Shown: positions 1-53,491 of the stretch, piece by piece
Layout: every line of letters starts with the position of its first letter
How positions within the stretch are numbered: the stretch's first letter is position 1
Source of the DNA: Salinigranum sp.
Lineage (GTDB): Archaea; Halobacteriota; Halobacteria; Halobacteriales; Haloferacaceae
Assembly (NCBI GenBank): GCA_041641615.1
Contig: JBEPYA010000001.1
Span: 1 to 53,491 of the forward strand
Length of the DNA stretch: 53,491 nucleotides
Reading direction: 5' to 3'
Made by a program: the position numbers and the translations under genes
Notes under the pieces: model-generated
Told to the model about the DNA's origin: nothing
What the model saw: the letters and a program-made list of their open reading frames with translations, nothing else
The model's database searches: none

Positions 1-931
1 TGCCGTGTTGAATAGATGCTGAGTGACGGTTAGAGCGGCTCACAGAGCGGTTCTATGTTAGTGATGGCGAACATGAGGACGATTTCACGGAACTGCCGAT
101 ACCAGCCAAGCGCTCGCACGGCGTCGCCGAGCGAGCGCTTGGTCGTCGAGTACGAGGTTTCAGCCATCCAGCGCTGAGAGTAGCCTTTTGCCCGGATGAG
201 CGCGTTATAACCTACCGTGAGCGGCTTCGACCCACGCTGTAAGATGAGTGGGTCGACACCGAGTGCGTAACACTCGTATTTCGTGATCCAGTTGTGGAAG
301 GCTTTGTCAGCTGCGACGGACAGCAGGTCGTCCGCGTTCCGGCGGACGACCTGCGGCCCTGTCTTCGTATCGTGTTTCCACCGGGCTGAAATGTGGACGT
401 CAAGAACGGCGAGAGACTCTACATCGGTTAGCGTCGTCACTTTCAGTGTCTGGACGGTGCTGCCGGATCGTTGGCGGTAGTACGAAGAGGCTGAGCGCCG
501 GTCGAAAAACGTGCTGTCGAGAGCTGCGTGCCCAGAGTGCGGGTGTTGCTGCGCTGAAACGCGCAGCAACGCCCGCCACACCCACATTTTGAACCGATCG
601 AACGACTTGTAGATCGTGCTGAACTCGGGCAGATCGTCCCGATCAAGCCCGAGTACACCACGTATCTCAGCCATGTACTCCAGCCGATTCGGCGTTTCAC
701 GGTAGCTGTGGCCCTCTTCGAGCCGAAAGCAGTGCAGGACGACGTGAACCCAGCGGGCGAACCCGCCGCTGGCGGGCTCGCCCGCGTGCTTCCCCAACGC
801 TTGTTTGGCTAGGTGACGACACCGTTCAACGAAGTCGAGGAGGTCGACTTCCATAACTCAGAATCGAGTTCCTCGGCTTCACCCTTCTAAAGCAGCGATA
901 TCGACAGATTAGGTCGCTATTCAACACAGCA
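1..931 (-). mobile_element. IS5-family insertion sequence (haloarchaeal ISH1/ISH9-like group), 931 bp
   Basis: Terminal inverted repeats TGCCGTGTTGAATAG (1-15) and CTATTCAACACAGCA (917-931) match at 14/15 and enclose one transposase ORF. The left flank is outside the window, so the target duplication cannot be checked. Confidence 0.9.
30..854 (-). CDS. IS5-family DDE transposase
   Basis: 274 aa with DDE-type motifs LDSTFF, ADKAF and YSQRWMAETSYSTTKR; lies between the TIRs. Confidence 0.92.
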   Translation of the reverse strand: MEVDLLDFVERCRHLAKQALGKHAGEPASGGFARWVHVVLHCFRLEEGHSYRETPNRLEYMAEIRGVLGLDRDDLPEFSTIYKSFDRFKMWVWRALLRVSAQQHPHSGHAALDSTFFDRRSASSYYRQRSGSTVQTLKVTTLTDVESLAVLDVHISARWKHDTKTGPQVVRRNADDLLSVAADKAFHNWITKYECYALGVDPLILQRGSKPLTVGYNALIRAKGYSQRWMAETSYSTTKRSLGDAVRALGWYRQFREIVLMFAITNIEPLCEPL

Positions 932-988
932 GAAATATCCCACCTGCGGTACGGGAAGCCCTGCCGTTCACGACGGGGAGGGTGTCAC
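932..988 (+). mobile_element. Right-end remnant of an IS200/IS605 (IS1341/TnpB-type) element
   Basis: AAATATCCCA...GGAAGCCCTGCCGTTCACGACGGGGAGGGTGTCAC: an imperfect subterminal hairpin followed by a TCAC terminus, the pattern typical of these ends. Confidence 0.7.
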
Positions 989-1056
989 GCGGGTGTTCTT
1001 ATTATGTTCTGGACGTGAGATAACGTCAAGAGGCGGACCCTCGAAGGATACGAAGC

Positions 1057-1902
1057 ATGATGATCGGCCCCTCTGCGTTCGAGACGCTTTTACTTGCGAT
1101 CCTCCACGTGGGGCTCTCGACGAGCGAACAGCTCGAACTCTCTGCATTCTTCCTCATCGGACTCCTCGGTGGGGCACACTGTCTCGGGATGTGCGGGCCG
1201 CTGGTCACGATGTACGCCAAGCAGTTCGGCAGCGGAGTGGCTACCGACGGGTCCGGAGGCTCGACGATCACCGTTCGCGATCTCCGTCAACACGCGCTGT
1301 TCAACGGCGGCCGAACGGTGAGCTACGCAGTTCTTGGAGGGGTGTTCGGGCTTGCCGGCGCAGTGGTCTACGACGCCGCGTCAGTCGTCCTCGTGTTCGG
1401 TGACGCGGTTCGTGCGGCCGTCGGGCTTCTCGTCGGCCTCGGCATCGTCGCCACGGGCCTCCGGTACACGGCTGGCGGCCACAGCGGTCACGGGGGAGGG
1501 ATCGACCTCCCATTTGTCGGTCGACTCGCCGGCCTGTTCGGATCGCTACAGACTCGACTCGACGGGTTGGCGTCGGGGCCTGGTATCGTCGGGCTGGGAC
1601 TCATCCACGGCCTGCTTCCGTGCCCGCTGCTGTACCCTGCGTACCTGTACGCCTTCGCCCGCGGCTCACCGCTGACGGGCGTCTTGACGCTCACCGTCCT
1701 TGGTCTCGGCACGTTCCCGACCCTCTTCCTCTACGGGACGATCGTGCAGTCGTTCGACGCCACGAACCGGGCTCGACTCCACCGAGCGCTCGGCGTGGCG
1801 TTCGTCCTCCTCGGCCTGATGCCGATCGCACACAGTCTTGCTCTGTTTGGCGTGCAGATCCCCCACATCGAACCGCCCATCTACCAGCCACTCGGTGGCT
1901 GA
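1057..1902 (+). CDS. TauE/SafE-like (DsbD_2/UreH-type) membrane protein, probably metal handling
   Basis: Several TM helices, HCLGMCGP and GLLPCPLLY motifs, NGGRTVSY. Confidence 0.8.
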   Translation: MMIGPSAFETLLLAILHVGLSTSEQLELSAFFLIGLLGGAHCLGMCGPLVTMYAKQFGSGVATDGSGGSTITVRDLRQHALFNGGRTVSYAVLGGVFGLAGAVVYDAASVVLVFGDAVRAAVGLLVGLGIVATGLRYTAGGHSGHGGGIDLPFVGRLAGLFGSLQTRLDGLASGPGIVGLGLIHGLLPCPLLYPAYLYAFARGSPLTGVLTLTVLGLGTFPTLFLYGTIVQSFDATNRARLHRALGVAFVLLGLMPIAHSLALFGVQIPHIEPPIYQPLGG

Positions 1903-1933
1903 TCGGGTGTACTGCCGCCCGCCGCCGAGAGAG

Positions 1934-2283
1934 TCACCCAGTGGCGACATCGAATGCCACGACTCGTCCACGCCCGTACAGTACGAACACCTCGACGTCC
2001 CCATCACCGTCGACGTCTGCCAGCGTTGAAGTGGTGAATATCACGTCTTCGCGTTCGTACGTCGAGCTAATCGCACCAGTTCGTGGATCGACCAGCGAGA
2101 CGATGCCGTCATGTGCGACAGCGACCAGTTCCGGCTCGCCGTCACCATCGACGTCTCCGACCGACGGCGGTGGCATCGTCTGTACCGCGCTGTCGGTAAG
2201 CGTCGTCGTCCACTCAGCCTCGCCCGTCTGTGCGTCGAGACTGTGTAAGCCACCGTCGTTCGTGACGTCGACCGTGTCGAGGT
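1934..2283 (-). pseudogene. C-terminal fragment of an FG-GAP/PQQ-type beta-propeller protein
   Basis: GDVDGDGEPELV, ADVDGDGDVEV and LDAQTGEAEW repeats. The ORF part upstream of ~2283 is only the antisense of the next fragment. Confidence 0.7.
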
Positions 2284-2545
2284 GACGCGCTTCGTCGTCC
2301 AGCTTGAGTACGCTCATGACGGCGGCTGGCACGAGGTCGTCCGGTACGACCACGACGGAGAGGGGAGTGAGGCGGCGACACACGACGTCACCGAAGAGGG
2401 GCTCCACATCGACATCTATCGCGACGGTGAGAAGTACGCGAGCGAGTTCGTCGTCGGGGCGATGCCTGCCGCGGCCGCCCTCGACCACGCCGAAGACCAT
2501 TTAGCGCGGAACCTCGAGCGGTTTGTACAGAGATACGAGGAATGA
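2282..2545 (+). pseudogene. 5'-truncated conserved haloarchaeal small protein (RFVVQLEY...VVRYDHD...LHIDIYR type)
   Basis: Acidic frame with haloarchaeal codon usage that starts abruptly at the junction with the propeller fragment; no room for a promoter. Confidence 0.55.
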
Positions 2546-2565
2546 CACGAGATACGGAGGGACCG

Positions 2566-2746
2566 ATGACCGAGGACGACCTCGCTGCGGCGAGCGACGC
2601 GACCCCAGGAGCTGCGCGAGGAAGTGCGCGACGGTCTCGCCGAAGACCTCGGCGGTGACCCAGACGACTACCGTGCCGACCGATACTTTTCATCTCCCGA
2701 CGAATCCGACGACGGCAGTGAAGCTGTCCCCGATGGTGGCAAGTGA
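2566..2746 (+). pseudogene. Frameshifted small acidic protein
   Basis: GGAGG then ATG 2566 (MTEDDLAAASDAT). An acidic frame continues after a shift near 2605 (QELREEVRDGLAEDLGGDPDDYRADRY...VPDGGK stop). Confidence 0.5.
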
Positions 2747-2768
2747 CCGGCCCTGTCGCCAGGAACGG

Positions 2769-2969
2769 ATGACCGACGCCGAACTCGAAACGTTCGAGGA
2801 GGTGGTCGGCGAGCTCGGTGACCAGGTCAATGAGTTCCTCGCCGAGGGGACCGATCGCACGCCCGACGAGGTCGCGGCCGCCATCGATGACCTCCCAAAA
2901 CCCGACCCGCTCGCTGACGAGCAACAGACACATCAACGCACGAGACAGTTGGCGGTCTGGATGGGGTGA
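2769..2969 (+). CDS. Small acidic hypothetical protein, similar in style to the preceding pseudogene
   Basis: MTDAELETFEEVVGELGDQVNEFLAEG...; acidic composition and typical codon usage. Confidence 0.5.
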   Translation: MTDAELETFEEVVGELGDQVNEFLAEGTDRTPDEVAAAIDDLPKPDPLADEQQTHQRTRQLAVWMG

Positions 2970-3154
2970 AACCGCCCGCCCGTGCGCCGCTGGGCTAGGT
3001 CACCACTCTCTACTCTAGTACAGGTATTCGTGGAATTCACCCAGCAAGCGCACAGACACGTCGAGAGACGCTCTCGGGCGCACCGTGCGCGCCACAACTA
3101 GCCCAGATTTTGTTAGTCGGAAAACAAATAGATCGGTGGGGATGACGGCAAAGT

Positions 3155-3199
3155 CTTAACCAACGTGACCGGGGGTCGGACGCGGCAGTGTTGGTTAAG
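3155..3199. promoter_or_regulatory. Inverted repeat CTTAACCAAC-N25-GTTGGTTAAG
   Basis: Perfect 10-bp arms at 3155-3164 and 3190-3199. Confidence 0.55.
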
Positions 3200-3422
3200 C
3201 CGAGTTTCCCCACTCAGTCGAATCGCTCCGAACTCGTGAGGTAACTCATGGCGTCGTCGCCGGCTGCTCCGCGGATCCGTGATAACAAACATAATCTCCG
3301 ATTCTAACCTATAGAAAAACGCAGGACTGCGATGGGTCAGCGTGATTTGTGACCTCTCGCACTCTGGTTACCTGTGTTTTTTGCCGACAATCGTATCACT
3401 CTATCGGAGAGGTACCGAGACC

Positions 3423-3471
3423 TTTCTTAACCAACATACGAGGTGTTCTGTCCCAGTTGTTGGTTAAGAAA
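3423..3471. promoter_or_regulatory. Inverted repeat TTTCTTAACCAACA-N21-TGTTGGTTAAGAAA upstream of the HTH-PIN operon
   Basis: Perfect 14-bp arms at 3423-3436 and 3458-3471, same core as 3155-3199. Confidence 0.6.
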
Positions 3472-3553
3472 ATAAGTCTCTCGGCCCTGAGTTCCAGTCT
3501 CGACGACCGACTCCCTCAACAAAGGCTAATACACTATACATGGAACATGTATT

Positions 3554-4123
3554 ATGATGTCCACGGACGACCAGCCCTCCCCAGCGCCGAACCCTGAGGA
3601 GACGTTCAACGACCTCCTCACGTACGCTGAGCTCCTCAACACACCACGGCTCGCGCGGCTCTACATTTACATCCTCCAGAACGGGCCCGTCGAGATCGAG
3701 ACCATCAAGTCCGACCTCGAGATGGCTCACTCGACGACGTACAAGTACATCGGCCAGCTCGAAGAGATGGGTCTGCTCTCCCGAGACGACGACGTGACAC
3801 CCACAACGGTCACCGTCGTCCCGATTCGGCTCCAACTCGACACCGAGCACGGCGACGTCCTCGCGACACCCACGCTCGTCGACGCGGTCGGGCGGCAGTT
3901 CGAGAACGAGGACATCCGTGTGTTCGTCGAACGTCAAGGGATTGCGAAACTCGCTGCAGCGCTCCACTACACCCTCCGTGTCATGGCTGGTGAGCTCACT
4001 CAGCGGACGGCGGCGACGAAACTCGGTGTCCACCCCGTCGAGGGGATGACTGTGTTCGCCGCACTCCAGGACGTCGTCGAGGATGCTGCATCCTACGACC
4101 CGTACTTGGAGCGCCCCGAATAA
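3554..4123 (+). CDS. Winged-HTH (TrmB/ArsR-like) protein, putative antitoxin or regulator
   Basis: LARLYIYILQNGPVEIETIKSDLEMAHSTTYKYIGQLEEMGLL wHTH, a second C-terminal HTH, and a TAATG overlap with the next gene. Confidence 0.8.
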   Translation: MMSTDDQPSPAPNPEETFNDLLTYAELLNTPRLARLYIYILQNGPVEIETIKSDLEMAHSTTYKYIGQLEEMGLLSRDDDVTPTTVTVVPIRLQLDTEHGDVLATPTLVDAVGRQFENEDIRVFVERQGIAKLAAALHYTLRVMAGELTQRTAATKLGVHPVEGMTVFAALQDVVEDAASYDPYLERPE

Positions 4124-4662
4124 TGTCGGAAGAGGATGTGGAGATTCCGGACGACAGCGTCGCAATCATCGATAGTAGCGTCCTCTTCGCGATGAGTGGC
4201 CCCTCGAACGACAAGTACCAGGCCTTCGAGCGGTTCGTCCGGAAGCACAGCATCACGGTGACTGTCCCTGAACAGGTGGCCGAAGAAATAGGCGAGAGTC
4301 CCGGAGCCTACGAGTACCAACGTGATCGACTCCGTGCTGCGCAGGACGCCGGCTGGCTGACGCCTGCTCAAATCGACTTTTCCGTCCCACGTGTTTCTGA
4401 AGTCGTCGACAACACTCGGACCCGCATGGCCGCGCTTTCCGCAGATGACGTCACCGAAGACGAAATCGAGAAGACGGATACGGTTCTCGCCGGGCTGGCG
4501 TACCAGTACGTCGCAGAAGGGTCCGCTCACGTCACCGTCTTCGCGAGTGACCGGATCGCCGAGCGAGCCATCGGTGATGTGCTCTCCGCGGTCGGGGTTG
4601 CGGACCGCACATCAGTTGTTGAGGGACGAGCGTTCCTAAAGGACCTCGTCTCGAATTCATAA
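4123..4662 (+). CDS. PIN-domain protein, putative RNase toxin
   Basis: AIIDSSVL, VAEEI, EKTDTVL and ASDRIA give the acidic PIN tetrad; translationally coupled to the HTH gene. Confidence 0.7.
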   Translation: MSEEDVEIPDDSVAIIDSSVLFAMSGPSNDKYQAFERFVRKHSITVTVPEQVAEEIGESPGAYEYQRDRLRAAQDAGWLTPAQIDFSVPRVSEVVDNTRTRMAALSADDVTEDEIEKTDTVLAGLAYQYVAEGSAHVTVFASDRIAERAIGDVLSAVGVADRTSVVEGRAFLKDLVSNS

Positions 4663-5997
4663 TCGGATTCCTCCCCGATGATGTCGACCCCATTGACAAG
4701 GGCGATGACGGCAAAGGGTCGATATTGAAAGAGCGAGTGAAGTGAGGTGCCGACCGCACTTGTAACGACGGGCGGAGCCATGACTCATATCTGTACCGTT
4801 ACTACCGGAAAGATGGAACGCTCACGTCGGAGTACGTCGGTAAAGCGTGACCAAAGCTTATGTAACGACTGCACGCGAGCTGACTTCTATCGTCACATAA
4901 GGGCAATCGTCGACCAATCTCCTTTTGAGCGGTGAAACCGTCCCGCTCCTCACATGTACCAAGTATATGACTATAATTCAGACTGTTATTCAACGGCCTC
5001 GCGCTTCAGTTTGCTCCGACTTGTGAGCGGCATTCCCATACTCGTATTTGGCCTCGAGACGCCTCAAAAACCCAGAAATCGATCGTGTAGCCATCGACGC
5101 CGACCGATTACCGGCACAATTTGCTTGTATTCCTAACTCGTTTTTCGACCTATGTGCGTGCCGAGACGACTGCAGAGACACTCTCGACTACTCTCACGTA
5201 TTTCCTAATCGGGAGAAACCCCCGCAAGGAGAGAGGAGTATGCTGAGTATAAACTCCGATTTGGGGTCCGATGAGCAAGCACTTGGAGTTGGGCCAGTCG
5301 GCCCAACGCGGCCTGGTCAGAAACGTATGAGACAGTGTTGTATCCAAGATATGTCATATTTTCTCTTCCAGAATCTAGTCGAAGTGGGTGACCGGCCTTC
5401 GTCCCGCCCTTGTCTCTAGAGTCCGAGACAAGGTCCAATCGCGTAGTAACGGTGCCGTCGGCACCGTTGTGACGCTCTGTCTCGTGGGTCGGTGAACCAA
5501 CCGATTGGAAGAGTAGTTGAGCACCACTCAGGACAGGAATTCGTTCGATAATCCCTCTCGCCCAATCTCGTCCGTCGGAAGACCATCCGTGTTCTCCGAA
5601 AGGAGAGAGCGTTCGAAGCGACCTTCCTCGATCTTCCGACTCCCGCTGTCGCGACATCTTAGTTGGTTCGCTTGTTGAAAGACCACCGAGCCCGATCACA
5701 CCAAACGGGATTTCACACTCGATTTTACTTATCTCAGCCTTTGCTGCACCTGAATTTGATCAATGATTCTCTAATCTGTCCGAAAACACCAGTGGCGTCG
5801 GTATGTATTCACACTGCTATTGAGCTCGATCAAAGGCGTAGACTGGACAAAAGACACTATCGAGTGTTTTTATGGGGTGTACATCCGGTCATTGTCTCCA
5901 CAAGTACTGGGGTGCAGAATGGGGTGTGCTTTTCGGCACGTGCTAATCACGTGTGAACTCTTCGAGCGGCCCAGACCCCCGTTTTCAGGGGATGCGC

Positions 5998-6306
5998 CTA
6001 CTCGTTCGGATCGTAGATCTTCTTGATCCAGCTACCGGTACCGAGGAGCAGCTGAATCTCCTCGGTCTTCTCGTAGGCGTAATCAAACCCACCGAAGATG
6101 TACCCACAGCCTTCCTCGAGGTCGATGTCATCCGCATAGATGACGCACGGAAGCTGGACGTCGCCCAGCTCGCTATCACCGAGCACGACCTTCTGTCGGG
6201 GGGCGTGCGACCGGAGGTCGACCTCCCAGTTGACGAATCCCTTCGTCTTGACGTATCCCTGGCTCCCGTCGAACTCCTCAAGCGTGATGAACGGCACGCT
6301 GCTCAT
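5998..6306 (-). CDS. Single OB-fold protein, RPA/SSB-like
   Basis: Start at ATG 6306 (ATGA overlap with the upstream gene). QKVVLGD...PCVIY...DLEEGCGYIF...YE...IQLLL resembles haloarchaeal RPA OB folds. Confidence 0.6.
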   Translation of the reverse strand: MSSVPFITLEEFDGSQGYVKTKGFVNWEVDLRSHAPRQKVVLGDSELGDVQLPCVIYADDIDLEEGCGYIFGGFDYAYEKTEEIQLLLGTGSWIKKIYDPNE

Positions 6307-6692
6307 CGGCTCCCACCTCCGCGGACCACCGTCTTTTGCCCACACACCAAGACGGCCGGCTGCGGGGCGCCGCACCCCGGGCACTCGATGTCCGTGATCG
6401 GATCGACGAGGTCGTCGCAGGCGTCACACATCACGAGACCGTCCATCCTCAGGCGGCCATCGTTGTGCAGGACGGTCCGGAGCCAGCCGTCGCGGACGAG
6501 CATGAGCGCGTCGTACCGCTCGTACAGCCGGGCGTAGGAGCACCGCGCTGCGGGCGCCTCGACGGGCGTGGCCTGTCGCCAGGCAACCTCAAGCGGGCGG
6601 TCCGCGGGGGTGCGCTCGTGCCAGCGCTCGTGGGCGTGTGACGTGATCGGTGGGAGATGCATCTGATCGAGGTTCTTGTTGTGTACGGACAT
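6303..6692 (-). CDS. Small protein with a putative BECR/RelE-like RNase domain and a C-terminal C4 zinc finger
   Basis: ITSHAHERWHER helix, LMLVRDGWLRTVL strands, then CDAC-x11-CPGC. Confidence 0.6.
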   Translation of the reverse strand: MSVHNKNLDQMHLPPITSHAHERWHERTPADRPLEVAWRQATPVEAPAARCSYARLYERYDALMLVRDGWLRTVLHNDGRLRMDGLVMCDACDDLVDPITDIECPGCGAPQPAVLVCGQKTVVRGGGSR

Positions 6693-6728
6693 TCGAGGTG
6701 TGAGTATTGGACGGAGTGGTGCGTCGTC

Positions 6729-7128
6729 GTCAGTTTCAGTTCGAGAGACCAGCGGCTACCAGGTTGAGAGTCGGACGTGGGACAGTGTCGCCACTACGCG
6801 CGGTGAATCAGTGGAGCTCGACTGAACTCGACTGACCACCGGTTCAACATTGCATGGTGCTCACTACCGACCGATTGAACGGTCGAATTCCGAGTTCAGG
6901 GGGTTCGAAGGGCCTTGGCTGGTCGACGACGAGAGCGATGCCTCGCGCGTAACAATAGTGGGGAACCGGCCTCCCCAATCTCAGGGGGTGAAAGAGACCG
7001 TTCCCATCTTACGATGGGGAGCGAACGAAGTCCTCACCACAGTGTGGTGGAGGCTGCTTCGCGCCCGTAGGATAACCTGGGGCCGGGACGACGCTCCCCC
7101 TTTCGGGGGGACCGCCGACCGACCGCCC
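6729..7128 (-). ncRNA. Candidate ~400-nt structured RNA (ncRNA or long 5' leader)
   Basis: At least six helices. GNRA loops (GAAA, GUAA) and G-U pairs occur only on the minus strand, a TATA box lies upstream, and no credible ORF is present. Confidence 0.6.
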
Positions 7129-7153
7129 TCATCACGCATATTGGTGCAAGAAA

Positions 7154-7162
7154 TACTTAAAA
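7154..7162 (-). promoter_or_regulatory. TATA box (TTTTAAGTA) for the structured RNA/operon
   Basis: Lies in an AT-rich patch about 25-30 nt upstream of the first helix. Confidence 0.55.
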
Positions 7163-7232
7163 GAAAATGAGCCAGGATAATCTATAAACTAAATAGTATG
7201 TTTTATCCAGTATAATCCGCTTCAATCCGGTC

Positions 7233-7907
7233 TCAATCGTCGCTCGCGCTTGCCTCGTCCTGGCCGGCGCGTACAGGAGTGTTGACGGCACGGGTTCCGA
7301 AATAATTGCGTCTCTTGAGCTCGCGTTTAACCAGCTGTGAGACGCTGTACACGTCTTTCCGTGAGACGTCGTACTGATTGAGGAGATCACAGTAGCCCTC
7401 ATCGTTGAGCATCTTATCTGGGAGAGCATCTGTATCGAGACGTGATAGGTCATCCATCCTTCGGAACCTCCGATTGCGATCCCACTCGACGATGACTTTG
7501 ATTGTCACGAGCGCAACTTTCTCGAGGCGTTTCTGCTGGCCGAACCGATCGAGGTTCATCTTTCCCATCGCGACGACCGCCTCACGTTGCTGATGCGGCG
7601 TGACGTCGAGCACTGAGCAGAACGCTTGCGTGACGCGCTTCTTGTCACGAGCGGCCTCGCGGGCGCTGTGCTTTCCGTCCGACCAGTGACGGCCCTCGTT
7701 GTGGCGGACGAGCTTCGTTACGTCACCACCTGCACTCCCGACTCCAACCCGCGTGTTCCCGAACGAGTCGTATCCAGTTGTATATGCGTCCGGCAGATGA
7801 TCGCGTTCTCGGTCGCGCGACACTTGGCGATCAGGTTCTTCGTCGACGAAATCTCGATCCGTCTCGTCGGTCTCCACATCCTCGGTCGACCGTGAGTCGT
7901 CATCCAC
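7233..7907 (-). CDS. Homolog of the haloarchaeal 'RNA polymerase subunit epsilon' family
   Basis: HSAREAARDKKRVTQAFCSVLDVTPHQQ...MNLDRFGQQKRLEKVALVTIKVIVE matches the recalled family pattern. GTG 7907 chosen as start because GAGG and an AT-rich TATA region (~7950-7970) precede it; the frame stays open to 8258. Confidence 0.65.
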   Translation of the reverse strand: MDDDSRSTEDVETDETDRDFVDEEPDRQVSRDRERDHLPDAYTTGYDSFGNTRVGVGSAGGDVTKLVRHNEGRHWSDGKHSAREAARDKKRVTQAFCSVLDVTPHQQREAVVAMGKMNLDRFGQQKRLEKVALVTIKVIVEWDRNRRFRRMDDLSRLDTDALPDKMLNDEGYCDLLNQYDVSRKDVYSVSQLVKRELKRRNYFGTRAVNTPVRAGQDEASASDD

Positions 7908-8745
7908 GATTCGTTCCTCAATCTCGTTTGAACAGAGGAATAGACATTCATATAATATTGATTGTTTTTCCGGGTTCTCCTTTACTATGAGGTTATTTGG
8001 CGGCTGGTGACCGTGCTTGAGCTCTCGAACGCCCCCAAACGCTCGACTCGGGGGGCTCGCTGTCGTTCGAAAGAGCGCATAGTGCTCTTTCGTGATGACG
8101 AGAGAGTGACGCTCTCTCGAACCACGGTCCTCGGCGCTCCCTCCGGTCACGCCTGCGGTCCTTATGTCGCCCGCCATCGCCGAACGACTCGCTCCGCTCG
8201 CGGAGACGCCGAGCGCCCGGACCCGTTCAGTCCCTCGCCAGTTCGTGTAGGTTGCCATTGGTCACCCGGCTGACCGGGTGTACGCTCATCGGTAGGGTGT
8301 CAACCGTCGCTTCTCTCCTCGACCAGTGTGACGACCACGCTCGCCGCGCTCGCCTCCCTGAGACGGGCACTCCCGATGTGGTCGTTCTACTCGCACGTCG
8401 CAGCTCACGGCGTGCCGTTCGCTTCGAGATTCTCGCGATGCTCGAATCTCGCTTTCGCTCACACCCTCCCGGTGCGCCAGCGGGTGAGGAGGTCGGTGCT
8501 TTCGCTCGCGTGGCGTGCTCAGCACGCGACAAGCCTCACTCCGCTGGCCACTCAGGTCCCCGCCTGCGGCGCGCGCGGCTGGTTGTTTCACTCTCGATGT
8601 GGCGTCTCGCTCGCGCCCCACCGGGGGCACTCGAAGGCGCGAACGAGACGCAGTCGGTGTCGAGTGGTCGTGTAGAGTTGGAACTCATGTAGAGGTGAGT
8701 GTCGGCGAAGACGCGGTAGAGGACGCGCCTTCGCGTCAAAACCCA

Positions 8746-9795
8746 ATGAGTAGTAGCTACGCTATCGGTCAAGAAGCTTCGGACGGACAGGCACAAGAAC
8801 AGAACGCGGAACGGCGGACGGGGCGGTGTAGCGAGTGCGACGGGCGGTTGATTCGTGAGGGTGTCGAGACGGTCTGCGAAGCGTGTGGACTCGTCGTCGA
8901 CGAGGACGCCCTTGCGCGGGAGATGACCCCGAGCCTCCACAAACAAGGGGATGTCGGAGACGGACCGGTGGAGTGGAACCTCGAGCGAACGACCCAACTA
9001 CGGGTCGACCGTGGTCTGCACACGACGTTCTTCCTCGGCTCAGACGGATACGGAAATTCGTTGACGAAAGCGCAGAAGGACGTTTACGGAAGATTGCGGA
9101 TGCGACACAAGCGGTTCCAGATGGAGTCGAAGCGTGCTATCAGACTCAACGAAGGCCTCCGTGATATCCAGATGATCGTCGGGAATCTGGGACTCCCAGA
9201 GTTCGTCGCGGCGGATGCGGCGGCGTTATTGAAGCGAGCGGCGGCGGAACGGTTGCCAGGTGGTCGGATGGCGTGGGAGGCGCTCGCGGCCGGAGCGGTG
9301 TACGTCGCGACGAGCCAGGCGGGCCTCCAGAGAACGACCGAAGACGTGGCTGTCCATGCGAAAACATCTCCTGAACGGGTGTGTGCGGCCGCGCGGAAGC
9401 TACGGTGTGAACTCGGACTCGTCGACGAGGTGCCACCGACACAGGCGTGGGCGGTCGACGCGGTCGTGGAGGTCCTCGGGAAGACGCAGGACGTGGGGTT
9501 GGATGTCTGTCTCGAACTGAGACGAGTCGGGGAGTTCCTCCTCGGGGTTGCGGACGAGGCGTGCATCGGTCCGGGAACGTCGCGTGTGACGGTCGCGGCT
9601 GCGGCGGTGTACGCGGCAGACCGGCTGACTGAGGGGAAGGCCGTGACTCAACAGGCGGTGGCAGACGCGGCCACGACAGTCGTGCCGACGTCGAAGCCCG
9701 TGATTGTGAGATACTCGCGAGAGGTGCACGACGCGTACACGGCGCAGTACGGGACCCGTGACGTCGAGGACGTGATGACGGGTCGGCTGGCCTGA
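8746..9795 (+). CDS. tfb: Divergent transcription initiation factor IIB (TFB) paralog
   Basis: CSEC-x13-CEACGLV Zn ribbon, DRGLHT linker and two cyclin repeats (GGRMAWEALAAGAVY, GTSRVTVAAAAVY, VTQQAVADA). ATG 8746 preferred over the ORF-track start. Confidence 0.88.
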   Translation: MSSSYAIGQEASDGQAQEQNAERRTGRCSECDGRLIREGVETVCEACGLVVDEDALAREMTPSLHKQGDVGDGPVEWNLERTTQLRVDRGLHTTFFLGSDGYGNSLTKAQKDVYGRLRMRHKRFQMESKRAIRLNEGLRDIQMIVGNLGLPEFVAADAAALLKRAAAERLPGGRMAWEALAAGAVYVATSQAGLQRTTEDVAVHAKTSPERVCAAARKLRCELGLVDEVPPTQAWAVDAVVEVLGKTQDVGLDVCLELRRVGEFLLGVADEACIGPGTSRVTVAAAAVYAADRLTEGKAVTQQAVADAATTVVPTSKPVIVRYSREVHDAYTAQYGTRDVEDVMTGRLA

Positions 9796-9807
9796 GCAGG
9801 CCGGCTG

Positions 9808-9817
9808 TTCGTTTTTT
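9808..9817 (+). terminator. Oligo-T terminator after tfb
   Basis: TTCGTTTTTT about 15 nt after the stop codon. Confidence 0.5.
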
Positions 9818-10287
9818 ACGTCCACCACCCACGGTCCCACCCCCCTCCCCACCCACCGCTGCCGGCCTCGCTCCTCGCGTCGTTCAGCCGGCAGCCACAA
9901 CCTCTCAGAACCGTTCTCGTGACGGTGGCCAGCCGCTGTTTCAATCACGATCGACCGCTGGAACGCGCACGCGTGTAACTATGGTTTAACCGCCGAGTGA
10001 ACTACAGTGTCGAAATACGGTGTAGCGGCATACGGTTTATTACTGTGTTGCATGCTCCGTCCGAGTTCACCGTCGAATTGACGGACTCATGCAGTCAGTT
10101 AACCCACAATAAGTATCAGATATTTGTTCGAACACCCGAACGGCCGAGAACCGCCGGACTCACGAGTGGGGGCGACCGACGCGAGCGTCGTTCGGCACGA
10201 CGGACCCTCTGTGTCGACACAGCTCGCGTGGAGTCAGCCCATCGGTACACCGTCACTCTCCACGCTCGTCGGTGTGGAAAGGCCAGT

Positions 10288-10349
10288 CGAACTCGGTCTC
10301 GTTACTCGGTTATACCGGCCAGTATGACCAGTCGGTCTGACCGGTCAGT
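10288..10349. repeat. 13-bp-period array 1 (5 units, ACYRGYCRGT-NNN)
   Basis: Units at 10288, 10301, 10314 (ACCGGCCAGT), 10327 (ACCAGTCGGT) and 10340 (ACCGGTCAGT). Confidence 0.6.
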
Positions 10350-12585
10350 CGGCGTCCGGGAGGGGGGCAGTCCCCCGCGCGTCGAGCCACGCGCGGATAT
10401 CCATCCGCGCCTGATCGAGCACGACGAGCACCGGGGGTAACGTCGTGATGGCGGCCACCAGCGTGAGGAAGATCACCCCCACGGTGAGGTAGCCGAAGTC
10501 GGAGATGATGGGGAACGGCGAGAGCGTCAGCGCCGAGAAGCCGAACACGGTCGTCATCCCCGAGATGGTGATGGCCTTGCCGACGCGGGCACCGGCGGTC
10601 TCGATGGCGTCCAGGGGGGCGGCACCGCGGCGCTTCTCCTCGAAGTACCGCTCCATCACGATGACGGTGTACTCGGCACCGATCCCCACCGAGAGCGCGC
10701 CCAGCGACGCCCCGAGCGGGGAGACCGGGATGTCGAACGCGGCCATGTAGATGTTCTGCCAGCCGACGACGAACAGCATCGGGACCAGGGGGGCGAGCGC
10801 CTTCACCAGGTCGCGGTAGTAGACGAGGAGGAGCACGAAGACGGCGAGGACGCCGTAGCCCGTGATCCGGTCGCGCGACTCGATCTGGTCGATGACCGAG
10901 GGGGTGGAGATGACGGCGGTGCCCGTCAGGTCGGCCTCGACGCCGGCGGGAGGCCGGCTGAGTTCGAGCGCGGACTCGATCGAGCGGATGAGCGAGACGG
11001 TCTCCCGCGGGGTGATGTCCGGTTCGGCGATGACGACGATGTGGGCGTAGCCGCCGGTGTAGAACTGCTGGCGGCGCTCGGGCGGGAGGCGGTCGAGCGC
11101 GCGCTGAACGCCGGCCTCGGTGGCTGGAATCTCGCCGCCGTTCGCGCTCGCGACGGCCGTCGCCGGCGACTCGACCGTCACGACCTGGCCGCTGCCGGTA
11201 GCCACGGCTCCGAAGCGTTGCATCCAGCGCAGCGTCTCGGGGTCGCGCAGGTCGGAACCGGAGACGAGAACGTCGTACCGGGCGGCGTCCCCGCCGCCGG
11301 AGACGGCACGGAACTGCTGGAGGTTCACGTAGGCGGGCAGGTCCTGCGGGAAGAACTCCTCGAAGTCGGCGAGCGTGCCGAGGTTCTCGCTGGCGTAGAA
11401 GCCACCGACGGTCAGGAGGCCGGCAATGGCGATGATGAGCGCGGGGTGGGAGGCGAAGAAGCGGGCCCCCCGGCCGAGGAAGCGGGCGACGTCGCTCAGT
11501 TCCCCCTCCTCGTCGTCCGTCCGGCGAGTCGTCGACTCCGCGTCGTACCGCCAGCGGACCCACAGCGTCAGCACCGGCGTGAGCAGGAAGATACCCGTCA
11601 CGAACGACAGCACCACCCCCAGGATCGACGTCTGGGCGAACCACTCGAACGCCGGCACGCCGAGCGTGGCGACCCAGGTGGCCGCGAATCCGAGCGCCGC
11701 CGCGAGCATCGCGACCAGGACAGCGGGCCCGATGCCCGCCAGCGCCGCCGGGAGCGCTTCCGAGGGAGGTGCGCGTTCGAGCTCCTCGCTGTAGCGCTGG
11801 TGGAACTGCACGGAGTAGTCGATACCGAGGCCGATGAGACTGGGAAACACCGCCGACGTCAGGGTGGAGTTCGGGATCCCCAGGTAGCCCATCGCGCCGA
11901 ACGTGTAGATCACGCCGACGAAGACGGCGACGATGGGGAGGAGCCGGAGCCGCACCCCCCGGAAGAGGAAGAAGAGCGCGACGATCATGAGCCCGACCGC
12001 CAGCCCGAGGAGTTGCTGGGTGCTCTGCTGGATGAGCACGGAGAGCTGGGCCGAGAACGCCGGCTGGCCGGTGATAATCACCTCGGTTCCTGCGGGGAAC
12101 GCCGCCCACGACCGGGCGTCGAGCGCGTCCTCGTAGACGGGCCGCTGCTCCTCCTGGGTGAGCCCGGATTCGAGCACTACGGTGACGACCGCCGTCTCGT
12201 CGTCGCCGACGACGCGCTCGATCCGCGGCTCGGAATCGGGGATGCGTCCGTACTCGGCGCGGACCCGGTCAGCCGGCGATAGCACGGTTATCACCTCGTC
12301 GGTGGCCTCCATCCGCCGGTCGAACGTGTCGATGGCGCGCATCGTCTCGGGGTCGGTGACCCCTCCGCGGACGAGGACGGCCATCGTCCCGCGGTCGAAC
12401 GTGTCCTGGAACCGCTCGAGCGTCGGGTTCGACTCGACGAACGCCTCGTTTCCGGTGACGTTCGTGATCTGCGACGCGCCGGCACCGGCGACGACGATGA
12501 GGCCGACGATGACCGCGAGCGTCAGGAGCGGCCGCTTCTGGACCCGCTTACCCACGCTCGCGAAGACGGTGCGGAGGACGCTCAT
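10345..12585 (-). CDS. MMPL/RND (HAE3-type) transporter
   Basis: 746 aa, duplicated architecture, GLGIDYSVQF and GIGAEYTV motifs. Confidence 0.92.
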   Translation of the reverse strand: MSVLRTVFASVGKRVQKRPLLTLAVIVGLIVVAGAGASQITNVTGNEAFVESNPTLERFQDTFDRGTMAVLVRGGVTDPETMRAIDTFDRRMEATDEVITVLSPADRVRAEYGRIPDSEPRIERVVGDDETAVVTVVLESGLTQEEQRPVYEDALDARSWAAFPAGTEVIITGQPAFSAQLSVLIQQSTQQLLGLAVGLMIVALFFLFRGVRLRLLPIVAVFVGVIYTFGAMGYLGIPNSTLTSAVFPSLIGLGIDYSVQFHQRYSEELERAPPSEALPAALAGIGPAVLVAMLAAALGFAATWVATLGVPAFEWFAQTSILGVVLSFVTGIFLLTPVLTLWVRWRYDAESTTRRTDDEEGELSDVARFLGRGARFFASHPALIIAIAGLLTVGGFYASENLGTLADFEEFFPQDLPAYVNLQQFRAVSGGGDAARYDVLVSGSDLRDPETLRWMQRFGAVATGSGQVVTVESPATAVASANGGEIPATEAGVQRALDRLPPERRQQFYTGGYAHIVVIAEPDITPRETVSLIRSIESALELSRPPAGVEADLTGTAVISTPSVIDQIESRDRITGYGVLAVFVLLLVYYRDLVKALAPLVPMLFVVGWQNIYMAAFDIPVSPLGASLGALSVGIGAEYTVIVMERYFEEKRRGAAPLDAIETAGARVGKAITISGMTTVFGFSALTLSPFPIISDFGYLTVGVIFLTLVAAITTLPPVLVVLDQARMDIRAWLDARGTAPLPDAD

Positions 12586-12587
12586 GC

Positions 12588-14228
12588 TCAGTCCCGCTGT
12601 CGCTGCCAGACGAACACGCCGCCCGCGAGGACGAGCACGCCGACACCCGCGCCGACGTAGCTGAGGGGGATGCCGCCCGACGAGGCACCGACGGGGACGC
12701 CGAACTGGAACCCATCGGCGAGTTGAGAGTTACCGCTCGTGTCGTCGTAGCGCACCTCGACGGACGCGGGGTACTCCTTTTCCATCGCGGTGCCCGACGC
12801 GGAGACCGAGAAGTTCGCCGTCCGGGTCTCGCCCGGCTCGAACGCGCCCAGGAACGCGCCGTCGTCGGCCGACGAGAGCGGGTCGTTGACGAAGACCTTG
12901 GCGTTAGCGTTCGAGATGGGCTCGTCGCCGTTGTACCGCACGGTCACCGACAGGGTGCCGTCCCCGCCGGCGGTGAGGTCCGTGTCGACACCGACGACCT
13001 CGAACGTGTCGCGCTCGGATTCGAGCGTCACCCCCCGACGGAGAGGCTCGTCGAGCTGGCGGAGGTCGCCGTCGACGTTCTCGTACTCGACCGCGAAGGA
13101 GAGCGAGAGCGACCCGGGCTCGGCGTCGGCGGGGACGGCGAAGGTGAACGTCGTCTCCGCGGACTCACCGGGTCCGAGGTCGCCGACGGCCGCCTCGGGG
13201 CCGGTCGCCTGCAGCGGGTCCGGCCCCTGGACGCGGACGACGACGTTCCGCGCCGCCACCGCGCCCGTGTTCACGACGGTCGCCCGCACGGTGGCCTCGT
13301 CCTCGTCGACGCGGAACGACTCTGTCGAGACGTTCCGGACGTCGAACGTCCGCTCGGGTTCGACCCGGACGCCGGTCGAGAGCGTCTCCGACCGACCCGG
13401 GAGGCCGTCGGGCGTCTCGTACGCCACGTCGACGGCGACGGGGTAGCTCCCCGGCGACAGGCTCGAGCTCGCGCCGACCTGGACGGCGACCGAGTGGTTC
13501 TCGCCGGGCGCGAGTTCCTCGACGAACACCGACTGCGACCCGCGCGGCTGACCCGGCGCCCCGAAGAAGAGGTCCTCGCTCCCCGTCGAGAGCGTGACGG
13601 TCGCCTGCCGCGCCGTCTCGGTGCCGACGTTCTGGAGGTCGAACCGGAGCGTCCCGGTGTCTCCCGCGACGACCGGGTCGGCGTCACCGGGGACCACCTC
13701 GAACCGTGGTTCGCGCTCGACGACGAGTTCGACCGTCATCGTCGTTCGCCGGAAGGAGTCGGCGTAGCTCACGTCGGTGTATCCCGGTGGGGAACGGCTC
13801 TCGGAGTAGTCTGCGCTCCGGGTGTACGAGTACGTGACCTCGACGGGGATCTCGTACGTGCCGGGTTCGAGCGACTCGCCCGTCTCGAGACGGAACGGCG
13901 CGGTCGCGACCGCGCCGTCGGGGAGGCTCCCGAGCGTGACGGTGCCCGACTTCACCTCGATGGGCGCGTCGATCTGCTCGTCGAGGACCGTGACCGAGAC
14001 GCTGCGGGCCGTCTGGATGCGCTGTTCGAGCGCCGCGGGGCCGCCGCGGTCGAGCGAGCCGTCGTTCGCGACGGAGACGTTCAGCGTGGTTCGTTCGCCG
14101 GGCGCGATGCGGTTGTCCTGGACGGAGAGGCTCAGCTCCGGCTGACCGACGACCTGCTCGGCGGTGACGGGTTGGGCGCCAGCGAGGACCGAGAGGACCA
14201 CGAGGACAGCGAGGAGTCGAGACTTCAT
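12588..14228 (-). CDS. COG1361 S-layer-domain surface protein, MMPL partner
   Basis: Signal peptide MKSRLLAVLVV, repeated Ig-like units (LGSL, EELAPGE, GDLGPGE) and a C-terminal TM followed by RQRD. Confidence 0.88.
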   Translation of the reverse strand: MKSRLLAVLVVLSVLAGAQPVTAEQVVGQPELSLSVQDNRIAPGERTTLNVSVANDGSLDRGGPAALEQRIQTARSVSVTVLDEQIDAPIEVKSGTVTLGSLPDGAVATAPFRLETGESLEPGTYEIPVEVTYSYTRSADYSESRSPPGYTDVSYADSFRRTTMTVELVVEREPRFEVVPGDADPVVAGDTGTLRFDLQNVGTETARQATVTLSTGSEDLFFGAPGQPRGSQSVFVEELAPGENHSVAVQVGASSSLSPGSYPVAVDVAYETPDGLPGRSETLSTGVRVEPERTFDVRNVSTESFRVDEDEATVRATVVNTGAVAARNVVVRVQGPDPLQATGPEAAVGDLGPGESAETTFTFAVPADAEPGSLSLSFAVEYENVDGDLRQLDEPLRRGVTLESERDTFEVVGVDTDLTAGGDGTLSVTVRYNGDEPISNANAKVFVNDPLSSADDGAFLGAFEPGETRTANFSVSASGTAMEKEYPASVEVRYDDTSGNSQLADGFQFGVPVGASSGGIPLSYVGAGVGVLVLAGGVFVWQRQRD

Positions 14229-14430
14229 TGATTCCCGTTCCGGAGCCACCCGTTGTAAAGGCTACCCAAACCCGACACAATGCACGGGCGGTTGTCAGTG
14301 ACCCCCACAAGCGGGCCGCGTCGAGCGAGCGCGGGGCTCGGGGACCGCCGCAGTCGGTTCGGACGGTCGCCGCAGTCGATTCGGACGGTCGCCGCCGAGC
14401 GATCCGGTCACGGAGTGCGGACACCGATGT

Positions 14431-14505
14431 AATGGTGAGTTCGACTAATCAGTGTAACTGGTTAGTATAACTGATCGAGACGACTGAGCAGCGTGACTGC
14501 CCTCG
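14431..14505. repeat. 13-bp-period array 2 (6 units, ACTRRTYAGT-NNN)
   Basis: AATGGTGAGT 14431, ACTAATCAGT 14444, ACTGGTTAGT 14457, ACTGATCGAG 14470, ACTGAGCAGC 14483, ACTGCCCTCG 14496. Confidence 0.75.
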
Positions 14506-14521
14506 GGAGGCCGACGTGCTG

Positions 14522-14725
14522 TCACCCGCTTCGGAGGCGGAGCAGGTCGACGACGGTCAGGACGAACCCGACCATCCAGACGGAGAAGAGCGCGAGGTAC
14601 GCGGCGTAGCTGAGTGTACCGTCGGGGAGGACGAGGCCGACGAGCGCGAGGGCGACCATCACGGCGACGGTCAGCGCGTTTCGTCGCGTGAACACGACGC
14701 GAACGAGGTCGTCGACGGCGCTCAT
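14522..14725 (-). CDS. Small two-TM membrane protein
   Basis: 67 aa, two hydrophobic segments. Confidence 0.65.
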   Translation of the reverse strand: MSAVDDLVRVVFTRRNALTVAVMVALALVGLVLPDGTLSYAAYLALFSVWMVGFVLTVVDLLRLRSG

Positions 14726-14788
14726 GACAGGGGGTTCGGCCTCGGGGTACTTACCGATGTGTGAGCCGTCAGAGCGGTCACAGGGGGC

Positions 14789-15058
14789 TCACGGGCGAGC
14801 CTCGCCGCGGTGGACGGGAGGCTCGGCGCCGGAGACACGTCGCCGGGAGGAGGCGGTGCCAAGGCGCGCGTCGACGACGTAGGTGACGCCGCCGGCGAGG
14901 CCAACTCCGACGGCGCCAAACAGGAGCGTCACGAAGAATGAGCCGAAGCCGACGAGGGTCGGGAGCGACGCCGCGACGGGGACGCAGACCCCGCAGGCGA
15001 CGATGACGGTGTAAATGCGGGCGAGCGTCCGCCACAGGCCACCGTCGAACCCGTCCAT
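14789..15058 (-). CDS. Small two-TM membrane protein
   Basis: ATG 15058 preceded by ATATAT; two hydrophobic segments. Confidence 0.55.
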   Translation of the reverse strand: MDGFDGGLWRTLARIYTVIVACGVCVPVAASLPTLVGFGSFFVTLLFGAVGVGLAGGVTYVVDARLGTASSRRRVSGAEPPVHRGEARP

Positions 15059-15100
15059 ACACAGATATTCACGCAATCGGATATATCTCTTCGGGGATAC

Positions 15101-15580
15101 TCAATCGCGGTAGTCGTACCCCCACCGGCCGAGCAGCGACGCCACCTCGTCGGGGTGACGCATCGCGACGACGTACGCCGCCTCGCGGAGGTCGAGCAGG
15201 TAGACGTCGGTGTCGAGCCGCTCTTCGACCGCGCCGCGGAAGCGCCGCTCGGCGCGGTCAGTCTCGTCGCGGAGGAAGAACTGCGTCACGTTGGGCCGGT
15301 CCTCCTTGACCGACCGCCGTCGCAGGACCCACGGGATGCCGTCGTCTCCCTCCCCCAGACTCGCGAGGTCCGGACCGTCCGCGCCCGACTCTCGGGACGC
15401 GTTCGTCGCTGGCTCCGTCGCGTCCGTCTGGTCCGTCACATCAGCTCCCTCTCCCCCTGCCGGCTTCACGTCGGCCGCCTTCACGTCGGCTGCCTTTTCA
15501 TCCTGTTCCGTCTCCTCGTCCCCATCCCCCTCCTCGTCGACGATATCGTCGAACGGATCGTCGCCGGTTCCGCTCTTCAT
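15101..15580 (-). CDS. ParA-associated protein, candidate centromere-binding adaptor
   Basis: MKSGTGDDPF N-terminus, acidic disordered linker, basic/helical C-domain (IPWVLRRRSVKEDR...DLREAAY...WGYD); ATGA overlap with parA. Confidence 0.75.
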   Translation of the reverse strand: MKSGTGDDPFDDIVDEEGDGDEETEQDEKAADVKAADVKPAGGEGADVTDQTDATEPATNASRESGADGPDLASLGEGDDGIPWVLRRRSVKEDRPNVTQFFLRDETDRAERRFRGAVEERLDTDVYLLDLREAAYVVAMRHPDEVASLLGRWGYDYRD

Positions 15581-16437
15581 GCGGCCACCTCCAGTCCTAC
15601 CTGGCGGGAGAGGTGTGCGGCGAGCGTCTCGAACTGTTCGAGCGTCTCCATCTCGTAGTCTCGCGTGCGCGAGCGGTGTTCCTCGACGAACGTGAAGGCC
15701 GAGCACTGCGTCCGCCAGCAGCCCTCGAACATCGAGGTGCGGTCGCCGATGACGACGGGCACGTCGTAGCCGAGCGCCTCGAGTTTCTCCCGGTAGGCGC
15801 GCTGGTCGGCCGTGTTCTTCACCTCGTTGGGCACCGCCGCGAGGACGCCGATGTTGATTCCCAGCTCCCCTTCCAACCCCTCGACGAGGTCCTCCAGCCC
15901 GGTGATGGACTGCTGGCCCTTCCCGGAGAGTTCGAGCGGGACGACGAGGTTGCGCGTGGCGTACAGCGCGTTGTACAGCTGGGGACCGGTCGTCGCCGGC
16001 GGGTCGACGATGAGCACGTCGTATCGGGAGGGAACGTCGGCCTCCCGCAGCACCCGGAGGAGCTGTTCGTACATCGGATACTCGTAGTCGGGGTCCGGGT
16101 GGGTGTCCTCCTCGAGGTCGGCCGTCTTCAGGAGCAGCTCGGTGAGGCGTTCGAGCATGTTGTGCGAGGGGACCACGCTGACCCCGTGTTCGGTCTCGCG
16201 GACGAGGTCGTCGAACGCGCCGCCGGGACGGCCGATGAGGTGCCGAACGAGGTTGTCGACGCCGCTCTCGCCCCGCCCGTCGTCGACACCGAGGAGGTAC
16301 GAGAGGCTCCCGTCCTGCGGATCCATGTCGATGACCAGGACGTCGTGGCCGGCGCGGGCGTGCGCGACCGCGCAGTTGGCCGAGATGGTGGTCTTCCCCA
16401 CCCCGCCGGCCTCCGAGTACACCGTGTAGGTGAGCAT
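15577..16437 (-). CDS. parA: ParA/Soj-family ATPase
   Basis: Deviant Walker A SEAGGVGKTT, VIDMDPQ and YDVLIVDPP. Confidence 0.92.
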   Translation of the reverse strand: MLTYTVYSEAGGVGKTTISANCAVAHARAGHDVLVIDMDPQDGSLSYLLGVDDGRGESGVDNLVRHLIGRPGGAFDDLVRETEHGVSVVPSHNMLERLTELLLKTADLEEDTHPDPDYEYPMYEQLLRVLREADVPSRYDVLIVDPPATTGPQLYNALYATRNLVVPLELSGKGQQSITGLEDLVEGLEGELGINIGVLAAVPNEVKNTADQRAYREKLEALGYDVPVVIGDRTSMFEGCWRTQCSAFTFVEEHRSRTRDYEMETLEQFETLAAHLSRQVGLEVAA

Positions 16438-16490
16438 GAGTGTGACCCCGGCGGCGACCGACATAAACCTCCGTCAGACGATTCAGTCAC

Positions 16491-16565
16491 ATGTTTCAGC
16501 CATACTGTTCAGTTATACTAGTTAGTATTACTGGTCAGTGATTTTAGTCAGTAACACTGCCTGAT
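16491..16565. repeat. 13-bp-period array 3 (6 units) in the parA promoter region
   Basis: ATGTTTCAGC 16491, ACTGTTCAGT 16504, ACTAGTTAGT 16517, ACTGGTCAGT 16530, TTTAGTCAGT 16543, ACTGCCTGAT 16556. Confidence 0.8.
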
Positions 16566-16644
16566 TGGACGAGCTGACCGGACGGCGCGAAGGCGGGAAC
16601 CGCCCACCACAAAGCGTATCACGGCGGCGAGCGGCGTCGACAGC

Positions 16645-17547
16645 GTGCCCTCCATCGACGGTCGATCCACCGACCAGCCGGGCGAGCGGTCCAGCAGACG
16701 ACGGTTCGCGTCCGCGGCCAGCGGGGGGCTCCTCGCCTTGCTTGCGGGGTGTGCCGGTGGCTCGTTGACGAGCCGCTCTGCCACTCCGACGGCGACACGG
16801 GTACCGACCTCGACACCGATACCGACCCCGACGGCGACCGGGACCCACGGTGACCTCCCCGCGGGACCGCGGTCGTACCCGGACAGACCCGCCGATCTCT
16901 CGCCCGAGACGGTCCGCGAATACGTCCACGATGTCGAACACGCCCGGACGTACAACGTCCTGTACGAGCCCGACATGACCGACAGCTCGCTCGACTGTCG
17001 GACGGTCTACGAGAGGGAATCGGACGGCGGCCACTACGCGCTCGCCTCGTGTACGGGGTACGCGAACTACCCCAACGTTCACGCCGACTGGGGACAGACG
17101 CCCGCGCTGTACTTCGTCTCCGACGATCTGACGGTCCGCGTCGGCGACTACGACTCGCAGCACTTCCACTGTACGGACGTGTTCGCGTCCGAGGATCCGA
17201 GCGAAAACTTCGCCGAAGTCTGCGGCGGCGGCGACGCCGCCTACCGCGTGTACAACGTCCACCCGGAGCCGCACACGGTCAGGGTTCGCGTCGAGTTTCT
17301 CGCCAGCGACGCCGAGACGGTGCTCGAACGGCAGTACACGCTCGCGCCCGCGACGGGCGTCGAACAGGGGAGTGTCACCTACCGAAAGGGAGTCTACCGG
17401 GTGACCGCGAGTCTCGACGACGGACCCGAGGCGACCTATCGATGGGAGCTGGAGACGGCGCAGACCCGCGAGGACTCCCCGGTCACGGTGCTGGTCACCC
17501 CGGCAGCGGAACTCACCATCCGACGCGTCCCGTTCCCCGAACTCTGA
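16645..17547 (+). CDS. Tat-exported lipoprotein
   Basis: SRRRF twin-arginine motif, LAGC lipobox and a T/P-rich linker. Confidence 0.8.
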   Translation: MPSIDGRSTDQPGERSSRRRFASAASGGLLALLAGCAGGSLTSRSATPTATRVPTSTPIPTPTATGTHGDLPAGPRSYPDRPADLSPETVREYVHDVEHARTYNVLYEPDMTDSSLDCRTVYERESDGGHYALASCTGYANYPNVHADWGQTPALYFVSDDLTVRVGDYDSQHFHCTDVFASEDPSENFAEVCGGGDAAYRVYNVHPEPHTVRVRVEFLASDAETVLERQYTLAPATGVEQGSVTYRKGVYRVTASLDDGPEATYRWELETAQTREDSPVTVLVTPAAELTIRRVPFPEL

Positions 17548-17693
17548 GACGCAGGACGGCCGCGACGCGGGGTGAACCAGCGAGCCGCACCAGGAAAGGC
17601 CTGGGTTCGGACGAACGTCCGGGTCGAGAATATAATGATTTACTCCCGGTGTAGTAAAGTTTTATTCCGGTCGGTCGTGTACGGGGGAGTACG

Positions 17694-17930
17694 ATGAGAG
17701 CCACGCAAGCTTCCGAGGACGCACGACAGATCGATGCCGTGCCGACCGAGATCGACGCCGACGGCTCGAAGCTCGTCTACCTCTTCCTCGACGTGCGCGG
17801 CGCGTCGACCGTCTCCGAGTTAGCCGAATCGCTCGACATGACGAAGCTCGCCCTGTACAGCATCCTCGACGCGCTCGCGGGCAAGGACCTCGTCGAAGGC
17901 GAGGGCGAGACGTACCGGACGGCAGCCTGA
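17694..17930 (+). CDS. Small TrmB-like wHTH regulator
   Basis: SKLVYLFL...TVSELAESLDMTKLALYSILDAL; TTTTATT TATA upstream. Confidence 0.85.
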   Translation: MRATQASEDARQIDAVPTEIDADGSKLVYLFLDVRGASTVSELAESLDMTKLALYSILDALAGKDLVEGEGETYRTAA

Positions 17931-17964
17931 GCACGCGAATCCGTTCTCCCCCGCACAGACGCCC

Positions 17965-19332
17965 TCAGCCCTCGCGCGCTTCGAGCCGCCGCCTCAGTCG
18001 CTCGGTCTCGGCGGTGAGCGCGTCGCTGACCGCCACTTCGTACGGGTCCGGGTCGTCGACGGCGCGCACGCCGAGTGGAAGGGCCTCGACGTTCTCCCGC
18101 GCTCGTTCCCGACTCTCGTCGAGCGGCGGCGGCTCGGACACCCGGTCGCCGTCGCTGACGACGGTGGTGAGGAGGTCTCGACCCGGTCCCGCCTCGTCCC
18201 GTCGCCCGACGACGTCCCGCACGTACCGCCCCTCGCGTTCGACCCGGCCGACCCGCTTCTCGCCGGGGTAGGTCACTTTCCCCGGGGAGAGCTTCATACT
18301 TGGGTGGAGTTCGCCCTCGCGTTCGACCGCGACGAGTTTGTACACCGGGTCGAGCGACGGGGCGTCCTCACTGGTCGTGAGCGCCGTCCCGGGGCCGAAG
18401 CCGTCGGCCACTCCGCTCGACCGGAGGAACTCCCGGATCGCGTACTCGTCCATCCCCGAGGAGACGAAGACGTCGACGTCGGGCAGGGTCGCTGTCACCG
18501 CCTTCGAGAGCGCGACCAGGTCGCCCGAGTCCAGCCGCACGCCTCGGAGGTCGACGCCCATCTCGCGGGCGACCCTGTCGGCGAGTTCGGCACCCGCCAC
18601 CGTGTCGTAGGTGTCGACGAGGAGCGTGCTGTCGTCGCCGTAGGTGTCGAGGAACGCCTCGAACGCCTCGCGCTCGGTCGGGAAGCTCTGGACCCACGAG
18701 TGGGCCATCGTCCCATAGATCGGAACGCCGAACGCCTCGCCGGCCGCGAGGAGCGACGTGCCGTCGAAGCCACCGAGGTACGCGGCACGCGCGGCCTTCA
18801 GCCCGGCGTCGGTGCCGTGGGCGCGGCGCGAACCGAAGTCGACGAGCGCCTGCCCGCGCCCCTCTCGTTCGACGACGTCGCGCATCCGGGCGGCCTTCGT
18901 CGCGACGAGGCTCTGGAATCCGATCTGATTGAGAAAGAGCGTCTCCAGCAGTTGCGCCTCGGGCAGGGGAGCGCGGACCTCGACGAGCGGTTCGTTCGGG
19001 AAGACGACGGTCCCCTCGGGGACGGCCCTGATCTCGCCGGAGAAAGAGAGCTCCGCGAGGTAGGTGAGGAAGTCGTCCGCGAACCCTTCCTCGGCGAGGA
19101 AGGCGAGCGCACGCTCGCCGAACGAGAGCGAGTCGACGGCGGCGAGCGCCTGTTCGAGCCCGGCCGCGACGACGTATCCCCGATCGGGGGGGAGGTCGCG
19201 AAAGAAGAGGCTGAACGCCGCCTCCGGGGTGTGTCCCTGGTCGAGATACCCCTGCATCATGGTGAGCTCGTACCGGTCGGCGAAGAGCGCGAGCGTCTCG
19301 GGCGTCAGGTGACCGAACGACGGGCCTGTCAT
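17965..19332 (-). CDS. pncB: Nicotinate phosphoribosyltransferase
   Basis: ADRYELTM, DFGSRRAH, GTMAHSW, LVDTYD, GVRLDSGD and VYKLV motifs. Confidence 0.95.
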   Translation of the reverse strand: MTGPSFGHLTPETLALFADRYELTMMQGYLDQGHTPEAAFSLFFRDLPPDRGYVVAAGLEQALAAVDSLSFGERALAFLAEEGFADDFLTYLAELSFSGEIRAVPEGTVVFPNEPLVEVRAPLPEAQLLETLFLNQIGFQSLVATKAARMRDVVEREGRGQALVDFGSRRAHGTDAGLKAARAAYLGGFDGTSLLAAGEAFGVPIYGTMAHSWVQSFPTEREAFEAFLDTYGDDSTLLVDTYDTVAGAELADRVAREMGVDLRGVRLDSGDLVALSKAVTATLPDVDVFVSSGMDEYAIREFLRSSGVADGFGPGTALTTSEDAPSLDPVYKLVAVEREGELHPSMKLSPGKVTYPGEKRVGRVEREGRYVRDVVGRRDEAGPGRDLLTTVVSDGDRVSEPPPLDESRERARENVEALPLGVRAVDDPDPYEVAVSDALTAETERLRRRLEAREG

Positions 19333-19395
19333 AGTGTCGACAACTCACGGCGGACACAAACGTGTTCCGCGTCCTCGACACTCACCGGCAGCGCG

Positions 19396-20028
19396 TCAGC
19401 AGACCGCCGGCTTCTCCCCCTCGACGGCGTTGCACGCGGTCCGGAGGTCGCGCTCGAGTCGGCCTACTCGCGTCTCGAGGTTGTCGACGCGGTTCTCGAG
19501 GCGGGTGACGTCGGCGCTGGCGGCGTCGAGGCGGCGCTGCAGCCGCGCTCGCTCGGACGCGAGCTCCTCGTTGTCCGCCTCGAGCCCGTCGATCCGCGAC
19601 TGGAGCTGGCGCTCGCTCGCGCGGAAGGCGCGGACCTGCGTCCGGAGGCGCGACAGCTCCGAGCGGGTGATCTGGAGGCGCTCGCGGGTCGTCGACAGCG
19701 CCACCGACGTCGACGACAGCTCCGATTGGGTCGCGTCGAGCTGTGACTCGGTCTCCTCGAGGTTCGCCGAGACCTGGCTGACGTCACCGCGCGTGGTCGC
19801 AAGGGTCCGGTCGAGTTCGGCGAGCTCCACGCGCGTGTTCGAGAGCTCCCGTTCGGCCGCCTGGAGGTCGGTTCGGAGGGCCTCGTTCCGTTCGCGGAGC
19901 TCCGCGTTCTGCGCGTCGAGCTGTTCGACGGAGTGTTGGAAGAACAGCGTCGCGCCCGCGGTCCCCGTCGCGAGGACCACCACGAGCGCCACGAACACGG
20001 CGTTGATCGTCCCACCGATGAGTCGCAT
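19396..20028 (-). CDS. Membrane-anchored long coiled-coil protein
   Basis: N-terminal TM followed by ~170 aa of heptads and a terminal Cys pair. Confidence 0.8.
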   Translation of the reverse strand: MRLIGGTINAVFVALVVVLATGTAGATLFFQHSVEQLDAQNAELRERNEALRTDLQAAERELSNTRVELAELDRTLATTRGDVSQVSANLEETESQLDATQSELSSTSVALSTTRERLQITRSELSRLRTQVRAFRASERQLQSRIDGLEADNEELASERARLQRRLDAASADVTRLENRVDNLETRVGRLERDLRTACNAVEGEKPAVC

Positions 20029-20187
20029 GCGGCGGGAAGGCGCGTGGAGGGCTTGAACCGCCCGAGAGACGGAGGCGCACGGACAGAGGGGCACACGGAT
20101 CGACGGCCGAACTGGGAACCAGCGTTACCGAACAGTTCTCGTTGTACTCGATCCGCGCTGTGCTCGGCGGAGACGTTCTCGGGCGTG

Positions 20188-20598
20188 TCAGTCCGAGAGT
20201 TCCTTCAGGAGCCGACGGACGTGGCCCTCGGAGTAGGAGACGTCGAAGTACCGCTCGAGGACGTCTCTGAGCGTCTCCGGCGTCCACTCCTCGCCGCCGA
20301 CGCCGTACTCTCTCGGCGGGGTGGCGACGACGTCTTCGAGGACGGACCGGTCGAGCGCGGTCGGCCGGCCGGGACGGTCCTCGTCGGTGATGGCCTCGTC
20401 GATGGGGCGCTCTTCGAACCGGGAGAGCCAGTAGTAGACCGTCGAACGGGGGATGCCGTAGCGGTCGCTCAGGTCGTCGACGGCGACACCGTCGAGGTAG
20501 TCGAGCGCGACCATGAGCCGCTTCGTCGCCTTCGCGTCCGTGGTCGCGGCGAGCTGCTCTCTGAGCGCCGCCGGGTCGACGTGGTCGAGTTTGCTCAT
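20188..20598 (-). CDS. HTH protein related to the IS630 transposase N-terminus, no DDE domain
   Basis: IPRSTVYYWLSRF, RPGRP, WTPETLR and YSEGHVRRLL motifs. Confidence 0.8.
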   Translation of the reverse strand: MSKLDHVDPAALREQLAATTDAKATKRLMVALDYLDGVAVDDLSDRYGIPRSTVYYWLSRFEERPIDEAITDEDRPGRPTALDRSVLEDVVATPPREYGVGGEEWTPETLRDVLERYFDVSYSEGHVRRLLKELSD

Positions 20599-20735
20599 AC
20601 CCGTCCGAAGGGGAACACCGGCTTAAATCTAAGGACATATGTCTCGGCGACGGAGCGGGAGAGAGGAGGTGCCCGGGACGAGCGGGGACGCAGAGTCGGT
20701 ACATCCAAGAGGGACGAGGCGGAGAGTCGAACGTC

Positions 20736-21374
20736 ATGGGTACTCCCGACTCCACACCGGGCCCACGGAGCAAGGTCGAACGCGTCATCGAGGAGTACGG
20801 CCTCGAAGGGCTCGGCGACGAGCTAGAACGACGGTGGACGGGCGAGTCGGGCGAGCGCGAGAGCCTGCGGAGCCTCGCCGATCGGTTCAACCGGGAGGTG
20901 CTCCGCGCGGCCCTCGACGAGGCGGGAGCCAGTCCGCTCGACGGCGAAGTGGAGAACACCTACCGGCTGCTGCGCGGCGAGGACGTCAGCCCGGGGATGC
21001 AAACCGAGGTCCGCCGCCAGCTCGAACGCGACGGGGTCGACCGCGAGCAGGTGGAGTCGGACTTCGTCTCTCACCAAGCCATCCACACCTACCTCCGAGA
21101 GCACCGGGGTGCCGAACTGGAGAGCGAAGAGGAGTCGCGCGTCGAGAAGGAGGCGCGGACCATCCGCCGGCTCCAGGGGCGTGTCTCGGTCGTGACCGAG
21201 AGCGGGCTCACGCGGCTCTCGAACGCTGGCGACATCACGATCGGCGACTTCGAGGTGTTGACCGACGTCCAGGTGTACTGTGCGGACTGCGGCTCGCAGT
21301 ACGAGGCGGTCGAACTCATCGAGCGCGGCGGCTGTGACTGCGACCCCGACGAGGCGAACGAGCTGGATATTTGA
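20736..21374 (+). CDS. rdfA: Rod-determining factor RdfA-family protein
   Basis: SKVERVIEEYGL...SLRSLADRFN...DFVSHQAIHTYL...CADCG...GGCDC; adjacent to an Sph3-like gene. Confidence 0.85.
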   Translation: MGTPDSTPGPRSKVERVIEEYGLEGLGDELERRWTGESGERESLRSLADRFNREVLRAALDEAGASPLDGEVENTYRLLRGEDVSPGMQTEVRRQLERDGVDREQVESDFVSHQAIHTYLREHRGAELESEEESRVEKEARTIRRLQGRVSVVTESGLTRLSNAGDITIGDFEVLTDVQVYCADCGSQYEAVELIERGGCDCDPDEANELDI

Positions 21375-21452
21375 TATCACGGGGGCGAGCGACGCGCCGA
21401 CAGCGCGTCCGCGTCATGAACGTTTATGTGCGGTCCGGAGTATGTTCATCTG

Positions 21453-23408
21453 ATGACCTCAGCACAGACGCCGGAGACGGACACCGCTATCGACGTTCAC
21501 GTCGAGAACGTCGGTGGCATCTCCGACGCCGACGTCACGCTTCGGCCGGGCGTCACGGTTCTCGCCGGGCGAAACGCGACGAATCGAACGTCGTTCCTCC
21601 AGGCGCTCATGTCAGCACTGGGGAGCGAACACGTCTCGCTCAAGGGCGACGCCGACGGAGGGCGCGTCGAGTTGGCCGTCGACGGTGAGACGTACACGCG
21701 GACGCTCGAGCGGACCGGAGCCAGCGTCCGCACCGGCGGCTCTCCCTACCTAGACGAGGACGAACTGGCCGAACTGGCCGATCTGTTCGCGTTCCTGCTC
21801 GAATCGAACGAGGCGCGTCGGGCCGTCGCCCGGGGCGACGACCTCCGCGAACTCATCATGCGCCCGGTCGACACGACGGCGATCAACGCCGAGATCGACC
21901 GGCTGAAGGAGGAAAAACGCGCCATCGACGACGAACTCGACGAGCTCGACGGGCTCGCGGACCGCCTGCCCGACCTCGAAGAGCGGCGGACGCAGTTAGA
22001 AGAACGCATCGAGGAGACCGAGGCCGAGCTGGAGGCCGCTCGCGAGGAGCTGGAGACGGCCGACGCGAGCGTCCAGCGCTCCCGAGAGGAGAAGAACAGC
22101 CTCGACCGCAAGCTCGACTCGCTCGGCGACGCGCGCGACGAGCTCGAATCGGTGCGGTACGACCTCGAAACCGAGCGCGAGAGCCTCGACTCGCTCCGGA
22201 CCGACCGCGACGAGGTCGAGTCCGAACTCGACGCGACCGACGGCGGGCGAGAGGTCGACGTCACCGAGATCGAGGCCGAACTCGACCGCCTCCGCAACCG
22301 CCAGCAGGCGCTGGATTCGACGGTGAAACAGCTCCAGAGCGTCATCCAGTTCAACGAGGAGATGCTCGAGGGGACGAACGAGGAGATCGCCCGGGCGCTG
22401 CGCGACGACGAGGGGTCGGTGACCGACGCCCTGCTCGCGGACAGCTCCGTCGTCTGCTGGACCTGCGGCTCCTAGGTCGACGAGGACGACATCGAGACGA
22501 CGCTCGACCGCCTCCGGGAACTGCGCCAGGAGAAGATCTCCGAGCGGCGCTCGCTCAAGCAGGAGGTGTCGGAGAAGCAGTCGCGGCGCGACGAGGTGCA
22601 GAACGCCGCCCGGGAGTACGAGCGGCTCGAACGCCGGCTGGAGAGCGTCGAAGACGAGATACAGCGCCGCGAGGACAAGGTCGAGCGCCTCCAAGAGCGC
22701 CGTGGAGAGCTGAAAGAGCGCGTCACCGAGCTGGAGGAGGAGGTCGAGTCGCTGGAGGACGAGACCTACAGCGAGGTGCTCGACCGCCACAAGGACGTCA
22801 ACCGCCGCGAGTTCGAGCTCGACCGGCTCAGAGACGAGAAGCGCGAGGTCGAGACCGAACTCGAGGAGATCGAACGCCGCCTGGGCGAGCGAGAGAACCT
22901 CGAAGCCGAGCGCACGGAGATAAACGAGGAGCTCGAAGAGCTCCGAACGCGCATCGACCGCATCGAGCGCGAGGCCGTCTCCGAGTTCAACGAGCACATG
23001 GACGAGGTGCTCTCGCTTCTCGAGTACGAGAACATCGACCGCATCTGGATCGAGCGCACCGAAAAGCAGGTCCGGGAGGGACGGCGGCGGGTCACGAAGA
23101 ACTCGTTCGACCTCCACATCATCCGGTCGACCGACGACGGCACCGCCTACGAGGACACGGTAGACCACCTCTCAGAGAGCGAACGGGAGGTGACCGGGCT
23201 GGTGTTCGCCCTCGCCGGCTACCTCGTCCACGAGGTGTACGAGACCTGCCCCTTCCTGCTCATGGACTCGCTGGAGGCCATCGACTCCAACCGGATCGCG
23301 GCGCTCGTCGACTACTTCGCCTCGTTCGCCGACAACCTCGTGGTCGCGCTCCTCCCCGAGGACGCCCAGGCGCTCGACGACGGCTACCGGCGCGTCACCG
23401 ACATCTGA
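21453..23408 (+). pseudogene. sph3: Archaea-specific SMC-like protein (Sph3 type) interrupted by an in-frame TAG at 22473-22475
   Basis: GRNATNRTS P-loop, coiled coil, CWTCGS*VD, coiled coil, HLSESERE and LLMDSLEAID; both halves are in one frame. Confidence 0.85.
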
Positions 23409-23935
23409 CCGGCGCGATCCACCCGTCGTCTGCGACACCGACGGGCACGCGAAGCGACCGCCTCGTTACATTGTTATTCGTGTAACGTCAGCGGGCAGAA
23501 CGATCGGGTTCGCTCGGGCGAGTCCGTCGGGACACCGAAAGTGATTGCCCGTATTTACCTCCGATGGGACCGTCGGGGTGAAGTGATGACTCGGGGCGGA
23601 CGGGCGGCGGCTGGACAGTCTGGAGCGACGACGGCCGTGCCGAGGGATCGGCTCCGCGCGCGAAGGCGAATCGTCGACGAGACGAGCGTCGGCCGTCGGA
23701 GATGGAGGACGCGAACACGGTCGAGACGGTCGCCGCGTCGACAGTCGGTGTGACGAGGAGTGGGGTGTATCCACGGCGGTCAGTGTGACGCGGGGAGCCG
23801 GCGTGATGTGGGGAGTTGGCGTGACGACAGTAGTCGGCTGCCGGACCGGAGGGGCGGATGCGGACAGACGGGTAGCACGGACGACGTGAGCACGGAACCG
23901 AAAGTGAGTATAGAATTGTAACGATACTCGATCTG

Positions 23936-25456
23936 TCAGTCCGTGGCCGCGAGGTCGTCGCCCACGTCCGTCGCGTCGGCGTTGGCGTCGGATGGCGGGG
24001 TCCGCACGTCGGTGAACGCGAACATCGCCCCGCCCGCCGGGGCGTCGGTCACCGAGACGGTCCAGCCGTGTGCCTCGGCGACGCGGCGGACGATGGCGAG
24101 GCCGAACCCGGTCCGGTCGGGGTTCGACGAGACGCCGTAGTCGAGGATTCGACCACGGTCGGCCGGGGGGATGCCGGGGCCGTCGTCGGCGACGGCGAAG
24201 CCGTGGACGGTCGCCTCCTCCCGCTGCCCGTTCGTCGAGCGCTCGCCCTCGGTGAGGTCGAAGACGCGGACGTGTGTCGTCGGCCCGGCGTACGCGACGG
24301 CGTTCGAGAAGAGGTTCTCCAGGAGCTGCTGGAGGCGACCGGCGTCCGCGCGAACGACGAGCGTGGAGTCGACGGTGAGGCGGGCCGCCTCGGTGTCGAC
24401 GGACTGCCAGGCGGCTTCGGCGACCTCCGGGAGGGAGACGGGTGTGAGCCCGCTGATGCTCTCACCCTCCTGCGCGAGCGTGAGGAGGTCGTTGATGATG
24501 CGCTCCATCCGTTCGAGCGCGAAGCGGACGTGTGCGGCGTGGGTGGTGTCGTCGGTCTCCTTGAGGAGGGAGAGGTTGCCGCTCGCGACCGACAGCGGGT
24601 TGCGGAGGTCGTGAGAGACGACGTTCGCGAACTCCGCGAGACGGTCGCGCTGGCGTTCGAGTTCGGCCACGTGGGTGACCCGCTCGGTGACGTCGTGTGA
24701 GTTGATGACGAACCCCTCGATGACGGGGTCATCGAGGAGGTTTCGACCGGTGTTCTCGAGGACGACCCACCCCTTCTCGGGGTGGGCGAACCGGAACGTG
24801 ATGGTCGGTCGGTACGAGGGGTCGGCGATGGCCTCGAAGAGCGTCTCCGCGGCGTAGTCGACGTCGTCGGGGTGGAGGTAGTCGAACCCGACCTCGCCGA
24901 CGAGGTCCTCAGGGGCGTACCCGAACACGTGAGCCGCCGCCGGCGAGAGATACGTGAAGACGCCGTTGGCGTCGACGATGGAGACGACGTCCGAGGAGTG
25001 CTCGACGAGCTTGCGGAAGCGGCGCTGCTGGTCGTCTATCGCCCGGGCGGTCCGGTACTGGACGGCGTAGTTCTTGACCCGGTTGGCGAGGAGCGTATAC
25101 TGTTCGCTGGCCGTCGACTTGGGGAAGTAGTCGGTCACCCCGGTGGAGATGGCTTCGGCGGCGACCTCCTCGCTCCCGGCCGCCGTGTAGAGGACGAACG
25201 GCAGGTCGGGGTAGCGGACGCGAACCCGCTTGAGGAACGTCAGCCCGTCCATCTCGGGCATCTCGTAGTCCGACACGACGCAGTCGACACCGTCGAGCAC
25301 ACCGAGCGCCTCCGTCGCCGAGGCGAACGAGCGGACCGCGAGCGCCGGCCGTTCGAGCGGGAGGAACGAGGCGACGAGGTCGCGGACGCCCGCGTCGTCG
25401 TCGACGTGGAGCACGCGGAACGTCTCTATCTCGTCATCACCGGCCTCGTCGGTCAT
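23936..25456 (-). CDS. Hybrid sensor kinase (REC-PAS-HisKA-HATPase)
   Basis: VLHVDDD, SDYEMPEMDG, a PAS domain, VSHDLRNPL, NLFSNA, DDGPG and TGFGL. Confidence 0.93.
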   Translation of the reverse strand: MTDEAGDDEIETFRVLHVDDDAGVRDLVASFLPLERPALAVRSFASATEALGVLDGVDCVVSDYEMPEMDGLTFLKRVRVRYPDLPFVLYTAAGSEEVAAEAISTGVTDYFPKSTASEQYTLLANRVKNYAVQYRTARAIDDQQRRFRKLVEHSSDVVSIVDANGVFTYLSPAAAHVFGYAPEDLVGEVGFDYLHPDDVDYAAETLFEAIADPSYRPTITFRFAHPEKGWVVLENTGRNLLDDPVIEGFVINSHDVTERVTHVAELERQRDRLAEFANVVSHDLRNPLSVASGNLSLLKETDDTTHAAHVRFALERMERIINDLLTLAQEGESISGLTPVSLPEVAEAAWQSVDTEAARLTVDSTLVVRADAGRLQQLLENLFSNAVAYAGPTTHVRVFDLTEGERSTNGQREEATVHGFAVADDGPGIPPADRGRILDYGVSSNPDRTGFGLAIVRRVAEAHGWTVSVTDAPAGGAMFAFTDVRTPPSDANADATDVGDDLAATD

Positions 25457-25592
25457 CGATTTCCGGCCGGACTAGGCGGGCAGAGTATATATACACCGCC
25501 CTCAGGCCGAAAGCGGACAGCGGAAAGGGGATAGCCGGAGGCGAGAACGGGCGGGGGCGACGCGAGGATCGGAGCAGGCAGAGAGCGACAGC

Positions 25593-25706
25593 TCACGCAC
25601 TGCGGTCGCAGTCCGCACAGAGCGAGCTGACCGACATCGACAGCATTCCGGTGTGTTCGCGGGTGAGTGGGCAGCCACAGCGGCTGCAGGTTGGCGGGTT
25701 TTCCAT
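25593..25706 (-). CDS. 37-aa zinc-finger microprotein (not in the ORF track)
   Basis: MENPPTCSRCGCPLTREHTGMLSMSVSSLCADCDRSA; two CxxC motifs; TATAACAAA upstream. Confidence 0.7.
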   Translation of the reverse strand: MENPPTCSRCGCPLTREHTGMLSMSVSSLCADCDRSA

Positions 25707-25781
25707 GATCGTATCCGTCGGTACGTCGGGGGTGGAAGGCTTTGTTATAGGTGTACTACCGAGCCCGCGCGGCGACCGGTC

Positions 25782-27095
25782 TCAGCGGTCCGCGTCGATG
25801 CTGTCCGCCGAATCCGGGGAGAGCGGGCTCAGGTGCGTCGACAGCACCGTCTCGCGGCCCCGTGTCGCGTCGAGCGCAGTCCGGGCCCACCGCTCCGTCG
25901 GATCCGTTCGGCCGGCGTCGACAGCGGCGTCGGGGAGCGCGTCGACGTCGGGGTCGGCGTCGGTGTCGCTCTCGCTGTCGATGCCAGCGACCGCGATTAC
26001 GCGGTCGAGTGCGGCCCGCGAGGGACGACCCGAGAGCGCACGCAACCGGGACCAGACGTGGAGGGTGTCGACGAGCAGCCGCTCGGCCACCACCGACGGG
26101 TCGGAGAGAGAGGGAACCGTCGAGAGGTACGCCGCCGCGGCCGTCTCTTCGACCGGCACCTCTGCGGTGAGCCACGATTCGATCCGCGCTTGCGACGCCC
26201 CCGGGGCGAGCGCGTCACCGGCGCGGGTGAAGAGCGCTTCCTCCTCGCGCGCGACGGCGTGGAACGCGTTGCCGACGACTACCGCGTCGGCGCCCGCGTC
26301 GAGCATCGCTCGGGCGTCTTCGGCCGAGGAGAGGCCACCGCCGTACCACACTCGCGAGCCCGAGACCGCCCCGGAGACGGCCGCGAGGAGCCGTTCGGCC
26401 GCTCTCCCCCCGAACGTTCCGGAGTACTCGACGTAGACGACGGGACAGTGGAGGTACCGGTCGGCGACCATCGCCCGGCGGGCGGCCTCCCCCGGTTCGA
26501 GAACGTCGTCGGGTCCGACGCCCGCCTCGCGCGCGGCGGCGCTGTCAGGGTTCTGGACGAGGTACGCCTCGAACGCGGCCGTCTCCAGGAGCCACGACGT
26601 GGCCGCGTCCGCGAGCATCCGGCGGACGAACGCCGGGGTCCACGCCGGAACGCGGTCGGCGACGAGCGAGGGCGCCAGGTCGTCGCGGACGCGTTCGATA
26701 CCCGCGCCGAGTTCCCCCACGACTGCCTCGACACTCCCGTTGAGCACCTGGGGGATGGCGATGAAGGCCGCCACCTCCCGCGTGTAGTCGGTGACGTGCG
26801 TCGGGTGGCTCGGTTCGTGGAAGACGGGGACGTCCACGAGAGAGAGCAGCGCGAACGTCGCCTCCGTGTTCGCCCCCGTCACCGCGGTCGACCCGCCGAC
26901 GGCGACCGCGTCGGTGAACGAGAGATACCGCGGGTAGAGGAGCGGGAGTCGCCGCCGTGCCTCGGGGTCGACCTTCGTGAGGTGCGTCCACGACGCCGGG
27001 ACCGGGTTGGTGTCGACCGGGAGGACGCGCGCGGCGACGCGTCCCATCGCTCCGAGACGGTTCAACCGGACGCCGAGTCCTCGCCGAGCCCTCAT
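25782..27095 (-). CDS. PcrB/group I GGGP-synthase-like prenyltransferase with a C-terminal extension
   Basis: HLTKVDPE, AVGGS, FHEPS, YVEYSG, WYGGGL and VVVGN motifs; 437 aa versus ~230 for the canonical enzyme. Confidence 0.85.
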   Translation of the reverse strand: MRARRGLGVRLNRLGAMGRVAARVLPVDTNPVPASWTHLTKVDPEARRRLPLLYPRYLSFTDAVAVGGSTAVTGANTEATFALLSLVDVPVFHEPSHPTHVTDYTREVAAFIAIPQVLNGSVEAVVGELGAGIERVRDDLAPSLVADRVPAWTPAFVRRMLADAATSWLLETAAFEAYLVQNPDSAAAREAGVGPDDVLEPGEAARRAMVADRYLHCPVVYVEYSGTFGGRAAERLLAAVSGAVSGSRVWYGGGLSSAEDARAMLDAGADAVVVGNAFHAVAREEEALFTRAGDALAPGASQARIESWLTAEVPVEETAAAAYLSTVPSLSDPSVVAERLLVDTLHVWSRLRALSGRPSRAALDRVIAVAGIDSESDTDADPDVDALPDAAVDAGRTDPTERWARTALDATRGRETVLSTHLSPLSPDSADSIDADR

Positions 27096-27324
27096 CGGTC
27101 GTCGTCCCCGTGCATGTGTCTCCCGTCGAATCGAGCGGACAAAACGCGTGTGGTGTATGGAGCGAGAGAGCGACTGGCCGCGAGCCGCCAGGCGAGAAAC
27201 AGCGCGAGAACCGACAGCGAGCCCGCTCGAATGTCAAAACGTTCAAGCCGGTGCCGGAGGGAGGCGCTCGTATGACAACCGCCGGACCGCGTTGCGGTCG
27301 ACGGTCGCGAGTCGGGAGGCGACG

Positions 27325-28560
27325 ATGAGCGACGCGGGCGTACTCACCCGGCTCGCCCGGCTGGTCGCCGACGCCGACCGCGTGCCGACCGCCCAGCGCG
27401 CCGTCCTCGGCTACTACGCGGAGACCGGCACGTTCGACGCGCGGGCGCTCGAACTCAAATCACGGGTCGACGGCGTGATGGACGAGATCTTAGAAGAGCT
27501 CTACGGCGAGTGCGAACGGGCGCTCGCCGCGGCGCTCGGCGTGCGCGAGGACAGGGTATCGTTCACGTACGAGACGAAGCTGACGCTGCCGGCCGAACTG
27601 ACGCTCGGATATCTCTTCCGCCGGGCGCGCTCGCGGGCGACGGCGGGGTACGATCCGCTCGCGGACGGCGGAGCGCGGAAACTCCCGACCTGGGTACCTC
27701 GACCGGGTGGGCGACCGGACACCATCGCCCACCGAAACGGCACGAACCGCGACGCGGACCAGTTCGTCGCGGACGCGCGCGAGATGACGGCGTTCGTGGT
27801 CGCCGCGCTCCTCGACGGCGACATGCGCGACGCCATCAACGACGAAGAGTTCGACGACTTCGTCGTCACGGTCGAGGGGGCGGACCCCGGAGAGGAAGAA
27901 CGGGTCGCCGAAATCACCCAGTCGTGTCTCCAGTCGCGGGTCGAGGCCGGGTTCGCGTCGTACCCCGACGGCGTTCGTGAAGCGTACGACCACGCGGTCG
28001 AGGTGAGCGAGGCACACCAGGCACAGGACGAGCGGTTCCGCGAGCTGATGACGGCGGCGAGCGGCGAGTCCGACGAAGCGCTGTCGCGCGAGGAGGCCCG
28101 CGCGGCCATCGAGGCCGAGTACAAACACCGGCCGATGGCCGACGACGACCACCCCTTCACCCGGGAGGAGCTCGACCTGCCCTACCTGACGACGCAGTAC
28201 GACCGCGTCGGCGTCATCTACCACGGGATGCTCGAGATGTACCGCGCGGCGGGGTTCGAGATAGAACCGGCGTTCGAACGCTCCATCGTCTTCGCCATCA
28301 TCGGCGCGCAGGTGTGGCTCGACGACGTCGACGACTACCGCGTGGACGTCGAGGAGGGACAGCTCACCCCCGTCACTGCCGAGTACCTCCTCGACGACTC
28401 CGACCGGGAGGCGTTCGAGACCATCATCGACGTCTCGAACGCCTACTTCGACCGGGCTCGCCGATACGCCGACGCCGCTGACTCGACGCTGACGGGTATC
28501 GCGGTCGAGTACATCCTCCACTCCGGTGACGTCGCACACCTCCCCGGCGCCGACAGCTGA
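27325..28560 (+). CDS. All-helical protein with a class I isoprenoid-synthase-like Asp-rich motif
   Basis: QVWLDDVDDYRVDVEEGQLTP resembles QxxDDxxD...DxxxGxxT; GGAGG precedes ATG 27325. Confidence 0.6.
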   Translation: MSDAGVLTRLARLVADADRVPTAQRAVLGYYAETGTFDARALELKSRVDGVMDEILEELYGECERALAAALGVREDRVSFTYETKLTLPAELTLGYLFRRARSRATAGYDPLADGGARKLPTWVPRPGGRPDTIAHRNGTNRDADQFVADAREMTAFVVAALLDGDMRDAINDEEFDDFVVTVEGADPGEEERVAEITQSCLQSRVEAGFASYPDGVREAYDHAVEVSEAHQAQDERFRELMTAASGESDEALSREEARAAIEAEYKHRPMADDDHPFTREELDLPYLTTQYDRVGVIYHGMLEMYRAAGFEIEPAFERSIVFAIIGAQVWLDDVDDYRVDVEEGQLTPVTAEYLLDDSDREAFETIIDVSNAYFDRARRYADAADSTLTGIAVEYILHSGDVAHLPGADS

Positions 28561-28610
28561 ATCCGATGGACGGTTTCTGAATCGATCAGGGGAACGATTC
28601 TCCCCCACAA

Positions 28611-28820
28611 CACCACCGTGTCCGCCGTTGTGCTTATAAAATCAACTATCCGATATCTTATGACCTATGGGCATATTTTCGAAACACACCACTGTGTCCG
28701 TCGTTGTGCTGATACGAACCCGAGAACAGCGGACACAGTGGTGTGTGTCCCCGGTAGGTTTATATATGAGGTCGACTCCCGAGGGCGAGGTGCGGCGAAG
28801 GGGAACACCACCGTGTCCGC
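28611..28820. repeat. ORB-like repeats downstream of orc1/cdc6
   Basis: CACCACYGTGTCCGY at 28611, 28687 and 28806; inverted copy at 28729-28743. Confidence 0.8.
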
Positions 28821-28853
28821 AGTTCTGGGGCGGAGACAGGTGGGGAAACGGGG

Positions 28854-30098
28854 CTACTCGAAGTCGTCGAGCGTCGCTGTCGGCGGGTCGTCGAGGTGCT
28901 CCTCGATGGAGTCGTGGACGCCGACGAGTTCGACGGTCTCGGCCATCGCCGAGAGGAGAAGTTCGACGTCCATGTCGAGGGCGTACTCCCGGTAGGTGCC
29001 GCCGCGGCGTCCTTCGTTGCGTTCGGTGACGCTCACGATGCCGAGCATCGCCAGCTCCGAGAGGTGGTCGCGCATCCGTCTCGGCACGAGGGGGTCGCGG
29101 TTCGCGAGTTCGGCGAAGCGCGTGTAGCGGGGTCGGACGTCCCGGGAACGGACGGGCGCTTCTCCTTCCAGATCGAGTGTCAACAACGCGTAGAGAACGA
29201 GGTGGCCGTGCTCGGTGAGACCCGTGATACCCTCCTTGATGCGGCCGCGTTCGAGCGCCCGTCTCCCCCGTCGGACGTGTTCGGCCGTGACGTGTTCGGT
29301 ATCCTCGTCGCGAGCTAGGTCGCCCGCCTTCATCAGGAGGTCGATGGACTGGCGGGCGTCACCCGCGTCCTTCGCGCCGTAGGCGGCACAGAGCGGGATG
29401 ACCTCGTCGTCGAGGACGCCGTCGTGAAAGGCGACGTCGGCGCGTTGCTGGAGGATAGCGCGGAGGTTGGTGGCGTTGTAGGCGGGGAAGTGTATCTCCT
29501 GTTCACAGAGCGAGCTTTTGACCTTCGGAGAGAGGTCGTCGCGGAAGGAGAAGTCGTTCGAGATGCCGATGAGACCGATCTTGGCGTCGCCGACCTTCTC
29601 GTTCGCACGCGCACGGGGGAGCTGGTAGAGGATGCTGTCGTCCTTGATGTGGTCGATCTCGTCGAGGACGATGAGGACCGTCCCGCCGCAGTCGTCGAGT
29701 TCGTCCCAGAGCATCTCGTAGACGGCCCCCAGGGGGTAGCCCGTCGTCGAGATCTGGTTCGTCTCCGACCGGAACTCGTTCACCAGGCGGGTCGCGACCT
29801 GGTACGACGAGGTGAGGCCGTCACAGTTCAGGAACACGACCGTGAGGTCGATGTCGTCGTACTCCGCGACGTCGCTCTTGAGGTGTTCGAGGAGGTATCG
29901 GGTCGCCGCCGTCTTCCCTACGCCCGTCTTGCCGTAGAGGAAGACGTTGTTGGGCTGCTCGCCGTTGATGACGGGCTGGAGCGCGCCCTGGTACGTCCGC
30001 AGCTCCTCGTCTCTCCCGACCAGCTCCTCGGGCTGATAGTCCTCCCGGAGCGCGTCGCGGTCACGATAGATGTCGTGGTCCCGCTCGAAGAGGGCCAT
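28854..30098 (-). CDS. cdc6: Orc1/Cdc6 replication initiator
   Basis: YQPEELVGRDEE, GKTGVGKT, IVLDEID, GDARQSIDLL and a C-terminal wH domain; start MALFER at 30098. Confidence 0.96.
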   Translation of the reverse strand: MALFERDHDIYRDRDALREDYQPEELVGRDEELRTYQGALQPVINGEQPNNVFLYGKTGVGKTAATRYLLEHLKSDVAEYDDIDLTVVFLNCDGLTSSYQVATRLVNEFRSETNQISTTGYPLGAVYEMLWDELDDCGGTVLIVLDEIDHIKDDSILYQLPRARANEKVGDAKIGLIGISNDFSFRDDLSPKVKSSLCEQEIHFPAYNATNLRAILQQRADVAFHDGVLDDEVIPLCAAYGAKDAGDARQSIDLLMKAGDLARDEDTEHVTAEHVRRGRRALERGRIKEGITGLTEHGHLVLYALLTLDLEGEAPVRSRDVRPRYTRFAELANRDPLVPRRMRDHLSELAMLGIVSVTERNEGRRGGTYREYALDMDVELLLSAMAETVELVGVHDSIEEHLDDPPTATLDDFE

Positions 30099-30126
30099 GT
30101 ACCACCCAGTCACGGATCGTTTATAA

Positions 30127-31108
30127 AACCACCGTGTCCGCAGTGTCCGCTGTTCTTCGAGTATATAAAGAACGGCCGGGACACACCCCCTCCACTTTGT
30201 CCGCAGTAACCGCTCACGAGAGGGGGTGGGGGTGCGCGGAGCTCTTGTCACAACACGAACGCTTAATATCATATGCGTTGATGTGGTCCGTAGCCTCGAA
30301 AAACACGTTTAATTCTCTCTCACTAGTGTTAATTTAATAGTCTAGACGAGCCAGCCGTCGACCCCCGTCCCCTCTCGCGAGACGAGAACAGCGGACAAAG
30401 TGGTGTGAGTGTACCCTCCCCCATTTTCGGGGTCGGGTCGGTTTGGGGGACGGCCTCTCCGTGCTCCTCCCGACTCTCGTCTCACTCTCGACTCTCCCTC
30501 CCTCATCTCTTCGCGTTCCTTTCTCTCCTCGCGTCTCTCGTCCTCCCCGTCCCGTCTTCGCGTCTCTTCACGTCTCTTGTCTGCCCCGTCCCATCTTCTC
30601 CGCTCTCGCCCCGTCTTCTCCGCCCTTCTCTCGTCCTCGCCCTCTCGTGTACTGTTCGGTGCCTTCCGTCTCGAGGTCGATCGCATCGAGCCGATAGAAC
30701 GAGAGAGCGGTGTCGCCGCGTGCACCGCGACCACGGGTCGAACACACGACCGAAGAACAGCGGACATTGTGGGGTCGCCTCGACCTACCGAGCGTTCGTT
30801 GAGATACGCGCGATTATTCGAATCCGGCGGTTACTGCGGACACGGTGGTGTTCCGCGAGATGAGACTCGGTGGTTTCCCGTGTCCGCTCGAGACACCGTA
30901 GTTTCCCGCGAGGTGAGCGGCAATCCGTGCGCCTCGACCGTGTCGACGGCCGGATTACTGCGGACACGGTAGAGGGGAACCGCACGTAGGGCGGAAACTC
31001 TCACGGCCACAGCGGGTGCTATCGCGATCACAGCAGTGCGGGCACAACGAGAGTTATCGCGAACACAGCAGTGCGGACACAACGAGAATTACCGCGGACA
31101 CGGTGGTG
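30127..31108. other. Replication origin candidate: ORB-like repeats, AT-rich DUE and G-string
   Basis: Repeats at 30127 and 30190 (forward) and 30391, 30760, 30836, 30960, 31094 (reverse). AT-rich 30300-30345 lies between the oppositely oriented copies; GGGGGTGGGGG at ~30222-30232. Confidence 0.8.
31021..31090 (+). repeat. 35-bp tandem duplication containing a partial origin repeat
   Basis: ATCGCGAWCACAGCAGTGCGGRCACAACGAGARTT twice. Confidence 0.8.
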
Positions 31109-31146
31109 TTCGCGTGCGTCTTTCGACGGGCGAGCGGCTGTCCGTT

Positions 31147-32493
31147 TCAGGCGGTCATCGTCGGCGGTCGGTTCAGTCGGTCGATGAACGTCTCGTAGTC
31201 CGAGAGCACCGCGTCGAGGGAGAAGTCCTCCGCTCTCGTCCCTAACGCCGCGGCCGGAACGGGCGCGTCGAGCGTCTCCAGAATTGCCTCGGCGAACGCG
31301 GCGTCGTCGCCGACGCGGGTGAGGCGGCCGTATCGGCCGTCGGCGAGGATCTCGCGGGGTCCCGACGGGCAGTCCGTCGAGACGATGGGCGTCTCGCAGG
31401 CGAGCGCCTCGAGCAGCACGGTCGGGAGCCCCTCGTGCTTCGAGGAGAGGGCGAACACCGACGCGGCGGCCATGTAGGCGTAGGCGTTGTCGACGTAGCC
31501 GGCGAACGTGACGACGTCACTGAGACCGAATGCCGCCGTGAGCGCTTCCAGTTCGGCGCGGTTCGACCCCGAGCCGCCGATGACGAGTTTGACCCAGGGG
31601 CGTTTCTCGTGGACGCGCCTGAACGCCCGGAGGAGCATCGCGTGGTCTTTCGCGTCTTCGAGCCGGCCGACCGTGAAGACGACGTCGCCCTCCATGAGCT
31701 CTCGCGCCTCCTCGCCGAGTCGCTCGCGCGCGGCGGCGCGGATGTCGTCGACGTCGATGGGGTTGTACAGCACCGACACCCGGTCGTCCGTGACCCGCGT
31801 CCCGGCGACGACGCTGTCGACGACCCCCTGTGAGACGCCGACGACGTGGTCAGCGCGGGGGTAGAGCGCGGAGGCGAGCGTCGCGGTCGCGCGGTCGCGC
31901 AGCCCTGGTCGCACCCCGAACGTGTTGTGCTCGGTGAGGACGAGTCGCGTGTCGACGCCGGCGATGGCGTCGGTGAGGACGCCGACGACGTTCGCGTTCA
32001 TCATCGCCGCGAACAGGACGTCCGGGCGTTCCCGTCTGAGGTACGCGCGGAGCGCCGGGATGGCGGCGAGGACGCCGACCCCCGGTATCTCCGGCGTTTC
32101 CAGGTTGACGACGGTGACCGCCCCGTCGACGCGGTCGAGCAACGGCCCGACGCCGCGGGCGAGGACGAGGTCGACGCTGTACCCGCGGGTGGCGAGGCCG
32201 TTCGCGATGGTGACGGTCACCTGCTGGGCGCCTCCGAGGTTCATCGTCGGAATGAAGAAGGCGACCCGGGGGGTCGGGCGCGTCGTGGCAGCCGCGGCCG
32301 CCCCTGTGGTCGCGGCGCCGTCTCTTCTGCTCCCGACTGCCGCCCCTCGACTCTCGCCGCTCCTGCCGGTCGAGCCGTTTCGGCCGGCCGAACCGTTCGT
32401 CGTCACCCCACGCTCACGGTTTCCGGAGGTCTCGGGGTTCGCGTCCCCCCAGTTCGCGGCGGTGTCATCGCCGCCGAGACGCGCGCCGCTCAC
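31147..32493 (-). CDS. GT4 glycosyltransferase
   Basis: GGAQQV, VGRLEDAKDH and SKHEGLPTVLLEA motifs; GTG start overlapping the upstream stop. Confidence 0.9.
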   Translation of the reverse strand: MSGARLGGDDTAANWGDANPETSGNRERGVTTNGSAGRNGSTGRSGESRGAAVGSRRDGAATTGAAAAATTRPTPRVAFFIPTMNLGGAQQVTVTIANGLATRGYSVDLVLARGVGPLLDRVDGAVTVVNLETPEIPGVGVLAAIPALRAYLRRERPDVLFAAMMNANVVGVLTDAIAGVDTRLVLTEHNTFGVRPGLRDRATATLASALYPRADHVVGVSQGVVDSVVAGTRVTDDRVSVLYNPIDVDDIRAAARERLGEEARELMEGDVVFTVGRLEDAKDHAMLLRAFRRVHEKRPWVKLVIGGSGSNRAELEALTAAFGLSDVVTFAGYVDNAYAYMAAASVFALSSKHEGLPTVLLEALACETPIVSTDCPSGPREILADGRYGRLTRVGDDAAFAEAILETLDAPVPAAALGTRAEDFSLDAVLSDYETFIDRLNRPPTMTA

Positions 32494-33476
32494 GACCCCA
32501 CCACCCGATGAAGGAGCTGTCGACCGCGTCTCGCCGGCGCGTAGGTGTACCGACCGCCGAGCGCCGTCGCGAGGAACAGATAGCCCTCTACGTCCCTCGG
32601 ATCGAGGCGGAGCGACCGGAGGAGGAATCGTCGCGCGTCGGCGTAGTGACCGTGCTGGACGGCGGTTCGACCCATCTTCCCGGCCATCGCGGCCTCGAAC
32701 GCTCGCTCGACCCCGTACTCGGCGGCCAGCGGGCGGAACGTCTCCACGAACAGCGGGTAAGTGACGTCGCGCTTGGTCGCGTAGTTCTTCGTCACCCGGT
32801 CGTCCCCCTCGAGGTGGCGCACGACGAGCGGTTCCTCGCAGGCCGCGAAGGCGCACTCGGTGGAGAGGCGGACGAACCACTCGCGGTCCTGCCAGCTGGG
32901 GAACCGCTCGTCCGGGAACCCGACGGTGTCGAAGACGTCGGCTCGGACCATCACGCCGGAGTACTCCGAGATGGACGCCCCCCGGAGGAGGGCCTCGGTC
33001 ACCCACCCGCCGAGCGTGTGGACGACCGTGTTGACCGGTCGGCCGTCCCGGCGGAGTTCGGTGCCGACGTAGACGAGGCCGACGTCGTCGTCGCTCGCCT
33101 CGAACGTCTCCATCTGCCGGGCGAGCTTCGTCGGCTTCCACTCGTCGTCGTCGTCGAGAAAGGCGACGTACTCGCCGGTCGCGGTGCGAACCCCGCGGTT
33201 CCGCGTCGCGCTCCCGCCGCGGTTCTCCTCGTTTCGGAGGTACGTCACCCGCTGGAGGGCGTCGAGGTCGACGCGCTCGACGACCGGCTCCAGGGGGGTC
33301 GGCGAGCAGTCGTCGACGACGACGAGTTCGATCTTCGGATAGGTCTGCGCGGCGACGCTCTCCAGCGCCCGGCGGAGGCGGTCCGGTCGGTCGTACGTCG
33401 GGAGGACGACGCTGACGAGCGGTGCGTCGGTGCTGACGGGAGGCGCATCGCCGCTGCCGCGCGACGTGTCGGTCAC
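32490..33476 (-). CDS. GT2 glycosyltransferase
   Basis: VSVVLPTYDR, VVDDCS, RNRG and AFLDDDD motifs. Confidence 0.93.
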   Translation of the reverse strand: MTDTSRGSGDAPPVSTDAPLVSVVLPTYDRPDRLRRALESVAAQTYPKIELVVVDDCSPTPLEPVVERVDLDALQRVTYLRNEENRGGSATRNRGVRTATGEYVAFLDDDDEWKPTKLARQMETFEASDDDVGLVYVGTELRRDGRPVNTVVHTLGGWVTEALLRGASISEYSGVMVRADVFDTVGFPDERFPSWQDREWFVRLSTECAFAACEEPLVVRHLEGDDRVTKNYATKRDVTYPLFVETFRPLAAEYGVERAFEAAMAGKMGRTAVQHGHYADARRFLLRSLRLDPRDVEGYLFLATALGGRYTYAPARRGRQLLHRVVGS

Positions 33477-33704
33477 GGCTGGCCCTCGCGCGTGTCGCGG
33501 CAGAGCGAGAGAGAGTCGCGTTCGGTCATTGCCCCCACCGACGGCGGTTACGCCGATAGTTACTCACCGTCTACCGACCCGCTCCGGGTTGTACGCCCAC
33601 CCTACCCGGTTTTCGTCTCGCGTTTTCACCCCCTCGGGACGACCCCTTCGCTCGGTCCGTCGGCTCCGGGACACCTATACCTCCCCCGCGGCGAACACGA
33701 CGGT

Positions 33705-34442
33705 ATGCGACTCGCCGAACGCTCGTGGACGGACGTCGACGCCCTCGACACCGACCTGGCCGTCGTCCCGGTCGGCAGCACCGAACAGCACGGCCCGCAC
33801 GCGCCGCTGGGCACCGACACTTTCACCGCCCGCGCGGTGGCCGACGCCGGCGCCGACGCGTGCGCCCGCGACGTGGTCGTCGCCCCCGCCATCCCCGTCG
33901 GCGTCGCCGAGGAACACCGCCAGTTCACCGGAACGCTCTGGGTCGCCCCCGACACCTTTCGAGCCTACGTCCGCGACGTCGTCGCGAGCCTCGCTCACCA
34001 CGGGTTCGACCGCGTCGTCCTCGTCAACGGCCACGGCGGCAACGTCGACGCCCTCCGCGAGGTCGCCGGCGAGATCACCCGCCACGACGAGGCCTACGCC
34101 GTGCCGTTCACGTGGTTCGACGCCGTCGGCGAGGACTCGAACGAGATGGGCCACGGCGGCCCACTGGAGACGTCGCTCCTCCTCGCGACCCATCCGGACC
34201 TTTTAGACGAGGACCGGTTTCGGGAGGCGAACGAGGGCGGGAGCGACGGGTGGGGCGAGTGGTGCCAGGGGGTGAACCTCGCGTTCGACAGCGCGGAGTT
34301 CACCGACAACGGGACCGTCGGCGACCCGACCCGAGCCACCGGAGCGTGGGGCGAGGAACTCCTCGACCGCGCCGCGACGGCGCTGGCGGCAGTGCTCGAC
34401 ACCGTCGCCGACCGCGACACGACGCGACCCTCACACCGGTAG
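33705..34442 (+). CDS. Creatininase-family amidohydrolase
   Basis: GSTEQHGPHAPLGTD, VNGHGGN and GHGGPLETS motifs; ATG 33705. Confidence 0.92.
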   Translation: MRLAERSWTDVDALDTDLAVVPVGSTEQHGPHAPLGTDTFTARAVADAGADACARDVVVAPAIPVGVAEEHRQFTGTLWVAPDTFRAYVRDVVASLAHHGFDRVVLVNGHGGNVDALREVAGEITRHDEAYAVPFTWFDAVGEDSNEMGHGGPLETSLLLATHPDLLDEDRFREANEGGSDGWGEWCQGVNLAFDSAEFTDNGTVGDPTRATGAWGEELLDRAATALAAVLDTVADRDTTRPSHR

Positions 34443-34537
34443 CCGCTCGTCCAACCCCCACCGGCCGCCCGCGACGTTCGACCCCCGCGACGATGCGGGG
34501 CCCCAACGCGGACAGTGGTGGGCCGTTTCGCCCGGGC

Positions 34538-34814
34538 TTAACCAACAACCCCCGAATTAACCAACAACGTCCGTCCTCCGATCGGTAACTCGCTAAGAAA
34601 ACCCGATAACGGGTACACGAAAAAACCGAGGAATACAGGGAAAAACCACGTGAGAAATATTCCACATATAGCTCGTGCATTCTCGGCTAATACGTAATAT
34701 ATACGCCAATAATCGAAATCACATCGAACATAAACTCCTATAACATACGGATAAAATAGGGAGATACCCGGAAAACACACGGGACAAACACGAATAACAT
34801 ACGTGAATTATACG
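34538..34814. repeat. TTAACCAACAAC direct repeat followed by an ~11-bp-phased A-rich array ending in CG
   Basis: Direct repeats at 34538 and 34557. Phased units end at 34694, 34705, 34715, 34726, 34749, 34760, 34770, 34781, 34792, 34803 and 34814. Confidence 0.7.
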
Positions 34815-34955
34815 ACCTGAGAGTCGTCTAAACACCCTCGTATCGATGGATCTCTCTGAAAACAGTCGATACGCGCACCGACTCACTCACGACGCCGGAG
34901 TTCCAGCCGACCGGGGTGAGAACGGCGAGCCCGCTCGGCTCACCTCGCCCCTCGA

Positions 34956-36653
34956 TCAGTCGAGGTAGCCCATCTGCTTGAGGCGGTCGGCGACGACGTC
35001 GAAGTCCTCGCTCTCTCCGTCCGCTGGCTCGTTCGAGAGGAACCGCCGTTCGCCGACGGCGAGAGGTTCTAGTTCTTGCCCGCGGGACCGTTCGTCCGTC
35101 GTCTCACCCGCGACTTCCACCAGCGGGCGGCCGTCGAGGTCGGTCGGGTCGATTCCGAGTAGCGCGAGGACCGTCGGGGCGACGTCGACGACGGACGGCG
35201 AGGGGACCGCGAAGCCGGCGTCGGGGTCGATTCTCGGGCCGGACGCGACGACGAGGCCGGTCCAAGTGTGGCTGAACTCATCGGTCCCGCCGAAGACGCG
35301 CTCGCGGACCACGTCCGACACCTTCCAGCGCATCCCCGCGGGTCGGAGGAGAATGTCGGGCGCGCTCTCCTCGTTCTCGATCTCGCCGACGAGCGCGTGG
35401 CGGTCCTCGACGGCCTCGAACACGCGCGATCCATCGGGCGCGCGGAGCGCGCGCAGGTCCGCGACGAGCGATTCTCTGAACCCGTCGAACGCCTCGGGTG
35501 CGATCACGCCGCCCGGGTCGCGTCCCGCGACATTGCAGCGGATGCCGAGCGAGGAGAGCGAGCGGCAGTACGCGGCCGAGCGCTCGACGTCGACGTACTC
35601 GCCGGCCTCGACGACTTCGAGGAGGAGCGATTCGGGGAGCAGACGCGCGATGGCCTCGTCGAGGCCGACCCGGGCGAGCGCGCGCTCGACGCGGGTCGGG
35701 GTGACCCCGACCCGCGCGAGCCCACCGAGGACTCCGCCGAGGGCGCGTTCACCCGGCGACGACCCGCCTGTCTCGTGTTCACCTGCGTCCGGCTCTCCCT
35801 CGTCGCGTATCGCGTGCTTCTCGCCCTCGTTCCAGACGTGCCGCGTCGCCTCGGCGGAGGTGACGAGGTCGCCGCGCTCGCGCAGCCAGGCGTTGAGGTA
35901 GACGACCCGGTCGTACTGGTGGATGCCGTGGTCCGAGACCAAGAGGACGGTGCAGTCGTCGCCAGCGAGGTCGCACAGCCGCTTCACGCCGGCGTCGACC
36001 CGGCGGTAGACGCGAGTGACGGCCTCCCTGTCCGTGCCGTCGGTGTGGAAGACGGCGTCGGGTGCCTGGAACTGCACCATCATGAACGACCAGTCCTCAT
36101 CGCTCGCGAGCCGTTCGGCGACGGCGACACGGGAGTCGACGAGGCGCTCGTACTCCTTGATGCGGCCTTCTCGCGAAGTCGCGTCGCGGCCGTAGACGGT
36201 GTAGTCGTCGACGCCCAGTTCTTCTAAGCTCTGTTCCTCGCCGTCGACCATCACGGGGGTCCCCTCGGGCGCGAGGTAGCCGGGGACGAGCGAGCCCTCG
36301 AACGCGTGCAGCGGGTGGGTCACCGGCACGTTCACGACGACGGAGGAAAGCCCGTGTGCCGACAGCGTCTCCCACAGGAAGGGGACGCGGACGTCGGCGG
36401 CGTTCACCAGTCGCGGGGTACCGTCGTCGTACGAGTGGAAGTCGTAGACGCCGTGGCGCCACGGCTCGACGCCGGTGACGACGGAGGGCCACGCCGAGGG
36501 GGTCCAGGGCGGGAACGTCGTGTCGAGGTCGCGGGCGACGCCCTCCTCGACGAGCGCCGAGATGGTCGGCAGCTCGCCCGCGTCGAGCAGCGGATCGAGC
36601 TGCTCGAAGCACGCGGCGTCGATACCGATGAGGAGAACCTTGCCCTGAGTCAT
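34956..36653 (-). CDS. Alkaline phosphatase superfamily protein (type I phosphodiesterase/NPP-like)
   Basis: IGIDAA, PPWTPSAW, PDAVFH, VSDHG, VDVAPTVL and RLKQMGYL motifs. Confidence 0.9.
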   Translation of the reverse strand: MTQGKVLLIGIDAACFEQLDPLLDAGELPTISALVEEGVARDLDTTFPPWTPSAWPSVVTGVEPWRHGVYDFHSYDDGTPRLVNAADVRVPFLWETLSAHGLSSVVVNVPVTHPLHAFEGSLVPGYLAPEGTPVMVDGEEQSLEELGVDDYTVYGRDATSREGRIKEYERLVDSRVAVAERLASDEDWSFMMVQFQAPDAVFHTDGTDREAVTRVYRRVDAGVKRLCDLAGDDCTVLLVSDHGIHQYDRVVYLNAWLRERGDLVTSAEATRHVWNEGEKHAIRDEGEPDAGEHETGGSSPGERALGGVLGGLARVGVTPTRVERALARVGLDEAIARLLPESLLLEVVEAGEYVDVERSAAYCRSLSSLGIRCNVAGRDPGGVIAPEAFDGFRESLVADLRALRAPDGSRVFEAVEDRHALVGEIENEESAPDILLRPAGMRWKVSDVVRERVFGGTDEFSHTWTGLVVASGPRIDPDAGFAVPSPSVVDVAPTVLALLGIDPTDLDGRPLVEVAGETTDERSRGQELEPLAVGERRFLSNEPADGESEDFDVVADRLKQMGYLD

Positions 36654-36758
36654 TACCCTCTCGACGCCCGTTTTCGACATTAACATGGGCCGCCTAACGC
36701 TCTCCTCGCCTTCGACTGACAGGTAGGTCGGGCCTACCGTGACCCGGTTTTCACCCGC

Positions 36759-37592
36759 TCATCCCAGCGAAATGTCGAGGTACAGCATCACGACCGCGCC
36801 GGCGATACTCCCCAGCGTGGCGACGCGCTCGTGCCCTCCCGTGTGGGTCTCGGGGACGATCTCGTCCATGATGACGAACAGCATTGCGCCGGCGGCGAAG
36901 CCCATCGCGTAGGGGAGCAAGGCCGACACGGCCTGGACGGCGTACGCGCCGAGGACGGCGAGCGGAATCTCGACGACGCCCGAGCGCACTCCGGCGAACG
37001 CGGCGTACATCCGGCGGTCGAGGCCGGCGTTGATCGCCGCGATGGAGACGGCGAGTCCTTCGGGGATGTTCTGGATGCCGATTGCGAGCATGAGCGCGAT
37101 GGCGCTGCCGATGTCGCCGGAGCCGAAGCCGACACCGACGGCGAGCCCCTCGGGCATGTTGTGCAGCGTGATGGCGAGGATGAACAGCACGACGCCGGCG
37201 ACGCGCTCGTCGGCGATGGTCCCCTCCAGATCGCTGTCGGGAGCGTTCGCGTCCCGCCGCCGCCTCCCCGAGAGGAGGTAGTGCGCGTGCGGGACGAGCC
37301 CGTCGGAGCGGTCGAGAAAGAGCGCCCCGAGCACGATGCCCACCAGGACGGGGATGGGGTTGCCGTTCGAGTACGTCTCGATCCCGGGGATGATGAGGCT
37401 GGTGAACGCCGCCGCGAGCATCACGCCGGCGGCGAAGCCGAGCATCGTATCCAGCGCCCGCTCGGTGGGGTTTCGCCAGACGAGGACGAGCGACGCGCCG
37501 AAGAGGTTCAGGCCGGCGATGACGAGGCCGCCTATCAGGCCGTGGACGACCCGGTTCGTGCCGAACGTCTCGACGAACTGGTCGGCTACCAC
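36759..37592 (-). CDS. ZIP-family metal transporter (GufA/ZupT-like)
   Basis: FAAGVML, LHNMPEG, IQNIPEG and DEIVPE motifs. Confidence 0.93.
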   Translation of the reverse strand: MVADQFVETFGTNRVVHGLIGGLVIAGLNLFGASLVLVWRNPTERALDTMLGFAAGVMLAAAFTSLIIPGIETYSNGNPIPVLVGIVLGALFLDRSDGLVPHAHYLLSGRRRRDANAPDSDLEGTIADERVAGVVLFILAITLHNMPEGLAVGVGFGSGDIGSAIALMLAIGIQNIPEGLAVSIAAINAGLDRRMYAAFAGVRSGVVEIPLAVLGAYAVQAVSALLPYAMGFAAGAMLFVIMDEIVPETHTGGHERVATLGSIAGAVVMLYLDISLG

Positions 37593-37790
37593 GCTGGCTG
37601 GACCTCCCTGCCCGTTCGCGTATCACGCCCCTGCGCTCCCCTCGCTGTCCGCACTCCCTGTCCTCTCGACGTTCCCCATGTCGCGCGGTGTCTTCTCGAC
37701 CGATTCCGCTGCCGGCTCATGGTTTCGTCCGTCACGACTCGCGGTCCTCTGATAAAACGTTCGCCCCGGCCCGCCGTGACGCGGCTCTTC

Positions 37791-38912
37791 TCAGTCGGCC
37801 AGCCTCGCCCCCTCGACGAACCGGTCGAGGTCCTCCCGGGTGTTGAACGCGTGAACCGAGGCTCGAACGCAGTCGATGTCCGGGATGACCCGCACCTTCA
37901 CCCCCTGGTCGTCGAGTCGTTCGACCGTCCCCTGGGGGTCGTCGACCTCGACGGTCACCAGCCCCGAGTGGAACGACGCGGGACTCAACAGCTTCTCCTC
38001 CGAAATACGGGACTTGAGGTAACCAGTGAGCTCTGCGATGTGTTCCATCCGCGTCTCGATCCCATCGTCCTGTGCGCGCTCGATGGCCTCGACGAGTCCC
38101 GCGTAGGGCGCGGGGTTCGTCGTCGCCACCTCTAGTCGCTGAGCCCCCGGTTTGTACTCGTACGCGCCCTCCTCGGCGTGTTCGACGCTTCGGTAGCCGA
38201 TCTGTCGGGGCGTGAGCCACTCCTCCGCTCCCTCGCGGACGTAGAGGAACCCGCCGCCCCACGGTCCTAACAGCCACTTGTGTCCCGCAGCGGCGACGAA
38301 GTCCGCCCCCCACGTCTCGACGTCGACGGGCCGCGCGCCGACGGCCTGGACGGCGTCGACGAGGACGCGCGCCCCCACGTCGTGAGCCATCTCGCAGACC
38401 GCTTCGACGGGGAGCCGACAGCCGTACGCCCACTCGGTCGCCGAGAGCGAGACCAGTCTCACATCCTCGTCCAGAGCGTCGGCCACGTCGTCGGGGGCTA
38501 GTGCCCCCCGAGTGGTCTCGACGACGCGGACCTCGATGCCCCGCAGGTCTGCGAGGCGACGCCACGGGAGTTCACCCGCGCTGTGTTCGACGTCCGTCGT
38601 CACGACGACGTCACCACGCTCCCACTCGCTCGCGCAGGCGATGCGGTTGATGGCGTCCGTCGTCGACTGGGTGAGCGCGATCTCCGACTCCGCCGCTCCC
38701 AGGAGCCCGGCCACGGCCGCGCGGGCCTCGTCGTACACGTCGAACGCGCACTGGTACATCCCCTCCTCGGCGGGGGAGCGGTATCCCTGATCCGTCACGC
38801 ACGACTGGACGGCCTCTGCCACCGGTCGGGGCAGCGGGGCGCTCGCGCCGGTGTTCAGGTAGACGACCTCCTCGAGAGCGGGAATCGACGCGCGGAGTTC
38901 GCTCGGATTCAT
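37791..38912 (-). CDS. Class V PLP-dependent enzyme (cysteine desulfurase fold)
   Basis: YLNTGA, DVEHSA, DAVQ, GHKW and RASVHAFN motifs; the SufS RxGHHC motif is absent. Confidence 0.88.
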   Translation of the reverse strand: MNPSELRASIPALEEVVYLNTGASAPLPRPVAEAVQSCVTDQGYRSPAEEGMYQCAFDVYDEARAAVAGLLGAAESEIALTQSTTDAINRIACASEWERGDVVVTTDVEHSAGELPWRRLADLRGIEVRVVETTRGALAPDDVADALDEDVRLVSLSATEWAYGCRLPVEAVCEMAHDVGARVLVDAVQAVGARPVDVETWGADFVAAAGHKWLLGPWGGGFLYVREGAEEWLTPRQIGYRSVEHAEEGAYEYKPGAQRLEVATTNPAPYAGLVEAIERAQDDGIETRMEHIAELTGYLKSRISEEKLLSPASFHSGLVTVEVDDPQGTVERLDDQGVKVRVIPDIDCVRASVHAFNTREDLDRFVEGARLAD

Positions 38913-39104
38913 CGCTTCGCCCGTACACACCCCGGGGTGTTCGTCGTTGCGTCTCCGGCACTCACCATCCGCCGACACGCGGTACCTACCCGCCACTCGG
39001 CGTTCGACCGGCCCGACGTCTCGTGGCGCTGTCGTTCTCGGACGGAGGTGTCAGACCGCAGAAGCCGCGTGGTTCGATGTTCGCTTCATCAGTCGGTGGT
39101 CGAC

Positions 39105-39212
39105 CTACGCGATGGCGGCCGCCGCCGCCACGTAGGACCACTTGGTCCCCGTACGGGGCTCGTGCTTCTTCGCCTCGGCGGTCGTCCGGTCGCGCTTGTG
39201 TTTCCAGTTCAT
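39105..39212 (-). CDS. 35-aa basic microprotein (not in the ORF track)
   Basis: MNWKHKRDRTTAEAKKHEPRTGTKWSYVAAAAAIA; BRE/TATA-like GAAAACTTATA about 28 nt upstream of the ATG (leaderless geometry). Confidence 0.55.
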   Translation of the reverse strand: MNWKHKRDRTTAEAKKHEPRTGTKWSYVAAAAAIA

Positions 39213-39623
39213 CGCGTATGATACAAGGATTTACTCGCGTATAAGTTTTCTTTATTTCTGACATAATGGTCACGGTCGTTCACGACGGACGACGCCGAAA
39301 ATACGGATAAAAGTGTGGAATGTAGTGACAGATGGCCTCATTCCCTCACGATTGTCTTGTTCGGAGGACACCACTCTCGGGCATCGGTCGACGCGTCCGG
39401 ACACTGTCGGCCGTCACTGTCCATCGAGGGTCCTCGCCGGAACCGCGCGAAGGTCGAGGCGGTACGAGCGCCGCCGTCGACGGTCCGGTCGGGTGACCCT
39501 ACCGCCCCGGCAGCACCCCGAAATCACGCGTTTCGACGGTTACGAGCGCCATTACAATGCCCACTTCACTCCTCTTCCGCTCCGTGACTCTCTCGTCTCT
39601 CGACCGAAAGGTGGTGACCGTCC

Positions 39624-41657
39624 GTGGCGCCTGATCTCATGGCCACGACGCGCCGCCAGGTCTCTCTCACGCCGACGTCCGTCTCGTTCCTGTACGGCCT
39701 GACCGCCCAGCGGGTGGCCGTCCTCGTGGCCGCCGTCGCCATCGCCGTCCTCTCGGGCTACATCGTCGCCACGCCGCCGGCGACGACGTACGAGCCGTCG
39801 CTCATCGAGGCGTTCCCCCTCCCCTTCTGGGTCGCCTTCGGCGTCGGCCTCGCCGCGCTCCTCGTCACGTTCGTCGGTTCCGGTGCCACGGGCAGCGGCT
39901 ACTGGAAACACGGGTTCGTCCTCCTCGCGACGCAGTACGGGCTGTTCTTCTCGCTCCCGCTCGTCCGCGGCTACTACCTCTACGGCCGCGGCCACTCCGA
40001 CTCGCTCTTCCACCTGACGGCCGTGAAGGAACTCGTCGACAGCGGACTGCTCTCGGGCCGGGTGTTCTATCCCCACGAGCACTTCCTGTTCAGCGAACTC
40101 GTCCTCGTGGGTATCCCCGTGGAGTCGCTCGTGAGTCTCGTCCCGTTCGTCTTCGCGCTCGCCTTTATCGGCGGGATCGGACTGTTCGTCCGCGAACTGA
40201 CCGGTTCGCCCGCCGGCCTTCCTCTAGGAGTCGCCGCGGGCATGCCGCTGGTCTTCTCGAAGTTCTACACCCAGCTACACCCCTCGGTGCTCTCGTTTTT
40301 CCTCTTCCCGCTCGTCTTGCTCATGCTCGAACGCGGCCGCCGGACGAACGCCCAGCGGTACGTCGCCCTCGCGACGGTGTATGGCCTCGCGATGGTGTAC
40401 TTCCACCCCGTCACTGCCATCCTGCTCGTCGTCCTCATCACGAGCACGTTCGTCTTCGGGCACGTCTACCGCTTCGTGACCAAAGAGCCGGTCCGGACGC
40501 TGCGCGCCCGACTGGCCTTCGCCATCCTCCCGGCGACGTTCATCTGGTACATCGGCTTCCCGCGCACCCAGGAGAACATCCGGGAGATCTTCGCCGCCGA
40601 GGGCGAGAGCGCCGCCGACAAGCAGGCGGACCTGCTCGCCAACACCGTCCTCAGCACGGAAGAGATCGTCATGCGCTTCGTCGAGCTGTACGGCGCCGTG
40701 TTCATCCTCTTCGCGATCGCCGGCGTCGTCTGCCTCTTGGTGCTCGTGGACCTCCTGCGGCGCCGCCCCGACTACGCCGAGAGCTACCTCGCCACCGAGT
40801 TCGTCATCGGCGCGGGCATCGCCGCCACGTTCATCGGCGTCTCGCTCGTCGCGAACGGCCCCATCCGCATCTCCCGGTACATGATCCTGATGGCGATGGT
40901 GCTCGTCGCCCTGCTGTTCGTCCGGGTGCTCTCGTGGCCCCGCGGCCTCGCCCGAACGACGGGAGCCGTCTTCCTCACCTTGCTGGTGCTGTCGTCGGCA
41001 CTCTTGGGCACCTTCACCGTCTTCGACCCGAACAAGCACATGACCCAGAGCGAACACGAGGGGGCGTTCTTCGTCCTCGAACACTCCACGGGCGACCAGC
41101 TGGTCCGCTCGCACTCGCTCACCCAGAAGACCCAGTACTACACGACCGCCGGCACCGACGTCAAACACGACCGGACGCTGATGCGCACCAACGTGAGGTA
41201 TCCGAAGTTCGCGCTCGCGCCCCACCTCGGCTACGACGAGTACGACTCCGCGTCGGTCAACATCGGGGCCGGCTACGTCGTCACCCACGAGTACGACCGC
41301 ACGTACCTCGAAACCTCCTTTTTCACCGACGAGCAGCGCGAGGCGCTGTTCCTCCACGACGAGGCGACGCTCGAACGGATGAGCCGCGACCGGACCGTCC
41401 AGAAGGTCTACTCGAACGGCGGGTTCGAGACCTGGTTGGTCCGCTGGACCGACGAGCGACCCGACCCCTCGGAGACCGACGCCGGGACCGAACCCACGGC
41501 CGGGACCGGCGCCGGCGACAAGACGACAACCGGGACCGACTCCGGCACCGAGCCGACGGTCGGCGGCGATACCGCCGAGCCCGCGGCGTCGACGTCGGCA
41601 GCGCCGGCGGCTTCGGTGGCTCCGGCGTCCCTTCACGTCCGCGGTGTGGTCGTCTGA
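39624..41657 (+). CDS. Polytopic membrane protein of a glycosylation cluster, GT-C/polymerase-like
   Basis: About 13 TM segments, SDSLFH and FYP loop, soluble C-domain ending VYSNG, low-complexity tail. Confidence 0.7.
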   Translation: MAPDLMATTRRQVSLTPTSVSFLYGLTAQRVAVLVAAVAIAVLSGYIVATPPATTYEPSLIEAFPLPFWVAFGVGLAALLVTFVGSGATGSGYWKHGFVLLATQYGLFFSLPLVRGYYLYGRGHSDSLFHLTAVKELVDSGLLSGRVFYPHEHFLFSELVLVGIPVESLVSLVPFVFALAFIGGIGLFVRELTGSPAGLPLGVAAGMPLVFSKFYTQLHPSVLSFFLFPLVLLMLERGRRTNAQRYVALATVYGLAMVYFHPVTAILLVVLITSTFVFGHVYRFVTKEPVRTLRARLAFAILPATFIWYIGFPRTQENIREIFAAEGESAADKQADLLANTVLSTEEIVMRFVELYGAVFILFAIAGVVCLLVLVDLLRRRPDYAESYLATEFVIGAGIAATFIGVSLVANGPIRISRYMILMAMVLVALLFVRVLSWPRGLARTTGAVFLTLLVLSSALLGTFTVFDPNKHMTQSEHEGAFFVLEHSTGDQLVRSHSLTQKTQYYTTAGTDVKHDRTLMRTNVRYPKFALAPHLGYDEYDSASVNIGAGYVVTHEYDRTYLETSFFTDEQREALFLHDEATLERMSRDRTVQKVYSNGGFETWLVRWTDERPDPSETDAGTEPTAGTGAGDKTTTGTDSGTEPTVGGDTAEPAASTSAAPAASVAPASLHVRGVVV

Positions 41658-42003
41658 ACCGGTCTCGTTTTCGTCGTCGCTGTCGCGTGTTGGTCGATCT
41701 GTCGGAGTAATCTACGCTACGACGTTCGTCGCGTGTGCGGGCGCGACGTTCGCGCCCGCCTGCTTGGCACCGCGATCGAATCTTCGAGAGAGACGAGACC
41801 AGGGCAGCGGGCACGGAGACCCCCGTACCCGCCGCCTGACCAGTCCGACCTCCCGGCGTCGCCGGTGTCGCGGTCGTCCGCGTCCGTGTCGCTCGTTCCG
41901 TTCCGTTTTCGGGTGTTCCGTTCGTTCCGTCCTCGGGCGCTCGCCCCGCGTCACCTTCGAGAGCGGTGACGCGCTGGACGAGCGTCCGCGACGCGTCGGC
42001 GGC

Positions 42004-43953
42004 CTAGCGCTTCGTCAGGTCGTCGAAGGAGACGGACGTGTTGTTGGCGCCGAAGCCGAGCTTTCCGCCCGTGTACGCCGTGTCCGTCGCCGAGACGCTC
42101 GCGATAGCCGTGCCGCCCTCGGCGTGTGCGCTCGCGGTGATCGTCCCGTCGTTGCCGAGCGAGAACGTCACGCGGTTCCACGACTCGGGATACTGCTCGC
42201 AGGCTTTGCTCGCGAGCGTCTCGCTGGAGCCGCCCGTGTACCGCACGATCGAGAGTTCCTTGCTCCAGCCGAAGTCGACCTCGACGCCGTACCCCGAGAG
42301 GTCGGCCTTCCCCGACGAGGCGTCGTCGACGCAGAACAACACCTGCGCGAACGTGCCGGCGAACTGCCAGACGCGTGCCTCGTACGTCGCGCCGACCTCG
42401 GTGTCGAGGCCGGTGTGCCAGACGGCGCCGTTGCTCGACGATTCGAGGTGGCCGTCGCCCGCATAGGGCCGACTCGTCGAACGCGAGAACGACCCCGTGT
42501 CGCCCGCGTACGCGGAGAGGTCGCCCTCGAAGTCCTCGAGCACGCCGCTGGGGGTCGTCGAGCCCGAGTCGGTCGAGTCCGAGTCCGTCCCCGAATCGGT
42601 CGACCCCGAATCCGAGCCGTCGGCCGACCCCGAGCCGTCGTGGGCGACGGCGGGCATCGCTTCGAGGAACGCCCCGCTCTGTGCGACACTCAGTGAGGCA
42701 CCGCGCCAGGCCGAGCCGTCGAAGTACCGGACGCCGACGGGTTCGACGTGGGAGCCGCCGTCACCGACGAGGAGCGACGCCGTCGGCGTCGGCTCCGCGG
42801 TGGTCCCGTCGGCGGGGACGGCACCGAGATCCGGTGCCTCGCCGGAGAAGTCCATGCCGACGTCGGTGCCGGCGTCGACGAGCGGGCTGTCGGCCGCCGG
42901 CCTGACGAAGTCTGGCGAGTCGGGGTCCGTCGAGAGGAACGTCGGCTTCGAGATGCCGAGGTCCCAGGAGTTGTACGCCGAGTCGACGTTCCACAGCGAA
43001 CCGACCGCCTGCTTGCCGTTGCCGAAGGACGCGCAGTTGCGCGCGTAGTGGTCGGGCTCGGTGTCGCCGGTGAAGTGGAAGCCGTACGTCCCGTTGTTCC
43101 ACGCGGTGCAGTGGTAGAACTCGTTCGTCACCGACGCACCGTTGGTGTCGAAGCCGCGAGCGGTGTTCGCCCAGGCGATACAGCGTTCGAGGACGTTGCC
43201 GCCCGTCTTCCAGCCGCCGCCGACCTTGAAGCCGTTGCCGTCGCCGACCGCGCCCTCGCCGTCCTCGCCGTTGTGGTGGGCGAGGCAGTCGATCATCGTC
43301 GAGGGACGGTCGGGGTCGTTGTCGAAGAAGTCGAACCCGTCGTCGGCATTTCGGTACGCCTCACACCGGACGAACGTGTGGCCGCCGCTCCGGCCCGCGG
43401 AGTCGGAACCGCCGATGTAGAAGCCGTCGGAGTCGCCGTCGTCGCCGCCGTGATGACAGACGACGTCGCGGACCGTGTGGCCGTACGACCGGCCGTAGAA
43501 GATGAGGCCGTTGCCGTTCCACTGAGAGGTCTTCCCGTAGTGGTGGATCTCCATGTCCTCGAACGTACACGCTCGGGAGGCCTGGCCGTCGGTGCCGTTG
43601 CACCGGATGGCGTTCTTGCCGACGTTGCGGATCTCGATGCCCCGCCACGTCATGTGCTGGACGCCCCAGAGGTCGATGCCGTGGCCGTCGTAGTTCGAGC
43701 AGTCGATGACCGGCCGCTCGTCACCGTACGCTTCGACGACGATCGGTTCGGTGGCCGTGCCTTTCGTCTGCCACCAGACGGGCTTCGACGGCGGGTAGAG
43801 CGTCCCCGTATCGCGGAGTTTGACCGTGTCCCCCGGCCCGAGGGCGTGCGACCCGTCGCTCTCGACGGGGCCGAACGTCGCGAACGCGTCGTCGAGGCTC
43901 GTCCCCGTGTTCGCGTCGCTGCCGTTGGCCGGGTCGATGTAGTATGTCGTCAT
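42004..43953 (-). CDS. Right-handed beta-helix polysaccharide lyase (PL9-like) with a C-terminal beta-sandwich
   Basis: YYIDPANGSD, DSDGF, NADDGFD and GDGNGFKVGG (catalytic Lys position); no signal peptide. Confidence 0.8.
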   Translation of the reverse strand: MTTYYIDPANGSDANTGTSLDDAFATFGPVESDGSHALGPGDTVKLRDTGTLYPPSKPVWWQTKGTATEPIVVEAYGDERPVIDCSNYDGHGIDLWGVQHMTWRGIEIRNVGKNAIRCNGTDGQASRACTFEDMEIHHYGKTSQWNGNGLIFYGRSYGHTVRDVVCHHGGDDGDSDGFYIGGSDSAGRSGGHTFVRCEAYRNADDGFDFFDNDPDRPSTMIDCLAHHNGEDGEGAVGDGNGFKVGGGWKTGGNVLERCIAWANTARGFDTNGASVTNEFYHCTAWNNGTYGFHFTGDTEPDHYARNCASFGNGKQAVGSLWNVDSAYNSWDLGISKPTFLSTDPDSPDFVRPAADSPLVDAGTDVGMDFSGEAPDLGAVPADGTTAEPTPTASLLVGDGGSHVEPVGVRYFDGSAWRGASLSVAQSGAFLEAMPAVAHDGSGSADGSDSGSTDSGTDSDSTDSGSTTPSGVLEDFEGDLSAYAGDTGSFSRSTSRPYAGDGHLESSSNGAVWHTGLDTEVGATYEARVWQFAGTFAQVLFCVDDASSGKADLSGYGVEVDFGWSKELSIVRYTGGSSETLASKACEQYPESWNRVTFSLGNDGTITASAHAEGGTAIASVSATDTAYTGGKLGFGANNTSVSFDDLTKR

Positions 43954-43960
43954 GGCCGCC

Positions 43961-44266
43961 TCAGTCCGTCTGGATCCAGATGTCTCCGTCGGTGGGGTTC
44001 GACGGTTCCGTCGACTGGACGTAGACGTCGCCGGGGAGCTTCGCCACGTCGCCGACGTGGGTCCACGCCGAGCCGTCGCCGACGTACACCTTTCTCGTAT
44101 CGGTCGCGAAGAACTTCGCGCCGGCTTTCGCCTCGTAGGTCGATCTGTTCGCGTCGACGTCGCGGATCTCGACGTCCGCGTCGAGAGTCTCGAAGTTGTT
44201 GTTCAGCGGGACGTGCCAATCGAGCGTTCCGGGCTCGGGAGTGTTGTAGTCGTGGTTCATCGTCAT
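43961..44266 (-). CDS. Small tail-fibre-like adaptor protein
   Basis: NHDYNTP...DWHVPLNNNF, ATDTRKVYVGDGSAW and VQSTEPSNPTDGDIWIQT. Confidence 0.7.
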   Translation of the reverse strand: MTMNHDYNTPEPGTLDWHVPLNNNFETLDADVEIRDVDANRSTYEAKAGAKFFATDTRKVYVGDGSAWTHVGDVAKLPGDVYVQSTEPSNPTDGDIWIQTD

Positions 44267-44350
44267 GGTCTCGTACTGTGTGTCGTTGTGGTTCGCGTGC
44301 CTTCGTGCGATTCGTGGTTCGGGTGTGTCGTTGTGGGTTCGTCGACGCTC

Positions 44351-45169
44351 CTACGAGGAGACGCCGCCGTAGCCGTGCTCGCCGTAGCCCTGTTCCCCGA
44401 ACTCGTCCTCCACTGGCGTAGGCGTCGGAGAGGGGGTGGGGGTCGGCGTGGCCGTCGGCTCCGGCGTGGGTGTCGCGGTGGGTTCCGGCGTAGCCGTCGG
44501 TTCCGGCGTGGGAGTCGCGGTGGGCTCCGGCGTGGGGGTCGCCGTCGGCGTCGGTGTCTCCGTGACTGTCACCGCGTCTCCAGCCGTTACGTCGAGCGTG
44601 TAGTCGCCGCTGCCGTCCTGGATGTCGACGACCTGCGCGTAGTAGGTCGCCGACGTCGGCGCTTCGTCGAGGTCGACCTGCGCGGGGACGTCGCTGCCCG
44701 TGTAGCGCAGGTCGACGTAGTCACCCTCCGGCCCGTAGAGGATGAGCGCAGTGATTCCGTACTTCGACTGCCGGTCGAGTTCGAGGACGACGCGGTCGCC
44801 CTCGGTCGCGCTGAAGGCGTACCAGTCGACCTCTGCGGGGGAGAGGGACGCGGTGACGGAGCTGCCGACCGCCACCGGCTGCGCCGTCGCCTGCGTGTCG
44901 TTCGGTTCGGCCTCGGTCGTCACGCTGAGCTGTGCCAGCGAGTCGTTCGAGAGCGCGTTGATCGTCTGTGAGCCGTGCTGTTTGACGACCGGTTGGCCAC
45001 CGTAGCCGTGGACCGTCAGGGCCGCCCCTTCCGGGACGGACGTCCCCGCGTCGTGACCGACGAGCGCGGCGGTCGCGGCGATCGCCGTCCCGCTCATCTT
45101 GAGGTACGAGCGGCGGCTGAGCCGAACGCGTTCGGTTCGTTCCGAGTTTCGTTGCGTGTCGCGTGCCAT
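44351..45169 (-). CDS. Tat-exported protein with a PPC-like domain, PT repeats and a GYG tail
   Basis: SRRSYLK, EVDWYAF...[15 protein letters not shown] repeats and C-terminal [14 protein letters not shown]. Confidence 0.8.
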
Positions 45170-45467
45170 CGCAATCGATTATGAGAAGCTTAATTACATA
45201 AAGTTATTGCCGACAAAATATTCTGGAATTTTTGAATATCATTAAAGTATGAATATCAGATAAGGCTAGTGTAGCCCCGATGACATCGGTGGAGTGATGC
45301 GATTTCTGGCTCGGTTTGCCTGGATAATACCCTACTAATGAACTCTGAACCAATTGAAATTTATTTTTTCTTATATTTCCACCTCGGTGGAGACGCACCG
45401 TGGTTATCTATATTGATTTTGAAAGTGGGGGCGTCCTACTGCCGACCGACTCCGTCCGCTCGCGACC

Positions 45468-46691
45468 TCACTCGACCAGGACCGACTCGTAGAACGCCTC
45501 GAAGTTCCCGACCATCCGTTCGAGCGAGAACCGTTCGGTCGCGTCCCGCTGTGCGGCGCGTCCGAGCGCCGCCGCCCGCTCGGGGTCGTCGAGCAAATCG
45601 ACGACCGCCCGCGCGACCACGCTCGGCGCGTGGGTCGGTACGACCAGTGCCGTCTCGCCGTCCGTGACGAGTTCCCGGTTCTCGATGATATCCGTCGAGA
45701 CGATGGGCGTGCCGGCCGCCATCGCCTCCAAGAGCGCTCCCGAGAGCCCCTCGCTGTACGAGGTGAAGACGAAGACGTCGAGCGCGGCGAGCACCTGGGG
45801 GATGTCGTCGCGGTTCCCGGCGAAGTGGATCCGGTCCCCGACGCCGAGGGACGCGGCCTGTTCCCCGAGCGCTTCGCGTTCGGGGCCGTCGCCGACGAAC
45901 ACGAGGTGGGCGTCCGGGTGTGACTCCTGGACCTGGGGCCACGCGTCGACGAGGTCGACCTGTCCCTTCTTCGGGACGAGACGGCTCACCATGCCGACGA
46001 GCGGGGCGTCGGCGGGGACGGCGAACTCCTCGTGGAGCGGTGCCGGTTCGGCGTCGACGAACGCGTCGAGGTTCCGCCCGTTGTGGACGACGTCGACGCG
46101 ATCGGGCTTCGCGCCGCGTTTCACGTACGTTTCGGCCCCGGACGTGGAGTTCGAGACGATGTAGTCCGACAGCGGGATGAGCAGCCGGTCGACCGCCTTC
46201 ACGACCGGGTTCGTCCGGTTCTGGAGGCCGCGTGCGCCCGTCACGACGGTCGTCCCCGGGGAGAACACGCCGGCGATGCGGGCGACGGTGTTGTCCAGGA
46301 AGAGGAACGACTGGATCACGTCGGGTCGCTCCCGACGGACCGCGCGGATGAACCGAAGCGGCACACGGACGTAGTCGAGCGGGTTCGTGGCCCCGCCGAC
46401 GAACGTGTCGTCGTCGCGTGCATTCTTCATCCCGAGGGTCCGGATCGGCACGGCGGGGTCGACGTCGGGCGCGAGGAGGTTGTCGTCGAACATCGTCCAG
46501 ACGGTCACGTCGTACCGCTCGCGGTCGACGTTGTTGACGAGGTCGACGAGCGTCCGCTCGGCGCCGCCCACCGCGAGTGCACCGATGAAGTACCAGAGGG
46601 TGATCCGCTCTTTCCCCCCGGGGCTCTCGGTTTCGCCCCCGTTCTCGACGTGGCCACCGTCCCGCTCGATGTGGTGTGTCTGGTGTCCCAT
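45468..46691 (-). CDS. GT4 glycosyltransferase
   Basis: GGAER, SRLVPKKG and SYSEGLSGALLEAMA motifs. Confidence 0.93.
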   Translation of the reverse strand: MGHQTHHIERDGGHVENGGETESPGGKERITLWYFIGALAVGGAERTLVDLVNNVDRERYDVTVWTMFDDNLLAPDVDPAVPIRTLGMKNARDDDTFVGGATNPLDYVRVPLRFIRAVRRERPDVIQSFLFLDNTVARIAGVFSPGTTVVTGARGLQNRTNPVVKAVDRLLIPLSDYIVSNSTSGAETYVKRGAKPDRVDVVHNGRNLDAFVDAEPAPLHEEFAVPADAPLVGMVSRLVPKKGQVDLVDAWPQVQESHPDAHLVFVGDGPEREALGEQAASLGVGDRIHFAGNRDDIPQVLAALDVFVFTSYSEGLSGALLEAMAAGTPIVSTDIIENRELVTDGETALVVPTHAPSVVARAVVDLLDDPERAAALGRAAQRDATERFSLERMVGNFEAFYESVLVE

Positions 46692-46832
46692 TTACTGCTC
46701 TTCACGTCGGCCTTCCGTCGGTTAGTTATTCCACACGTACTCGGGCGTGAACTGGCCCCCAGCGTGCGGGTAGGAGGCTGCTAACGGCCGATACGGCCGA
46801 CCTTACAATGTGGTCTGCTCGCCTCATCAGGA

Positions 46833-48053
46833 ATGATGAATGTCACGCACGTGAACCATCACTACCTTCCGATGTACGGGGGGCTAGAGTACTACACTCA
46901 CCGTCTCTGTGAGTCGCTCATCGGTGCCGGACACCGGTCCGATGTCGTGACGACCGACGAGAGCCTCCGCGGCGCCGCCGTCCCCACCGCACTCGACGGC
47001 GTGACGTACTGCCGGACCGACGTGTCGATCCTGCGCAACCCGTTCTCTATCGAGCTGTTCCGCCGGCTCCGCGAGAGCGACGCCGACGTCTACCACCTCC
47101 ACAGCCCCTGGACGCTCTCGTCGCTCCAAGCCGTCTTCGCACTTCCCCCCGAGGCCCCCGTCGTCGTCACCGTCCACGGCTTTCAGCCCTTCACCAGCCT
47201 CTTCGCCCGGCTGGTCTCGCGCGCGTACCGCCCGTTCGCCCAGCGCGTCTTCGACCGGTGTGACGCGATCATCATCCTCGGGGAGACCGAGGCCGCCCGC
47301 CTTCACCGCGAGTTCGACGTCTCTCCCGACAAGGTCGCCGTCATCCCCAACGGCATCGACCTCGACGAGGTGGGCGTCTCGCCCGACGTCGTCGAGGCGT
47401 TCCGCGCGAAACACGGCCTCGACCCGACGAAGCCGACGGTACTGTTCGTGGGCCGACTCGTCCCCGAGAAGAACCCCGAACTCCTGGTCGAGACGCTCGT
47501 CGGCCCGCTCGCCGACGTCGACTGCCAGGCGCTCGTCATCGGCGCTGGCGACGAGGCGTACGCCGAGCGACTCCGGGGGATCGCCGACGACCGGATCCGC
47601 TTCGCGAGCGGCCTCCCCCGTGAGGAGCTCCTGGCCGCCTACCACGTGTCGGACGTCTTCACCCTCCTGTCGGTCTCGGAGGGTCTCCCCACGGTCGTCC
47701 TCGAGGCGATGCACGCCGAACTCCCGGTCGTCACCACCCCCGTCGGCGCGCTGCCCGATTTCATCACCGAGGACCACGGCGCTATCGTCCCCGTCGCGGC
47801 GACGCCTGACGACCTCGCCGAGGTGCTCCGCCCGTTCCTCACCGACGCCCACCACCGTGAGGCCGTCGGCGCGAGCAACCGCGAACTCGTCCACGAGCGC
47901 TTCGACTGGGACTACATCGCCAGCGACATCGAGGCGCTCTACATCGACCTCGTCGCCGCCCGCGCAGGCGACGCTGACGACGTCACGGACGACGACCCAC
48001 CGGATCCGACGCCGACGGAGACCGAAGATGAACTGTCGGCGTCGACGCTCTGA
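46833..48053 (+). CDS. GT4 glycosyltransferase
   Basis: GGLE, IPNGID, VGRLVPEKN and EGLPTVVLEAM motifs. Confidence 0.93.
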   Translation: MMNVTHVNHHYLPMYGGLEYYTHRLCESLIGAGHRSDVVTTDESLRGAAVPTALDGVTYCRTDVSILRNPFSIELFRRLRESDADVYHLHSPWTLSSLQAVFALPPEAPVVVTVHGFQPFTSLFARLVSRAYRPFAQRVFDRCDAIIILGETEAARLHREFDVSPDKVAVIPNGIDLDEVGVSPDVVEAFRAKHGLDPTKPTVLFVGRLVPEKNPELLVETLVGPLADVDCQALVIGAGDEAYAERLRGIADDRIRFASGLPREELLAAYHVSDVFTLLSVSEGLPTVVLEAMHAELPVVTTPVGALPDFITEDHGAIVPVAATPDDLAEVLRPFLTDAHHREAVGASNRELVHERFDWDYIASDIEALYIDLVAARAGDADDVTDDDPPDPTPTETEDELSASTL

Positions 48054-48531
48054 GGTTTCTCGGCCCGCTCGCGTCTCCGCTCTTCGTCTTCGGTTCACGT
48101 GTTCACTTCGTCGCGCCGCTCGTGCGCTCCCTTCTCGCGTTCTCTCCCCCGGTCGTGTACGTTCACACCCTTCCCCTCACTCGGAGTGACGACCCGGCGT
48201 ACCCGGCGTGACGGGTCCGTTCGTTCGCCCGGGTGGGTTTCTCACGGTCCGGATCTCTCACGTGATCCATCTGCGAGGGTGTGCGCCTGCGAGAGGTACG
48301 GAGCGATACCGAGGCGTCACGAGTCTCGGTGATGCCGCCGCCGGCACTTGGTTACTCGCCGGGAGGGTGTCGCCGAAGGAGCCTCCTAATTTCCCTTAAC
48401 GTGACTTTCGTAACGGATTGACATTACTTAACCCAGTGGTCGGATGTCGTTAACAAAGGTCTCTCTACACCTTACGTCGGCTGAGAAACTCATGATCACT
48501 GTCGCTCTCCCGGCCCTCTCGGAGGTCCTCC

Positions 48532-49437
48532 ATGTTAGACGGTAAAACCATCGCGGTCGTCGTCCCCGCCTACAACGAGGCCGGGTTCGTCGGTCGCGTC
48601 ATCGACAGTTTCCCGGCGTTCGTCGACCGCGCCTACGTCGTCGACGACTGTTCCTCGGACGAGACGTGGACCGAGATGTGCGCCCACGCCGAGGCGGTCA
48701 ACGCCGCTGCGGCCGAGACCGGACCGATCCTCGCCGCCGGCGACGGTGGTCGCCGCTTCGACCCCTGGGTCGTCACCGTCCGCCACGAGGTGAACCAGGG
48801 GCGCGGCGCCGCCGTCAAGAACGGCTACCGTCGCGCGCTCGAAGACGGCATCGACGTCGTCGCCGTCATGGATGCCGACGGGCAGATGGACCCCGACATC
48901 CTCCACGAGATCGTCGCCCCCGTCGTCCGCGGCGAGGCAGACTACACCGTCGGCAACCGCCTCTCGGGGCTCGACTCGTGGACCGGCATGCCCCCGTTCC
49001 GCCTGTTCGGCAACGTCGTCCTCACGTTGCTCACCCGGGCGGCCAGCGGCTACTGGACCCTCTCGGACCCGCAGAACGGCTACACGGCCATCTCGCAGGA
49101 GGCGCTCGACACCATCGACATCGACGAGCTGTACGACGGCTACGGGTTCCTCAACGACCTGCTGATGCACCTGAACGTCCACGGGCTCCGCGTCCGCAAC
49201 GTGCCGATGCACGCCCGCTACGGCGACGAGGAGTCGGGCATCCGCTACTCGTCGTTCATCCCGAAGCTCTCGATGCTGCTGTTCAGTGGCTCGTATGGGC
49301 GCCTCAAGTCGAAGTACTTCCGCCCGCGCGCCGTGACCCTCGCCGGGGCGGCGCTGGTCAGCCGCACCCAGACGACGGGCCCCACGGGCTCCGACCTCAC
49401 CGACTCGCGCTCCGACTCCGACGACGACCCCCGCTGA
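48532..49437 (+). CDS. GT2 glycosyltransferase (Dol-P-sugar synthase-like)
   Basis: VVVPAYNE, VDDCSSD, NQGRG, MDADGQ and DPQNGY motifs. Confidence 0.92.
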   Translation: MLDGKTIAVVVPAYNEAGFVGRVIDSFPAFVDRAYVVDDCSSDETWTEMCAHAEAVNAAAAETGPILAAGDGGRRFDPWVVTVRHEVNQGRGAAVKNGYRRALEDGIDVVAVMDADGQMDPDILHEIVAPVVRGEADYTVGNRLSGLDSWTGMPPFRLFGNVVLTLLTRAASGYWTLSDPQNGYTAISQEALDTIDIDELYDGYGFLNDLLMHLNVHGLRVRNVPMHARYGDEESGIRYSSFIPKLSMLLFSGSYGRLKSKYFRPRAVTLAGAALVSRTQTTGPTGSDLTDSRSDSDDDPR

Positions 49438-49611
49438 TCGGTCGAGTTCCCGTTCTCGTGCTGTTTCCCGTTCGCGTTCCCCCTTCTTCTTTCCCCGCAC
49501 CCCTCTCATCTCCCCCCCCTCCTGTTTCGTCCCGTCTCGTCGCCTCTACGCGTGCGACGTGTCGACAGCCGGCCGGAAAGATACAAGCTATCGGCCGTCG
49601 TGAATGTACGT

Positions 49612-49881
49612 ATGCTCTCCGCGCGGCTCCGCTTCCTCTATCTGCTCGTCGGGTGGCTCCTCGTCTCCCTCGTGTTGCTGTCGGCGTTCGGCTCGTTGAA
49701 CTTCGACCTGTTCTACGTGGCGTCGCTCATCGGTTTCCTCGTCGTCACCGAACTGACGGCACCGCTGAACCGCATCCAGCAGTGGCGCTCGGGGCTCGGC
49801 GTCATCGCCCTGCTCGGCTTCGTCGGTTTCGCGTACCTGGTCGTCACGCGCATCCAGGGCATCCTGGCGGTGCCGACATGA
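49612..49881 (+). CDS. Small three-TM membrane protein
   Basis: Hydrophobic, LVVTELTAP motif, ATGA overlap with the next gene. Confidence 0.7.
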   Translation: MLSARLRFLYLLVGWLLVSLVLLSAFGSLNFDLFYVASLIGFLVVTELTAPLNRIQQWRSGLGVIALLGFVGFAYLVVTRIQGILAVPT

Positions 49882-50969
49882 GCGGTCGAGAGACGCTCTT
49901 CCCCCGCGCCGCGCTCGCGGCGTTCGTTCTCGTCCTCCTCGTGGCGACCGGGGCCGGCGCGACCACGTCGCCGACGACCTACAGCGCCTACAACAGCGAC
50001 TGGGACGGCACTTCGACGTTCCGCGAGCGCGCCACCGCCGCGACCGAGGCCGAACCCGTCGCCGTCTCCACGCGCGCGTACGACGCGAGCGACGCCTCCT
50101 CGACCCTCGCGGTCGTCATCGCGCCCCAACGCGCCTACACCGACGAGGAACTCGCGACCGTCCGGTCGTTCGTCGAGGGCGGCGGCGTGCTAGTCGTCGC
50201 CGCGGACGTCGAGCCCACGGCCGCGAACGAGCTTCTGGCCGGCGTCGGTGCCGGCGCGCGCCTCGACGGCCGGCCCTTGCGCGACGAGCGCTCGTTCTTC
50301 CGGACGGCGTCGCTGCCGGTCGTCCGCGACGTCCGCGACGACCCGCTCACCGAGGGCGTCGACGAGCTCACGCTCAACCACCCGACGGCCGTCGACCCCA
50401 ACGGCGCGCAGGTGCTCGCGGCCACCTCCGGCTTCGCGTACATCGACGCCGAGCGCAACGCCTTACTCGATCTCGAAGAGGACATGCGGTCGTACCCCGT
50501 CGCTACCACCGAGCGGATCGGCGAGGGGCAGGTGGTGACGCTCGCGGACCCGAGCCTCTTCCTCAACGGGATGCGAGAGCGCTCGGACAACGCCCAATTC
50601 CTCGAGAACCTCGTGACGGCCCGCGAGACGGTCATCCTGGACTTCTCACACGGGGCGACCGTCCCCCCGCTCGTCGTCGCGCTCGGCGTCGTCCAGCGCG
50701 CCCCGCTCCTGCAGGCGCTGCTCGTCGGCGGCGCGGTGGCCGCCGTCGCCCTCTGGGTGTTCGCGCCCGGCCTGGGTGCCCGACTGCGCGGTCGCGGACG
50801 GGAGCGGAGCCGTCGCATCCGCCGCCTCTCGACGGTCGGCGCCGACGCGGCGTCGCTCCGTGCCTCCCTGCGGCGGGCCCACCCCGACTGGGACGACGCG
50901 AGCGTCGAGCGGGTCGCCGCCGTCGTCTCCCGCCGTCTGACCGACAGCCGACGCGACCGCGGCGAGTAA
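49878..50969 (+). CDS. DUF4350-domain membrane protein
   Basis: YSAYNSDWDGTS, FVEGGGVLVVA, DPSLFLN...DNAQF and DFSH motifs; precedes MoxR. Confidence 0.8.
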   Translation: MSGRETLFPRAALAAFVLVLLVATGAGATTSPTTYSAYNSDWDGTSTFRERATAATEAEPVAVSTRAYDASDASSTLAVVIAPQRAYTDEELATVRSFVEGGGVLVVAADVEPTAANELLAGVGAGARLDGRPLRDERSFFRTASLPVVRDVRDDPLTEGVDELTLNHPTAVDPNGAQVLAATSGFAYIDAERNALLDLEEDMRSYPVATTERIGEGQVVTLADPSLFLNGMRERSDNAQFLENLVTARETVILDFSHGATVPPLVVALGVVQRAPLLQALLVGGAVAAVALWVFAPGLGARLRGRGRERSRRIRRLSTVGADAASLRASLRRAHPDWDDASVERVAAVVSRRLTDSRRDRGE

Positions 50970-51048
50970 CCCTCCCGTATCGTGCCCGGCTATCACGCGC
51001 CGGAACGTGTCGAAAACGCTTATATTCCCACTTGGCGAACCGCGTTCA

Positions 51049-52017
51049 ATGACCGTCGCATCCGACCTCTACGAGCGCCTCGTCGAGGAAGTCGGCGTCG
51101 TGCTCGTCGGACGCGAGGAGGTCGTCAAGGGCCTCGCCGTCGCGCTTCTCACCCGTCGTCACGTCCTGCTCGAAGGGGTCCCCGGCGTCGCGAAGACGAC
51201 GCTCGCGAACCTCTTCGCCCGCGCCTCGGGCCTCGACTACCGGCGCATCCAGATGACGCCCGACGTGCTCCCCGCGGACATCACGGGGACGAAGGTGTAC
51301 CGCCAGTCGACGGGGGAGTTCGAGGTGACCAAGGGCCCCATCTTCGCCAACGTCATCGTCACCGACGAGATCAACCGCGCGACGCCCAAGACCCAGTCCG
51401 CGCTCCTCGAAGCGATGGAGGAGGAGACGGTCACCATCGAGGGCGAGACGTTCCAGCTCCCGACGCCGTTCATCGTCGTGGCGACCCAGAACCCCATCGA
51501 GATCGAGGGGACCTTCGAGCTCCCCAAAGCCCAGCGCGACCGCTTCATGCTGAAGTACGTCCTCGACCTCCCGACCGAGGCGGACGAACTCCAGATGCTC
51601 GACCGCTTCGACGCCGACCCCGACCTCGACGAGCGCGTCGTCGAGCAGGTCGTCACTCCCAAAGAGATCGAGCAGGCGCGCCAGGAGGTCGCGGGGGTCT
51701 ACGTCGACCGGAAGGTGAAGCGGTACATCCTCGAGCTCGTCACGGAGACGCGCCGCCACCCCGACGTCGCCTACGGCGTCTCCCCGCGTGGGTCGCTCGC
51801 GCTCTTGCACGGGTCGAAGGCCGTCGCCGCCATCGCGGGCCGCGACTACGTCATCCCCGACGACGTGAAGGAACTCGCCCCGGAGGTGCTCGCCCACCGC
51901 CTCGGCCTCACGCCCGACGCGATGCTCGGCGACCGGGGTGAGAGGGAGGTCGTCGCCGAGATCGTCGACGCGGTGGCCCCTCCGAGCATCGACGAGGTCG
52001 CACCCGCGTCCGATTGA
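51049..52017 (+). CDS. moxR: MoxR-family AAA+ ATPase
   Basis: HVLLEGVPGVAKT, TPDVLPADITG, DEINR, ATQNPIE, AQRDRF and GVSPR motifs. Confidence 0.95.
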   Translation: MTVASDLYERLVEEVGVVLVGREEVVKGLAVALLTRRHVLLEGVPGVAKTTLANLFARASGLDYRRIQMTPDVLPADITGTKVYRQSTGEFEVTKGPIFANVIVTDEINRATPKTQSALLEAMEEETVTIEGETFQLPTPFIVVATQNPIEIEGTFELPKAQRDRFMLKYVLDLPTEADELQMLDRFDADPDLDERVVEQVVTPKEIEQARQEVAGVYVDRKVKRYILELVTETRRHPDVAYGVSPRGSLALLHGSKAVAAIAGRDYVIPDDVKELAPEVLAHRLGLTPDAMLGDRGEREVVAEIVDAVAPPSIDEVAPASD

Positions 52018-52245
52018 GTACGTCGTCGGCTCCCTCCAACGTGGTCATCAGATTGGCTGGATGGTCGGCGTCGCCGTCGAAGACCTCGACTATCGACATC
52101 TCCGTGCCCGCCTACACAACATCGGCCGCCGTGTGCTGACGAACATCGAGACGACGCAAAACGGCGACGCCGCGCAGAAGCCGGAGCTGTACTATCTGGT
52201 AGTTTTTTCCCCGAGTGGCTCCGGCGGGGTTCTCGTCCTGAGGTA

Positions 52246-52340
52246 ATCTTGAGAAGCAGCTGCTCGATTCGGTCGCGGGCTTCGACACGTCCGAAGCCCC
52301 GCTCCGCCAGGTACGTGACCGCCGTCTCACGCGTGAGCGA
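52246..52340 (-). pseudogene. Fragment of a small haloarchaeal wHTH-like protein
   Basis: LTRETAVTYLAERGFGRVEARDRIEQLLLK reads like a helical DNA-binding fragment; flanks are not coherent. Confidence 0.35.
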
Positions 52341-52523
52341 CTCGTTCACGAGTGGGTACTCGTTGCTGGATCCGACGCAACCTGAAACGGGGTCGACCAA
52401 CAGCACGTATCGCCTCCGAATCAACGTCGAACCAGCCACGCTGGAGCCGACGGAGTCCTGACCAGGATACGAAGTCGCCGTACCCTCTCTGCAGCGTCGA
52501 GAACGGTGCTGTTCGACGACGAA

Positions 52524-53012
52524 CTATTGGGTTGTCTCACCATCGACGGTGCCGAGATCGGGCTCGTCGAACTCAAGTGCTTCCACGACAGCATCCGGAA
52601 GCTCAGGGCGGGGGGCCGATTCGTGGCGCTCGATTTTTTCGGTCTTCCGCGTGTTTTCGTAGAGAGCGCGTGCGACCGGAAGCCCACGGAGATACTTGTA
52701 GTCGTGGAGGATCTCGACGCCCCACTCCGTAAATCCGTAGAACTGGGAAGGGAGATCACGTTTTCCCTCACTTGGTTCGTATGTGTAGCGTGCGAGGAGC
52801 CCGGCGTCGATCAACGTCTCCAGCTGATCTTTGATAGCTGCTTGGCTCTTCCCAGTCATGTACTCGAGTTCGGCGAGCGACATCAGATGCGCGGGGTGGC
52901 CCAGCAGCTCTTGGATGATGAGATGGCGCGTATCCTGGGATAGCAGCTTGAACAGCCGCTGTTGTTCCGCGAACGGCCCTGCATCGGCCGCGCCAGTGTC
53001 GGTTTCGCTCAT
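52524..53012 (-). CDS. ArsR-like wHTH regulator
   Basis: LSQDTRHLIIQ...SLAELEYMTGKSQAAIKDQLETLIDAGLL...DLPSQFYGFTEWG. Confidence 0.85.
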   Translation of the reverse strand: MSETDTGAADAGPFAEQQRLFKLLSQDTRHLIIQELLGHPAHLMSLAELEYMTGKSQAAIKDQLETLIDAGLLARYTYEPSEGKRDLPSQFYGFTEWGVEILHDYKYLRGLPVARALYENTRKTEKIERHESAPRPELPDAVVEALEFDEPDLGTVDGETTQ

Positions 53013-53127
53013 ATGTGATGGTACGAGATAGGGCGCTATAACAGTTAGGGTCGTCCAAGTTGGTTAGATCGAGAAAAACCAAAGTGGTTCAGAAAGGATA
53101 AGGAGGTGTGGTTTGAATCGGCAGTTA

Positions 53128-53491
53128 ATGACCGACCCAAGCCCTCCGCCGGACGCTGGGGACATTATGACCGTTGTTCACGAGGCCGTCGGGGGCATCG
53201 AACTTGAGCCTGCAGAGAAACGAGAGATTTGGCGGTTCACACAGCGCGAATTGCCGTACCTCTGGAGTCAGCGGACATCGTATTTCATCCTGGGGAGCTA
53301 TCGCGACCCCTATCTCCGCCGGCTCCGCGCCGTCCAGAACGAACTCACGAAGCAGCTCGGTGCCTATCCGTTCATCATGGGTGATCTCCTCGAACTCCCG
53401 ACTGACCGGCTCAATACGTTCGATATTATGTTTTCGTTGCTCGCGACCTACAGCGACTACATCGTCGGGGTATTCGAGAAGGAGAGTGGTG
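53128..53491 (+). CDS. Partial CDS, Rossmann-like (TIR/nucleoside deoxyribosyltransferase-like) protein, runs off the window
   Basis: Open from ATG 53128 to the window end; YFILGSY...RLRAV...LATYSDYIVGVFEKESG. Confidence 0.6.
   Translation, partial: MTDPSPPPDAGDIMTVVHEAVGGIELEPAEKREIWRFTQRELPYLWSQRTSYFILGSYRDPYLRRLRAVQNELTKQLGAYPFIMGDLLELPTDRLNTFDIMFSLLATYSDYIVGVFEKESG

Follow-up and report, generated by a model that had tools for sequence, protein, structure and literature searches.

A conserved structured RNA, a predicted leader apparently of a new class, in a three-gene cassette of haloarchaea

The window, i.e. the whole 53,491-nt stretch of Salinigranum sp. contig JBEPYA010000001.1 (assembly GCA_041641615.1) that was analysed, harbours a ~2-kb haloarchaeal cassette in which gene C, a TATA promoter, a structured non-coding region, gene A and gene B follow one another in that order (Table 1). 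The structured region (7130-6693, minus strand) forms the non-coding middle of the cassette and is common to many haloarchaea. A preliminary description of this DNA had placed an unrecognised structured RNA ahead of an RNase/Zn-finger gene and an OB-fold gene, and the arrangement is borne out, the RNA lying upstream of a RelE-like/Zn-ribbon gene and an OB-fold-like gene. The upstream epsilon-family gene with its promoter type, the P0/P2/Pk core of the RNA and the defence-gene context were absent from that description.

Table 1. Coordinates of the cassette genes, promoter elements and predicted RNA elements in the window.
Feature	Positions	Strand	Basis or remark
Gene C	7233..7907	-	Epsilon-family factor, one cyclin/TFIIB-type fold without Zn ribbon; probable GTG start at 7907
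TATA box, epsilon-type promoter	7154..7161	-	Sequence and conservation
Conserved box between TATA and start site	7139..7148	-	Consensus comparison; common to other epsilon loci
Predicted ~440-nt leader RNA	6693..7130	-	Folded core about 7130-6724
P0 5' strand	7125..7130	-	Pairs with 6913-6908; crosses P2
P1 hairpin (helix 1 of the preliminary description)	7081..7124	-	Pair probabilities, compensatory changes
P2 5' strand	7074..7080	-	Pairs with 6765-6759
Lineage-variable hairpin domain (helices 2-4 of the preliminary description)	6960..7066	-	Not alignable across subfamilies
Pk 5' strand, near-invariant CAG	6918..6924	-	Pairs with 6753-6747; crosses P2
P0 3' strand	6908..6913	-	P0 duplex and swap test
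Variable hairpins (helix 5 and local 6841-6801)	6801..6894	-	Main stems 0.93-0.99
hpX, near-invariant GNRA hairpin	6783..6796	-	Precedes P2 3' strand
P2 3' strand	6759..6765	-	Swap test
Pk 3' strand	6747..6753	-	Swap test, covarying columns
Gene A	6303..6692	-	RelE/colicin-D-like RNase fold (predicted) and C-terminal Cys4 Zn ribbon, 129 aa
Gene B	5998..6306	-	OB-fold/RPA-like protein, 102 aa; start overlaps stop of A

Judging by its structural model, gene A likely encodes a RelE-like protein, a putative RNase or toxin. Structure comparison (VIA) gave Z of 5.4-6.9 to RelE, ParE, colicin D and PYCH_01220, most of the top rows being of RelE type, with the Z values middling and the pLDDT of the model at 67, and the Atlas related it at 0.96 to PF26442 (Halo_toxin) plus PF26443. 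H19, R23, W24, R27 and four Cys are invariant across the homologs. A Foldseek search with the model gave no match at E<=0.001, 78 distant A homologs had no informative Pfam match, no cut-off match was obtained for A, B or C in Pfam, NCBIfam, PHROGs or PADLOC, and no ToxN, CptN or TenpN family match was found for A in Pfam, NCBIfam or PADLOC. At two further loci (L106, L107), A-only homologs lead operons with genes for a 1,500-aa nuclease-helicase and a DEAD/MrfA-type helicase. For gene B, Atlas matches of 0.92-0.95, which reflect language-model features only, point to OB/Ssb-like clusters.

The close homologs of gene C (55-63% identical) carry the NCBI name "DNA-directed RNA polymerase subunit epsilon". 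Its model aligned with TFIIB at Z 10.3 (rmsd 2.5, 103 aligned) with nearly all top rows being cyclin folds, a Z that helical proteins can also reach through a common arrangement. It differs from TFB/TFIIB in having a single cyclin repeat, no conserved CxxC pairs and no Pfam TFIIB match, and a PDB sequence search gave no match. Matches to the C profile occur in 91 of 201 genomes, and in one family 47 of 49 genomes have them. As outlined in the available part of the source, the epsilon subunit of Halobacterium is required for efficient transcription of native templates while its role is described as unresolved or enigmatic (PMC8305020). This protein, OE_1279R, shares its NCBI name with the close homologs of C, a link by name and not by alignment, and the patchy distribution given for its type resembles the spread of C profile matches; the same excerpt (PMC8305020) mentions no fold, promoter or RNA. 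C has a predicted cyclin fold and a candidate promoter.

When the RNA region was used as a BLAST query, 11 other genomes among 400 were found, seven of them with the same three genes in the same order, and profile searches with gene A brought in 26 metagenome loci, 15 loci of named genomes and another 56 of the 400 genomes with some A homolog. In many pairwise comparisons, similarity runs from about -800 to +1185 relative to the TATA box and ends at the gene B stop, while the flanks change. Since similarity ends at the cassette edges amid changing neighbours, the 2-kb cassette moves as a block. Gene C stands upstream of the RNA in most cassettes and is inverted in others. Cassette neighbours are often defence genes: of 84 proteins picked by hand from the surroundings, 30 had PADLOC matches (among them pAgo, GmrSD, type I REase and OLD), a non-random set without background. 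Most copies lie among defence genes in chromosomes or large contigs and some are plasmid-borne; the surroundings in this window are plasmid-like and not defence-rich, with ParA, Cdc6, a TFB-like gene and an HTH-PIN pair. Integrase-like genes occur at 11 of 37 larger loci, a partly circular count as the queries were mostly drawn from those loci. Viral contigs contained no cassette, and the one C match among phage records was weak and came from two entries for a single virus. Among recurring or picked neighbours there was no reverse transcriptase, no conserved helicase or polymerase and no conserved relaxase or Rep.

Several loci deserve separate mention. One cassette with an integrase (L046, L048, L054, L051, L034) is 99.9% identical between Salinirarus and two Halorubrum species, the similarity stopping just beyond the integrase as in a recently mobile integrated element. 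A plasmid of Halovenus salina (L049/L050) carries the RNA-A-B part twice, with only a C-terminal remnant of C. Divergent subfamilies (L072-L076, L141/L176/L177/L181, L179) have C inverted and different structured regions of 420-470 nt (z -2.9 to -6.3), those of the L176 type retaining the GNRA hairpin beside the AUG. In the window itself, a divergent TFB-like gene with a Zn ribbon (8746-9795, plus strand; Pfam TFIIB E 2e-11) adjoins the cassette and is not conserved beside the cassette homologs, and an HTH (DUF7437) gene followed by a PIN-like gene (3554-4662, plus strand) is a probable toxin-antitoxin pair.

The TATA box noted earlier at 7161-7154 is present and conserved, and the transcription start was placed near 7130 by the haloarchaeal TATA spacing rule, which we take to hold here. 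A pattern of TATA plus box matched 20 of 401 genomes, once each and 17 times in cassettes, against a single match for the reversed control. Of 19 other epsilon-family loci, 14 have a related promoter type, with as many as five tandem copies, which links the RNA to epsilon in addition to A-B. From these sequence patterns we infer a promoter type recognised by epsilon proteins, with the long RNA among its transcripts. At seven chromosomal epsilon genes (L145, L146, L148, L150, L151, L153, L155), 2-5 tandem promoter-like units of ~40 nt flank the gene, each followed by 80-130 variable bases with a short structured stretch; several are 84-90% identical between species, a loose pattern of the units has only three matches in the 3.9-Mb own genome, and they resemble an array of small RNA genes, possibly undescribed. 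Six plasmid epsilon genes (L085, L086, L088, L142, L143, L144) have the same promoter type with leaders of 130-170 nt, several of which show a 5'/3' closing helix, and UUCUAC recurs in five.

A protein-coding origin of the structured region was rejected, there being no conserved ORF and 94 of 117 indels not being multiples of 3. That it is a conserved structured RNA outside Rfam, as first described, is upheld: an Rfam 15 scan of the window gave no match at gathering score and four of 14-17 bits, far below cut-off, and 13 homolog and epsilon loci gave one match (E 0.37) outside the RNA. None of 14 RNA sequences contained tandem repeats (12-mer), and no guide segment or ribozyme motif was found in the RNA sequences. 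Motif patterns for the catalytic cores of group I/II introns, RNase P and hammerhead occurred in 0-8 of the 14, at no fixed place. Oligo-T (T4+) runs between the RNA and A occur in 4 of 14 (one in the 3' half) at no conserved place, archaeal terminators being poorly predictable.

A comparison with shuffled sequences on both strands had been called for, and for 6700-7180 it gave z of -2.35 on the minus strand and -2.29 on the plus strand, values suggestive of more than chance folding. The trimmed 406 nt gave -3.5 sense and -1.5 antisense, and 13 of 14 non-redundant homologs gave -3.2 to -6.6 on the sense strand (20 shuffles each), sense being better in 11 of the 14; one homolog (L025) folds no better than shuffles (-0.03). 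The MFE z-score was discarded as sole evidence: six further non-coding segments of the window were scored, and two of them, at 5100-5500 and 8350-8750 (minus strand), reached -3.3 and -3.9 against -3.2 for the RNA. Folding energy by itself is not distinctive; conservation and covariation are the decisive evidence. The earlier argument that G-U pairs work only on the minus strand proved weak, their share in MFE folds being equal on both strands (187 of 1922 versus 180 of 1931), and GNRA loops, likewise said to work only on that strand, number 10 versus 5 in MFE folds. Strand polarity is read from the promoter, from hpX (U-A/U-G alternation in the stem; loop GCAA in 18 of 25 sequences and GCGA in seven) and from consensus energies (-92.7 sense versus -79.1 kcal/mol antisense), not from overall G-U counts.

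The core is predicted from sequence comparison to be a four-helix junction with a double pseudoknot (P0, P1, P2, Pk), beside the GNRA hairpin. In P2, the bases that follow P1 pair with the 3' tail; in Pk, a near-invariant mid-region CAG pairs with the part of the tail immediately past P2; and in P0, the 5' end pairs with the bases immediately past the CAG. Both P0 and Pk cross P2. Covariation among homologs, which had been anticipated, is seen in these long-range helices: in swap tests of own versus swapped partners (100,000 permutations), the counts were 0 for Pk, 2 for P2 and 50 for P0, and four negative-control tests gave 0.60-0.97, in a sample of 14 sequences of <80% identity whose relatedness is not fully removed by swapping. 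The P0 duplex is at its expected position in 25 of 25 sequences and is weak in this window, where 16.6% of own 17-mers pair equally well. Columns of Pk show C-G/U-A/U-G and G-C/C-G/A-U exchanges, and hpX lies within ~100 nt of the AUG even in the divergent subfamily without the knot. A helix closing the 5' end on the 3' tail, suggested by RNAalifold for subfamily 1, was replaced by the 5'/middle helix after a weak swap test (1945/100000); it may represent an alternative state.

RNAalifold reported covarying pairs in 17 of 89 and 21 of 78 pairs in two subfamilies. Alignment A2, compared with 500 shuffles, beat all of them in cells paired, both-side changes and covariation score, and two type-counting measures of five did not beat the shuffles (392/500, 500/500). 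The alignments were made from sequence only, and A2 holds 25 of 37 distinct sequences, leaving out L072-076, L141/176/177/181, L179, the RNA-less loci, truncated L018, L026, L045 and near-duplicates. In 15 of 15 pairs the p-distance of the RNA was smaller than the synonymous divergence of A and B and smaller than that of the upstream spacer; its position below synonymous sites indicates purifying selection. RNA subfamilies track A/B subfamilies. The region is very probably a real, selected structured RNA.

Of the six helices in the preliminary description, all have the given sequences at the given minus-strand positions, and their standing in the fold varies. Helix 1 (7124-7081) is predicted with pair probabilities of 0.82-0.96 and is conserved with compensatory changes, and helices 3 and 5 are recovered at 0.74 and 0.93. 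The inner part of helix 2 holds (0.87-0.91), the helix being lineage-specific; helix 4 is complementary as claimed, but with 7006-7003 also used by helix 3 its probability is no higher than ~0.4. The proposed long-range helix 6 (6817-6836 with 6729-6745) is complementary but finds no support, being absent among helices with p>0.3 and not conserved: 6841-6801 folds locally (0.95-0.99), a large part of 6729-6745 is inserted sequence that no other copy in alignment A2 has, and the conserved GNRA hairpin 6796-6783 is a competitor of the enclosed CCACUG/UAGUGG pairing.

The reading that we favour, if tentatively, is that a pseudoknotted and epsilon-driven leader locks translation of the RelE-like A until triggered. 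In such a scheme, C as a TFB-like epsilon factor would recognise the TATA-plus-box promoter and give rise to a single RNA-A-B transcript, the leader of which would fold into the junction of P0, P1, P2 and Pk, engaging the 3' tail up to the A start so that translation is blocked. The lock could be held by the OB-fold protein B, by A itself or by both through binding to the near-invariant GNRA hairpin, much as gp32 of T4 acts on the pseudoknotted leader of its own mRNA, while ssDNA or the loss of host transcription during virus infection would open it. The freed RNase would then arrest the cell, either as abortive infection or as an addiction that stabilises the defence island. Hiding of the translation start by long-range pairing is known from the hok and ColIb repZ leaders, unlike which no antisense RNA was identified here and the toxin is an enzyme fold and not a peptide. 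It counts in favour of the lock that 11 of 14 sequences have no oligo-T terminator separating the RNA from A. In 8 of 10 subfamily-2 sequences a loop base-pairs with purine-rich sequence lying 5-12 nt ahead of the AUG; this loop/start-region pairing fails the swap test (51/720) and is absent in subfamily 1. The amount of invariant sequence may point beyond a translational lock. At least 2-3 lineages have A-B pairs without RNA or C, in which A lies near a TATA box of its own, the trees of A and B imply at least two to three changes of the RNA/C-less state, and A also occurs alone, leading other operons. As such A-B pairs exist, the RNA is not an obligatory antitoxin.

A wider proposal, which we consider rather unlikely, makes epsilon a TFB-related specificity factor dedicated to ncRNA promoters, which mobile cassettes would have coupled to the ~400-nt double-pseudoknot RNA; together with B as OB-fold sensor and A as RelE-like RNase, this RNA would form an ssDNA-triggered antiviral ribonucleoprotein switch. 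A Brf2-like division of labour provides the analogy for such a dedicated factor.

Other explanations can be offered for the same features. The RNA could be processed off the transcript and act in trans as antitoxin or scaffold of an A(-B) ribonucleoprotein, in the manner of type III toxin-antitoxin systems; a pseudoknotted RNA ahead of an RNase-fold gene with which it is predicted to be co-transcribed, a near-invariant hairpin suited to protein binding and the parallel subfamilies of RNA and A/B are all consistent with it, but with no tandem repeats in 14 of 14 sequences, no conserved terminator, and A-B and A-only loci that dispense with the RNA, it is unlikely. A role as replication or mobilisation primer, modelled on ColE1 RNA II, would have epsilon drive the RNA, A trim it and B coat the displaced strand. 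It would suit the SSB-like gene, the plasmid-borne copies and the CGCG-rich inverted-repeat arrays which precede RNA/C-less A-B (3-10 copies in 5 of 5 loci, compared with 0-2 in seven A-only loci and at least 3 in 9% of random windows) and which look like DNA sites seemingly interchangeable with the RNA. Speaking against it are other initiators close by on the plasmids concerned (Cdc6, and P4 primase on a plasmid with C only), the location of most copies in defence-gene surroundings on chromosomes or large contigs, and the lack of a conserved helicase or polymerase nearby; we consider this role distinctly unlikely. As a separate observation, the loci with A-B and without RNA/C (L035-L038, L053, L077, L079, L083, L105) combine CGCG arrays with AT-rich stretches and possibly contain origin-like sites.

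That the RNA belongs to epsilon, as a member of a family of epsilon-promoter ncRNAs acting on RNAP or TBP as decoy, antiterminator or feedback element with A-B as passengers, is suggested by the promoter type at most other epsilon-family loci, where each of the up to five copies is followed by 80-130 nt and several units are 84-90% identical between species, and by the finding of the long RNA only beside C or a C remnant. We hold it to be quite improbable, as the long RNA never occurs without A-B, the hpX pattern (18 of 401 genomes) falls in cassettes in 15 cases and lies without A, B and C in the other three, and past the first bases no motif common to the long RNA and the short units was detected. 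The fold might also work as ssDNA, for transfer or as a single-strand origin: the neighbour is SSB-like, c-GNA-g and c-GNNA-g loops are many, the sense strand has no G-U excess and antisense z-scores are negative too. A conserved TATA promoter directly before the 5' helix, an invariant loop that is strictly GNRA, a sense consensus that folds better and the lack of a conserved relaxase or Rep nearby all weigh against it, so that we give it hardly any credence.

Among known large RNAs, HEARO/omegaRNA, GOLLD, ROOL, OLE and raiA are of similar size, with multi-stem architecture, pseudoknots and mobile-element context. Unlike these, the present RNA has no Rfam match, no IscB, TnpB or HNH partner in the cassette, and an archaeal promoter, and in contrast to retron or RT-associated ncRNA no reverse transcriptase is adjacent. 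To our knowledge, few large structured RNAs are known from archaea. In a full-text literature search whose coverage excludes most subscription journals, neither the RNA nor the cassette nor an epsilon promoter was found to be described.

Two better-studied systems come closer. T4 gp32 acts as a repressor on the pseudoknotted leader of its own mRNA, with ssDNA proposed to titrate it away, as related in the accessible portion of PMC535899; the likeness lies in a pseudoknotted 5' leader upstream of a (here putative) single-strand-binding protein gene, whereas the T4 operator described there is a pseudoknot of ~28 nt plus A/U repeats against a ~400-nt four-helix fold before a toxin-like gene. In type III systems (ToxIN, CptIN, TenpIN), the antitoxin RNA consists of tandem nucleotide repeats and a terminator precedes the toxin gene, according to the available text of PMC5086642. 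A pseudoknotted ncRNA (here predicted) upstream of an RNase-type gene and an anti-virus context are shared with these systems. The haloarchaeal cassette is set apart by the single multi-domain RNA of ~400 nt without short tandem repeats or terminator, by a RelE-like and not a ToxN toxin, by the extra OB-fold gene and dedicated transcription factor, and by the archaeal host; having neither repeats nor terminator, the RNA falls outside the type III antitoxins by the definition given in that text (PMC5086642).

Overall, the large structured RNA presented here apparently represents a new class in haloarchaea and belongs to a three-gene cassette that is new as well, with a function that we infer. 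A strain of Haloferax volcanii is recorded as having a close relative of gene A, which makes tests in a model species possible. For epsilon, a TFB-type fold is predicted and a candidate for its cognate promoter is now at hand, and if the lock model is true, an RNA-controlled toxin module would be added to archaeal antiviral defence.
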